From: Minisyncoccota bacterium
Lineage (GTDB): Bacteria > Patescibacteriota > Minisyncoccia > Phycocordibacterales > UBA1550
DNA length: 41,524 bases
NCBI GenBank assembly: GCA_023229865.1
Contig: JALNYL010000008.1
Span: 1-41,524 of the forward strand
Direction: 5' to 3'
Of the stretch, positions 1 through 41,524 are shown piece after piece. The notes beneath the pieces are model-generated. The model searched no databases. It was not told the origin of the DNA and worked only from the letters and a program-made list of their open reading frames with translations. Both the position numbers and the translations under genes were made by a program. The first letter of the stretch is position 1; every line of letters starts with the position of its first letter.

Positions 1-245
1 ATATTCAGTCATGGGTGTCGCCACTCGTGACTCTTGGCGTGGTAGGGTACTTCTTTTGGCGCTCGGTCGCGGAGAATAAATTGAATGGTAATACCCCCGC
101 CGCCGTTGTATAATTATTCTCATGAATCCCGTTAGAAGTCCCCTGGTTTTGAAGGGGAACTAACGAGGAATTAAGAGTAACGCAATTTGATTAACGATTT
201 AATAATTAACTACGGAAACGCACAGCGTTTCCTACCTCTAACGGG

Positions 246-1276
246 ATGAAATACCAAAAGACAGAACTCTATTTTTTGTTCGCACTCATTACGATTATCA
301 GCATCTTGCTCTTTTTTGTTTTTGAGCCGTTTCTCTTTCCGCTTATTCTCGCAGTAATTTTTGCGACAATCTTCGCGCCTATCCACAAGAGGTCACTCGC
401 ACTTACACGCAAGAAGCCAGGGCTTGCGGCGTTTTTGACGACAGCTTTTGTTCTTTTGGTCATCGTGGTCCCAGTAGCATTTTTGGTCACTCAGATAATA
501 AAAGAGGCGACAGATCTTTATTCATCAATCGCAAGCAATGGCGGGGTAGTTACACTTTCTCAGGGGATTGAGGGGGCTCTAAGAAATCTGGGGATTCCGT
601 TCCTCCCGCAGGGCCTATTGATTTTAGTTCATATGCAAAGCAGGGGTTGAGCTGGCTCCTTCAAAATATTGGACCTGTTTTTTCAAATGTTGCCATCATT
701 GCTCTTGATCTCTTTGTTCTTCTTATCGCACTTTACTTCTTGCTCCGTGATGGGGATGCCCTCAGAAAGGTTATTGTCGCTATCAGCCCACTCAAAGATG
801 CTTACGATGACATCGTGATCCAAAAGCTTGAGCGTGCGGTTAATTCCGTAGTTCGCGGAAGTATCTCGGTTGGCCTCGTGCAAGGTGCTTTGACGGCGAT
901 TGGTCTCGCAATCTTTGGTGTTCCTAATCCAATCTTGTGGGGTACGGTCGCAGCAATCGTGGCGCTCATTCCAGGTATTGGTACTTCGCTCGTGCTTATT
1001 CCTTCGATTCTTTATCTATTTTTTACAGGAGCAACAGCCGCAGCGGTGGGGCTCCTTGCTTGGGGATTTATTGCCGTAGGACTTGTGGATAACGTCTTGG
1101 GGCCAAAGCTCGTGGGTCGTGGCGTGCAGTTTCATCCATTTCTTATCCTCCTCTCAATCTTGGGTGGTGTAAGTTTCTTTGGGCCGATCGGGTTCCTCCT
1201 TGGTCCACTCACGCTGAGTCTTCTCCTCGCAGTGCTCGAAATCTACGCACTTGTTCAAAAGGAGCGCAATGAATAA
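246..1276 (+). pseudogene. AI-2E family transporter (PerM/UPF0118-like) with one frame break (ORFs 246..650 and 647..1276)
   Basis: The protein is polytopic, and the downstream ORF has the glycine-rich AI-2E core (ALIPGIGTSLVLIP, VDNVLGPKLVGRGVQFHPFLILLSILGG). The frame of 647..1276 is open back to 572 and reads GPIDFSSYAKQGLSWLL. It joins the upstream frame at the GGG run 611-613 if one G is missing. Confidence 0.75.
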
Positions 1277-1743
1277 TGGCAGTCGCGGTCCTCGACAATC
1301 TTCGTAGTGTGTACAACGTAGGTTCTATTTTTCGCACTGCAAATGCGGTGGGCATTGAGAAAATATATTTGTGCGGAACGACACCAACACCGCTCGACAA
1401 GAAAGGGGAGAGGAGAAAAGACTTTGCGAAGGTCGCACTCGGCGCAGAAGATACGGTTGCATGGGAATATATTGAAAGTACTTTTGAGTGTGTTAAAAAA
1501 CTAAAGAAAGAAAATCATTACATCATTGCGCTCGAGCAGGATGAAAAATCAGTAGACTACAAGAAAGTTGAGATGCCCGCGCGTGGCATCGCATTTTTGA
1601 TTGGGAATGAAGTCGATGGAATTACAAAAGATGTTCTTGCGGAGAGTGATGTGATTGCAGAAATCCCCATGCTCGGGACTAAAGAGTCGCTCAATGTGAC
1701 GATCGCGTTTGGGATAGCGGTGTACCGGATTTTGGGAGCATAA
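1276..1743 (+). CDS. SpoU/TrmH-family RNA 2'-O-methyltransferase
   Basis: The 155-aa product has SPOUT motifs (NVGSIFRTANAVG, LIGNEVDGI, IPMLGTKESLNVTIAFGIAVY). Its ATG overlaps the upstream stop (TAATG). Confidence 0.85.
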   Translation: MAVAVLDNLRSVYNVGSIFRTANAVGIEKIYLCGTTPTPLDKKGERRKDFAKVALGAEDTVAWEYIESTFECVKKLKKENHYIIALEQDEKSVDYKKVEMPARGIAFLIGNEVDGITKDVLAESDVIAEIPMLGTKESLNVTIAFGIAVYRILGA

Positions 1744-1835
1744 GAGCTCGAAGGGCTTTACAAAAAAGCTTTTGCGTGATATTGTTTGCAAGGTTTAAAA
1801 ACGTAGTACTTTCCGCAACGTCCTTAGGAGAAAAA

Positions 1836-2054
1836 ATGATTTTGAATCTCGGTATTGCTTATGTCGCTGCTCTCGCTGCTTTTATTGCGCTACTCTACTT
1901 TGCGACGCGCAATAAGCCGGTGCCTCAGGGGTATGATGGTTTCCTTGAAAGCTCTGCGTGCACTAAGGCGACTTCGGCGGAGATCAAACGCGTCGTTGTC
2001 GGTGTTTCGCTTCTTGTTTTCTTTGTTGCCGTACTCTACCTTTTATTTGCGTGA
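1836..2054 (+). CDS. Small membrane protein (two hydrophobic helices), hypothetical
   Basis: An internal ATG at 1836 is preceded by taGGAGaaaaa. The ORF is followed by its own terminator at 2066-2096. Confidence 0.5.
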   Translation: MILNLGIAYVAALAAFIALLYFATRNKPVPQGYDGFLESSACTKATSAEIKRVVVGVSLLVFFVAVLYLLFA

Positions 2055-2065
2055 GTGCACACAGG

Positions 2066-2096
2066 CGCGGCCTTGGTTAACTCCAGGCCGCGTTTT
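2066..2096 (+). terminator. Rho-independent terminator
   Basis: Stem cgcggcc (2066-2072) pairs with ggccgcg (2086-2092), followed by TTTT. Confidence 0.7.
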
Positions 2097-2127
2097 ATAT
2101 TTGCGGGTGTACAGAAATAATTTTGTG

Positions 2128-2136
2128 TGGTAGTTT
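2128..2136 (+). promoter_or_regulatory. Extended -10 element TGGTAGTTT
   Basis: TGTGGTAGTTT at 2126-2136 is identical to 11538-11548. It lies about 40 nt upstream of the SD-bearing ORF at 2175. Confidence 0.4.
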
Positions 2137-2174
2137 TGTTTTTGGGTTGTTCACTCACAGAGGAAGGAAGTAAT

Positions 2175-2408
2175 ATGATAAGTTCGACGCATCAAGTGTT
2201 TGTTGGAGCCCTTCGTTTTTCGCGCGATTTCCGTAAGAAAAGGGCTGAGACACGAAAGAGAAAGAAGCCAACAGATATTTCGCCCGTAGTTACTTTGCCA
2301 CGAAAGACATTAACCACTGTAGTTTTGGTAATGCTTCTCGTGGGAGCTGTGTCGGGGGGTATGTTGTCATACATTCTTTCGAGTGTGTTTCATTGGAATT
2401 GTTATTAG
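2175..2408 (+). CDS. Small basic protein with a C-terminal TM helix, hypothetical
   Basis: ATG 2175 is preceded by GAGGAAGGAAGtaat. The product has a Lys/Arg-rich N-terminus and then a TM segment (TTVVLVMLLVGAVSGGMLSYIL). It has its own terminator at 2429-2465. Confidence 0.45.
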   Translation: MISSTHQVFVGALRFSRDFRKKRAETRKRKKPTDISPVVTLPRKTLTTVVLVMLLVGAVSGGMLSYILSSVFHWNCY

Positions 2409-2428
2409 GGGGATATGTGTAGTCTCTG

Positions 2429-2465
2429 AGCCACGATTTTGGAATCCCAAAATTGTGGCTTTTTC
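2429..2465 (+). terminator. Rho-independent terminator
   Basis: A 14-bp stem, agccacgattttgg/ccaaaattgtggct (one G-T pair), has loop aatc and a T-tract. Confidence 0.75.
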
Positions 2466-2479
2466 TTTTGCTCAATTTC

Positions 2480-2488
2480 TGGTAGAAT
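2480..2488 (+). promoter_or_regulatory. Extended -10 (TGGTAGAAT), putative atp operon promoter
   Basis: A TGn + TAGAAT element lies 16 nt upstream of the atpB ATG and directly after a terminator. Confidence 0.5.
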
Positions 2489-2504
2489 GCGCCCATCTTT
2501 AATT

Positions 2505-3248
2505 ATGGAACAAGAAAGTATTCACATTGCTCTCGCAGCAGAACAAATCGGGACATTTATGGGAATCCCCGTAACCAATACACTTTTGATGAGTCTTATT
2601 GTGTCTCTCCTCTTGATAACTCTCGCTATTGTTGTGCGCAAAAAGCTCTCGCTTATTCCGGGGCGCCTCCAGACTCTTGTTGAAACACTTTTCGTGGGGA
2701 TTCTCGATTATATGTCAGAGACTCTCGAGGATAAGAAGCTCGCGCGCCAGATTTTCCCGCTTGTACTTACTATCTTCCTCTTTATCTTTACCGCAAACAT
2801 TATCGAATTTACTCCTGGGATTGGGAGTATTGGATGGACCCATCCAGAAGGGGAGTTTACCCCGCTCCTTCGTTCGATGAACACCGATCTGAATACCACC
2901 CTCGCGCTTACCCTGATCGTGTTTGTGGTTATTGAGGTGGTGGGGGTGGCGACTCTAGGTTTCTTGAGATATGGTAAGAAATTTGTTAATCTTAGTTCGG
3001 TTCTAGGGTTTATGGTGGGAATTATAGAGCTCTTTTCCGAAGTGGCGCGATTGGTTTCGTACTCATTCCGTCTCTTTGGGAATATCTTTGCAGGCGAAGT
3101 GATGATTCTTGTTATTCAACATTTCGTCCCAATGGTGCTCCCAGTTCCCATCATGCTCTTCGAGGTCTTCGTCGGATTTATTCAGGCGGCGATCTTTGCA
3201 CTCCTCACACTTTTCTTTGTGAAGATGGCGATTACCGAAGCGCATTAA
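2505..3248 (+). CDS. atpB: F0F1 ATP synthase subunit a
   Basis: The polytopic protein carries the subunit-a motif region (SFRLFGNIFAGEV) and is the first gene of the atp cluster. I moved the start to ATG 2505 (MEQESIH), downstream of the promoter. Confidence 0.9.
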   Translation: MEQESIHIALAAEQIGTFMGIPVTNTLLMSLIVSLLLITLAIVVRKKLSLIPGRLQTLVETLFVGILDYMSETLEDKKLARQIFPLVLTIFLFIFTANIIEFTPGIGSIGWTHPEGEFTPLLRSMNTDLNTTLALTLIVFVVIEVVGVATLGFLRYGKKFVNLSSVLGFMVGIIELFSEVARLVSYSFRLFGNIFAGEVMILVIQHFVPMVLPVPIMLFEVFVGFIQAAIFALLTLFFVKMAITEAH

Positions 3249-3265
3249 AATTGAGGGTTTATTAA

Positions 3266-3508
<243 letters not shown>

Positions 3509-3529
3509 TAATCAACTTACAAAACCCTT

Positions 3530-3973
3530 ATGGAACAAATCGTTTCGGTATTTGGAATTAACTGGAAACTTCTGCTTATTCAGGGGGTGAACTTTGGATT
3601 GTTGCTTGCGATTCTCTACAAGTTTCTCTATAAGCCTGTGCTTCATATGGTGGATACGCGTCGCTTGAAGATCGAGCGTGCAATCCATGATGCAGACGAG
3701 GCAGAGCGACAGCTCGGAGAAGCAGAGGCGGAGAAGGCGCGCATTTTGCGCGAGGCTACCGAGAAGGGGGATGCGGTTATTGATGCTGCAAAAAAGCACG
3801 CAGAAAATGAGGAGCACCTCATCATGAAAGACGCACACCGCAAGGCTGTACATCTTTTAAACGAAGCAGAACGTCGCACGAACCGTGAGCACGACGAGAT
3901 GATTGAAAAGGCTGAGCGTGAAGTCGCACGCATGGCTATTCTTTCTGCAGAGAAGATTCTTCGCAAAGCTTAA
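3530..3973 (+). CDS. atpF: F0F1 ATP synthase subunit b
   Basis: It has an N-terminal TM helix and a long charged coiled coil, and it sits between subunits c and delta. Confidence 0.85.
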   Translation: MEQIVSVFGINWKLLLIQGVNFGLLLAILYKFLYKPVLHMVDTRRLKIERAIHDADEAERQLGEAEAEKARILREATEKGDAVIDAAKKHAENEEHLIMKDAHRKAVHLLNEAERRTNREHDEMIEKAEREVARMAILSAEKILRKA

Positions 3974-3974
3974 T

Positions 3975-4382
3975 ATGAAAGCATCATGGTACGCAGAGGC
4001 GCTTTATGGAGTCCTCCAAGATAGAAGCGTGAAGACGGAAAGCGATTCCAAAAAAGTCTTCGCACGTTTCCATAAGATTCTTGCGGCTCGCGGCCACGAA
4101 AAACTCCTTCCTTTTATCGGCCAAGAACTCGAAAAAATCCTCGTTCGAGAGAAGGGGAAAAACGAAGTTCTCCTCATTACTGCTGATGGTAAAAACGAAA
4201 ACAAATGGTCTCACGCGTATGATCATTATGAAAAAGAGGGGATAATCCCCAAGCACGCCACGCGCCGTGATGTTGTCGACGAAACAATAGTCGGAGGATT
4301 CCAGATAAGAACCAAAGACACACTGATCGACGGCAGTTACAAGAAATCCCTCGTCGAACTTTATCGCAAAATTACTAATTAG
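3975..4382 (+). CDS. atpH: F0F1 ATP synthase subunit delta (short form)
   Basis: ATG 3975 lies one nt after the atpF stop. The C-terminus is OSCP-like ([28 protein letters not shown]). The product is only 135 aa. Confidence 0.8.
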
Positions 4383-4390
4383 ACACAACC

Positions 4391-5956
4391 ATGAATACCA
4401 TTCTTATAGAAAAAATCAGGAAAGAAATTGAAGCTCTTGAAACAAAGACTTCTGTTGAGCGCGTCGGCACAGTGGTTAAAGCTGGTGACGGTATTGCAGA
4501 AATCGATGGACTTCAGGGTGCGATGATGGCAGAAATGGTTGTGTTTGAAGATGCGGGGAAGAAGCATCTCAAGGATACTCTCGACGAAGAGCCTATCGTC
4601 GGCTTCGTACTCAACCTTGAGGAAGATTTCGTTAAGGCGGTTATTCTCTCAGGCGCAGAGCGCATTGTGGAGGGGATGATTGTGAAGGGGACAGGGAAAA
4701 CTCTCTCAATCCCTGTTTCAAATGGCATGATTGGTCGCGTGGTAAACGCCCTCGGTGAGCCTATTGACGGCAAGGGTGCCATCAAAGAAGAAGACAGACT
4801 CCCTATTGAGCGTATCGCGTTTGGCGTTATTGATCGTTCGGGTGTCGACACTCCAGTGCACACAGGTATCAAGGCAGTAGACTCGATGATTCCTATTGGT
4901 CGCGGACAGCGCGAGCTCATCATTGGTGACCGCGGAACCGGCAAGACTGCTATTGCGCTCGATACTATTTTGAACCAAATCACTGAACCAAAAGAAACGC
5001 GCCCTATTTGTATTTATGTCGCGATTGGTCAGAAGGAATCAAAGATTGCACGCATCGTAGGCGAACTCGAAGAACGCGGTGCTATGGCGTACTCAATCAT
5101 TGTTGTTGCGGGTGCGTCAGAGGCTGCAGCGCTTCAGTACCTCGCTCCGTTTACAGGAGCAACGATTGGAGAATTTTTCATGCTTAAGGGTAAGGATGCG
5201 CTCGTTGTGTACGATGATCTTTCGAAGCACGCAGTTGCATACCGCCAGATGTCGCTCCTTCTTCGTCGCCCACCAGGACGTGAAGCGTACCCAGGAGATA
5301 TTTTCTACCTCCACTCACGTCTTCTCGAGCGTGCTGCAAAGCTCTCCGACAAGCTCGGCGGAGGTTCTCTCACGGCACTTCCCATCATTGAGACACAGCA
5401 AGGTGACGTGTCTGCATACATTCCTACAAACGTGATTTCGATTACGGACGGACAGATTTATCTCGACACTGACCTTTTCAACAAGGGTATGCGTCCTGCA
5501 GTAAACGTTGGTCTCTCGGTGTCACGCGTGGGTTCTGCAGCGCAGACCAAAGCGATGAAGAAAGTGGCAGGCAAGATTCGTCTTGAGCTTGCACAGTTCC
5601 GTGAGCTCGAAGCGTTTATGCAGTTTGCTTCAGATCTCGACAAGGAGACAAAGGAGCGTATTGAAAAAGGTCGCCGTCTCTCAGAGCTTTTGAAGCAGAC
5701 CAACGGCAAGCCACTTTCATTCGAAAAAGAAGTTTTGGTGATTTACGCAGGTATTTCAGGTGTTACCGATAAGGTAAAAGTGGAAGACATGCACCTCTTT
5801 GAGGAGAAACTTTCTGCGTACTTTGAACACCACGCAAGTGCTATCATCGATGCTATTCGCAAGGATCATGCAATCGCAGAGCAGACTGAGAAGGATCTCA
5901 AGGAAGCCCTCGCAAACTTTGTGGTCACACACCCAGAGCTCTTCATTGTCCATTAA
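4391..5956 (+). CDS. atpA: F0F1 ATP synthase subunit alpha
   Basis: It has Walker [12 protein letters not shown] and conserved alpha regions ([27 protein letters not shown]). Confidence 0.97.
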
Positions 5957-5962
5957 TTTATT

Positions 5963-6889
5963 ATGTCAAACCTCCGCGCGATAAAAGAGAAAATCCGCTC
6001 CGTTCAAAAGACCCATCAGGTTACCAAAGCGATGGAGGCTGTTTCGGGTGTAAAAATGCGTAAGGCACAGATGTCAGCACTCGTCGCGCGCCCTTATGCG
6101 ATGGCGGCGTTTCGTATTCTTTCGCGTATCACCGGGACGGTAGATATTGCGCGCCACCCACTCGTCGCTATCCGCCCTGTGCATCGCGTACTCCTCGTTG
6201 TGGTAACCAGTGATAAAGGTCTCGCGGGTGGGCTCAATAGTGGCGTGACTAAGCGCTCTCTCGCAGCACTTGAAGAGCGCGGTATCGCAAAAGAAAATAC
6301 TGGTGTCCTCGCTATTGGTCGCAAGGGTGAAGAATTCTTTGCGCGCCGTGGATATATTCTCGAGAAGCACATCAAGACTATGAAAGACGAGAGCGCTATT
6401 AGTGAATTTTCTGAGGTGGTATCACTCATTACGCATCTCTTTACGGATGGGAAATACGATGAGTGCATTCTTGCGTACACCAACTTCCGTTCAACATTTG
6501 AGCAAGAGCCTGTGTCGCGCACAATGCTTCCGTTATCCGTGGAAGGCCTCACTACAATGATTAAAGGTATTGTGCCTGAGAAGGGAGCGTTTGCAGAGTC
6601 AGCTGCGGAGATTAAAAAAGAAGAACGTGCGGCGGATTATCTCTTTGAACCGTCACCTGAGGCAGTGTTTGAAACACTTATCCCACGCCTCCTTGCAATA
6701 GAGATTCATCATGCGTTTCTCGAAGCAAAGGCATCTGAACATTCTGCTCGTATGGTTGCGATGCGAAACGCTTCAGACAAGGCAGAAGAAGTCACCTTTG
6801 ATCTCACGCGCGAATACAACAAGGCGCGTCAGAGTGCGATTACGAGAGAGATGAGTGAGATTATCGGAGGAATCGAAGCAATGAAATAA
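5963..6889 (+). CDS. atpG: F0F1 ATP synthase subunit gamma
   Basis: Both the N-terminus (IKEKIRSVQKTHQVTKAMEAVS) and the C-terminus (ITREMSEIIGGIEA) carry gamma signatures. Confidence 0.93.
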   Translation: MSNLRAIKEKIRSVQKTHQVTKAMEAVSGVKMRKAQMSALVARPYAMAAFRILSRITGTVDIARHPLVAIRPVHRVLLVVVTSDKGLAGGLNSGVTKRSLAALEERGIAKENTGVLAIGRKGEEFFARRGYILEKHIKTMKDESAISEFSEVVSLITHLFTDGKYDECILAYTNFRSTFEQEPVSRTMLPLSVEGLTTMIKGIVPEKGAFAESAAEIKKEERAADYLFEPSPEAVFETLIPRLLAIEIHHAFLEAKASEHSARMVAMRNASDKAEEVTFDLTREYNKARQSAITREMSEIIGGIEAMK

Positions 6890-6893
6890 TTAA

Positions 6894-8306
<1,413 letters not shown>

Positions 8307-8310
8307 ATTT

Positions 8311-8547
8311 ATGATGAAGCTCACGATAGCAAAAGTAGACGAAGTGCTTTTCAAAGGAGAGGCAGCGAGTTTGTCGTGCACGGGAGCTCTCGGGGATCTC
8401 ACGATCCTCCCACATCATGCACCGTTAGTGACTCCACTCAAGAGGGGGGATCTCAAGGTTATTGATAAAGAAGGGAAGGAAATCATTATCCCTGTTTTCG
8501 ACGGCGTGCTTGAAGTGGCGGGGAATGAGGTGATAGTAATTTTGTAA
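8311..8547 (+). CDS. atpC: F0F1 ATP synthase subunit epsilon (N-terminal domain only)
   Basis: The 78-aa product matches the epsilon beta-sandwich (ILPHHAPLVTPLKRGDLKV) and is the last gene of the cluster. No C-terminal helical hairpin is present. Confidence 0.8.
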   Translation: MMKLTIAKVDEVLFKGEAASLSCTGALGDLTILPHHAPLVTPLKRGDLKVIDKEGKEIIIPVFDGVLEVAGNEVIVIL

Positions 8548-8554
8548 AACAAAA

Positions 8555-8597
8555 GAAAAAAACTCGACGAGCACTGGTGCTCGTCGAGTTTTTCTTT
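8555..8597. terminator. Bidirectional rho-independent terminator between atpC and the UDG gene
   Basis: A 12-bp perfect stem, ctcgacgagcac/gtgctcgtcgag, is flanked by an A-tract upstream and a T-tract downstream. It sits between convergent genes. Confidence 0.8.
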
Positions 8598-8602
8598 TGT
8601 TT

Positions 8603-9202
8603 TTAAATGGGGCTATCGCAAAGTCTTTCTTTCTCAACCATTTTGAGTATTTGAGGAATGCGAGCAAAGTCTGCCTTGAGGACCTCGCGGAGGGAGCCGT
8701 TGTAGAGGGCTGCTGCGGGGTGATAGAGGGGGAGGAAATGGCGAAGCTTCCCAAAATATTTCCCATTGAGGAGTACCCCATGTGCTTCGGAGATTTTTTC
8801 AGCGGGGAAGAAGTGGTTCATCGAATGGCGTCCGAGGAATACGATAAGTAGGGGGTCAATAATATTTATTTCTTCCTCAAGCCATTTTGCACAACTTGCG
8901 ATTTCATCGGCTGATGGGTCGCGATTTTCTGGCGGGCGATACTTCACGATATTGGTAATGTAAATATCCTCGCGCTTCATATTAATACTCTCGAGCATCT
9001 CAGAGAGGAATTTTCCCGCGGCGCCAATGAAAGGTCGCCCCTCTTTGTCCTCCTTTGCGCCAGGGGCTTCACCAATAAACACGATGCGTGCGTCAGGATT
9101 ACCAAAGCCAGGGACGCCTTGTGTCGCCACCTTTCTCAGTTCACACGTACATTCTGTGAGCCATTTAGTGTTGAGTTGTACGAGTTGCTCGGCTTTGGTC
9201 AT
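8603..9202 (-). CDS. Uracil-DNA glycosylase, family 4
   Basis: Family-4 motifs are present: GFGNPDARIVFIGEAPGAKEDKEGRPFIGAAGKFL and LYHPAAALY. Confidence 0.9.
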   Translation of the reverse strand: MTKAEQLVQLNTKWLTECTCELRKVATQGVPGFGNPDARIVFIGEAPGAKEDKEGRPFIGAAGKFLSEMLESINMKREDIYITNIVKYRPPENRDPSADEIASCAKWLEEEINIIDPLLIVFLGRHSMNHFFPAEKISEAHGVLLNGKYFGKLRHFLPLYHPAAALYNGSLREVLKADFARIPQILKMVEKERLCDSPI

Positions 9203-9222
9203 GGACCAATTTTACCACAATA

Positions 9223-9739
9223 TTAAATCTTGTACTTCTTGTGGTGAGTAGTAGGAAGTCCTGCTTTTGCAGACTTATCAATAGTGTCTTGTGTTCCTGT
9301 GCTTTCGTTTACTTGGAAAGCGTGTACTTCATCCGAGTACATTACTTCTTGGTCGTGACGAAGATTGTAGTGCTCTTGCGTAATAATCTCGTACGGCATC
9401 TCAAGAAGACTTGCAGGGTTTACCTCTTTAATCTTTTTGAGGAGCGATGCGAGTTTGTTGATATCCTCTTTTGTAATTGGCTCATGGCACCAATTGGTGT
9501 AATAGTCATGAATATAGCTATCAAGAAGGGCAGGGATGATAACGCGTAGGTGTGTTGCGGTTGGGTTGTGTTTAAGTACTTCGTCCATTGCGAAGTAGTC
9601 TACCCCTGTTGCTCCTCCCGTGAGCACTCCAATCGCCACGTTCAATGACTTCACGTGCTGCCTTGCGCACATCTTGCTCAACATCGCTATTGGTAAGTCT
9701 CCATGTCCCCGTAAAAAGTATCCATTTCATGATGTTCAT
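9223..9739 (-). pseudogene. SLOG-superfamily (DUF2493/DprA-like Rossmann) protein with an apparent +1 frame break
   Basis: Frame A from ATG 9739 reads MNIMKWILFTGTWRLTNSDVEQDVRKAAREVIERG. Frame B (ORF 9223..9684) continues IGVLTGGATGVDYFAMDEV ... STGTQDTIDKSAKAGLP. Together they give the SLOG beta-alpha core with the GGAxGxD and GT motifs. The frames meet near 9630-9650. Confidence 0.55.
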
Positions 9740-9754
9740 AATGTCATTATTCTG

Positions 9755-9763
9755 TGGTAATAT
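9755..9763 (+). promoter_or_regulatory. Extended -10 (TGGTAATAT)
   Basis: It lies 9 nt upstream of ATG 9773, and no SD lies between them. Confidence 0.45.
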
Positions 9764-9772
9764 CAAGAACAT

Positions 9773-10549
9773 ATGACCGACAAGAAACCAGCTAAAAAGG
9801 CAAAGACGACATCGTGGGGTGGGGTGGCGCATTGGTACGACACACTTTTGGCAGGTAATGATACCTATCAGGCGCACGTGATTTTGCCGAATCTCCTTCG
9901 CGCGATGGCTATCAAAAAAGGGGAAAAGGTGCTCGACCTCGCATGTGGGCAGGGTTTCTTTACGCGCGCATTTCATAAGGAAGGCGCCGTCGCAACAGGG
10001 GTAGACCTCGGGAAACAGCTCGTGCTTATTGCAAAGAAAGAGTCTCCAAAAGATATTCAATACTTCGCGCACTCGGCTGAGGATCTCTCTATGTTTGAAG
10101 ATGGTTCGTTTGAGAAGATTTCTATTGTGCTTGCGATTCAGAACATCGAAGCCCCACACAAAGTTTTCAAAGAAGCAGCGCGCGTACTTGTGCCCGGCGG
10201 GAAGCTCTTTGTGGTGCTCAATCATCCCGCATTCCGTATTCCCAAGGCGAGCTTATGGGGCTATGATGAAGAGGGGAAGTCTCAGTACCGTCGCGTCGAC
10301 AACTATATGTCAGAGTCAAAAGTGGAGATAGAAATGAACCCAAGTAAGCGTGGTGGTCCGACGACTATTTCATTCCATCGTCCACTCCAGTATTATTTTA
10401 AGACACTCGCAAATAGTGGATTCATGGTTGCGCGTCTCGAAGAGTGGCTCTCACATCGTGAGAGCGAGAAGGGTCCGCGCAAGGCAGCCGAGGATCGCGC
10501 GCGCAAAGAGATTCCGCTCTTTCTCTTTTTGGAAATCGTAAAGAAATAA
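9773..10549 (+). CDS. Class I SAM-dependent methyltransferase
   Basis: It has SAM-binding motif I (VLDLACGQGFFTRAF) and a post-I/II pattern (LVPGGKLFVVLNHP). Confidence 0.85.
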   Translation: MTDKKPAKKAKTTSWGGVAHWYDTLLAGNDTYQAHVILPNLLRAMAIKKGEKVLDLACGQGFFTRAFHKEGAVATGVDLGKQLVLIAKKESPKDIQYFAHSAEDLSMFEDGSFEKISIVLAIQNIEAPHKVFKEAARVLVPGGKLFVVLNHPAFRIPKASLWGYDEEGKSQYRRVDNYMSESKVEIEMNPSKRGGPTTISFHRPLQYYFKTLANSGFMVARLEEWLSHRESEKGPRKAAEDRARKEIPLFLFLEIVKK

Positions 10550-10553
10550 CATT

Positions 10554-11513
10554 ATGTGGGAACGTCTAGGAACAATTCTTGCAGGAATTTTAGGACTCGT
10601 GATGGCGGCCGCGCTTTCGTTTACGTATCTTGAGCAGAGCGTGGGGCCACGAGATGAGGCGCCTGTAGCAAAGCAGGCCACTACAACACAGACAGCAGAG
10701 AAGCAAGTTGCTACCAAGGTCTCAACTCCTACTAAGACAAACGGCAGCCTTGTCCCCAAAACCACATCTACTCAAAAGACAGTAGTTGCTCCTGGGCCTC
10801 TCCGCTCTACCACAAAGGCATCCCCAGCCTCACTCACGGTGTCGGGGGTTATTGCATACACAAACGCTGAGCGTGCAAACAATGGTGGGCTCTCTGCGCT
10901 CACTGAAAACGCTCTTCTTGATCGTGATGCACAGCTCAAGCTCGATGATATGTTTAATAAACAATATTTCGAACACGTTTCGCCGTCGGGGGTTGGGCCT
11001 TCTGACCTTGCAACACTCGTTGGTTATCAATATGTAATCGTGGGAGAAAATCTTGCACTCGGCGATTTTGCAGGCGACGAAGGGGTGGTGACGGCGTGGA
11101 TGAATAGTCCTGGGCACCGCGCGAATATTTTGAATACAAATTATGAAGAGATTGGCGTCGCAGTGGGGAAGGGAATGTATGAAGGTCGCGAGACGTGGCT
11201 CGCGGTGCAGTCGTTTGGCATGCCGATCTCCTCGTGTCCTGCGATCGACGCAAAGCTCAAGGCAAAGATCGAAGAGAATAATAAAACCATCGCAATTCTC
11301 CGTACACAGCTCGACGCAAAAAAAGCGCAGATTGATGCGACACCAAAATCAGACCCTGCTTACAACACCTACGTAGAAGAATTTAATATTCTCGTTCCCC
11401 AATACAACAATCTCGTGGAGACAAATCGTTTTAATGTCACGACGTACAATGGTGGTGTCCAGGCGTTTAATGCTTGCATTGCTGCGGTAGGGAGCGCTTC
11501 GCCTACGCACTAG
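10554..11513 (+). CDS. Membrane-anchored CAP/SCP (YkwD-like) domain protein
   Basis: An N-terminal TM helix and a Thr/Lys-rich linker precede a CAP domain (VVTAWMNSPGHRANILNTNYEEIGVAV). The tail looks like a coiled coil. Confidence 0.8.
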   Translation: MWERLGTILAGILGLVMAAALSFTYLEQSVGPRDEAPVAKQATTTQTAEKQVATKVSTPTKTNGSLVPKTTSTQKTVVAPGPLRSTTKASPASLTVSGVIAYTNAERANNGGLSALTENALLDRDAQLKLDDMFNKQYFEHVSPSGVGPSDLATLVGYQYVIVGENLALGDFAGDEGVVTAWMNSPGHRANILNTNYEEIGVAVGKGMYEGRETWLAVQSFGMPISSCPAIDAKLKAKIEENNKTIAILRTQLDAKKAQIDATPKSDPAYNTYVEEFNILVPQYNNLVETNRFNVTTYNGGVQAFNACIAAVGSASPTH

Positions 11514-11519
11514 GCTTTA

Positions 11520-11548
11520 TTGCTAAACACTCGCTCCTGTGGTAGTTT
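11520..11548 (+). promoter_or_regulatory. Sigma70-type promoter TTGCTA-N17-TAGTTT with TGG extension
   Basis: The -35 is at 11520-11525 and the -10 at 11543-11548, with TG at -15/-14. It lies 45 nt upstream of ATG 11593. Confidence 0.55.
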
Positions 11549-11592
11549 CTAGGGAGATTTGTCATTCACTCATGTAGAGAGGAGGTTTCAAG

Positions 11593-12255
11593 ATGAATAC
11601 CAAAGAGCATTGGCTCAAGGGAGTTTTGCTTAATTTTCAAAGTGGCGATGAAGAGAAGAATCAAGAAGCATGGATTTACATCGGCAAAATCACGGGGAAA
11701 AATGCTTCAAGTTTCACTTCTCACGCGGATGCTCTCGCGCATCTGTATGCCGGGCTTTCTAGTGATGGTGAACGCGATGAGTATCTGCGGGAGCTCAGCG
11801 AGCTTGTGCGGCATTCAAAGAAGTATAAGTTTTCTTTGACGACTATGGGTACGATCATCTTGCTTGTGGCACTCATTGAGAAGACTGAAATGTTCGCTGA
11901 CGCATTTGCTCGCAACTTTGTTTTTGCATGGCGTAATGCAGGTGAGCGTTTATTCCTTGCTGCTCAGTTTTTGTCAGTATGTGATGGGTGTGAGGAGAGT
12001 ATTGAAATCTACAAAGCAGTTTTGTATCTCGTGGATCGCAAGTGGATACCGAGAAAATACGCCATGGATGCGTGCTCAGTTCTCCTTTCTGCTCATCCTC
12101 GGGCATGGCTCCGCATATTCACAAGGATGGCTCCCGTGGTAAGTCGGTATAAAAACAAACTTATCCGTGACGGGAGTGAGTATGGGATGAAGGAGTGGGA
12201 ATCACTCGAAAAACTCTTTCTTGCTGAAATAAAAATCCATCTGGAAAAGGTATAG
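11593..12255 (+). CDS. Hypothetical protein (220 aa, probably all-helical)
   Basis: It has a strong SD (GAGAGGAGG) 7 nt before the ATG, plus its own promoter and terminator. I recognised no family. Confidence 0.6.
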   Translation: MNTKEHWLKGVLLNFQSGDEEKNQEAWIYIGKITGKNASSFTSHADALAHLYAGLSSDGERDEYLRELSELVRHSKKYKFSLTTMGTIILLVALIEKTEMFADAFARNFVFAWRNAGERLFLAAQFLSVCDGCEESIEIYKAVLYLVDRKWIPRKYAMDACSVLLSAHPRAWLRIFTRMAPVVSRYKNKLIRDGSEYGMKEWESLEKLFLAEIKIHLEKV

Positions 12256-12262
12256 GTTATTT

Positions 12263-12290
12263 AAAGGTGGCGCGATGCGCCACCTTTTTT
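12263..12290 (+). terminator. Rho-independent terminator
   Basis: Stem ggtggcgc/gcgccacc has loop gat and a T6 tract. Confidence 0.85.
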
Positions 12291-12313
12291 CTTTTGTCTT
12301 TTTGGTGATTTTC

Positions 12314-12322
12314 TGATATTAT
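12314..12322 (+). promoter_or_regulatory. Extended -10 (TGATATTAT)
   Basis: It lies 9 nt upstream of ATG 12332. Confidence 0.4.
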
Positions 12323-12331
12323 GCAACCACT

Positions 12332-12559
12332 ATGTTAAAAGAATTTTTGCTCAAACAAGTTATTAAACGCCAGCTTAAGGGGGTTCCCGAAGCCGAAGTT
12401 GCTCGTATTATTGCGCTCGTGGAAAAGAATCCTGAGCTTTTTAAGAAGATTGGCGACGAGATTCAGGCCAAGGTAAAGGCTGGCCGCTCACAGATGGCAG
12501 CCTCAATGGAGGTGATGAGAGCGCATCAATCAGAGCTCCAGAAGGTACTCCAGCAGTAG
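12332..12559 (+). CDS. Hypothetical small helical protein (75 aa)
   Basis: The ORF is intact and follows a -10 element. I recognised no family. Confidence 0.45.
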   Translation: MLKEFLLKQVIKRQLKGVPEAEVARIIALVEKNPELFKKIGDEIQAKVKAGRSQMAASMEVMRAHQSELQKVLQQ

Positions 12560-12750
12560 AACTTATGTAGTTGGCGCACTACTTCGTTGACCGGATTAGT
12601 CCCCGTCCAAGACGCGAATCAGCTGATTCGCCCTCACTGTATTCTTATACAGCTTGGTCGAAATCCTCGCGGTCGTCTCGTATTGCATCCAACCACAAAA
12701 GTTCTCGGGGGTGTTCTCGTATTTACTTTCTACTTTTAAACTTTTAACTT

Positions 12751-12756
12751 TATAAA
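12751..12756 (+). promoter_or_regulatory. -10 hexamer TATAAA abutting ychF
   Basis: Only 6 nt (cttatc) separate the hexamer from ATG 12763, which implies a leaderless or near-leaderless mRNA. Confidence 0.4.
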
Positions 12757-12762
12757 CTTATC

Positions 12763-13860
12763 ATGGCACTCGCAATCGGCATCGTAGGGCTTCCCAACGT
12801 GGGCAAGTCGACTCTTTTTAACGCACTCACCAAGAAGTCAGTTCCCGCAGAGAACTACCCGTTCTGCACCATCGACCCATCAGTGGGTGTTGTTGCGGTA
12901 CCTGATGAACGCCTCGAACTCTTGGCGAAATTTTCAAATACTAAAAAGATTGTTCCCGCAGCGGTGGAGTTTGTGGACATCGCAGGGCTTGTGAAGGGTG
13001 CGTCAGAAGGTGAGGGTCTCGGTAATCAATTCCTCTCACACATTCGTGAGACGGATGCCATCGCAGAAGTGGTGCGTATCTTTGAGGATAGTAATATCAT
13101 CCACGTGGATGGCAAGATTGACCCCGTGTCCGACATTACGACGATCAACCTCGAGCTTATTCTTGCGGACATGCAGACCGTGACCAAGCGTCTTGCAAAC
13201 ATCGAGAAAGATGTGAAGCGTGGAGACAAGGACGCGACAAAAGAAAAAGAAATACTTCTCCGCGTACAAGCGGCACTCGAAGCTGAGAAGCTTGCAAATG
13301 AACTCGATCTCAACGAGGAAGAGCAGCTCGTGATGCGCTCGATGCACCTCCTTACGATGAAGCCTATTCTCTATGTGCTTAATAAAAAAGCAGGTGGGAA
13401 AAATCTCGACGAGATGAACGATGAACGTTTTGCAAAGCTTATTGCGTACATCAAGGAGCGTGGTGCGCACTATGTGATCGTGGACGCAGGAGTGGAGCAC
13501 GAGCTCTCGCAGTTTGAAGGTGAGGAGAAGGAAATGTTCCGTGCGGAGCTCGGCTCAAAGAACGACGGTATCAATGACCTCATCAAGGGGGGTTACGATA
13601 TGCTCGGGCTTGAGACATACTTCACAACTGGTGAAGTAGAGACACGCGCATGGACAATCAAGAAGGGAAGCACGGCGCCTGTCGCAGGTATGGCGATTCA
13701 CACAGACTTCAAGGATAAGTTTATTCGCGCAGAGATAATTTTCTGGAAAGATTTGCTTGACGCAGGGAGCTTTGCAAACGCGAAGGAGAAGGGATTATTG
13801 AGGACGGAAGGGAAAGAGTATATTGTCCGCGATGGCGACGTCATCGAGTTTCGCGTTTAA
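12763..13860 (+). CDS. ychF: Redox-regulated ATPase YchF
   Basis: It has P-loop GIVGLPNVGKSTLFNALT, a central coiled-coil insert and a C-terminal TGS-like region (RAWTIKKGSTAPVAGMAIHTDF). Confidence 0.95.
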   Translation: MALAIGIVGLPNVGKSTLFNALTKKSVPAENYPFCTIDPSVGVVAVPDERLELLAKFSNTKKIVPAAVEFVDIAGLVKGASEGEGLGNQFLSHIRETDAIAEVVRIFEDSNIIHVDGKIDPVSDITTINLELILADMQTVTKRLANIEKDVKRGDKDATKEKEILLRVQAALEAEKLANELDLNEEEQLVMRSMHLLTMKPILYVLNKKAGGKNLDEMNDERFAKLIAYIKERGAHYVIVDAGVEHELSQFEGEEKEMFRAELGSKNDGINDLIKGGYDMLGLETYFTTGEVETRAWTIKKGSTAPVAGMAIHTDFKDKFIRAEIIFWKDLLDAGSFANAKEKGLLRTEGKEYIVRDGDVIEFRV

Positions 13861-14030
13861 AATTACATCATCTACGTCGTTGCAGTTTTGATTTTATCGG
13901 TCAACGTACCAGTGTACGTCTTCCTCTAAAGTCAAAACTGCGCCTTGTATCTAATGCAATTTAAAACGCGGAGAGAGATCGCTTCCTCACACCTCGCACT
14001 CGTGGCAATTTTAAACCCTAAACAAATCTA

Positions 14031-14071
14031 AAAAAAATCCCCCCGAATCGGCTGATTTGGGGGGGGTTTTT
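14031..14071. terminator. Bidirectional terminator between ychF and the DUF1003 gene
   Basis: An A8 tract is followed by stem ccccccgaatc/gatttgggggg (one G-T pair) and a T5 tract. The flanking genes converge. Confidence 0.75.
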
Positions 14072-14072
14072 G

Positions 14073-14621
14073 CTACTTCTTCTTGAGCTTGTCGATTTCT
14101 TTGAGGAGTTCTGCGAGAGTCTTTTCGAGTTTCTCGAGAGCGATGTCGTTTTTCTTTTTCTCTACCTCTTCTTCTTTTTCATCCTCTTCCTGAATCTCCT
14201 CCACGTCTTCCTGAATATCTTCAATGTCTTCCGAGATCTCCTCCACGTCTTCCTGAATGTCTTCGATGTCCTCCGAAATCTCTTCCACGTCCTCTTGAAT
14301 GTCCTCAATGTCCTCAGAAATTTCTTCAATGTCTTTTTCAACTTCTTGGAGTTGAGCCGTGTTTCTGTTGACGGTCATCTGGATGAAGATAGCGAGATAA
14401 ATTGCCTCGAGAGAAACAATCGTCGTGAGTACGAGAAGTACCGTATCAAAGCTAATACCAAAAAGGGGAAGTGAGATGACGCTCGCGAAAATAATCGTGT
14501 GTACGATGAGGGACTCAATGGATCCAATCCATTTTGTTGCGCCACGAGAAACCCTCTCAAGAGAGAGCCCATCATTCTTCTTTTGAGTTTTAGATTTTTT
14601 CTGCGCGATCATAATAGACAT
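14073..14621 (-). CDS. DUF1003-like membrane protein with an acidic repeat tail
   Basis: The two-TM core resembles DUF1003 (GSIESLIVHTIIFASV ... TTIVSLEAIYLAIFIQMTVNRN). The C-terminus carries 3 copies of ISEDIEDIQEDVEE and a coiled-coil end. Confidence 0.65.
   Translation of the reverse strand: MSIMIAQKKSKTQKKNDGLSLERVSRGATKWIGSIESLIVHTIIFASVISLPLFGISFDTVLLVLTTIVSLEAIYLAIFIQMTVNRNTAQLQEVEKDIEEISEDIEDIQEDVEEISEDIEDIQEDVEEISEDIEDIQEDVEEIQEEDEKEEEVEKKKNDIALEKLEKTLAELLKEIDKLKKK
14196..14321 (-). repeat. Three tandem 42-bp coding repeats
   Basis: The units are 14196-14237, 14238-14279 and 14280-14321. All three translate to ISEDIEDIQEDVEE, and the copies differ only at synonymous positions. Confidence 0.9.
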
Positions 14622-14638
14622 CCTAACATACCGAGAGA

Positions 14639-15901
14639 CTACTTACGAACGAATGCTTCACGAGGGGAGAGCTTTGAGGCGTTGCGTGCAGGCCAGTATC
14701 CTGCGATGAGTCCGATGCATGACGAGAGTGCGAGTGTTGCGAGGATGAGCCATGTAGGGGTGATGAAAAGCGTAAGCGCTTTGCTACCAAGATTTTGAGA
14801 AAGGGTGCTCATAATAAGGTTGATGATCGCACCGCTTCCGATACCGAGGATAATCCCTGATGCACCCCCGAGGAATCCAATGAGAAATGACTCCATCAAA
14901 AAGAGGTTGCGCACATCGCCATCAGTCGCACCAAGTGACTTCATTACACCCACTTCGTAAATACGCTCAAGGAACCCGACAATCATGGTGTTGAACATAC
15001 CAATAGCTGACACGACGAGCGCTGCGGTACCAAAGACCATAAGGACGACCGTGATAGCGTTGGTGATTTTGCGTGCTTGATTTACGAGGTCAATCTTTGC
15101 ACTGATGAGGAAGCCCTCGGTCTCAAGTTTGTCGCGGAGAGTCTCTACGAAGCCGACGTTGTGGACCTTGATCAAGAGACTCTTGAGGACTGTTGGCTCG
15201 CGCGCAACAGCAGAGTAGGGGATGAAGGCGATAGGGGGTTCGGTTTCGTCGGTGATGATACCGATGATTTTGAGTTTAGAAATGAGCACATCCTCGTTCC
15301 CTCCTGTTGAAAGAATAGGGTAAGAAACTTTACCCGTGACCTCTTCTCCGATCATTGAAACATCAGCCGTAAGCCCGAGGAGTTTGAGCGCTTGAGCAGA
15401 AAGGATCGCTCCTGGAATGGTGTCGTTAAAAGTGTCGCCGAGGTTTGGTGTTATGCCTGAAAATTTGAAATACGATGGGCGTACAACGCGAATGATAGGG
15501 ATAATGCCAGGAGCGCCACCAGCCGCAGAGAGTTCTCCTGAAAATTCAGTGACGGGGCTCACAGCATCGACTGCAGTTCGCTGTGAGATCTCATTCATCT
15601 TGTCGGGGGTGATACCCTTCCCACTTTCGCTCGGGTACGCCGCCTCAAGTGTCATAAGAGAATCTTCGCTCGTCATCAAGTTACCAATAAGGATGTACTG
15701 GAGACCATAACCGAGCGAGACGAGGAAGACTACGGTGCCGATACCGACCGACATACCAAGCACGGTGAGGAGTGTACGAGTTGGTTTTGTGCGGAAAACG
15801 CGGAGGGAGAGTTTGACGAGATCCCATGCTGAAAGACTGTGTCCTGTGTCGATGTCGAGATTCTTTGGTTCTTGTCCAGTTGTGTTGTTTGTTGTTTCCA
15901 T
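14639..15901 (-). CDS. ABC transporter permease, FtsX/MacB type
   Basis: It has an N-terminal TM helix, a roughly 230-aa extracytoplasmic domain and a C-terminal FtsX 3-TM bundle (MKSLGATDGDVRNLFLMESFLIG). Confidence 0.85.
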   Translation of the reverse strand: METTNNTTGQEPKNLDIDTGHSLSAWDLVKLSLRVFRTKPTRTLLTVLGMSVGIGTVVFLVSLGYGLQYILIGNLMTSEDSLMTLEAAYPSESGKGITPDKMNEISQRTAVDAVSPVTEFSGELSAAGGAPGIIPIIRVVRPSYFKFSGITPNLGDTFNDTIPGAILSAQALKLLGLTADVSMIGEEVTGKVSYPILSTGGNEDVLISKLKIIGIITDETEPPIAFIPYSAVAREPTVLKSLLIKVHNVGFVETLRDKLETEGFLISAKIDLVNQARKITNAITVVLMVFGTAALVVSAIGMFNTMIVGFLERIYEVGVMKSLGATDGDVRNLFLMESFLIGFLGGASGIILGIGSGAIINLIMSTLSQNLGSKALTLFITPTWLILATLALSSCIGLIAGYWPARNASKLSPREAFVRK

Positions 15902-15913
15902 TAGGTAAGTAAG

Positions 15914-17197
15914 TTATTTTTCTGCGGAAAGGATGGTTTCGAGGCGTTCTGATGCCGTGCGCGATGTGTGCGGGGCGAGTCCCACACCGTACTGTGAGCG
16001 GGGGAGCTCAAGTACTTTTTTGAAATTGTCAGGACTAATGATGTTGCGGAAACGATCTTCCACCGCTTCGTCGAAACGCACGATTTGAATATCGGAAAGC
16101 GTCCCTTGATAATCCTCGAGGAGCCATGCGCGAATCTTTGCAACTTCTTCATAGAGGGGGGTCTCGGGGAATTTCTCGAGTTCTAAATAAATATCGTGAA
16201 TATGTTTCCTTTCCTCGACGATATCTTCTGCGGTGCGCGCAATCTTTTGAGCGCGTTGTTTCCAGAGGCCAACACCGCCTTCTTTGAAAGGACTGTCGAG
16301 GAAGTCGATAAACGTTGGTGTGTCAATCTCTCCTGAAAGACGCTTTGCGAGGAAAAGTTCGAGACGAGAAATCTCTTCGCCTGAAAACCCACGCAGGAGC
16401 ATTGAGGAAAGTGCTTTTGCGGCAAGATGTTCTGGAGAGATTGCGGGATGAGACTCTTTGACGAGGTGTGCGGTGATGGGCTTTATCTCCTCGAGTTTTT
16501 GAGAATCTTCTTTTTTTGTTACCTCGCCATCTTTGAGGTGGAAAATAGTTTTTGCATCACGAAGACTCCACGCTTCGTGGGTAACCATGATAATCGTACG
16601 ACCATCTTTTTCGTTGAGCTCTTTGAGAATCTCGAGAGCTTTGTTGGCGTTTTCTGAGTCGAGGTTGCCGAGTGGCTCATCCGCGATGATGATAGGAGGG
16701 TTATTGGCAAGCGCACGCGCAATACTAACACGCTGCTGTTGTCCACCAGAAAGTTCTGCGGGGAAGCGGTCGGCATATTGCCCCATCCCGAAACGCTCGA
16801 GGAGTTTCATTGCTTCTTCTTTGCGACGCTCAGGGTTCACGCCGAGGAATGCCATCGGAAGTGCGACATTGTCGACCACCGAAAGAGAGGGGAGGAGGTT
16901 GAATTGCTGGAAAATAATTCCCACACCAACCTGACGATATACTGCGAGTTCTTTTTTTGAGAGTCCACGGAGGTCGCGTCCATTGACGATGATGTGACCT
17001 TCGTCCGCGTTTTCAGTTTCGATCCCACCGATCAAATAGGTGAGCGTTGTCTTGCCGCAGCCTGACGGCCCGAAAAACGCCACATAGCCCCCACGCTCAA
17101 TTTCAATATTGATATCTTTGAGCGCGTGCATCTCGGATGGTTTGCCGCGATTGTAGTAGAAGTTTACACCTTCGAGTTTTACGAGAGGGTTGCTCAT
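15914..17197 (-). CDS. ABC transporter ATP-binding protein (MacB/LolD-like) with a roughly 200-aa C-terminal extension
   Basis: It has Walker A GPSGCGKTT, the signature LSGGQQQRVSIARAL and Walker B IIIADEPLGNLD within the first ~225 aa. The remaining ~200 aa match no family I recognise. Confidence 0.9.
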   Translation of the reverse strand: MSNPLVKLEGVNFYYNRGKPSEMHALKDINIEIERGGYVAFFGPSGCGKTTLTYLIGGIETENADEGHIIVNGRDLRGLSKKELAVYRQVGVGIIFQQFNLLPSLSVVDNVALPMAFLGVNPERRKEEAMKLLERFGMGQYADRFPAELSGGQQQRVSIARALANNPPIIIADEPLGNLDSENANKALEILKELNEKDGRTIIMVTHEAWSLRDAKTIFHLKDGEVTKKEDSQKLEEIKPITAHLVKESHPAISPEHLAAKALSSMLLRGFSGEEISRLELFLAKRLSGEIDTPTFIDFLDSPFKEGGVGLWKQRAQKIARTAEDIVEERKHIHDIYLELEKFPETPLYEEVAKIRAWLLEDYQGTLSDIQIVRFDEAVEDRFRNIISPDNFKKVLELPRSQYGVGLAPHTSRTASERLETILSAEK

Positions 17198-17202
17198 GGT
17201 GA

Positions 17203-17631
17203 TTAGCGTTTATCGAACGAATGCACGATGCGGATGAGGTCTGCGGGGATGTTGTCGTCCTTTTTGAGATACATTTCTGCGCCGAGCGCGCTCGCCTTTT
17301 CGCGGTACTCCTCTTCGTTAAAATTTGAAAAGACAACGACGTGGATTCCAGCCGTTTTTGGGTTTGTCTTGATGTGTTCAATAAGAGAAAATCCAGCCTC
17401 TGCACTCGTCTCTGTTTTTCCGCCATTTTCGAATGGCATTACAAGTCCTGTAAAAACAACATCGGGGCACGTGATTGGATTGTCTATGACCCCCATTGCT
17501 TCTGCGACGCTTTTTACGGCAAAAAAACTACATTCATCATCGAGCCCATGAAGCCAGAAAATATCAGAAAACATTAAGCGAGTAAATTCGTTGTCGTCCA
17601 CAAGGAGAATTTTCTTTTTTGTGTAGTCCAT
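17203..17631 (-). CDS. Stand-alone receiver (CheY-like) domain protein, apparently lacking the phospho-acceptor Asp
   Basis: The KKILLVDDNEFTR acidic pocket, VVVFSNF and YLKK are present. The beta3 end reads PDVVFTGLVMP where PDLxLLDxxMP is expected. Confidence 0.75.
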   Translation of the reverse strand: MDYTKKKILLVDDNEFTRLMFSDIFWLHGLDDECSFFAVKSVAEAMGVIDNPITCPDVVFTGLVMPFENGGKTETSAEAGFSLIEHIKTNPKTAGIHVVVFSNFNEEEYREKASALGAEMYLKKDDNIPADLIRIVHSFDKR

Positions 17632-17642
17632 AATATACAGTC

Positions 17643-17671
17643 ATTGTATCAAGGTCCCCCCATTGTCGCAA
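17643..17671 (-). promoter_or_regulatory. Sigma70-type promoter TTGCGA-N17-TACAAT (TGA extension) for the minus-strand operon
   Basis: On the minus strand it reads ttgcgacaatggggggaccttgatacaat. The -10 ends 11 nt before ATG 17631. Confidence 0.6.
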
Positions 17672-17709
17672 TACAACGTCCTGATAATTGGTAGATATGC
17701 ACAGGTATT

Positions 17710-17741
17710 TTGACACTTTTTTCTCTTATTAGTGGTACAAT
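17710..17741 (+). promoter_or_regulatory. Promoter with extended -10 TGGTACAAT (TTGACA 20 nt upstream)
   Basis: TTGACA is at 17710-17715 and TGGTACAAT at 17733-17741. An SD-less leader of about 35 nt runs to ATG 17776. Confidence 0.55.
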
Positions 17742-17775
17742 AAGTAGTAATTAATCTTAATAGTAAATAAATAGT

Positions 17776-20700
17776 ATGAGCATATTTCATCACAGCGCAG
17801 CGTGGATCGCAAAGCATAAATACCACCACCATGTTTTCTTTGGATCGCTTGCGTTTGTCTTTGCTTCGCTTGGTGTCTATGTGTACACAAATGATGTTGC
17901 GCGCGCTGCGACATACAATTTTGTGCAGGCTACGTGGGTTGGGGGAGTGACGGCAAATACCGCGACTCATACGAGCAATCAAACAGGCTGGACTCAGTAC
18001 TCTGCGGATTCAGGAACGATTCTTTCTGATATAAACGGCGTGAGCTTGCAGCCCACACACCACACCTTGCCCGATACGGGGTTTGTCGGAGGAACTCATG
18101 TTTCAACCACTGTTTCTGGTTCCGGAGCGGGGGCGACCGTGAGCATGATTCCTGTCGGCGTCCTCTCTACGCTTGGGGCAGGGACCATTACTGCAGGCAA
18201 CAGATCTCAAGGTGTTGCTGTTGCTCCAGAGGGAACAGCAGTGTATGTAGCAAACTATGGTGATGGTACGGTTTCTCAATACAGTCGCAATACTTCCACA
18301 GGAGCACTCACGTTCCTTGGTGCAGTGGGTGGGCTCAACACTCCTGTGGCAGTTGTCGTTTCTTCTGATGGAGCGTCGGTCTATGTGGCAAACTATGGAG
18401 GAAATAGTGTGACGGTTTTTGCTCGCAATATCGCAGCAGGGACACTCACATCCCTCGGGGCGGTAGCGGCAGGGACAGGTCCGAGCGGAATCAATATTTC
18501 CGCTGATGGTAAATCGGTGTACGTGACACACTCATTTGGTAGTGCTAATAACACTGTTCAGCAGTTTAGTCGCAATCTTTCAAATGGTACTTTGACCGCC
18601 CTTACTCCTGCGAGTGTCGCGACGGGGGTCAACCCTCAGGCGGTCGCTGTCTCTCCTGATGGCAATCATGTGTATGTTTCAAATACCACGAGTTCTTATA
18701 TTGATGAATTTGCTCGCAACACTACTACAGGGGCACTCACTTCTATTGGCACAGTTGTTTCAGGAAATAACGGATTTAGTATTGTTGTTTCTCCTGATGG
18801 CAATCATGTGTACTCTTCGCACTACGGCACGATCTATCAATACGCTCGTAACCCTTCGACGGGTATTTTGACCGCGCTTGTTCCAGGGACCGTTGCTGTC
18901 GGTGCAGCATCAAAGGGGATTGCGATTTCTCCTGACGGTAATTCTGTATACTCTGCAAATTCGACCGCAAATACCGTATCGCAACTCAGCCGCAACCCAG
19001 CAACAGGGCAGCTCACCGCTCTCAACCCAGGGACAGTCCTTACAGGAACAACCCCTACATGGGTAGCTGTTTCTCCTGATGGCAACTCAGTGTACGCCGC
19101 CAACAACTTCAACGGAACCAACGTACTCTCTATGTATACGCGTAGCAATTCTTCTACGGGTGTTTTCACCTCTCGCGTTATTGATACGGGGGCCGCTGTT
19201 GCGTTTACGACGCTTGCATACACTGCAACACTCAATGGCGAAACTATTACACTCGATGCACGCGCGGGTAATACGGCAACCCCTGATGGCACATGGACGG
19301 CATGGCAGCAGGGAATTGCGAGTGGGGGGACTATCGCGGGGCTTGCAGGAAATCGCTATATCCAATATCGCGCAAATTTCACAACAACGACCTCGGCGCT
19401 CCCTGTCCTCAACTCAGTGACTATTTCATACGATACGTATGCAACGACTGCAAATCTCACGTCATCTATCTATGATACCGAATCATCGGGCAACGTTTTT
19501 TCAAATGTTTTTTGGACTGCTTCAAATACGAGTGGTACCGAGTCAGTAAGATTCCAAATACGTTCATCTCCTGACGGTGCGACATGGACGGGTTGGTGTG
19601 GTGTTGCAAATACCTGTAACGGCAGTGATTACTTCACGGTCTTTTCGGGAGTAGTCGGTGGTATTTCTGTGGGGCACCCACTTATTACCGGTGGCGATGA
19701 TCGCTATATGCAATACAAGGTTTCGTTTACATCATCGGGTGTTGCGACTCCATTTCTTACTTCTGCAACACTTCAGTATATTGTGAATGGACCACCTGTC
19801 GTTTCAAACGTCGTGGCATCGCAAGCTTCTGATGGGTACGTGACGGTTACGTATGATGTTTCTGACGCAGACAACACCATTGGTAATACGGTTGACGTGA
19901 CACTTCAATACTGTACGACAAGCTGCGCTAGTGGTACTGAGGTGTGGGCAGATGCTGTGAGTGTGACGGGCGGGGTGGGGACAGGTACTCCTTTGGGAAC
20001 TGGGAAGAGTATTACTTGGAATCCTACTATTGATTATCCTTCGCAGTTTAAAGAAGGGGTTCAAAAGGTCCGGGTGAAGGCAGATGACCGCGCGACCTCA
20101 AACAATATTGCCTACGGAACCTCGGGGGCATTTACGTTGAGCACAATTCAGCCAGCAGTGACTGTAAGTATAAATTCCGCAGGGACACAAGACGTGGTGA
20201 CCATCACGGCGACAAGTGTCTTCACCCTTGAGTATCGCCTCTGCAACGCTTCAGATTTTACAGGGTGCGCTACGTGGACGCCAATCACTTCAGGTGTTGC
20301 AACTCCTGCAAACTGGTCAGCAACAGGAACACCAAACGCGGAGACGGTGTATTTGCAGGTTCGTGATCAGTATGGCAACACAACGTCGAGAACAATCGTC
20401 GCTCCCGCAATGCCAACAAGCCTTCTCGCTGCTGATGTTTCAAACCCAAGCGCGGGATCATTTGGTGAGACGGTGAGCTGGACGGTGGTACCAAACGCGG
20501 TTTCATATCGTGTTTACAGTGGCACCTCTTTGGATGTTTCAACTCCTCCTTCATCATACTCACTCCTCGCAAGCCCTGTGGCAAATATGTACAACCACAA
20601 CATTACTACCGCGACAACTTCTGCGTACTGGTATCGTGTTGCTGCAGTGAATACTAATGGTGATGTTTCAAACTTTACTACCGCAATGACAAATGGTGAT

Positions 20701-23070
20701 GTGCCTGATAGTTTTGGTACATCAGTTGCCGATACGACAGCTCCTGCATCTTCAAGTATCACCGCGCCGACCGATAACATCAGAAACACATCAGCTGCTG
20801 TTGCGTTTACTACAAACGAGCTCGCAACCGCCGAAGTTCTCTATGGGACGACACACGCGGCAAGCTGTAATTATGCAGGAACCCCGGTAAGCACCCCATA
20901 CTACGTGACATCACAGAGTGTAAATCTCACTGGCCTTACTTCAGATACTACGTATTACTTTTGTGTGAGAACAACAGACGTTCTTGGTAATGTGAGCGCG
21001 TGGGTTGATGGGGGATCGTTTACAACCCTCGGTGGACCTGTCATCACTGCTGTTGCCGACACCAACACCAACGACAATTCGACAACCATTTTCTGGAACA
21101 CTTCAACAAGTTCTGATTCGTACGTTTATTATTCAACAAGCCCATCACTCGCAAATCCTCAAGTCTCAGGGAGTTCGGCGATGGTTGCAGAGTCGGCAAC
21201 CCCTGGCATCTTCCAGCATCAAGTAGGCCTCTCGGGTCTCACTGCGGGTACAACGTACTACTATTCAGTGAAGTCGACCGACAGCTTGGGAAATATTACG
21301 ACCGACACAAAGGGTGGTGTTTACTATGATTTTGTAACAACTGTCGATACGACTGCCCCAGCGATTACCAACATCACGACCCCCGTAAAATCTTCGACTG
21401 CCGTCGTAATTGTGTGGGAGACTGATGAGCCTGCGACGTCGCAAGTCTTGTATGGATCCACCACGGGTGACCGCTCTCGTTTCTTGACTACGGACGCAAC
21501 GAAATCTATTTATCACGTAACGACACTTTCTTCGGCAACAACCAACAGTGGCGCAGCAGGAGGAACAAACGCACTTTCTCCAAGTACGACATACTACTAC
21601 GTCGTGAAGTCAGCTGACACGGCAGGGAATACTGCTACTTCAGCAGAGCAAACAGTTACTACTTCTGAGGCGGGTGCCGTTACTATTGTGACCGTTGTCT
21701 CAGGCGGCGGTGGAGGAGGTGGTGTCGCGGGTGACGCTACTCCTCCGGTGATTGCTGGGGTGAAGGTGAGTGAAGTTACGCCATTTGGTGCGACGGTGAC
21801 CTTTGAAACCAATGAGCAAGTCGTAAGTTTCGTTGAGTATGGCAAGGACACCGCGTACGGCGACAGCGCAGGAAGTTCTTCATATGCAAACAATCATACC
21901 GTTAAACTCCGTGGGCTCACGATGGGGACTGATTACCATATTCGTGTGAAAGCAGTTGACCGTGCGGGCAACATGAGCACTTCTGCTGATCAGACCTTTA
22001 AGACAAGTTTCATTTCTGAAAATCTTAAAGACTTCGCAAACATTGATAACATTGAAGCATTCCAGAAGGAAATCGAAAATGCTATTGAATCAATCCTCCC
22101 ATCGCTCGTACCACCGTTTGTTGCAAAGCCTCAAATCACCAACATCACTGAAGATGGTGCGACGGTAATATTTAGCACCAACATCAAGGCTTATCCAATC
22201 GTCGCCTTTGTGGAGGATAGCCTCTACGACGCTACCAAGGAAAATCCTTACACGAGCGAAATCTCTGATACAGAGAAGAAGGAAAATAATCACAAGATTG
22301 TCATTACCGGTCTCAAGCAGAATACCAAGTATCATCTCGATGCGCGCGCATTTTCGCTTCCTAAGGTTATTGGTAAGGCAGGTGATGTGACGTTTGTTAC
22401 TCAGGCTGCAAAGATTCAGGGTTCTATTGCGGAGCGCAAGAAGGATTCGTTTACCGTAGTTTGGGCAACAGAAGGCAAGACAACGTCGATCGTTGAATTC
22501 AAAAACACAAAGACAGGAATCACGGATCGCCGCACTGATAGTGCTAAGGCCACATCGCACTCAATGAGGATTGAAAACCTCCCTTCAGGCACGACCTTTG
22601 AAGTAAGCATCTCAGGGGTGAATGAGCAGGGGAACACGGTCGTCGCAGGGGCACCACTTATGGTGACTACATCACGCGACACGACCGCACCAGTAATTTC
22701 TGGATTCAAAGTCGACAACGCACTCGTTCCTGGTCGCACGGATCGCATCCAGACTATCGTTTCGTGGACAACTGACGAACCTGCAAATGCGACCGTCTAC
22801 TACGAAGAGGGTACTGGTCCACAAGACGACACAGAAGAGCTCGCCAATAAAAACGAAGCACTCGATGCGTATGTAGTGAACCACAGCGTCATCTTGCCAA
22901 ACTTGAAGCCAGGCACTATTTACCGCATCAAGGTAACCTCGGGCGATGATAGCGGCAACAAGGGTTCGTTTGGTCCACGTACGATCATCACCCCTCGTCA
23001 GACGGAATCAATCACGGATATCATCTTCAAGAACTTCGAAGATTCGTTCAAATTCCTTCGCAAAATCTAG
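17776..23070 (+). CDS. Giant membrane-anchored surface protein: 7-bladed beta-propeller plus multiple Ig/Fn3-like domains
   Basis: An N-terminal TM anchor is followed by seven repeats of about 45 aa of the xVAVSPDGxxVYVAN...RNxxTGxLT type (about 18200-19150). About seven Fn3-like modules with a TTAPxI...YG...YYY.V...D..GN pattern follow (about 20730-22990), with a Gly7 linker between them. Confidence 0.85.
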   Translation: MSIFHHSAAWIAKHKYHHHVFFGSLAFVFASLGVYVYTNDVARAATYNFVQATWVGGVTANTATHTSNQTGWTQYSADSGTILSDINGVSLQPTHHTLPDTGFVGGTHVSTTVSGSGAGATVSMIPVGVLSTLGAGTITAGNRSQGVAVAPEGTAVYVANYGDGTVSQYSRNTSTGALTFLGAVGGLNTPVAVVVSSDGASVYVANYGGNSVTVFARNIAAGTLTSLGAVAAGTGPSGINISADGKSVYVTHSFGSANNTVQQFSRNLSNGTLTALTPASVATGVNPQAVAVSPDGNHVYVSNTTSSYIDEFARNTTTGALTSIGTVVSGNNGFSIVVSPDGNHVYSSHYGTIYQYARNPSTGILTALVPGTVAVGAASKGIAISPDGNSVYSANSTANTVSQLSRNPATGQLTALNPGTVLTGTTPTWVAVSPDGNSVYAANNFNGTNVLSMYTRSNSSTGVFTSRVIDTGAAVAFTTLAYTATLNGETITLDARAGNTATPDGTWTAWQQGIASGGTIAGLAGNRYIQYRANFTTTTSALPVLNSVTISYDTYATTANLTSSIYDTESSGNVFSNVFWTASNTSGTESVRFQIRSSPDGATWTGWCGVANTCNGSDYFTVFSGVVGGISVGHPLITGGDDRYMQYKVSFTSSGVATPFLTSATLQYIVNGPPVVSNVVASQASDGYVTVTYDVSDADNTIGNTVDVTLQYCTTSCASGTEVWADAVSVTGGVGTGTPLGTGKSITWNPTIDYPSQFKEGVQKVRVKADDRATSNNIAYGTSGAFTLSTIQPAVTVSINSAGTQDVVTITATSVFTLEYRLCNASDFTGCATWTPITSGVATPANWSATGTPNAETVYLQVRDQYGNTTSRTIVAPAMPTSLLAADVSNPSAGSFGETVSWTVVPNAVSYRVYSGTSLDVSTPPSSYSLLASPVANMYNHNITTATTSAYWYRVAAVNTNGDVSNFTTAMTNGDVPDSFGTSVADTTAPASSSITAPTDNIRNTSAAVAFTTNELATAEVLYGTTHAASCNYAGTPVSTPYYVTSQSVNLTGLTSDTTYYFCVRTTDVLGNVSAWVDGGSFTTLGGPVITAVADTNTNDNSTTIFWNTSTSSDSYVYYSTSPSLANPQVSGSSAMVAESATPGIFQHQVGLSGLTAGTTYYYSVKSTDSLGNITTDTKGGVYYDFVTTVDTTAPAITNITTPVKSSTAVVIVWETDEPATSQVLYGSTTGDRSRFLTTDATKSIYHVTTLSSATTNSGAAGGTNALSPSTTYYYVVKSADTAGNTATSAEQTVTTSEAGAVTIVTVVSGGGGGGGVAGDATPPVIAGVKVSEVTPFGATVTFETNEQVVSFVEYGKDTAYGDSAGSSSYANNHTVKLRGLTMGTDYHIRVKAVDRAGNMSTSADQTFKTSFISENLKDFANIDNIEAFQKEIENAIESILPSLVPPFVAKPQITNITEDGATVIFSTNIKAYPIVAFVEDSLYDATKENPYTSEISDTEKKENNHKIVITGLKQNTKYHLDARAFSLPKVIGKAGDVTFVTQAAKIQGSIAERKKDSFTVVWATEGKTTSIVEFKNTKTGITDRRTDSAKATSHSMRIENLPSGTTFEVSISGVNEQGNTVVAGAPLMVTTSRDTTAPVISGFKVDNALVPGRTDRIQTIVSWTTDEPANATVYYEEGTGPQDDTEELANKNEALDAYVVNHSVILPNLKPGTIYRIKVTSGDDSGNKGSFGPRTIITPRQTESITDIIFKNFEDSFKFLRKI

Positions 23071-23096
23071 TCCTTGAAAGGGGGCAAAAATAAGAC

Positions 23097-23122
23097 AAAA
23101 AACCGCCTTCGGGCGGTTTTTT
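23097..23122 (+). terminator. Rho-independent terminator
   Basis: An A-tract is followed by stem ccgcc/ggcgg with loop ttcg and a T6 tract. Confidence 0.8.
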
Positions 23123-23159
23123 GCTTTATTTCCCAATATTGTGCTGGCACTATGGGTAA

Positions 23160-23167
23160 TGTATAAT
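23160..23167 (+). promoter_or_regulatory. -10 region TGTATAAT abutting the next ORF
   Basis: TATAAT at 23162-23167 lies 6 nt before ATG 23174. Confidence 0.5.
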
Positions 23168-23173
23168 TGCCTT

Positions 23174-24142
23174 ATGCAAACAACACAAAACAACAATTTC
23201 TCAGTAACACCAAAGGATTTCTTTTTCTGGGCAGGAGCGATGGTCGCTTTCTACGCAACGGTTATTGCGCTTGTTAATCTTGTTTTTAATTATATCAATT
23301 ATCTTTTCCCTAATGCGCTCAATACGTATCAGGTAGACCCTTACCAGAGTGGTATCAGTAGCCAGATGGCGACAATCATTATTGCAGTACCGGTGTTTGT
23401 CCTCCTTATGCGTCTTATTCGCGGCACGATTGCGCTCGACCCTACACGTCAGGAGATTTGGGTACGTCGTTGGGCTATCGTCCTCACACTCTTTGTTTCG
23501 GGAGCTGCGATGATTGTCTCACTCATTGTTCTTCTTACTACGTTTTTGAATGGCGAAGAACTCACAGCACGTTTCTTACTCAAGGTTCTCACGATGCTTA
23601 TTGTTGCAGGCTCTGCGTTCGGATATTTCTTTGCTGACATAAAAGGCTACTGGAGTAAATCGCCTTCATGCGCACGCAATGTCGGATATGCATTTTCTTT
23701 CGTCCTCGCTCTCACGGTGATCGCAGGTTTCTTTATTGTAGGGACACCACGCGAAGCACGTCTCGCGCGCTATGATGCGCAAAAGGTGAGTGACCTTCAG
23801 GGTATTCAGTGGCAGATTGTAAGTTATTATCAGCAGAAAGAGAAACTCCCTAAGACACTTGTGGAGCTCGTTGATCCTATCTCAGGCACAGCGCTTTCTA
23901 CTGACCCACAATCAAAGGTGGAATACGAATACGCACCCAAGGCCGGACTCTCGTTTGAACTCTGTGCAAATTTCAACGCGGAAAGTCGCAAAAAGATGGA
24001 TGGAGGGGAAGTGGCAAGACCAATGTATTCAACCATGGATATGATGAAGGGAGACTCTGCTGATAGTTGGACACACGCAGCTGGTCGCGTATGTTTCGAA
24101 CGCACGATTGACCCAGATAGATACCCACCCCTTAAGAAGTAA
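23174..24142 (+). CDS. DUF5671-like polytopic membrane protein
   Basis: I set the start at ATG 23174 (MQTTQNN). The N-terminus (PKDFFFWAGAMVAFYATVIALVNLVFNYINYLFP) resembles DUF5671. There are four or more TM helices and a soluble C-terminus. Confidence 0.6.
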   Translation: MQTTQNNNFSVTPKDFFFWAGAMVAFYATVIALVNLVFNYINYLFPNALNTYQVDPYQSGISSQMATIIIAVPVFVLLMRLIRGTIALDPTRQEIWVRRWAIVLTLFVSGAAMIVSLIVLLTTFLNGEELTARFLLKVLTMLIVAGSAFGYFFADIKGYWSKSPSCARNVGYAFSFVLALTVIAGFFIVGTPREARLARYDAQKVSDLQGIQWQIVSYYQQKEKLPKTLVELVDPISGTALSTDPQSKVEYEYAPKAGLSFELCANFNAESRKKMDGGEVARPMYSTMDMMKGDSADSWTHAAGRVCFERTIDPDRYPPLKK

Positions 24143-26556
24143 TGAGAAAATACGACCACAAAGAAATAGAAAAGAAATGGCAGACCGAATGGGAAGCCAA
24201 GGGTTTGTATTGTGCGAGTGACGACTCTTCAAAACCAAAGTCGTACGTGCTTGATATGTTCCCATACCCATCAGGGGAGGGGCTTCATGTTGGACATCCA
24301 AAGGGTTATATCGCCACCGATGCATATTCGCGTATGAAGCGTATGCAGGGCTTTAACGTGCTTCACGCTATGGGTTGGGACGCTTTTGGCCTTCCCGCTG
24401 AGCAGTACGCTATCAAAAACAAAGTGCATCCTCGCGTTGCGGTGGACAAGAACACCACGCGCTTTAAAGAGCAGCTCTCTATCATCGGTTTTGATTATGA
24501 CTGGAAGCGCGAGATTAATACCACTGATCCCGAGTTTTATAAATGGACGCAGTGGATATTCCTCAAGATGTTTGAAAAGGGTCTCGCGTATGAGTCGTAC
24601 GAGCCGATCAACTGGTGCCCCACATGCCAGACGGGCCTTGCAAACGAAGACCTCGAAGACGGCAAATGTGAGCGCTGTGATACTCCTGTAGAAAAGAAGC
24701 CAATGCGTCAGTGGGTACTTCGTATCACGCAGTACGCAGATCGTATGCTCGAGGATCTCGATGCGCTCAACTGGCCCGCATCTATCAAAGAGTCTCAGAA
24801 GAACTGGATCGGTCGCAGTGAAGGAGCAGAGATTGATTTCAAGATTGAAAACAGTGATAAGACAATCACCGTCTTCACGACACGCCCTGATACGCTTTTT
24901 GGTGCGACATACGTCGTGCTCGCTCCCGAGAATAAACTCATCGATGAGCTCGCATCAAGTATTTCAAATATGAGTGACGTGCTCGCATACCGTGAGGATG
25001 CAAAGTCTCGCACAGAGATCGAGCGCACCGCAGAAGGGAAGGAGAAGACAGGTGTGAAGCTCGAAGGAGTCCTTGCTATCAATCCTGCAAACGACGAGAA
25101 GATTCCCGTGTTTGCTGCAGACTATGTACTCGGCAATTATGGTACCGGCGCGGTGATGGCAGTGCCTGCGCACGATGAGCGCGATTGGAGTTTTGCAAAG
25201 AAGTTCAATCTCCCTATTAAACAAGTAATTGAAACTCCAGAATTTTTCCCAAAAGATAAGCCATACACAGAAGATGGAATCATAACAAATTCTATAGTTT
25301 GGTTGGACGGTTTGTTGAGTGTTGACGCAAGGTCGGAAATTGTTGGCGAGCTTGAATATAAGGGCGCAGCGAAAGAAGTTGTTCGTTACCGCCTAAAAGA
25401 CTGGGTGTTTTCACGTCAGCGCTATTGGGGAGAGCCTATACCGCTTATTCATTGTGATAAGTGTGGCGTCGTTCCTGTCCCTGAAGCAGACTTGCCCGTG
25501 ATGCTTCCACAAGTTGAGTCGTATGCACCGTCAGGCACCGGAGAGTCACCACTTGCAAACATTGCCGAGTGGGTGAATGTGCCTTGTCCAAAGTGTGGTG
25601 GCGCTGGCAAACGCGAGACCAACACGATGCCTCAGTGGGCAGGTTCTTCGTGGTACTATCTCCGCTTCATCGATCCCAAAAACAGTGACGCCCTCGTCGA
25701 CAAGACAAAAGAAAAATATTGGTCACCTGTCGATATGTATGTTGGTGGCGCAGAGCACGCGACACGTCACCTCATCTACGCGCGCTTCTATCACAAGTTT
25801 TTGTATGACATCGGGGTAGTGAACTACGAGGAGCCTTTTGCGCGTCTCCAAAATGTCGGACTCATTATGGCAGAGGATGGTCGCAAGATGAGCAAGCGAT
25901 GGGGCAATGTCGTGAATCCTGATGACGTAGTGGGTGAGCACGGCGCAGACACGCTTCGTCTTTACGAAATGTTTATGGGCCCCTTTAATCAATCAGTCGC
26001 ATGGAGTACGCAAAGCATCGTCGGTCCGCGTCGTTTCCTTGAGCGTGTGTGGAAGCTCGCAGAAAAAGTTTCTGAAAGCGCAAATGAAAAGACGACCGAT
26101 GCTGCTCTTCACAAAGCAATCAAAAAAGTAGGGGACGATATTGAAACATTTGGTTTCAATACGGCCATCTCTGCGCTCATGATACTCGTGAACGATTTAG
26201 AAAAAGCAGAATCACTTTCGAAGCACACCTACGAGACACTCCTTGTGCTCCTCGCGCCATTTGCACCGCACATCACAGAAGAACTTTGGCACGAGCTCGG
26301 CAACACCACTTCGATTCACCTCGCCTCATGGCCAGCCTATGATGCTTCAAAGTGTGTCGAGAGTGAGATCACGATTGCGATCCAGGTAAACGGCAAGGTG
26401 CGTGACGAAATAGTGGTTGCCGCGGATGCTGACGAGGAGGCGATAAAGTCCATTGTCCTTGCCCGCCCCACTATCGTGAAATGGACCGAAGGGGAGGAAA
26501 TTAAGAAGATTATCGTGGTAAAAGGCAAGTTGGTAAGTATTGTGGTGGGGGAGTAA
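24142..26556 (+). CDS. leuS: Leucine--tRNA ligase
   Basis: It has HIGH (PYPSGEGLHVGHPKGY), KMSKS (RKMSKRWGN) and a CP1 editing domain. Its ATG overlaps the upstream stop (TAATG). Confidence 0.97.
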   Translation: MRKYDHKEIEKKWQTEWEAKGLYCASDDSSKPKSYVLDMFPYPSGEGLHVGHPKGYIATDAYSRMKRMQGFNVLHAMGWDAFGLPAEQYAIKNKVHPRVAVDKNTTRFKEQLSIIGFDYDWKREINTTDPEFYKWTQWIFLKMFEKGLAYESYEPINWCPTCQTGLANEDLEDGKCERCDTPVEKKPMRQWVLRITQYADRMLEDLDALNWPASIKESQKNWIGRSEGAEIDFKIENSDKTITVFTTRPDTLFGATYVVLAPENKLIDELASSISNMSDVLAYREDAKSRTEIERTAEGKEKTGVKLEGVLAINPANDEKIPVFAADYVLGNYGTGAVMAVPAHDERDWSFAKKFNLPIKQVIETPEFFPKDKPYTEDGIITNSIVWLDGLLSVDARSEIVGELEYKGAAKEVVRYRLKDWVFSRQRYWGEPIPLIHCDKCGVVPVPEADLPVMLPQVESYAPSGTGESPLANIAEWVNVPCPKCGGAGKRETNTMPQWAGSSWYYLRFIDPKNSDALVDKTKEKYWSPVDMYVGGAEHATRHLIYARFYHKFLYDIGVVNYEEPFARLQNVGLIMAEDGRKMSKRWGNVVNPDDVVGEHGADTLRLYEMFMGPFNQSVAWSTQSIVGPRRFLERVWKLAEKVSESANEKTTDAALHKAIKKVGDDIETFGFNTAISALMILVNDLEKAESLSKHTYETLLVLLAPFAPHITEELWHELGNTTSIHLASWPAYDASKCVESEITIAIQVNGKVRDEIVVAADADEEAIKSIVLARPTIVKWTEGEEIKKIIVVKGKLVSIVVGE

Positions 26557-26697
26557 ACCCTTGCAAAATAAGGGTTAAACAGAATCCGTCCTAAAATCCA
26601 GTAATTACTTGACTTCCTGGGTATTTAATGATAGAAAGTATGTACTTTAGGTGGAAAAAACAATTAATTAATACGATATTTTAATAGTTATTTATTT

Positions 26698-27726
26698 ATG
26701 CCAGCGATTACATTTAAACCAAAACAAGCCGTAAAGCGCCTTCTCGCGACCCTCTCTCCGCGCGCACTTGATGTGATGACCAAACGCTACGGCCTTGGTG
26801 ATAATGTTGAGCGCATGACCCTCGAGGGTATCGGCAAGACATACGGCATCACTCGTGAGCGTGTTCGTCAGATTGAGAACTTCGCTTTGAGCGCAATCAA
26901 AAAGTCTGATGCTTTCAAAAAGGAAGCAGCGGTGTTTGATGAACTCCACAAGCTCGTTATCTCAATGGGCGGTATCGTATGCGAAGAAGATTTCTTGATG
27001 CACATCACAAAGGATGTAAGCACACAGAACCACCTCTATTTCCTCCTCGTGCTCGGTGAGCAGTTTACTCGTGAAAAAGAAGATGATCACTTCCGCCATC
27101 GTTGGATTGTGGATGACAAAGTTTCAATGAAGGTTCACGATGCTATTCGTGAGCTCTATAAGACTCTTTCACACGAAGATTTGATTCCTGAAAGCGAAAT
27201 CATCGCAGCGTTCCTCAATCACCTCAAGGACGTTTCAGAGGAATACAAGAACGAAGAGATTACCAAGCGTTGGCTTGCACTCTCAAAGACTATTGCAAAG
27301 AATCCGCTCGGCGAGTGGGGAGTTGCTCAGTCACACAATGTGAACGCCCGCGGTATGCGCGACTATGCATACCTCATCATCCGTAAGCACGGATCACCAA
27401 TGCACTTTACGGAAGTTGCAAAGTCAATCACAAACATTTTCGGAAAGAAGGCGCACGTAGCTACATGTCACAATGAGCTCATCAAAGATAATCGTTTCGT
27501 ACTCGTTGGTCGCGGACTCTACGCGCTCTCAACATGGGGTTATGAAAAAGGTGTCGTGAAGGATGTTATTGCAAAGGTTCTCAAAAATGAAGGACCTCTC
27601 GCAAAAAAAGACATTATCGATCGCGTCCTCAAGGAGCGTCATGTAAAAGAAAACACCGTCTTCGTAAATCTCCAGGACACCAAGATGTTCAAGAAGACCA
27701 AGGACGGAAAGTACGCATTGGCGTAG
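26698..27726 (+). CDS. Sigma-70 region-4-like HTH fused to a HARE-HTH domain
   Basis: The N-terminus reads LSPRALDVMTKRYGLGDNVERMTLEGIGKTYGITRERVRQIENFALSAIKK, a region 4.2 pattern. The C-terminus reads MHFTEVAKSI...CHNELIKDNRFVLVGRGLYALSTWGY, which is like the HARE-HTH of the RNA polymerase delta subunit. No region 2 is present. Confidence 0.75.
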   Translation: MPAITFKPKQAVKRLLATLSPRALDVMTKRYGLGDNVERMTLEGIGKTYGITRERVRQIENFALSAIKKSDAFKKEAAVFDELHKLVISMGGIVCEEDFLMHITKDVSTQNHLYFLLVLGEQFTREKEDDHFRHRWIVDDKVSMKVHDAIRELYKTLSHEDLIPESEIIAAFLNHLKDVSEEYKNEEITKRWLALSKTIAKNPLGEWGVAQSHNVNARGMRDYAYLIIRKHGSPMHFTEVAKSITNIFGKKAHVATCHNELIKDNRFVLVGRGLYALSTWGYEKGVVKDVIAKVLKNEGPLAKKDIIDRVLKERHVKENTVFVNLQDTKMFKKTKDGKYALA

Positions 27727-27742
27727 CAGGTGAACAATCGAT

Positions 27743-27776
27743 AAAGAGCGGTTTCGCAAAGCGAAACCGCTCTTTT
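27743..27776 (+). terminator. Rho-independent terminator
   Basis: A 15-bp perfect stem, aaagagcggtttcgc/gcgaaaccgctcttt, has loop aaa and a T-rich tail. Confidence 0.8.
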
Positions 27777-27801
27777 CGTTACTGGTCAAATGTTAATTGT
27801 C

Positions 27802-27834
27802 CGGGTGGTTTTGTTTTTCAAACAAAACCACCCG
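27802..27834. promoter_or_regulatory. Perfect 14-bp inverted repeat abutting a -10 element
   Basis: The repeat is cgggtggttttgtt-ttca-aacaaaaccacccg. It has no T-tract on either strand and ends 1 nt before TGCTACAAT. Confidence 0.4.
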
Positions 27835-27843
27835 TGCTACAAT
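27835..27843 (+). promoter_or_regulatory. Extended -10 (TGCTACAAT)
   Basis: It lies 8 nt upstream of ATG 27852. Confidence 0.5.
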
Positions 27844-27851
27844 AGGGAAGT

Positions 27852-29096
27852 ATGAATTTACTCGATACCGCTTGGAAAATACTTGATCTCGGTGGGCTCT
27901 ATAATCAGGTCGTCGCAGTCCTCACGGTCTTTTTTGCGTGGTTCCCTTATTGGGCGCCGTTTGTGCTCGGATACGTATTCCTACATCAATGGAAGCACTA
28001 CGTACAGCATCGCTTTATGGCGAATATGAAGTGGGTTATGCTCGAGGTAAAGCTCCCTAAGGAAACTTTCAAATCGCCGCTTGCGATGGAGATTGTGCTC
28101 ACTGCGCTCTATCAAGCTGGGGTGGGTACTTGGTACGATCAGTGGTGGAAGGGAAAGGTGAAGGATCAGTTTTCTCTTGAGATTGTTTCTCTCGAAGGGC
28201 ACATCAAGTTTTTTATTCGCACGACTGCGGTGTATAGAAACTTGATCGAAGCACAGCTCTACGGACAGTATCCTGATGTAGAAATTTACGAAGTCCCTGA
28301 CTACGCGCTCTTTGTTGATTACAGTCCATATACGGGCAATTGGTCTATGCTTGGCGCAGAGTATGGCTTGAGCAAGCCAGATCCATATCCTATCAAGACG
28401 TATGTTGATTACGGTCTCGACAAAGATCCCAAAGAGGAGTTCAAGATTGACCCTCTCACGGCAGTGATTGAATACATGGGAACAATGGGCAAGGGTGAAC
28501 AGTTCTGGCTTCAGATCATCGTACAGGCCGCAGGCAAGCATTATAAGAAATCAGATGGCACAAAGGGTGACTGGAAAGATGAAGGAAAGGACTTGATCAA
28601 CAAGCTCGCCGGCCGTGACAAAAAGGATGACCCTGATGCAAAGTTCCAAGTGATGAAACTCACCAAGGGAGAACAAGAAGTTATCTCTGCTATCGAACGC
28701 AGTCTCGGCAAGTATGGCTATGACTGTGGTATTCGTGCGCTCTATCTCGCAGAGAAGGACAAGTTCCAGGCAAGCAACATCAAGGCACTTGGTGCGCTCC
28801 TTCGCCCATTCACCAGCAACAATCTCAATAGTTTTGCTATGGTAGGGAGTGCTATTGGTTTTGATTTCCCATGGCAGGATTACAAAGATATGCGTATGAA
28901 CAAAATTCGTAAAGAATTTTTTGAAGCGTACAAATATCGCTCATGGTTCCATGCCCCACGCAAGCTCAAGCCTTGCGTACTCACCTCAGAAGAGCTCGCA
29001 ACTATCTACCATTTCCCTGGAGGAGTTGCGCAGACACCGACATTTGGTCGCATCACGTCACGCAAGTCAGAAGCACCAGTCAATTTGCCTATCTAG
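27852..29096 (+). CDS. Hypothetical membrane-anchored protein (414 aa)
   Basis: An N-terminal hydrophobic hairpin (VVAVLTVFFAWFPYWAPFVLGYVF) precedes a large soluble domain. I recognised no family. Confidence 0.7.
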   Translation: MNLLDTAWKILDLGGLYNQVVAVLTVFFAWFPYWAPFVLGYVFLHQWKHYVQHRFMANMKWVMLEVKLPKETFKSPLAMEIVLTALYQAGVGTWYDQWWKGKVKDQFSLEIVSLEGHIKFFIRTTAVYRNLIEAQLYGQYPDVEIYEVPDYALFVDYSPYTGNWSMLGAEYGLSKPDPYPIKTYVDYGLDKDPKEEFKIDPLTAVIEYMGTMGKGEQFWLQIIVQAAGKHYKKSDGTKGDWKDEGKDLINKLAGRDKKDDPDAKFQVMKLTKGEQEVISAIERSLGKYGYDCGIRALYLAEKDKFQASNIKALGALLRPFTSNNLNSFAMVGSAIGFDFPWQDYKDMRMNKIRKEFFEAYKYRSWFHAPRKLKPCVLTSEELATIYHFPGGVAQTPTFGRITSRKSEAPVNLPI

Positions 29097-29111
29097 TAAT
29101 CATCTCTCATT

Positions 29112-30128
29112 ATGGAGCAACAACAAGAACAAAAAGAAACAAGCCGTCCTTCGGGGTTTTTGTCTTCTCTTGGTATCGTGGAACATAAATCAAAAATGAT
29201 GCTCTTTGCATTACTTTTGTTGGTGCTTTCTTCTGCAATCATTTCTTTTTGTCTGATGGCACCGTTTGGGGCCCCAAGTGACGTGACGGTGGATATCAAG
29301 AAGGGGGCGTATCTCACGGAAGTTTCGAGTATGCTCTATGATGCAAATCTTATTCGTTCACGTGTTGCATTTGAGACTTGCGCAAAAATTGTAGGCGGAG
29401 AGAAGCCTGTTGTTGCGAGCTCATATCTTTTTAAAGAACCGCTTTCTGCGTGTGGTATTGCTCTTCGTATTGCACAGGGGATCTCAGGCAAGCCACCTGT
29501 GCGCGTGACGGTCCCCGAGGGAATGTCCAACCAAGAGATGGCTATCGTCCTCGCAAAAGCTTTTCCTGAGTTTAATCGCAATGCTTTTTTTGAGGAGTTT
29601 AGCTCTGACGAAGGATTTCTTTTCCCTGACACGTATTTCTTTTCTGAAGACACAACGATCGATACAGTAGGGAAGACAATGCTTGCGAATTTTAATAAAA
29701 GGATAACCCCGCTTTTGGATGACATCATTGCGTCGGGTCGCCCACTTCGCGATGTGGTTATTATGGCGTCGATTATCGAAAAGGAGGCTTTGACCGAAGA
29801 GGACAAAGCACTTGTATCGGGGATTCTTTGGAAGCGTATCGAAAAAGGGATGCCCCTTCAGGTAGATGCGACATTTATGTATCTCCTTGGCAAAAAATCG
29901 AGCGAGCTCACGCTGGGGGATTTGCAGATGAAGTCTGCGTACAATACATATCAGAACAAAGGCCTCCCTGTGGGACCTATTGGCAACCCGGGCGTTTCTG
30001 CTCTTAATGCCGCGATTCATCCGACTTCATCGCCATATCTCTACTACCTCTCCGACAATGATGGTGTGATGCACTACGCAAAGACGTTTGAAGAGCACAA
30101 GGCGAATAAGGCGAAGTATCTTAGGTAG
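29112..30128 (+). CDS. mltG: Endolytic murein transglycosylase MltG (YceG-like)
   Basis: It has an N-terminal TM helix and YceG motifs (ASIIEKEA, MPLQVDATFMY, YNTYQNKGLPVGPIGNPG). Confidence 0.9.
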   Translation: MEQQQEQKETSRPSGFLSSLGIVEHKSKMMLFALLLLVLSSAIISFCLMAPFGAPSDVTVDIKKGAYLTEVSSMLYDANLIRSRVAFETCAKIVGGEKPVVASSYLFKEPLSACGIALRIAQGISGKPPVRVTVPEGMSNQEMAIVLAKAFPEFNRNAFFEEFSSDEGFLFPDTYFFSEDTTIDTVGKTMLANFNKRITPLLDDIIASGRPLRDVVIMASIIEKEALTEEDKALVSGILWKRIEKGMPLQVDATFMYLLGKKSSELTLGDLQMKSAYNTYQNKGLPVGPIGNPGVSALNAAIHPTSSPYLYYLSDNDGVMHYAKTFEEHKANKAKYLR

Positions 30129-30204
30129 TTTTGACAGGATTGTTACGATATGTCATGCTCGTAAAAGGTGGTCTTTTTCAAATAATCTAGCTGAGGAGGC
30201 ATCG

Positions 30205-30513
30205 ATGCGGAAGTTTAAAAGTGGTGACCTGGTATGGCTGACTAAATTTGCGTTAAGCAAAGATGGTCTCGGGGGTAAGGACTATGTTCCAAATTCTTGC
30301 ACAGGGAAGTTGCTGCAAGGATATGCAATTAAGGTGCATGATTCGGTATCCGTAGTTGAGGGGTCAAAAGCATACTCTGTCCGTTTTGAAGGGGGGTCGT
30401 ATTCGCTTTCCGCTTCCCATTTTGAACTTGCACTTGCGAATAAGAGGAAGGTCCCGTTCGAAATTCTCGTTGAGAGATTTTTGAGAAGCGCGTTCAAATC
30501 ATTCAGCGCTTAA
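30205..30513 (+). CDS. Hypothetical small protein (102 aa)
   Basis: I chose internal ATG 30205 because GAGGAGG lies 5 nt upstream. It has its own terminator at 30526-30561. Confidence 0.55.
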   Translation: MRKFKSGDLVWLTKFALSKDGLGGKDYVPNSCTGKLLQGYAIKVHDSVSVVEGSKAYSVRFEGGSYSLSASHFELALANKRKVPFEILVERFLRSAFKSFSA

Positions 30514-30525
30514 CTTATGTTGTTT

Positions 30526-30561
30526 TATCCGAGCAGAAGCAAATTGCTCGGATAGTTTTTT
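30526..30561 (+). terminator. Rho-independent terminator
   Basis: Stem tatccgagca/tgctcggata has a 9-nt loop and a T6 tract. Confidence 0.8.
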
Positions 30562-30593
30562 GAGGAGATAATTATTTGTCTCTTTAAAAAACT

Positions 30594-31676
30594 ATGAACA
30601 AAAAAACTAAAGGCAAAGTATACGTCGGTATGTCGGGCGGAGTAGATAGCTCGGTTTCCGCTGCGCTCCTCAAGAAGGCAGGATATGACGTGACAGGAGT
30701 TTTTATGAAGGTGTGGCAGCCGGACTTTTTGCCATGCACGTGGCGCGAGGAGAGACTCGATGCGATGCGTGTCGCTGCGACTCTCGGCATTCCGCTCCTT
30801 ACTTGGGATTTTGAAAAAGAATACAAAGAAGGTGTTGCGGATTATATGTTTCGCGAATACAAAGCAGGTCGCACTCCCAACCCCGACGTGATGTGTAATC
30901 GCGAAGTGAAGTTTGGTGCGTTCTTCCGTCGTGCGATGGCCGAGGGTGCAGACTTTGTGGCGACGGGGCACTATGCGCAGTCAGTGCTTGATAAAAAGAC
31001 TGGGGCCACAATGATGCTCAAAGGCGTTGATGATGCGAAGGACCAATCATACTTCTTATGGACACTCGGACAGTCACAACTCTCAAAAACATTTTTCCCC
31101 ATCGGTGGTTACAAAAAATCCGCCGTGCGCGCACTTGCAAAGAAGTTTAACCTTCCCGTCGCTGAGAAGAAAGACAGTCAGGGGCTCTGCTTTGTGGGCA
31201 AGCTCGATATGAAGGATTTCCTCGCGCACTTTATCGAAGAGAAAGAGGGAAGTGTTTTGAATGAGCAGGGTGAAGTAATCGGCACACACCGTGGCGCGTA
31301 TTTCTATACACTCGGTGAGCGTCACGGATTTTTGATTACAAAAAAGAGTGCCGAAGACACCCCTTACTACATTGTCGCAAAAGATTTTGAAGCAAACACA
31401 ATCACTGTCGCGCACCAGGGCAAAAAGGACTTGGGATGCGCGTCACGTGATATCAGCGTTACGCAGGCAAGTTTTTGTCGTGGCGTATTGCCAGAGATAA
31501 AAAAGAATTACACCGTGCAAGTGCGCTATCACGGCGAGCAGTATAAATGCAAAATTGTTTCCTTCGGTGACAACGTTTTTTCGCTTCGTCTCGAGAAACC
31601 AGCCGTATTCGACGTAGGACAATCCGTGGTTCTTTACGACGGCAAAGAATGTCTCGGTGGTGGGATTATTGGGTAA
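30594..31676 (+). CDS. mnmA: tRNA 2-thiouridine(34) synthase MnmA
   Basis: It has the PP-loop VGMSGGVDSSVSAALL and the catalytic Cys regions (NPDVMCNREVKF, SQGLCFVG). Confidence 0.95.
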   Translation: MNKKTKGKVYVGMSGGVDSSVSAALLKKAGYDVTGVFMKVWQPDFLPCTWREERLDAMRVAATLGIPLLTWDFEKEYKEGVADYMFREYKAGRTPNPDVMCNREVKFGAFFRRAMAEGADFVATGHYAQSVLDKKTGATMMLKGVDDAKDQSYFLWTLGQSQLSKTFFPIGGYKKSAVRALAKKFNLPVAEKKDSQGLCFVGKLDMKDFLAHFIEEKEGSVLNEQGEVIGTHRGAYFYTLGERHGFLITKKSAEDTPYYIVAKDFEANTITVAHQGKKDLGCASRDISVTQASFCRGVLPEIKKNYTVQVRYHGEQYKCKIVSFGDNVFSLRLEKPAVFDVGQSVVLYDGKECLGGGIIG

Positions 31677-31707
31677 TTATGCTACTGAGCTGAACTACCG
31701 CGCTATC

Positions 31708-31736
31708 TTGACTTTATGTTATCAATATGCTATAGT
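31708..31736 (+). promoter_or_regulatory. Near-consensus promoter TTGACT-N17-TATAGT with TGC extension
   Basis: The -35 is at 31708-31713 and the -10 at 31731-31736, about 60 nt upstream of ATG 31796. Confidence 0.65.
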
Positions 31737-31795
31737 TCTAGGGTCAGGAATGTCACTTTTCCTTTGAAAAAGGTTCTTGATAAAGGAGGGAACAA

Positions 31796-32086
31796 ATGCA
31801 ACAAACAGCAATGAGTGCAGCGCTTGTAAAAGCGGGCCTGGTAACCGAAGTTCAAGTAGTGAGGGCAGAGAACGTCCGACATCATCTGCAACCCTATGCT
31901 GGGCAGATTATGGAGATTAAACGATTAACCACATTGTTTTCTCAGGAGGGGGTGGAAATGTCGTTGCTTGATATCGGGACTACTGTAGCTTTTGAGGCCA
32001 TGGTCAAACGTAAGGAGTACGATGAAGCCTACGAGATGATGCTTACGCATTTGAAGAAGGTCGCGGCTAAGCACGGTCTCGTTTAG
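31796..32086 (+). CDS. Hypothetical small protein (96 aa) carried on the insert in the mnmA 3' end
   Basis: It has SD AAGGAGGG 5 nt before the ATG, plus its own promoter and terminator. Confidence 0.6.
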   Translation: MQQTAMSAALVKAGLVTEVQVVRAENVRHHLQPYAGQIMEIKRLTTLFSQEGVEMSLLDIGTTVAFEAMVKRKEYDEAYEMMLTHLKKVAAKHGLV

Positions 32087-32126
32087 TCTGACATAAAAGG
32101 AGGGTTCAATCATGGAGACATGACAT

Positions 32127-32157
32127 GCCGGCGCTAAATGTGCCGGCTTTCTTTTTT
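32127..32157 (+). terminator. Rho-independent terminator
   Basis: Stem gccggcgc/gtgccggc has loop taaat and tail tttctttttt. Confidence 0.8.
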
Positions 32158-32222
32158 GATCGTGGACAATCAGTGGTGCTCTATGACGGGAAGGAGTGTT
32201 TGGGGGGGGAATCATTGAATAG
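32155..32222 (+). pseudogene. Displaced relic of the mnmA 3' end
   Basis: It translates FDRGQSVVLYDGKECLGG, against FDVGQSVVLYDGKECLGGGIIG in mnmA. It loses frame in the G8 run 32202-32209, and one extra G restores LGGGIIE-stop. Confidence 0.75.
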
Positions 32223-32235
32223 AATATTGAATTTG
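32215..32235 (+). repeat. NNNGAAT heptamer array (3 units)
   Basis: The sequence is ttGAATaGAATattGAATttg and contains the 11-mer GAATATTGAAT shared with 33463, 39134, 39155 and 39272 (reverse). Confidence 0.6.
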
Positions 32236-32261
32236 ACGCATTCATGCGGTCGTGGTAGTTA
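32233..32261 (+). promoter_or_regulatory. Promoter TTGACG-N17-TAGTTA with TGG extension
   Basis: The -35 is at 32233-32238 and the -10 at 32256-32261, about 40 nt upstream of ATG 32301. Confidence 0.6.
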
Positions 32262-32300
32262 TTATAAGAGATTAACCTAAATCTGATAAAGGGGAACGTA

Positions 32301-32510
32301 ATGGCTCTCGTTGAGATTGGTTCAAGAAAGGTTCCAGATGATGAAGGCGGGTGGTATTGGATGAAATGGGCAAACGGACCATGGGAACCCGCTCTTGTTC
32401 AGCCCGCAAAAGATGGGGAAACACCAAAGATTTTTCTTTCGAAAACTGCGGTTGCGGTGACTCATCCGTATCTTCGTTGGGGACATCAAATCTTCCCTCC
32501 GGAGAAATAG
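32301..32510 (+). CDS. Hypothetical small Trp-rich protein (69 aa)
   Basis: It has SD AAAGGGGAA 5 nt before the ATG, plus its own promoter and terminator. Confidence 0.55.
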   Translation: MALVEIGSRKVPDDEGGWYWMKWANGPWEPALVQPAKDGETPKIFLSKTAVAVTHPYLRWGHQIFPPEK

Positions 32511-32536
32511 GGGCGTGGAAACACGCTCCTTTTTTA
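32509..32536 (+). terminator. Rho-independent terminator
   Basis: Stem aggggcgtg/cacgctcct (one G-T pair) has loop gaaa and a T-tract. Confidence 0.75.
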
Positions 32537-32583
32537 TATTTAAACTTCCAAATTTTTCTGACGTATGAGACAATGTATAAATA

Positions 32584-33450
32584 ATGACCAACGGACTTCA
32601 GAAAGATATTTGGGTGCTCAAGACTTCGGGGCAGATGGAAAAATTTTCACTCGAGAAGCTTCGCCGTTCACTCACGCGCTCAAAGGTTGATGAAGAAACC
32701 ATCGACCGCATTATCGATCACATCCTCCCTGAGCTTCATAATGGGATGAAGACTGCGCAAATCTATAAGCACGTTTATTCAATACTTAAGAAAAAAAGAT
32801 ATCCTGCGGCGGTGCGCTACTCACTTCGCAAAGCAGTGATGGAGCTCGGGCCAAGTGGTTTTCCTTTTGAAAAATATGTCGCCGAGGTGATGAAAATGAA
32901 GGGGTTTAAAGCGGAGACAGGCGTCATTCTTCCGGGCTTTTGTGTTTCGCACGAGGTAGATATTTTACTCGAAAAGGGTGATCGACATATTTTTGCTGAG
33001 TGTAAATTTCATAATCAGCAGGGGATAAAGACCGATGTGAAAGTGGCGCTCTATGTGCACGCACGCTTCCTTGATTTGAAGAAGGCTCACGACGAGGCAC
33101 ACAAAACTCATACGGACGAGACGAGGAAGATTCATGAGGGGTGGCTCATTACCAACACCAAGCTTTCTCTCGATGCTATCCAGTATGCAAATTGCGCAGG
33201 CCTCACCGTGATCGGATGGGATTACCCCGAAGAGGGGAATCTCCAAGACCTCATTCTTGAGACGGGCGTACACCCGCTCACGTTCCTCACGACCCTTAGT
33301 CAAGCAGACAAGAAGAATCTTCTCGAGCAGGGAGTTGTGATGTGTCGCGATATTACTATTGGTAATGAATTATTGAAGGCGATAGGGCTTCCTGATGAGA
33401 GGGTTGAGAAGGTGGTGGCGGAGGCTAAGAAGGTTTGCCAAGAGTTCTAG
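32584..33450 (+). CDS. ATP-cone domain fused to a PD-(D/E)XK (Mrr-like) nuclease fold
   Basis: The N-terminus shows an ATP-cone pattern (IWVLKTSGQMEKFSLEKLRRSL...AQIYKHVYSIL). The nuclease-like core is FEKYVAEVMK...HEVDILLEKGDRHIFAECKFH. Confidence 0.75.
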   Translation: MTNGLQKDIWVLKTSGQMEKFSLEKLRRSLTRSKVDEETIDRIIDHILPELHNGMKTAQIYKHVYSILKKKRYPAAVRYSLRKAVMELGPSGFPFEKYVAEVMKMKGFKAETGVILPGFCVSHEVDILLEKGDRHIFAECKFHNQQGIKTDVKVALYVHARFLDLKKAHDEAHKTHTDETRKIHEGWLITNTKLSLDAIQYANCAGLTVIGWDYPEEGNLQDLILETGVHPLTFLTTLSQADKKNLLEQGVVMCRDITIGNELLKAIGLPDERVEKVVAEAKKVCQEF

Positions 33451-33480
33451 GGGTAGAATTTGGAATATTGAATATAGAAT
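33450..33480 (+). repeat. NNNGAAT heptamer array (4 units) starting GGGGTAGAAT
   Basis: The sequence is ggggtaGAATttgGAATattGAATataGAAT, directly after the stop codon. It is the same family as 39129-39166 and 39266-39302. Confidence 0.65.
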
Positions 33481-33535
33481 CAAAGAAACGACCGAAATGC
33501 GCGAAGCGCATTTCGGTCGTTTCTTTGATTTTTTC
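33478..33535 (+). terminator. Long-stem rho-independent terminator
   Basis: A 25-bp perfect stem, aatcaaagaaacgaccgaaatgcgc/gcgcatttcggtcgtttctttgatt, has loop gaa and a T-tract. Confidence 0.85.
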
Positions 33536-33585
33536 CTTGTCCTGCCTCCAAACAATTAAGCCCTATTTTGTTTGTTGTTTAAGTT

Positions 33586-33594
33586 TGATACAAT
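33586..33594 (+). promoter_or_regulatory. Extended -10 (TGATACAAT)
   Basis: It lies 6 nt upstream of ATG 33601. Confidence 0.5.
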
Positions 33595-33600
33595 ATCGGG

Positions 33601-34089
33601 ATGGATATTACATCATTTTTTAGCGGGCCGAGTTATGAAATAATTCTTAAGTTATTTACTGCGCTTCTCCTTGGGATGTCGCTCGGTGTCGAGCGTGCAA
33701 TCGCAGGCAAGACGGCAGGTATGCGCACGTATGGCCTCGTGACCATGGGCGCAGCACTCTTTGTGATTATTGGCGTTCTTGCGTCGGGTGGATATAGTGC
33801 TCAGACGTTGGTGTTTACCGATTCATCTGCACGCATCACCGCAGCGATCATTCAGGGTATCGGCTTCATTGGTGCTGGGCTTATCTTTTTCAAAGATACC
33901 AAGATTAGTGGTATCACGACCGCGGCGGGGATCTGGGTTGCGGCAGGCGTCGGCGCAGCTATCGGTTACGGTTTCTACTGTCTCGCTATTGTGACTACAC
34001 TCTTCGCACTCTTTGCGTTTACTGCGCTTTGGTACATCGAGAATAAAGTAAAAGCATTTGCTCGCTCATTTGAAAACGACAATGATTAA
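33601..34089 (+). CDS. MgtC/SapB family membrane protein
   Basis: It has the MgtC N-domain pattern (LLLGMSLGVERAIAGKTAGMRTYGLVTMGAALF, GIGFIGAGLIF, GITTAAGIWVAAGVGAAIG). Confidence 0.85.
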   Translation: MDITSFFSGPSYEIILKLFTALLLGMSLGVERAIAGKTAGMRTYGLVTMGAALFVIIGVLASGGYSAQTLVFTDSSARITAAIIQGIGFIGAGLIFFKDTKISGITTAAGIWVAAGVGAAIGYGFYCLAIVTTLFALFAFTALWYIENKVKAFARSFENDND

Positions 34090-34600
34090 ATTTAAAAACG
34101 GTTCAAATTCCGAAGCACGAAAAAATATTTGTGAATCGACGCTTTTCAATACAACCAAAAAGGCGTATGGCAAGATGTATCACGAGCATTTTCTCGAGCA
34201 ATACAAGGCTGCTATTCAAGGCGTTGATTATACCAGTAAGTGGAAGCACACGATAAATAGTTATTACCTTGCGATAAACACGGTGCTCCTCGCTGCTGTT
34301 GGGCTCTCACTTTCGCGCGAGAAACTCGTCCTCCCCGAGACTGCACACGACTTAATCCTTATTATCGGTATGTTTATCGCTATCGTATGGTGGGTCAACT
34401 TGCGCACCTACAACAACGTCCTCGCTGCAAAATTCTCAATCCTTCATTGCATCGAAGAGCACCTCCCGTTGTCGCTCTACAAAACAGAGTGGACACTTCT
34501 CAAGACTATTTATGGTCGCCCTCGTCGCGCGCTCGTAGACGGACTCGTGCCGGTACTTTTCCTCGTTTTCTACATCCTTATTTTCTTTTTTGTGAAGTAA
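34082..34600 (+). CDS. Hypothetical two-TM membrane protein
   Basis: ATG 34082 overlaps the upstream stop (ATGATTAA). A soluble N-terminus is followed by two hydrophobic helices. Confidence 0.6.
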   Translation: MIKFKNGSNSEARKNICESTLFNTTKKAYGKMYHEHFLEQYKAAIQGVDYTSKWKHTINSYYLAINTVLLAAVGLSLSREKLVLPETAHDLILIIGMFIAIVWWVNLRTYNNVLAAKFSILHCIEEHLPLSLYKTEWTLLKTIYGRPRRALVDGLVPVLFLVFYILIFFFVK

Positions 34601-34627
34601 TACGACAAATTGGCGAAAAGGCGTTTT

Positions 34628-34636
34628 TGGTATAAG
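34628..34636 (+). promoter_or_regulatory. Extended -10 (TGGTATAAG)
   Basis: It lies 11 nt upstream of ATG 34648. Confidence 0.4.
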
Positions 34637-34647
34637 ATAGATAAACT

Positions 34648-36420
34648 ATGGATTCACGAGAAATTAGAGCGCGATTTTTGAAGTTTTTTGAGAAGCGCGG
34701 CCACGCTATTATTCCTTCATCACCTTTGGTTCCTGAGAACGACCCGTCGGTGCTTTTTAATACCGCAGGTATGCAGCCCCTCGTGCCGTACCTCATGGGC
34801 ACACCACACCCAAGCGGCAAGCGTCTCGCCAACAGTCAGAAGTGTGTGCGCACACAAGACATCGAAGAAGTCGGCGACAAGACACATGACACATTTTTCG
34901 AAATGCTTGGCAACTGGTCACTCGGTGACTATTTCAAAGAAGATGCTATCAAGTGGAGTTTTGAATTCCTCACGTCAAAGGAGGAAGGTCTCGGCCTCGA
35001 CCCTGCACGTCTCTATATGACGGTCTTTGAGGGCAACGATGACGCACCGCGTGACGAAGAAGCGCTCGAGATTTGGAAGAAGTATATGCCAGAAAATCGC
35101 ATCTACTTTATGTCGGCAAAGTCGAACTGGTGGAGCCCAGGGGACAACGGTCCTTGTGGTCCTGATACAGAAATGTTTTATGATGTGACCGAGCGCGGAC
35201 TTGGTGACATGACCAAGGAGGAATACATGGCGGCAGATGATCGTCAGGAAGTCGTGGAGATTTGGAACGACGTGTTTATGGAGTACGAGAAGAAAGATGG
35301 CAAAGTCATCGGCAAGCTCGCCATGAAAAACGTGGACACGGGTTCGGGTCTCGAGCGTATCGTGATGGCGATCCAGGGTAAGGACAATGTTTTTGATACT
35401 GACCTTTTTGCGCCTATTATGGAGAAGATTGCACAGCTTGCAGCGATAGAGATCAAAGACCTCCGCGCGCAGCGTATCGTCGCAGATCACATCCGTACCT
35501 CAGTGATGATGATCGCTGACGGTGTGCGCCCATCAAACACTGATCAGGGTTACATCCTCCGTCGTCTCATTCGTCGCGCTGTCCGCTATGCAGACGTGCT
35601 TGGTATTGGAAAGGGGATGCTCTCAGAGCTTGTGCCGGTAATCGCCGAGAAGTATAAGGGTATTTACGACAATGTAGCCGAAGCAGAGGGTACTATCGTG
35701 AAAGAAATCTGGGAAGAGGAAGAGAAGTTTAGAAAGACGCTTGAGCGTGGGACAAAGGAGCTCACGACACTTCTTGCTCGTGGTTCGGTTTCTGGCGTTG
35801 ATGCGTTTACGCTTTTCTCAACATACGGTTTTCCTATCGAGATGACAGAAGAACTCGCGGCAGAGCAGGGGGTTACGGTGGATCGTGCGTCATTTGATGC
35901 AGAGATGAAGAAGCATCAAGAGCTTTCGCGCGCAGGTGCTGAGCAGAAGTTTAAGGGTGGTCTCGCAGACAGTAGTGACAAGACGACCGCGCTTCACACC
36001 GCGACACACCTCATGCTCGCAGGTCTCCGTAAATACTTGGGAGATGGCGTACACCAGGCTGGCTCAAACATCACGGAAGAGCGTCTTCGTTTCGACTTCA
36101 CCTATCCTCAGAAAGTTGAGCGTGATGTGCTCGATAAGGTAGAAGCGTATGTGAATGATGCTATCGCAAAAGGTTGCGTCGTTGATAAAGCTCAAATGAA
36201 GAAAGAAGAGGCGAAAGCAATGGGTGTCGAGGGAAGTTTCTGGGAGAAGTATCCAGAAGAGGTGACCGTGTATACTGTGAAGGATGGTGGTGAGATTTAC
36301 TCACAGGAGCTCTGTGGTGGGCCACACGTGGAGAGTACTGGGGCTATGGGTCGCTTCAAAATCGTAAAAGAAGAGGCGTCGAGCTCAGGCGTTCGTCGCA
36401 TTAAGGCAATCCTCGAGTAA
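34648..36420 (+). CDS. alaS: Alanine--tRNA ligase, short form (catalytic + editing domains, no C-Ala)
   Basis: The N-terminus is IRARFLKFFEKRGHAIIPSSPLVPENDPSVLFNTAGMQ. The editing domain has HTATHLM and CGGPHV. The protein ends at GVRRIKAILE after 590 aa. Confidence 0.93.
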   Translation: MDSREIRARFLKFFEKRGHAIIPSSPLVPENDPSVLFNTAGMQPLVPYLMGTPHPSGKRLANSQKCVRTQDIEEVGDKTHDTFFEMLGNWSLGDYFKEDAIKWSFEFLTSKEEGLGLDPARLYMTVFEGNDDAPRDEEALEIWKKYMPENRIYFMSAKSNWWSPGDNGPCGPDTEMFYDVTERGLGDMTKEEYMAADDRQEVVEIWNDVFMEYEKKDGKVIGKLAMKNVDTGSGLERIVMAIQGKDNVFDTDLFAPIMEKIAQLAAIEIKDLRAQRIVADHIRTSVMMIADGVRPSNTDQGYILRRLIRRAVRYADVLGIGKGMLSELVPVIAEKYKGIYDNVAEAEGTIVKEIWEEEEKFRKTLERGTKELTTLLARGSVSGVDAFTLFSTYGFPIEMTEELAAEQGVTVDRASFDAEMKKHQELSRAGAEQKFKGGLADSSDKTTALHTATHLMLAGLRKYLGDGVHQAGSNITEERLRFDFTYPQKVERDVLDKVEAYVNDAIAKGCVVDKAQMKKEEAKAMGVEGSFWEKYPEEVTVYTVKDGGEIYSQELCGGPHVESTGAMGRFKIVKEEASSSGVRRIKAILE

Positions 36421-36477
36421 CTCACACCGCCTCGTATTCAGTGCAATTTACTCAAGAATTATCCTAGGCAATATTGC

Positions 36478-37176
36478 ATGAGAAAATTAATAATTATAGC
36501 GGTTGGAGTTCTTGTACTGGTGGCAGTTTTGTATTTTGTTGCGACGCAAAAACAAACAAACACTCAGCCTTCAAAGCAAGTGCAAAATCTTATTGCACAA
36601 CTTTCGAGTGATGTCGCCCTTGTCGACAAGCCGCAATTTGTAAAGAGTGAGGAAGTGTTAACACCTGTTTTGCAAAAGATCCAGGATGATGTTATTGCGC
36701 TTCTTGTCGCACCAGATGCTGGTAGTGCTGAATATTATTCCCAACTTAGGATCAAAGCAATAGGAGGGAGACATATACTCATCTCTCAACTGACAGTACG
36801 GGGGTCGTATGACGAAATTATTGATTCACAGACAGGTAAGGTTGTGTATATTCCAGACGCTGCATCATATACTCCGCGGTACCTAGCTTTTGAGAACGGA
36901 AGAGAGGTGGCACTCTATGTTGGGTACAAAGATATCTACACCTACACATTGGGACAGGAGGGGTTCGTTCTTGTGCCTAACTCAAATCTTCCCAAAGGGG
37001 AGACTTATCACTCAGGGGAAGGTGATTTTAGTATTGTTGTTCACGAAACCCACAGCAAAGACTCTATAACAATCTCGGTATTTGACGAGTCAAAGCTCGT
37101 GCACAATCCTCATGCAGTACCTGGTGCAATGGATATTATGTTCAAGGAGTTGCGAAAGGAAACTTTGTATTTTTAG
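36478..37176 (+). CDS. Hypothetical secreted/anchored protein, paralog of 37212..37895
   Basis: It has an N-terminal signal anchor. Blocks shared with the next gene are IYTYTLGQEGFVLVPNSNLPKGETY / ICLYELGNNNFTLIKLNNYLKNDETF and ITISVFDESK / ITLSVFDNTSK. Confidence 0.65.
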   Translation: MRKLIIIAVGVLVLVAVLYFVATQKQTNTQPSKQVQNLIAQLSSDVALVDKPQFVKSEEVLTPVLQKIQDDVIALLVAPDAGSAEYYSQLRIKAIGGRHILISQLTVRGSYDEIIDSQTGKVVYIPDAASYTPRYLAFENGREVALYVGYKDIYTYTLGQEGFVLVPNSNLPKGETYHSGEGDFSIVVHETHSKDSITISVFDESKLVHNPHAVPGAMDIMFKELRKETLYF

Positions 37177-37211
37177 TAAAGTATACGAGCTTTAATGATG
37201 TAAATTAGCAC

Positions 37212-37895
37212 ATGAAAAACAAAATACTGATTTTAATAATTCTAGCTTTGGCAATTCCTCTTGCTGTATTTTTGAATTTTAAAAATCAGCAATTTGTTTT
37301 TGATTCAAGCTCTAAAAATATTGGGGTATTTCTTGAGGGGGATGTTACGAATTATTACAAGACAGATGATAAAAATATTAAATATTTTATTAAAAATATT
37401 TTAGCAAAACCTGTTCCAGGAAACGCGCCTGAGGATAGTAAATATCTTCAGTTTGGCGTTGCGTATTACAACCAAAACCAATTTTTAGCACAACAAAGTG
37501 GTGCCGACTATATTTATTTTGATCTTTATAATAGCAGGACCGGAGAGAATTTGAGCAAAAGTTGTTACATAAACAAATCAGAGGGGTATTTAAGGGAAGG
37601 AAATGTCTTGTCTTCCGTGTATCCACTTCATCGAACCACGGATTACTCTGAACAAAACATATGTTTGTATGAGCTCGGTAATAATAATTTCACATTAATT
37701 AAATTAAATAATTATTTAAAAAATGACGAGACTTTTGTAAAAAACATAAACAATCATTCGTATAATTCTACTCCTTTGTATGACTACACAATAAATACAG
37801 AGAAGAGGATAATTACATTGTCTGTCTTTGATAATACCAGCAAGGATTCTGACGGAAACTATCGATACACGAGGAGTGTGGAGGTGAGTTATTAA
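37212..37895 (+). CDS. Hypothetical secreted/anchored protein (AT-rich paralog)
   Basis: It has an N-terminal signal anchor (ILILIILALAIPLAVFL) and Asn/Tyr/Lys-rich composition. See the paralog blocks listed for 36478..37176. Confidence 0.6.
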   Translation: MKNKILILIILALAIPLAVFLNFKNQQFVFDSSSKNIGVFLEGDVTNYYKTDDKNIKYFIKNILAKPVPGNAPEDSKYLQFGVAYYNQNQFLAQQSGADYIYFDLYNSRTGENLSKSCYINKSEGYLREGNVLSSVYPLHRTTDYSEQNICLYELGNNNFTLIKLNNYLKNDETFVKNINNHSYNSTPLYDYTINTEKRIITLSVFDNTSKDSDGNYRYTRSVEVSY

Positions 37896-37987
37896 AACAA
37901 TTTATTTTGGCACAGCACGGAGAGGAAAATTGCCAACTGCCCACTTTTGTAGAAGGGAGATTTTTATTTCTAATTAATAACTAGGAT

Positions 37988-38665
37988 TTATATAAGCCTA
38001 AAAGTTGAATAGATTCCTTCAAGAATACGAGAATACTCAGGGTAGTTATTTGCCCCCGTTATTAATTGGGGGTTGTTTAATGATTTTAGCCAGTCTTGGG
38101 CATACTTGTCTTTCGGATTGAATCCTTCGATGTATAGACTGTAAACAATATTTTTGCCAATAAAGTAAACCTTTGCCCCGTCATCATATATTGCAATTGT
38201 TGAACCGTCAGCAGTAACGATTTTAGTCACTTGATTTGTTGATTCTACAAAGTGTTGTAAAATCTCGTCGATAGTTGCCCCGTATTGTTCTGGCTTACCA
38301 ACAGGGATGATGCCTATTGTGTAATTTAGAAATGTTTTTGGGTCACTTGGGTTAATGCTCTTAATATTCGGATATTTTAATGGGAGAACTATGAACGAAG
38401 CGTCTTTTATGGGGTCAACGAACCCAAGTCGTGGGTCCTCTCCGCCTAAAACACTTAATTCCTGTGGATATTTAAATTGGTAACCTGATTTGTCATTTTT
38501 GTAAATCAACCAATTCGATGTATTTAATTTAGGAAGAACATCAACACTTGTTTCTCGTGATTGTTTTGAGCCCCCCCCCAAAAAAAACACCCAGTACAAC
38601 AGGATGCTGAGGGAAAAAAGAAAGATAAATATTGCCGAAATTTTTATTTTATTTTGTTTAAACAC
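37988..38665 (-). CDS. Hypothetical secreted/anchored protein with a T8G9 tract near its 5' end
   Basis: It has an N-terminal signal anchor (ISAIFIFLFSLSILLYWVFFL). Codons about 27-32 are encoded by the homopolymer tracts. Confidence 0.6.
   Translation of the reverse strand: MFKQNKIKISAIFIFLFSLSILLYWVFFLGGGSKQSRETSVDVLPKLNTSNWLIYKNDKSGYQFKYPQELSVLGGEDPRLGFVDPIKDASFIVLPLKYPNIKSINPSDPKTFLNYTIGIIPVGKPEQYGATIDEILQHFVESTNQVTKIVTADGSTIAIYDDGAKVYFIGKNIVYSLYIEGFNPKDKYAQDWLKSLNNPQLITGANNYPEYSRILEGIYSTFRLI
38571..38587 (-). repeat. Adjacent homopolymers C9 and A8 (T8G9 on the coding strand)
   Basis: The plus strand reads ccccccccc aaaaaaaa. On the minus strand this encodes V-F-F-L-G-G-G just after the signal anchor. 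Confidence 0.9.
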
Positions 38666-38812
38666 GTATTACATAATATCACGAATTATAAAAAATCTAT
38701 TTGGGAATTTTGGTTGTTTCTTGTCAGTCATGCCTTTTTGTAGTAGGCTATTTTGAGTAGTATTACAGTTTGAATGTTAAAAGATAATTACAGATAAGAC
38801 ATAACGACCAAC

Positions 38813-39127
38813 ATGACAACACAGGAACCAGATGTAACATTTCTTGAATATGTAGTAAAAGCACTCGTAGATCATCCAGCGGATGTAAAAGTAGTGCGTG
38901 TAGTAGACGAGATGGGAGTACTCATCACCCTCGATGTAAATCCAGGAGATATGGGTAAGATCATCGGTCGCGATGGCAACACCGCAAAAGCTATTCGTAC
39001 ACTTCTCCGCGTGGTGGGAATGAAGAACAACGCTCGCGTAAATCTCAAGATCGCAGAGCCAGCAGGAGGCAAGAGTCCAAGCGCTTCAAAGACTGTGGAT
39101 GAAGTTATTGAAGGACTTAAAATCTAA
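38813..39127 (+). CDS. KH-domain RNA-binding protein (YlqC/UPF0109-like)
   Basis: The KH core is LITLDVNPGDMGKIIGRDGNTAKAIRTLLRVVG. It sits upstream of trmD, as in rpsP-KH-rimM-trmD clusters. Confidence 0.85.
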   Translation: MTTQEPDVTFLEYVVKALVDHPADVKVVRVVDEMGVLITLDVNPGDMGKIIGRDGNTAKAIRTLLRVVGMKNNARVNLKIAEPAGGKSPSASKTVDEVIEGLKI

Positions 39128-39128
39128 A

Positions 39129-39169
39129 GAATAGAATATTGAATGTTGAATATGGAATATTGAATAATG
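39129..39169 (+). repeat. NNNGAAT heptamer array (6 units), left arm of an inverted pair
   Basis: The sequence is gaatagaatattgaatgttgaatatggaatattgaataatg, starting 2 nt after the KH stop. Positions 39145-39169 match the reverse complement of 39268-39292 at 21 of 25 positions by hand alignment. Confidence 0.7.
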
Positions 39170-39187
39170 CAAAAATTCACATTCAAC

Positions 39188-39220
39188 AAAAGAGCGCCAG
39201 AATGGCGCTCTTTTGTTTTT
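39188..39220 (+). terminator. Rho-independent terminator inside the KH-trmD spacer
   Basis: Stem aaaagagcgcc/ggcgctctttt has a 5-nt loop and tail gttttt. Confidence 0.8.
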
Positions 39221-39265
39221 GGTGTATAGTATTAAGTATTGAACGAATGTAATGCTTTGCACCCA

Positions 39266-39302
39266 TTCTGTATTCAATATTCTAAATTCAACATTCTACC
39301 CC
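39266..39302 (-). repeat. NNNGAAT heptamer array (5 units), right arm, inverted
   Basis: The reverse complement reads ggggtaGAATgttGAATttaGAATattGAATacaGAATg. It ends 1 nt before the trmD ATG. Confidence 0.7.
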
Positions 39303-39303
39303 G

Positions 39304-39963
39304 ATGATTCGTTTTTACGTAGTAACCATTTTCCCAGACGCCGTGCGCCCTTACATGGAGGCGTCGATACTTGGTCGTGCGCAGGAGAGCAAGCATATCG
39401 CCGTCACGTATCATGACCCACGCGAGAATGCCAAGAACAAATGGGGTAAGGTAGATGACCGCCCATACGCAGGAGGTCCTGGGATGGTGATGACTGCAGA
39501 GCCGCTCCTCCGCACTCTTGATAAGATCGCAAAGAGTATTGCGCGCAAGAAGAACACGAAAACAAAAGTAATTCTCTTCGCACCAGGCGGGAAGCAGTTT
39601 ACGAATACCTATGCCAAGCAGCTCGTGACCAAGTACACCGACATCGTCCTCATTGCTGGTCGCTATGAAGGTATCGATGCGCGTGTGAAGAAGATTTTTA
39701 AAGCAGAGGAGGTTTCTGTGGGGCCTTTTGTGCTCACTGGCGGGGAAGTGCCTGCAATGCTCCTCGTAGACGCCTGTGCACGCCAGATTCCCGGCGTCCT
39801 CGGTAAGTTTGAATCCCTCGAAGAAGAGCGCACCGCATCGCCTGAAATGTACACCCGCCCCGAAGTCCTCGAGTGGAAAGGCAAGAAGTATAAGGTGCCC
39901 AAGGTTCTTCTCGGTGGTAACCATAAGGATATTGAAGAGTGGAGGAAGAGTAAATTGGGGTAG
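39304..39963 (+). CDS. trmD: tRNA (guanine37-N1)-methyltransferase TrmD
   Basis: It has TrmD motifs (VVTIFPD, DDRPYAGGPGMVM, LIAGRYEGIDARV, VLTGGEVPAMLLVDA). Confidence 0.95.
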   Translation: MIRFYVVTIFPDAVRPYMEASILGRAQESKHIAVTYHDPRENAKNKWGKVDDRPYAGGPGMVMTAEPLLRTLDKIAKSIARKKNTKTKVILFAPGGKQFTNTYAKQLVTKYTDIVLIAGRYEGIDARVKKIFKAEEVSVGPFVLTGGEVPAMLLVDACARQIPGVLGKFESLEEERTASPEMYTRPEVLEWKGKKYKVPKVLLGGNHKDIEEWRKSKLG

Positions 39964-40033
39964 GTTTTATATTCCAAAGCAATTTTAAAATTCACTTTTA
40001 AAACAAGAGAAATAATGCTTTAATTATTCGTAT

Positions 40034-40708
40034 ATGAGCATCTCATTTTCTGTTGAACAACTTAGTTTATTTGTGAACATTGGTACTTTTATTGTTGCAC
40101 TCACTGCGCTCTCGAGTATTAAAGTTGCTAAAGATAGTATTCAGATATCTGCAAAGCGTGACTCAGTTAAATATGCTTCAGATTTGGTTAAATTTTACCT
40201 TAAGGATTTTGTTGATGCTTCAACGTCCACTTATCGTTATAAAAGTAATATTAATTACAAAAAGTCAGAATTTGATACTAGTAAGGGGATGAAAGAGTTT
40301 ACTATTGAGGAATTTAGGGAAATGTATGATCCAGCAAAAGTAAAGGAAATTCTAAGTATAAATTTAGAGCAAGACAGAAAGAACGTAGAAATGCTCCACC
40401 TGACATTAGCTGAAAGAAATTTACTCGAAACCTTTTCCACGCCTTTTATAAGTGGCGTTGCTGATGAGGAAATTGCCTTTGGATCAGTTGGTGTATCTTT
40501 TTGCCACTCAGTGGAAAATAACTGGGTTGAGTATTGTATTGTTCGAACAAGAAAGGCTGAACAATTTAGTTATTTCCAGAATACAATAAAATTGTATAAT
40601 ATTTGGAACAACAGAATAAAGAAATTTCAACTCGAAAATAACAGAGCTGACATTGAGGCTGAAATTTTAAGGATAACAAACATTAAGGTCAAACCAATTG
40701 GAACATAG
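40034..40708 (+). CDS. Hypothetical protein with an N-terminal TM helix (AT-rich orphan)
   Basis: The ORF is intact and has an N-terminal hydrophobic helix (LFVNIGTFIVALTALSSI). It is visibly more AT-rich than its neighbours. I recognised no family. Confidence 0.55.
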   Translation: MSISFSVEQLSLFVNIGTFIVALTALSSIKVAKDSIQISAKRDSVKYASDLVKFYLKDFVDASTSTYRYKSNINYKKSEFDTSKGMKEFTIEEFREMYDPAKVKEILSINLEQDRKNVEMLHLTLAERNLLETFSTPFISGVADEEIAFGSVGVSFCHSVENNWVEYCIVRTRKAEQFSYFQNTIKLYNIWNNRIKKFQLENNRADIEAEILRITNIKVKPIGT

Positions 40709-40771
40709 CTAGGAATTTCATCAAAGTTTTAAAGGTGTGGGCCCTATGGGGATTCTAAATACGGCCATTTG

Positions 40772-40805
40772 GGCGGGTTTTGCCGAAGGCAAAACCCGCC
40801 TTTCT
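40772..40805 (+). terminator. Rho-independent terminator
   Basis: A 13-bp perfect stem, ggcgggttttgcc/ggcaaaacccgcc, has loop gaa and tail tttct. Confidence 0.8.
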
Positions 40806-40823
40806 ACTATTTGCCAATGGCTA

Positions 40824-40853
40824 TTGACTATCAACTACCCCCAATGGTATACT
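40824..40853 (+). promoter_or_regulatory. Strong sigma70-type promoter TTGACT-N18-TATACT with TGG extension
   Basis: The -35 is at 40824-40829 and the -10 at 40848-40853, about 410 nt upstream of the rpoB ATG. Confidence 0.6.
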
Positions 40854-41266
40854 CTTTTCAACGGTAATCTGATTGCGTTTTTGGCGCCGTAAACAACAGA
40901 GTCTGAGGCCCTTCCTAAAATACTCACTACTGCGAAAGGCAAAATTCTATTCCAACCTTCGAATTGTTTGTCGTCATGCGATTGCATGACTTCGCTCAAT
41001 TCTCGGTTGTCACTACGAATTTTGCATTTCTCGCGACGCGATTATTTTACGAACGACCTCCAAAATTTATTAAGAAGGTATTTAAGTGTCTTTAATTACC
41101 CTAGTTAACAGAAAGGTGGAATATTCCAAGCCTTTTTGATTTTTGCTGTTTACTTGCGACATTAGGTTTGGTGAGCGAGAAGTACCCTTTTCGTTACTAA
41201 GCCGACCAGTCCAATTCAACTCTCGGGTATTTGAAGCATTTGGATATTAAGCACATATATCACCAT

Positions 41267-41524
41267 ATGCGACCACAAAAAACATTTGCGCGCTACACGA
41301 AGCCGCAAATCGAGATGCCAAATCTCGTAGAGACACATTTGAAGTCATACGAGTGGCTCTTGAACGAAGGACTCAAAGAAGCATTTAAAGAATTTTCTCC
41401 AATCAAGGATTACTCGGAGAAAAAGTTTGAACTCGAATTCGTTGGCATTGAACTCTCAGCGCCAAAGTACGACGAGTATTTTGCAAAAGAAAATAAGCTC
41501 TCATACGAAGCTCCTCTCAAGGCG
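41267..41524 (+). CDS. rpoB: DNA-directed RNA polymerase subunit beta, 5' partial (runs off the window)
   Basis: The frame is open from ATG 41267 to the window end. It translates MRPQKTFARYTKPQIEMPNLVETHLKSYEWLLNEGLKEAFKEFSPIKDYS..., the typical RpoB N-terminus. Confidence 0.85.
   Translation, partial: MRPQKTFARYTKPQIEMPNLVETHLKSYEWLLNEGLKEAFKEFSPIKDYSEKKFELEFVGIELSAPKYDEYFAKENKLSYEAPLKA

Follow-up and report, generated by a model that had tools for sequence, protein, structure and literature searches.

Genomes in which leaderless and SD-led genes occur side by side are known as 'group C' of GeneMarkS-2 and are found in Actinobacteria and Deinococcus-Thermus. The genome examined here (G000; 0.95 Mb, Candidatus Yonathbacteria-type, Parcubacteria) resembles them in having two start architectures, a -10 element 6 to 8 nt before the ATG and a leadered AGGAGG-type site, but its 16S rRNA lacks CCUCC, and its SD-led genes are small, fast-evolving and mostly lineage-specific rather than ordinary leadered genes. 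In Bacteroidia, the anti-SD is kept but occluded, and work on Flavobacterium johnsoniae reportedly describes SD-independent initiation in this class, with a few genes, e.g., rpsU, retaining an SD. Like Bacteroidia, G000 has A-rich start contexts and confines strong SDs to a small gene set; unlike in Bacteroidia, the anti-SD is absent from the 16S gene, and the SD set consists of small orphan-like proteins and not of a ribosomal protein. Also close are an anti-SD-less, uL1-lacking subgroup of the Parcubacteria (Tsurumaki et al. 2022, RNA 28:1041, PMC9297842) and the 'SD-scarce organisms lacking CCUCC' (Estrada et al. 2024, PMC10783764), with which G000 shares a 16S tail without CCUCC and a majority of genes without SD; the passages of these reports considered here do not mention a small conserved gene set preceded by a canonical-looking AAGGAGG at the correct spacing.

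The window, a stretch of 41,524 nucleotides, belongs to G000. The 3' end of the genome's own 16S rRNA reads ...GAAUCAAUUCAAAA, without CCUCC, and contig C31 (1-122) opens with this end (...GGAAGCUGGUCGUGAAUCAAUUCAAAA). In the Rfam alignment, the bacterial consensus AUCACCUCCUUU is replaced by AUCAAUUCAAAA, with AUUCA in place of CCUCC, and six members of the genus have the identical tail. An earlier note on the window had advised inspecting the 16S 3' end for an anti-SD; in the single-stranded tail of G000 no complementary CCUCC was found, an absence that the note had overlooked. The SD-like motif cannot pair with this tail, and therefore the initiation role proposed for it below is without a known reader. 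Furthermore, a CsrA homolog (PF02599) gave no match in the 97%-complete genome, which speaks against CsrA-type GGA-binding control.

Start contexts across G000 are A-rich and G-poor, with A at -3, -6 and -11/-12, and most genes have no SD. An unbiased scan of k-mer-to-ATG spacing, run on G000 and on its nearest relative (G044), revealed just two strong fixed-distance signals before the ATG in either genome; G044 serves as a replicate of the start-signal statistics, although not an independent one because both genomes are related. The first signal is a -10 hexamer 6 to 8 nt upstream of the ATG and therefore implies leaderless mRNAs. The second is AAGGAG(G/A)(T), 4 to 8 nt upstream of the ATG and present at roughly 10% of the genes of G000. 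AAGGAG, AGGAGG and GGAGGT all peak at this distance in both genomes, matching AAGGAGGU, and thus have the motif and the spacing of an SD; AGGAG or GGAGG followed by ATG after 5 to 7 nt occurs at 2 to 2.6 times the baseline in G000 and a relative. The two signals hardly overlap: in G000, an SD is present at 1 of 65 promoters located no more than 20 nt from the ATG vs 40 of 85 promoters located 30 to 60 nt away.

The genes behind the two signals also differ (Fisher p = 1.8e-11 for the class-property comparison). The leaderless class of G000 (-10 ending 6 to 8 nt before the start, no SD) has a median length of 225 aa, with a G044 homolog for 86% of the genes and a median identity of 80%; the SD class has a median of 158 aa, with a homolog for 45% and a median identity of 53%. 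Gene calls in G000 are crude (80% of the genome called coding, heuristic start choice), and therefore the class sizes (142 and 98 genes, respectively) are approximate. The leaderless layout is retained at 73% of leaderless-class orthologs, and the SD motif is retained at 62% of SD-class orthologs vs a background of 1% in other classes. The earlier note had taken six small ORFs of the window for a separate class of autonomous expression units, and these genome-wide statistics support such a class: core genes do not have SD-like sites and TAGnnT -10 boxes at equal frequency, which the note had named as a refuting outcome. We consider it likely that the six ORFs are members of a conserved minority of SD-led, leadered genes found throughout the genome, a judgment that applies jointly to the whole explanation proposed below.

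The reading frames of all six ORFs are open where the note had placed them. Each has, as had been described, a purine-rich SD-type motif (here 3 to 7 nt before the ATG), a leader of tens of nt (about 40 to 60 nt) and a terminator of its own, found by a terminator scan for orf4 to orf6 and visible in the sequence, as are the promoters, for orf1 to orf3. Where a -10 box can be assigned (five units), it is separated from the ATG by 38 to 59 nt, which is not the leaderless layout. The features are as follows.

1757-1785, + strand: orf1 promoter, TTTACA-N17-(TGa)TATTGT
1826-2054, + strand: orf1, AGGAG (1826-1830) 5 nt before ATG 1836; 72-aa CDS 1836-2054
2066-2098, + strand: orf1 intrinsic terminator, CGCGGCCT...AGGCCGCG, then a T run
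2108-2136, + strand: orf2 promoter, TGTACA-N17-TAGTTT with TGTGG extension
2161-2408, + strand: orf2, GAGGAAGGAAG 3 nt before ATG 2175; 77-aa CDS 2175-2408
2430-2469, + strand: orf2 intrinsic terminator
11520-11548, + strand: orf3 promoter, TTGCTA-N17-TAGTTT with TGTGG extension
11580-12255, + strand: orf3, AGGAGG (11580-11585) 7 nt before ATG 11593; 220-aa CDS 11593-12255
12262-12295, + strand: orf3 intrinsic terminator; the hairpin resembles those after the G044 copies
30123-30161, + strand: orf4 upstream block, AGGTAGTTT at 30123, TTGACA 30133-30138, conserved ATATGTCATGCT
30193-30513, + strand: orf4, GAGGAGG 5 nt before ATG 30205; 102-aa CDS 30205-30513
30525-30565, + strand: orf4 intrinsic terminator
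31708-31736, + strand: orf5 promoter, TTGACT-N17-(TGc)TATAGT
31783-32086, + strand: orf5, AAGGAGG 6 nt before ATG 31796; 96-aa CDS 31796-32086
32127-32157, + strand: orf5 intrinsic terminator
32158-32222, + strand: mnmA 3'-end remnant, ...DRGQSVVLYDGKECLGG, followed by a frameshift within a run of G
32233-32261, + strand: orf6 promoter, TTGACG-N17-TAGTTA with TGG extension
32288-32510, + strand: orf6, AAAGGGGAA 4 nt before ATG 32301; 69-aa CDS 32301-32510
32509-32540, + strand: orf6 intrinsic terminator

Conservation extends to five of the six ORFs, by sequence for orf3 to orf6 and marginally as well as by position for orf2; orf1 has a positional counterpart only. In G044, positional orthologs of the orf1, orf2 and orf3 units exist and carry the same promoters. 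For orf1, whose coding score lies at the 99th percentile of antisense frames and whose product looks, by eye, like a small two-helix membrane protein, no sequence homolog was found in G044; a small hydrophobic ORF fills the slot there and is preceded by the same layout (TTTACA-N17-TATTAT). The coding score of orf2 is ambiguous (67th percentile). Its product has a hydrophobic C-terminal stretch (by eye), the ortholog found at the same position in G044 is a marginal match (25% identity over 52 aa, E = 0.009), and the promoter slot there reads gtacagaaaatatatttcgTGGTAGTTT. In contrast to the view that all six products are orphans, orf3 has paralogs and library clusters: two tandem copies in G044 share 48% and 36% identity with it, both preceded by the same TTGCYAAA...TGTGGTAGTTT, and its family comprises seven clusters at 50% identity in a representative protein library, the window's own and six others. 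No annotated family in Pfam, PHROG or PADLOC matched orf3 or any other of the six.

Homologs of orf4, orf5 and orf6 (60 to 87% identity, dN/dS about 0.2) always lie in the slots between mltG, mnmA and the next gene, with -35, -10 and SD conserved. Those of orf4 (66 to 68% identity, dN/dS 0.15 to 0.20) occupy the same slot between mltG and mnmA; its codon score is ambiguous. The -10 proposed for orf4, AGGTAGTTT at 30123, is doubtful because the box contains the mltG stop codon TAG (30126-30128), and it has no -35; at two homolog loci (L085 and L088), the conserved block is TTGACAGG...ATATGTCATGCTCGTAAAAGG instead. The promoter assignment of orf4 is therefore uncertain, and its transcripts may instead be read through from mltG. 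The homologs of orf5 (86% and 60% identity, dN/dS 0.24) follow directly after mnmA, with the -35 retained in L083 and L084, and those of orf6 (87% and 66%, dN/dS 0.07 to 0.21) share its slot; L086 retains the orf6 -35 and TGGTAGTT, with a different spacer. AlphaFold predicts a helical bundle for orf5 (pLDDT 82) and a small beta barrel for orf6 (pLDDT 84), and a fold search gave no match for the former model and no significant match for the latter.

In our model, each of the six ORFs would be a bona fide small protein gene that forms its own transcription unit, with a sigma-70-type promoter (near-consensus -35, 17-bp spacer, TG-extended -10, often TAGnnT), a 5' leader of 35 to 60 nt, an AAGGAGG-like element 4 to 8 nt before the AUG, a short CDS and an intrinsic terminator. 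Most other genes would be leaderless, with the -10 6 to 8 nt before the ATG, or operon-internal, with A-rich, G-poor start contexts. The leadered class would encode mostly short, fast-evolving, lineage-restricted proteins in fixed slots between conserved genes, and recombination among related Candidatus Yonathbacteria, rather than a mobile-element mechanism, may account for the gain, loss and exchange of its members. Transcription start sites, actual translation and a promotion of initiation by AAGGAGG are what we infer for these units. That AAGGAGG 4 to 8 nt before the AUG is a working initiation signal, read by something besides the canonical 16S 3' tail, is a tentative proposal to which we give somewhat less than even chances; the reader might be a protein, another rRNA segment or a retained 16S 3' extension. 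If true, anti-SD-less Parcubacteria would have a second start pathway for the leadered mRNAs of fast-evolving small proteins.

The promoters could also define a dedicated regulon, in which a TGGTAG/TAGnnT subtype of the -10 is read by a specialized sigma factor or regulator and small, fast-evolving genes are co-regulated. Indeed, TAGnnT boxes go with an SD in both genomes (odds ratio 5.3, p = 1e-6 in G000; 3.1, p = 1.5e-4 in G044), the regions upstream of genes are enriched in TGGTAG and GTGGTA, orthologs keep the -10 subtype, and G000 encodes two small sigma-70-family proteins in addition to one sigma factor of RpoD size. However, the SD-led genes of G000 favor TTGACA-N17-TAGnnT promoters, whose -35 and 17-bp spacer are those of housekeeping promoters, about half of them, including orf1 and orf5, have non-TAG boxes, and the boxes recognized by sigma factors of ECF size are usually of quite another kind. 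The TGTGGTAGTTT box, reported earlier as identical at 2126-2136 (orf2) and 11538-11548 (orf3), indeed has its only two copies in G000 there, but in one relative it also precedes mnmA, a core gene, at a distance of about 34 nt, and across the genus the exact 11-mer shows no over-representation (24 matches vs 60 for a reversed control). An unusual extended -10 had been claimed for five of the six units; the boxes are located as described and are TG-extended and of the TAGTT type, apart from the doubtful one of orf4. The claimed TTGnnn -35 at exactly 17 nt is borne out in orf3 (TTGCTA), orf5 (TTGACT) and orf6 (TTGACG), which have a sigma-70 extended -10 promoter (TGn plus TAnnnT, TTGnnn at 17 +/- 1 bp), while the -35 is weaker for orf1 (TTTACA) and orf2 (TGTACA). 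We regard a dedicated regulon as unlikely.

Slightly less probable still is that the units are mobile or accessory cassettes, i.e., a family of promoter-ORF-terminator modules able to change site and genome as phage morons or integron-like cassettes do. The units are self-contained and, like phage morons and integron gene cassettes, each consist of one gene that has its own promoter and terminator and is inserted between conserved neighbors. Their presence in relatives is patchy, as mobility would have it: a search of 40 related genomes gave no match for orf4, orf5 or orf6, which do have homologs in a few metagenome contigs. Furthermore, orf5 lies between the live and a displaced mnmA tail, and an otherwise identical strain has a 160-nt divergent patch inside orf6. 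However, homologs were never seen in different slots, each unit being bound to one syntenic slot in relatives, and for the units no recombinase genes, att-like or shared end repeats, or PHROG or PADLOC matches were found; the claim of mobility is thus not supported. Unlike morons and integron cassettes, the units have no phage or integron backbone, attC or integrase, and each family has one chromosomal slot. In addition, orf1, orf2 and orf3 are vertically inherited along with their promoters, about half of the SD-led genes of G000 are common to G044, and the mnmA tail duplication is unique in G000.

That the small ORFs are non-coding and their SD-like motifs incidental purine runs in intergenic DNA would agree with the weak codon scores of orf2 and orf4 and the lack of a family annotation, but is very improbable given full-length homologs under purifying selection (dN/dS 0.07 to 0.24 for orf4 to orf6), the positional enrichment of the motif and its retention at orthologs, and the confident models of orf5 and orf6; for orf3 to orf6 it is largely refuted.

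The gaps flanking mnmA vary widely across the genus, from 31 to 478 nt on one side and from 31 to 1084 nt on the other, and further small ORFs with an SD are frequently located in them. Among the units, orf5 alone has an insertion scar. The remnant at 32158-32222 has homologs in L086, where it corresponds to the functional mnmA tail together with the orf6 promoter, and in L084, where it corresponds to the mnmA tail. It represents the tail, now displaced, of an earlier mnmA-orf6 arrangement. The scar looks like the product of recombination between related genomes and not of transposition. Homology-facilitated illegitimate recombination is a concept from natural-transformation studies, and the orf5 unit, which joins a complete mnmA to a diverged, displaced tail, would fit one homologous and one illegitimate crossover, as far as the scar alone tells. 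In L084, the right-hand junction is apparently as in the window, and the live tail is different.

Formally, each of the six units is an ordinary monocistronic bacterial gene; the unusual part is the setting, a genome otherwise without leaders and Shine-Dalgarno (SD) sites and a ribosome without an anti-SD. All six ORFs have purine-rich motifs 3 to 7 nt before the ATG, leaders, and hairpin/T-tract terminators at the coordinates given by the earlier note, and the −35 hexamer that it had read at exactly 17 nt in three of the units is present as well.

Promoters and coding scores of the six units
1836-2054 (+), orf1: promoter TTTACA-17-TATTGT, read here; clearly gene-like
2175-2408 (+), orf2: promoter TGTACA-17-TAGTTT, read here; ambiguous
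11593-12255 (+), orf3: −35 TTGCTA at exactly 17 nt; clearly gene-like
30205-30513 (+), orf4: ambiguous
31796-32086 (+), orf5: −35 TTGACT at exactly 17 nt; clearly gene-like
32301-32510 (+), orf6: −35 TTGACG at exactly 17 nt; clearly gene-like

The −10 box claimed for orf4, AGGTAGTTT, is doubtful: it contains the stop codon of mltG and has no −35, and two homologous loci keep TTGACAGG...ATATGTCATGCTCGTAAAAGG instead. The 11-mer TGTGGTAGTTT indeed has two copies in the genome, both within the window; the exact 11-mer was rejected as a repeated element, since the genus shows no enrichment of it. The atpB-like gene that adjoins orf2 illustrates the core-gene layout with a short leader and no SD, its ATG lying at 2505, 16 nt past the extended −10 box TGGTAGAAT (2480-2507).

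For the six products, no protein family was found above threshold in Pfam, PHROGs, or PADLOC, and no known RNA leader or riboswitch was matched in Rfam within the window. The predicted models are a helical bundle for orf5 and a small beta barrel for orf6, neither with a significant PDB match in a fold search. The orf5 call in the window (P0002) apparently starts at an internal Met and gives 58 aa, versus 96 aa for the conserved protein, which starts after AAGGAGG. Gene callers that assume one ribosome-binding-site model mis-start SD-led genes in this manner and may miss them entirely.

The window is an entire 41.5-kb contig of a CPR/Patescibacteria genome of 950 kb (51 contigs, 47% GC, 97% complete), in which the start contexts of 865 crudely called genes are A-rich and G-poor. 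A scan for k-mers at a fixed distance before any ATG, independent of gene calls, gave just two strong signals, in this genome and in that of the nearest relative (G044) alike. The first consists of −10 hexamers (TATAAT, TATACT, TACAAT, and similar) 6 to 8 nt before the ATG, a spacing that implies leaderless mRNAs. The second is AAGGAG(G/A)(T) 4 to 8 nt before the ATG, which rises above background at about 100 genes, roughly 10% of the total. A total of 251 promoter-like sites (TTGACA, one mismatch allowed, then N16-18 and TAnnnT) were paired with an ORF; an SD was present in 1 of the 65 with the promoter within 20 nt of the ATG and in 40 of the 85 with the promoter at 30 to 60 nt. Furthermore, TAGnnT −10 boxes (G at position 3, often with TGG before) are strongly tied to SD-led ORFs (odds ratio, 5.3; p = 1e-6), which was replicated in the relative (odds ratio, 3.1; p = 1.5e-4), whereas just 10 to 16% of the leaderless-type −10 boxes have G at position 3. 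The combination of a TGGTAGTT-type −10, a leader, and GGAGG is therefore a real, recurrent architecture, as the earlier note had suspected, and other examples include sites on two further contigs (C28:18782, C42:80545, C42:81774, and C42:70446).

Each gene was compared with the almost whole genome of the relative (859 kb), and the classes of start differ in conservation (Fisher p = 1.8e-11).

Gene classes by start layout (number of genes; median length; mean GC3; share with a homolog in the nearest relative; median identity)
SD-led (leader, SD 4-8 nt before the ATG): 98; 158 aa; 0.54; 45%; 53%
Leaderless (−10 box 6-8 nt before the ATG): 142; 225 aa; 0.48; 86%; 80%
Other genes: 599; 240 aa; 0.48; 74%; 83%

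For each gene, the start class is stable: a leaderless-type layout is found at 73% of the orthologs of leaderless genes, and the strict motif stands at the right spacing at 62% of the orthologs of SD-class genes, compared to 1% for the other classes. The motif is kept despite diverged leaders, and this is strong evidence that it is under selection. The proposal of a distinct class of accessory expression units is supported.

Inspection of the 16S rRNA 3′ end, which had been suggested as a check, revealed no anti-SD. The assembly lacks a complete 16S gene, and one contig (C31) opens with a 16S 3′ end, ...AAGUCGUAACAAGGCACGGCUAGCGGAAGCUGGUCGUGAAUCAAUUCAAAA; the same ending is found in six complete 16S genes from the genus. 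None has CCUCC, and the Rfam alignment places AUUCA at the position of this bacterial consensus. That a Parcubacteria subgroup has lost the anti-SD is already published (Tsurumaki et al. 2022, PMC9297842); in the literature searched, we found no description of a conserved SD-like minority class in anti-SD-less genomes. AAGGAGGT, the motif that is enriched, resembles the complement of the canonical 16S tail over eight positions, and nothing that pairs with it was found in the genome. A relocated anti-SD in the 16S trailer could draw on CU-rich stretches there, but the CCUCC-like bases sit in covarying stems or a pseudoknot, and the trailer has CUCUC here versus CUCCU in the relative while the mRNA motif is constantly AGGAG; this explanation is not supported. 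An SD of another kind, complementary to the tail that the 16S really has, was rejected, as GAATTG, TGAATT, TTGAAT, and AATTGA are not positionally enriched before ATGs. CsrA drops out as a reader of the motif, as no CsrA gene was found in the genome. A genome-wide search of noncoding DNA for ACCUCCUU-type sequences gave an output dominated by sequences antisense to SD sites. Should the motif function in the absence of an anti-SD, textbook SD:anti-SD pairing would not be the sole way for this sequence to mark starts, and CPR bacteria would be a natural two-mode initiation system for core versus fast-evolving genes.

Behind the 16S gene lies a conserved trailer of ~185 nt that covaries heavily (C31:1-330, outside the window; loci L074-L079). 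It has 19 compensatory pairs and probably a pseudoknot, and the predicted fold has the 16S tail AUCAAUUCA paired with UGAAUUGGU further downstream. The 30-nt segment complementary to the 16S 5′ leader (processing stem) lies beyond the trailer, and therefore, the rRNA may retain the trailer as a 3′ extension. The mature 16S RNA may end in ...AAUUCAAAA or carry the structured trailer inside the processing stem.

The idea of mobile cassettes is not supported, as the units reside in fixed slots in relatives. In G044, orf3 has two tandem paralogs (48% and 36% identity), both with a TTGCYAAA-N11-TGTGGTAGTTT promoter as in orf3, an AAGGAG site, and a similar terminator; the family comprises seven clusters, the window's own included, in a 1.8-billion-protein representative library. 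The orf1/orf2 slot of G044 holds two small hydrophobic ORFs in matching promoter contexts (TTTACA-17-TATTAT and gtacagaaa...TGGTAGTTT), with protein similarity barely recognizable or absent. Orf4, orf5, and orf6 were not found among 40 related genomes; full-length homologs (60 to 87% identity; dN/dS, 0.07 to 0.24) are present in metagenome contigs, where the slot is always identical: between mltG and mnmA for orf4, directly 3′ of mnmA for orf5, and between mnmA and the next conserved gene for orf6. These loci keep the −35, −10, and SD-like elements, with variable spacers and leaders. The order mltG-mnmA-next gene is fixed throughout the genus, and the gaps around mnmA vary (31 to 478 nt and 31 to 1084 nt), often with other small SD-led ORFs. 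These genomes are otherwise streamlined and vary at the slot-bound small genes, which makes such genes candidates for roles in host interaction or at the surface of episymbiotic CPR bacteria. In three relatives (L005, L007, and L010), the gap after mnmA holds another small-gene family (123 to 161 aa) with a near-invariant leader and start site, aatccgttgaccGGAGG(a/t)t(g/t)a(g/t/a)ATG.

Orf5 is flanked by two diverged mnmA 3′ ends (31617-31676 and 32158-32222). The second repeats, in a displaced position, the last ~20 codons of mnmA and is followed by a frameshift in a G run; it encodes 15 residues identical to those of the live tail, with 10 codons synonymously different, and matches the live mnmA tails of other organisms (contigs L084 and L086). 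Together with the orf6 promoter, this remnant is homologous to the stretch of L086 made up of a live mnmA tail and the orf6 promoter, and the older order was therefore mnmA-orf6. A complete mnmA end with the orf5 unit would have joined later, ahead of the old tail; judged from the sequences, the best explanation of the scar is recombination of related genomes in which one junction was illegitimate. Gene-tail duplication as a general mark of insertion was rejected, since mnmA alone shows one in the genome and the other top matches are tandem paralogs. A metagenome contig of a near-identical strain (L087) agrees with the window base for base except for ~30 substitutions, synonymous and nonsynonymous, in a ~160-nt patch inside orf6 (32346-32503), which looks like a localized recombination tract or allele swap and points to allele exchange at the slot.

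Tandem paralog pairs of small SD-led genes are found on three other contigs of the genome (C33, minus strand, ATGs 22120/21464; C31, plus strand, ATGs 69640/70214; C42, minus strand, ATGs 70868/70401), with a near-identical TTGACx-N17-TAGnnT promoter retained in front of each copy. Paired HxT motifs are present in the C33 pair (THITLKAPF and HLHITLAK), a pattern that by eye resembles 2H phosphoesterases.

Follow-up and report, generated by a model that had tools for sequence, protein, structure and literature searches.

Integrative elements such as prophages, ICEs, IMEs, and genomic islands insert into the 3' end of tRNA or protein genes and bring a replacement end with them. Homology-facilitated illegitimate recombination (HFIR) has been described in naturally transformable bacteria, in Acinetobacter (de Vries & Wackernagel 2002), S. 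pneumoniae (Prudhomme et al. 2002), and P. stutzeri (Meier & Wackernagel 2003), as these studies are cited in PMC5361080, and also in PMC3240628. The same mechanism has been proposed for the displaced 3' ends and orphan genes of T6SS and Rhs loci (PMC5361080). Moreover, natural competence has been shown in Saccharibacteria, another group of the CPR (PMC10633639). In this study, we analyzed a 41.5-kb stretch of DNA (hereafter called the window) whose host is Candidatus Yonathbacteria (CPR), and in which the last 23 codons of mnmA recur downstream of the intact gene, behind a small expression unit. We propose that this locus is probably an HFIR scar, resulting from one homologous crossover inside mnmA and one illegitimate join. 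The features on which the argument relies are the following:

30594 to 31676, + strand: mnmA, with Pfam tRNA_Me_trans, _M, and _C domains, 86% identical to relatives
31325 to 31676, + strand: 3' third of mnmA, phylogenetically discordant, with an approximate left boundary (informative sites, max-chi2)
31608 to 31676, + strand: copy 1 ("type 1"), functional last 22 codons plus stop, FDVGQSVVLYDGKECLGGGIIG-stop (codon-by-codon comparison)
31677 to 31705, + strand: spacer of 29 nt from the mnmA stop to the cassette promoter (alignment), only 2 nt long in L074
31708 to 31736, + strand: cassette promoter TTGACT-N17-TATAGT, TG-extended (scan), conserved in L074, L075, L081, and L079
31737 to 31795, + strand: leader, containing the SD AAGGAGGG at 31783 to 31790 and a conserved segment that resembles a hairpin, CACTTTTYC..GAAAAAGG (alignment)
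31796 to 32086, + strand: orf96, predicted small all-helical protein of 96 aa from an uncharacterized family (AF2, protein searches)
32096 to 32123, + strand: conserved 3' element, made of an SD-like AAAGGAGGG and then, at 32112 to 32123, a mini-ORF of 3 codons, ATG GAG ACA TGA (alignment)
32127 to 32157, + strand: intrinsic terminator, stem at 32127 to 32147 and T-tract to 32157 (terminator scan)
32155 to 32222, + strand: copy 2 ("type 2"), displaced mnmA terminus, FDRGQSVVLYDGKECLGG and then a frameshift, a pseudogene fragment (comparison, collinearity with L077)
32220 to 32300, + strand: native downstream sequence, with the TAGAATATTGAATTT motif and a promoter-like TTGACG (32233 to 32238)..GTGGTAGTTATTAT ahead of orf69, conserved with L077
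32301 to 32510, + strand: orf69, small gene resident in the slot; a terminator of its own spans 32509 to 32530 (homologues, terminator scan)
32584 to 33450, + strand: gene for an ATP-cone/Mrr-like nuclease/AF1548-like C protein (Pfam), conserved right flank

The mnmA gene encodes a tRNA 2-thiouridine synthase of 360 aa with the expected values (E) of 2e-74 for the tRNA_Me_trans HUP domain, 1e-18 for the PRC-barrel domain (_M), and 2e-13 for the C-terminal domain (_C). The identity of 86% is that with Paceibacterota/Yonathbacteria MnmA; a search for a nearer relative found none above this value, and a look-up of the exact MnmA sequence of the window returned no record. The duplicated tail is among the most conserved parts of MnmA. 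On the other side of the slot, the ATP-cone gene forms a right flank whose synteny is found in about 30 relatives.

The preliminary description of this DNA had reported that the mnmA terminus recurs from 32164 and probably from 32155, that nearly all differences between the copies are synonymous, and that the downstream copy loses its frame in a G8 run (32202 to 32209) and regains it with one added G, and all three observations were borne out by a codon-by-codon comparison. The stretch from 31608 to 31676 recurs at 32155 to 32222, with 17 of 18 residues identical between FDVGQSVVLYDGKECLGG (31608 to 31661) and FDRGQSVVLYDGKECLGG (32155 to 32208), and one extra G in the run yields ...LGGGIIE-stop. 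After repair of this 1-nt gap, 48 of 69 nt (70%) are identical and the longest identical run is 8 nt. Fifteen codons differ synonymously (stop included) versus two nonsynonymously, and third codon positions hold 17 of the 21 nucleotide differences (binomial P = 1e-5), which argues that both ends were translated while diverging, in separate genomes. Judged from this codon pattern, the two termini read as orthologous ends that diverged under protein-level constraint. The match also exceeds shuffled controls, a comparison already suggested at the outset: the best ungapped BLOSUM62 score of the mnmA tail against the 1.5 kb downstream is 90, versus 24.2 +/- 3.2 (maximum of 39) in 300 shuffles, and the best score of the tail elsewhere in the window is 30. 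A first tblastx self-comparison of the window was discarded, its summed statistics having made it unusable. The window contains no other short direct repeat that resembles the mnmA tail repeat at the coding level. As to further gene-end duplications, which the preliminary description had suggested to seek beside similar cassettes, none was seen in the window or at 43 loci from other assemblies, and a second mnmA tail was found at 0 of these 43 loci. An extension of the homology upstream of 32155 into the terminator (PA..FFFD versus KPAVFD) was rejected, since this stretch is homologous to the cassette terminators of three other loci (L075, L081, and L079) and PAFFFD occurs in no MnmA.

Which of the two ends is the original one can be read from the closest available backbone relative, L077 (p414, 86%; ATP-cone, 83%; MgtC, 87%). 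An empty site downstream of mnmA, which the preliminary description had proposed to look for in relatives, is present in this genome, with the gene order yceG-mnmA-orf69-ATPcone and no cassette. Its mnmA end runs directly into the orf69 promoter and then into the orf69 start; this native sequence, TAG-AATATGGAATTTGACGCA..CGTGGTAGTT..AAGGGGAAGTTATG, can be aligned collinearly with copy 2 of the window and the sequence that follows. Hence, copy 2 is the original terminus, as had been suggested. The region from 32220 to 32300 is, moreover, partly conserved with two further loci (L004 and L003), and homologues of orf69 were found in L077 (66%) and L076 (87%) only. The GAAT-type heptamer, earlier noticed behind gene ends, is indeed enriched after stop codons in the window (12 matches versus 2.3 expected). 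Taken alone, the 63-nt tail is not informative on its origin at the level of nucleotide identity, type 2 matching L077 best at 49/63 and type 1 at 46/63, and the type-2 terminal sequence was absent from the ends of the best 120 MnmA hits. The G-run of copy 2 is G8 in the window and G8+AGG in L076, and this variation between strains indicates that copy 2 is unconstrained. In the tail copy located upstream of the cassette in L074, the G-run is intact.

Between the two copies, the complete expression unit of the preliminary description was confirmed, the promoter and the terminator being recovered by scan and the SD and the 96-aa ORF being as described. The insert encodes orf96 alone. The AF2 model of its product has a pLDDT of 82, and the family is small, with 3 clusters among 5.8e9 proteins and 19 hits among 1.84e9 representatives. 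No match was found for its function in PDB folds, Pfam, PHROGs, PADLOC, or NCBIfam, nor for orf96 in phage or plasmid collections, and an alignment of the family run against JGI metagenomes found nothing; Pfam, PADLOC, and NCBIfam likewise gave no toxin, immunity, or defense signature. The N-terminal half of the protein is fast-evolving and variable in all homologues. Around the coding sequence, no Rfam match was obtained in the leader, the locus, or the window, and the 3' element is better conserved than orf96 itself when the window is compared with L074, L081, and L079, with an analogue of its SD and mini-ORF present in L082 and L083. Only 3 nt separate the end of the mini-ORF from the terminator stem, which carries compensatory changes in L075 and L079, and the terminator T-tract overlaps the start of copy 2.

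Members of the cassette family keep identical limits, from promoter to terminator, in several contexts that are unrelated to one another, one of them a genome of 33.6% GC, an observation compatible with a mobile "expression cassette" of the CPR made of promoter, leader hairpin, ORF, SD plus mini-ORF, and terminator. On this reading, which we consider highly improbable, the unit would travel from one genome or slot to another through a mechanism recognizing the conserved 3' element or gene ends, the mnmA tail repeat then being its target duplication.

The evidence for a foreign origin of the functional end comes from a discordance test on three taxa, 15 to 35% diverged, which replaced a sliding identity against single relatives that was too noisy. 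In codons 249 to 360 of mnmA, 55 informative sites group L077 with L002 against the window, the two remaining classes holding 22 and 32 sites, and the window is the outgroup to both; in the 5' part of the gene, the same class holds 47 sites versus 46 and 67. This outgroup pattern was not seen in p414, yceG, the ATP-cone gene, mgtC, 8xMP, alaS, or the mnmA 5' part. The max-chi2 breakpoint lies near 31325, with the observed chi2 reached by 4 of 1000 permutations, which places the start of the foreign tract about 280 nt before that of the repeat. The nearest neighbors of the window in the mnmA 5' part are L002 (85%) and L077 (82%), and in the 3' part no relative of the window stands out, L077 and L002 still being mutual nearest. 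We infer from these site patterns that the stretch from 31325 to 31676 would be donor-derived and may have served as the homologous anchor, although a lineage-specific acceleration in the window, together with a faster-evolving C-terminal domain, could mimic part of the discordance signal.

Other assemblies inform on both junctions. At the right junction, CTTTTTTGATCGTGGACAATCAG, homology to the cassette of L075 includes the T-tract and stops at 32158, and the match to mnmA begins at 32155, so that the overlap is TTTG(A), a TTTG/TTTTG microhomology of 4 to 5 T-rich bases, compatible with HFIR but often expected by chance. The left junction is of two types, TAA+TTATGCTACTGAGC in the window and GAATAG+GTCTTGACA in L074. 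The 1644-bp contig L001 (Logan SRR18595301), 99.94% identical to the window and possibly from the same sample, spans both junctions, and the left junction of the window was seen only there and in the window. Two clearly different strains carry the right junction: L076 (ENA ERZ27247363), with copy 2 behind it, and L074 (NCBI GCA_013565735.1, 506 bp), in which a type-2 end, 39/41 nt identical to copy 2 of the window, lies directly upstream of the cassette. The left junction is therefore unlike between strains, with a 29-nt spacer and type 1 in the window versus a 2-nt spacer and type 2 in L074. A type-2 end upstream of the cassette, combined with the same right junction, means that at least one further recombination event is needed. 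A second metagenome scan, for the junction motif TAGAATATKGAATTTGACGC, returned a single chance match (L078), which falls within a large ORF that is unrelated. Over about 950 nt, the window shows 34 differences from L076, grouped within 32343 to 32501, and no others, and the divergence between the window and L074 is about 22% in 31706 to 31940 and about 5% in 31940 to 32168. Such short mosaic tracts between strains point to active recombination at the mnmA-ATPcone locus.

We propose a model of HFIR in which the donor DNA would come from a related but more distant Yonathbacteria lineage, entry by natural transformation being plausible. The incoming piece would have comprised the mnmA 3' third with its type 1 end, the 29-nt spacer, and the promoter-to-terminator orf96 unit, which other lineages naturally carry between their mnmA and ATP-cone genes. 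On the left side, an ordinary homologous crossover would have occurred inside mnmA, at a point that we infer to lie near 31325. On the right side, where there would be no homology, the end of the terminator T-tract would have been joined illegitimately, via the TTTG/TTTTG microhomology, to mnmA ...GTNTTTGAT..., at a join point 68 nt before the stop codon of the recipient gene. The last 23 codons of the recipient (type 2), the GAAT motif, and orf69 would have been pushed 547 nt downstream, where copy 2 would now be untranslated and decaying by homopolymer indels, while mnmA would still be intact because the donor supplied its functional end. As for the anchor of such an HFIR product, the discordant mnmA 3' third adjoins the cassette, and the 5' part and the flanking genes are not discordant; as for the joint, a 68-nt duplication of the recipient mnmA end is found. 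The preliminary description had held that the functional terminus arrived with the insert: its foreign origin is supported by the discordance, whereas, for its arrival together with the insert, another order of events is just as parsimonious.

The same illegitimate join, of the T-tract to TTTGAT, could have been made in a different order or direction of events, which we regard as a less likely alternative. The original event could have taken place within the type-2 lineage, between an mnmA(type 2)-cassette strain and an mnmA(type 2)-orf69 strain, the window lineage having later replaced the mnmA 3' third, the spacer, and the left half of the cassette (to about 31940) by homologous recombination. 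Or else, an incoming tail fragment with orf69, anchored on the right in the ATP-cone gene, could have been added behind a resident cassette. Both versions draw on L074, whose upstream tail is 95% identical to copy 2 of the window in front of the same right junction, and whose two contig ends lie inside the tail, as if near-identical repeats might have broken the assembly. The short mosaic patch in orf69 shows that such tracts exist at the locus, and the drop in divergence from 22% to 5% near 31940 fits a crossover inside orf96, but it may also reflect the fast evolution of the N-terminal half of the protein. Neither version saves an event compared to the main scenario, and the two kinds of donor that they need are the same as in the main scenario. 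Moreover, an addition from the right is difficult to reconcile with orf69 and its context being common to L077 and with a discordance that lies on the mnmA side, the ATP-cone gene not being discordant.

More distant readings change the mechanism itself. The preliminary description had recognized in this locus, despite the absence of a recombinase, the architecture that is left when an element integrates site-specifically at the 3' end of a gene. The absence was confirmed, Pfam scans of all sizeable ORFs of the 41.5-kb window having found no integrase, transposase, or resolvase, but the reading as such a footprint was not supported. A small nonautonomous element, bringing a replacement end and using an integrase encoded elsewhere, would explain why direct repeats of a gene end flank a compact self-contained unit, why an unoccupied site exists in L077, and why the family keeps its boundaries in unrelated contexts, and loci near mnmA have been reported as integration hot spots in Erysipelothrix (PMC12785378). 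Nevertheless, this is highly improbable: the two copies share no identical att core (8 nt at the longest, 70% identity), the foreign/native boundary lies outside the repeat instead of the gene body being native up to it, and the same element ends do not recur, since the mnmA-ATPcone slot of L075 and L081 also contains the cassette but shows no duplicated tail, and the left junctions of the window and L074 are unlike. The right junction, for its part, lies in a T-rich microhomology. The lack of any match in phage or plasmid collections also stands against it. No tRNA was found, and no terminal inverted repeats around 31677 to 32154. Two other kinds of element were considered and rejected, an integron gene cassette because the unit comes with a promoter of its own, the hairpin at its 3' end is a terminator (a GC stem of 21 nt with a T-tract), and no IntI was found, and an IS or MITE-like element because there are no TIRs and the duplication is 68 nt long and diverged, not a short TSD. 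A local origin, in which slippage or a tandem duplication had copied the mnmA end in situ before the copies diverged, would account for two copies in direct orientation, 547 nt apart, in this lineage only; yet decay in situ of an untranslated copy 2 would affect all codon positions equally, which is not what the excess of third-position differences displays, the native downstream context is on copy 2 and not on copy 1, and the mnmA 3' third is discordant, so that we hold this reading to be extremely improbable. Finally, the metagenomic source and its evident strain mixtures could raise the suspicion of an assembly chimera joining the mnmA ends of two strains, which is close to untenable given that the right junction and copy 2 are found again in L001, L076, and L074, three assemblies that come from different archives, two of them (L076 and L074) being of clearly different strains and one (L001) spanning both junctions. 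Altogether, the site-specific element is not supported, and the pattern is the signature of homologous plus illegitimate recombination.

Our study thus provides a base-resolved natural example of a reduced-genome CPR bacterium gaining a gene without mobile-element machinery, for which three states can be compared: the empty site (L077), the occupied site (the window), and strains that diverge independently (L076 and L074). The locus and its mosaic tracts suggest that the variable "small-gene slots" of Yonathbacteria are shaped by recombination with diverged relatives, which probably follows DNA uptake. It also calls for caution, as a duplicated gene end is not always an att site. Its value is that of a well-documented case and not of a new principle.

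Compared to integrative elements, the locus shares a direct repeat of a gene 3' end flanking the insert, a target gene kept intact, and an empty site in relatives, but it differs from them by the absence of an integrase and of an identical att core, by foreign DNA upstream of the repeat, by an insert of 0.5 kb, and by junctions that vary between strains. The arrays of Rhs, CdiA, and T6SS genes (Jackson et al. 2009; Kirchberger et al. 2017, PMC5361080) resemble it in their arrangement, with a new 3' end and a small gene followed by the old end, downstream and untranslated. There, however, variable toxin ends come with cognate immunity genes in repeated and selected displacements, whereas the mnmA end belongs to a conserved housekeeping gene, orf96 bears no toxin, immunity, or defense signature, and the event is single. 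As in HFIR, one end has a homologous anchor (the mnmA 3' third), nonhomologous DNA of foreign origin is captured, and the joint carries a duplicate of recipient sequence, with neither recombinase nor att site; the other end may be joined, also as in HFIR, at a microhomology of a few bases. The differences are that the event is read here from natural genomes of an uncultivated CPR bacterium and not from an experiment, and that it left a 68-nt duplication of a gene end, deletion being more commonly reported for HFIR. The mechanism is already known, and this locus is not a new mobile element but a new instance of it in the CPR, and a clean example.

The mnmA gene of the window is intact, and its last codons recur downstream, the two copies being separated by a promoter-to-terminator unit, here called the cassette, as follows:

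30594-31676: mnmA, intact, with the Pfam tRNA_Me_trans HUP, PRC-barrel, and C-terminal domains
31608-31676: copy 1 (type 1), last mnmA codons and stop, FDVGQSVVLYDGKECLGGGIIG-stop
31708-31736: cassette promoter, TTGACT-N17-TATAGT, followed by a leader with the Shine-Dalgarno sequence (SD) AAGGAGGG
31796-32086: orf96, ORF of 96 aa
32127-32147: stem of the cassette terminator, with a T-tract that reaches into the first bases of copy 2
32155-32222: copy 2 (type 2), FDRGQSVVLYDGKECLGG, then a G8 run (32202-32209)
32301-32510: orf69, small gene 3' of copy 2

What the preliminary description had observed here (repeat, frame loss, promoter, SD, 96-aa ORF, and terminator) was confirmed in every detail. 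Copy 2 loses its frame in the G8 run, and one added G gives back GGGIIE-stop. With this gap repaired, the copies share 48 of 69 nt, with a longest identical run of 8 nt, and 17 of the 21 differences fall in third codon positions (P = 1e-5), corresponding to 15 synonymous and 2 non-synonymous codon differences. The best ungapped BLOSUM62 score of the mnmA tail against the next 1.5 kb was 90, versus 24.2 +/- 3.2 (maximum, 39) in shuffled controls and 30 against the rest of the window, where this is the sole repeat of its kind. The G run differs by strain: the window has G8, L076 (a related contig, ENA ERZ27247363) has G8+AGG, and the matching stretch in the intact type-2 end of L074 (NCBI GCA_013565735.1) is the in-frame GGGTGGGGG. 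Copy 2, with its varying G-run state, is free of constraint.

Among relatives, an empty site was found in the 6.1-kb contig L077, which also comes nearest to the window in the flanking genes (p414, 86%; ATP-cone, 83%; MgtC, 87%). Its gene order is yceG-mnmA-orf69-ATPcone, with orf96 absent, and it holds one of the only two orf69 homologues among 5.8e9 proteins. The intact mnmA end of L077 and its downstream sequence (...TGTTTGGGGGGAGGGATCATCGAGTAG AATATGGAATTTGACGCA...CGTGGTAGTT...AAGGGGAAGTTATG) match base for base copy 2 of the window, the AATATTGAATTTGACGCA motif, the GTGGTAGTT box, and the orf69 start. Because of this collinearity, copy 2 stands at the place of the native mnmA end, in agreement with the earlier suggestion that it is the original one. 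A local duplication followed by decay is contradicted both by this native context and by the third-position bias.

The working mnmA end had been suggested to be imported, and two comparisons bear this out. In a three-taxon test of informative sites between the window and its two closest backbones, L077 and L002, mnmA codons 1-248 gave 67 sites uniting the window with L002, 46 uniting it with L077, and 47 uniting L077 with L002; in codons 249-360, the counts were 32, 22, and 55, respectively, the window turning outgroup. A majority of L077-L002 sites was not found in p414, yceG, the ATP-cone gene, mgtC, 8xMP, or alaS (chi2 P = 5e-4), and a maximum-chi2 scan placed the change point at ~31325, the observed value being reached by 4 of 1,000 permutations. 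As for nearest neighbours, those of the window are L002 (85%) and L077 (82%) in the 5' part of mnmA; in the 3' part, no relative comes close to it (<=71%), and L077 and L002 are still mutually nearest (76%). Judged on these alignments, the two mnmA ends come from different lineages, which explains their mainly synonymous divergence, and foreign DNA enters mnmA about 280 nt upstream of the repeat start.

On the right side, homology to the cassettes of L075, L081, and L079 continues through the T-tract to ~32158 and mnmA homology begins at 32155, placing the joint in a TTTG/TTTTG microhomology; native mnmA reads ...GTNTTTGAT... at this point (L077, L075). This right junction is common to the window, L001 (Logan SRR18595301, which may be the window's own sample), L076, and L074 and therefore represents a single ancestral event. 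An assembly chimera was rejected because the right junction recurs in these four assemblies, among them L076 and L074, which clearly represent other strains. On the left side, there is a native-to-foreign gradient inside mnmA and no junction as such; after the mnmA stop, a 29-nt spacer leads to the cassette promoter, and this left junction was seen only in the window and L001. No TIRs flank the cassette unit.

L074 (506 bp) starts with ...YDGKECLGGGIIE-stop, a type-2 end identical to copy 2 at 39 of 41 nt, followed by 2 nt and the cassette promoter, so that in this strain a type-2 end lies upstream of the cassette. The contig finishes with the same terminator and TTTGATCGTGGACA; both of its ends thus lie within the tail, as expected if two near-identical tail copies broke the assembly. 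Possibly, the type-2 end was duplicated first and the window acquired its present mnmA 3' third, spacer, and left cassette half by a later import; it is also possible that the window state came first and that L074 later replaced its own left side. Both orders take two events with the same kinds of donor and are equal on this count. Less likely, the incoming piece was the tail fragment with orf69, since the closest relative also has orf69 in this context and it is the mnmA side that is discordant. Short tracts from diverged alleles are exchanged at this locus, as the strain differences are clustered: L076 is identical to the window over ~950 nt save for 34 differences packed in 32343-32501 (~160 bp, inside orf69, with ~800 identical nt around it), a patch that represents a short tract recombined in from a diverged allele, and L074 is ~22% diverged across 31706-31940 and ~5% across 31940-32168.

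The orf96 family, with 19 matches among 1.84e9 representatives, all of 80-98 aa, is small but real. The orf96 product is predicted to be all-helical (pLDDT 82) and matched no known fold or domain and no defence or phage annotation. Homologous promoter-to-terminator units occupy the mnmA-ATPcone gap of L075 (60% aa) and L081, where the duplicated tail and orf69 are absent, and lie in other contexts in L079 (33.6% GC), L082, L083, and L084. Their alignment revealed a conserved promoter and leader hairpin, and a terminator stem with compensatory changes. The cassette 3' element (32096-32157; also in L074, L081, L079, L082, and L083) consists of an SD-like AGGAG and a 3-codon mini-ORF (ATG GAG ACA TGA in the window; ATG GAA GCA TAA and ATG GAT GAA TGA in distant members) ending ~3 nt before the terminator stem. 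Its conservation exceeds that of the coding sequence (~90% versus ~45% aa, window versus L081); it looks like a translation-coupled terminator/anti-terminator device, which could gate read-through into the next gene. In L079/L080 (Logan SRR21621035/38), the cassette shares its leader and 3' element with that of the window and adjoins an NAD-kinase-like gene and genes matching Pfam FlhD and FlhC, in a setting and base composition very unlike those of the window; as this contig begins with the cassette promoter, the gene upstream lies outside it. In L084 (NCBI GCA_042568055.1, 36.9% GC), the family member lies among ~10 small ORFs without Pfam match and an SNase-domain gene, a region that may be phage-like or accessory.

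The closest MnmA genes are from Candidatus Yonathbacteria/Paceibacterota MAGs (<=86% identity), and the order yceG-mnmA-[gap]-ATP-cone/Mrr-like gene-mgtC-(8xMP)-alaS is kept in ~30 relatives. The mnmA-ATPcone gap (19 to ~1080 bp) is a variable small-gene slot, since it holds unrelated small genes by lineage (L002, L004, L022, L010, L015, L014, and L017), among them a 123-161-aa family in L002, L004, and L022, a 224-aa ORF in L010, and membrane proteins in L015, and nothing in L005, L008, L013, and L018. A promoter-like TTGACGCA...GT(G)GTAGTT just 3' of the mnmA stop is common to the window, L077, and L004, preceding different genes (orf69 versus a 128-aa family in L004). The yceG-mnmA spacer, 25-150 bp in relatives, is a second variable small-gene slot, without gene-end duplication; in the window, it holds an ORF (30129-30593; ~103 aa from ATG 30202; also listed as 30088-30513 from TTG) with its own terminator-like hairpin, no homologue in any of ~75 related loci, and no family match.

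Tandem heptamers TTGAATA/TGGAATA (TAGAATATTGAAT...) lie at 32220-32234, 33454-33475, 39132-39167 (+), and 39270-39298 (-), with 12 matches versus 2.3 expected from shuffles. They begin at or just after the stop codons of mnmA (original end), the ATP-cone gene, and khpA, are inverted upstream of trmD, and also occur 3' of the mnmA stop in L003, L019, L021, L075, and L077; a lineage-wide intergenic signal, a protein-binding site, and a termination-related motif are candidate roles. The conserved neighbour at 32584-33450, syntenic across the clade, fuses an ATP-cone, an Mrr-like restriction-endonuclease fold, and an AF1548-like C-terminal domain. It gives a weak PADLOC match (E 5e-4) to the Csx1 'ARF+nuclease' model and may act as a nuclease that senses nucleotides. 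Otherwise, the window is housekeeping DNA (ATP synthase, LeuRS, AlaRS, TrmD, KhpA, and YchF), and the rest of it holds no integrase, transposase, tRNA, or Rfam match. An AI-2E family transporter appears to be split into two overlapping ORFs (246-650 and 647-1276; Pfam profile positions 3-87 and 127-326), which could reflect a frameshift, a pseudogene, or a sequencing error, and the 1764-aa ORF at 17776-23070, rich in internal repeats (beta-propeller-like units of the SPDG..VYVAN type and TTYYY..D..GN units), probably encodes a surface protein.

Altogether, the feature is real and well supported. Its earlier reading as a recombinase-less integrating element was not supported: a site-specific element was rejected given that there is no recombinase in the window and no att core, that the foreign tract extends beyond the repeat instead of ending at it, that the cassette occurs elsewhere without repeats, and that the left junctions vary. 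The feature is best classed with the known kinds of recombination scar; more unusual at this locus are the mini-ORF/terminator element, conserved in the cassette family, and the GAAT heptamers that follow stop codons.

The simplest account of the scar is homology-facilitated illegitimate recombination (HFIR). DNA arriving from a Yonathbacteria lineage more distant than the closest relatives, with the 3' third of mnmA, the spacer, and the cassette on it, would have recombined homologously within mnmA on the left, and its terminator T-tract would have been joined illegitimately to the recipient mnmA 68 nt before the stop on the right, thus duplicating the mnmA end and displacing the native copy. 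Another CPR group has been shown to be naturally competent (PMC10633639), and Yonathbacteria may share this trait. Recombination of the HFIR type has been described experimentally in transformable bacteria, and HFIR has been proposed for the displaced 3' ends of T6SS and Rhs loci (PMC5361080; PMC3240628), which the displaced mnmA end of the window resembles.
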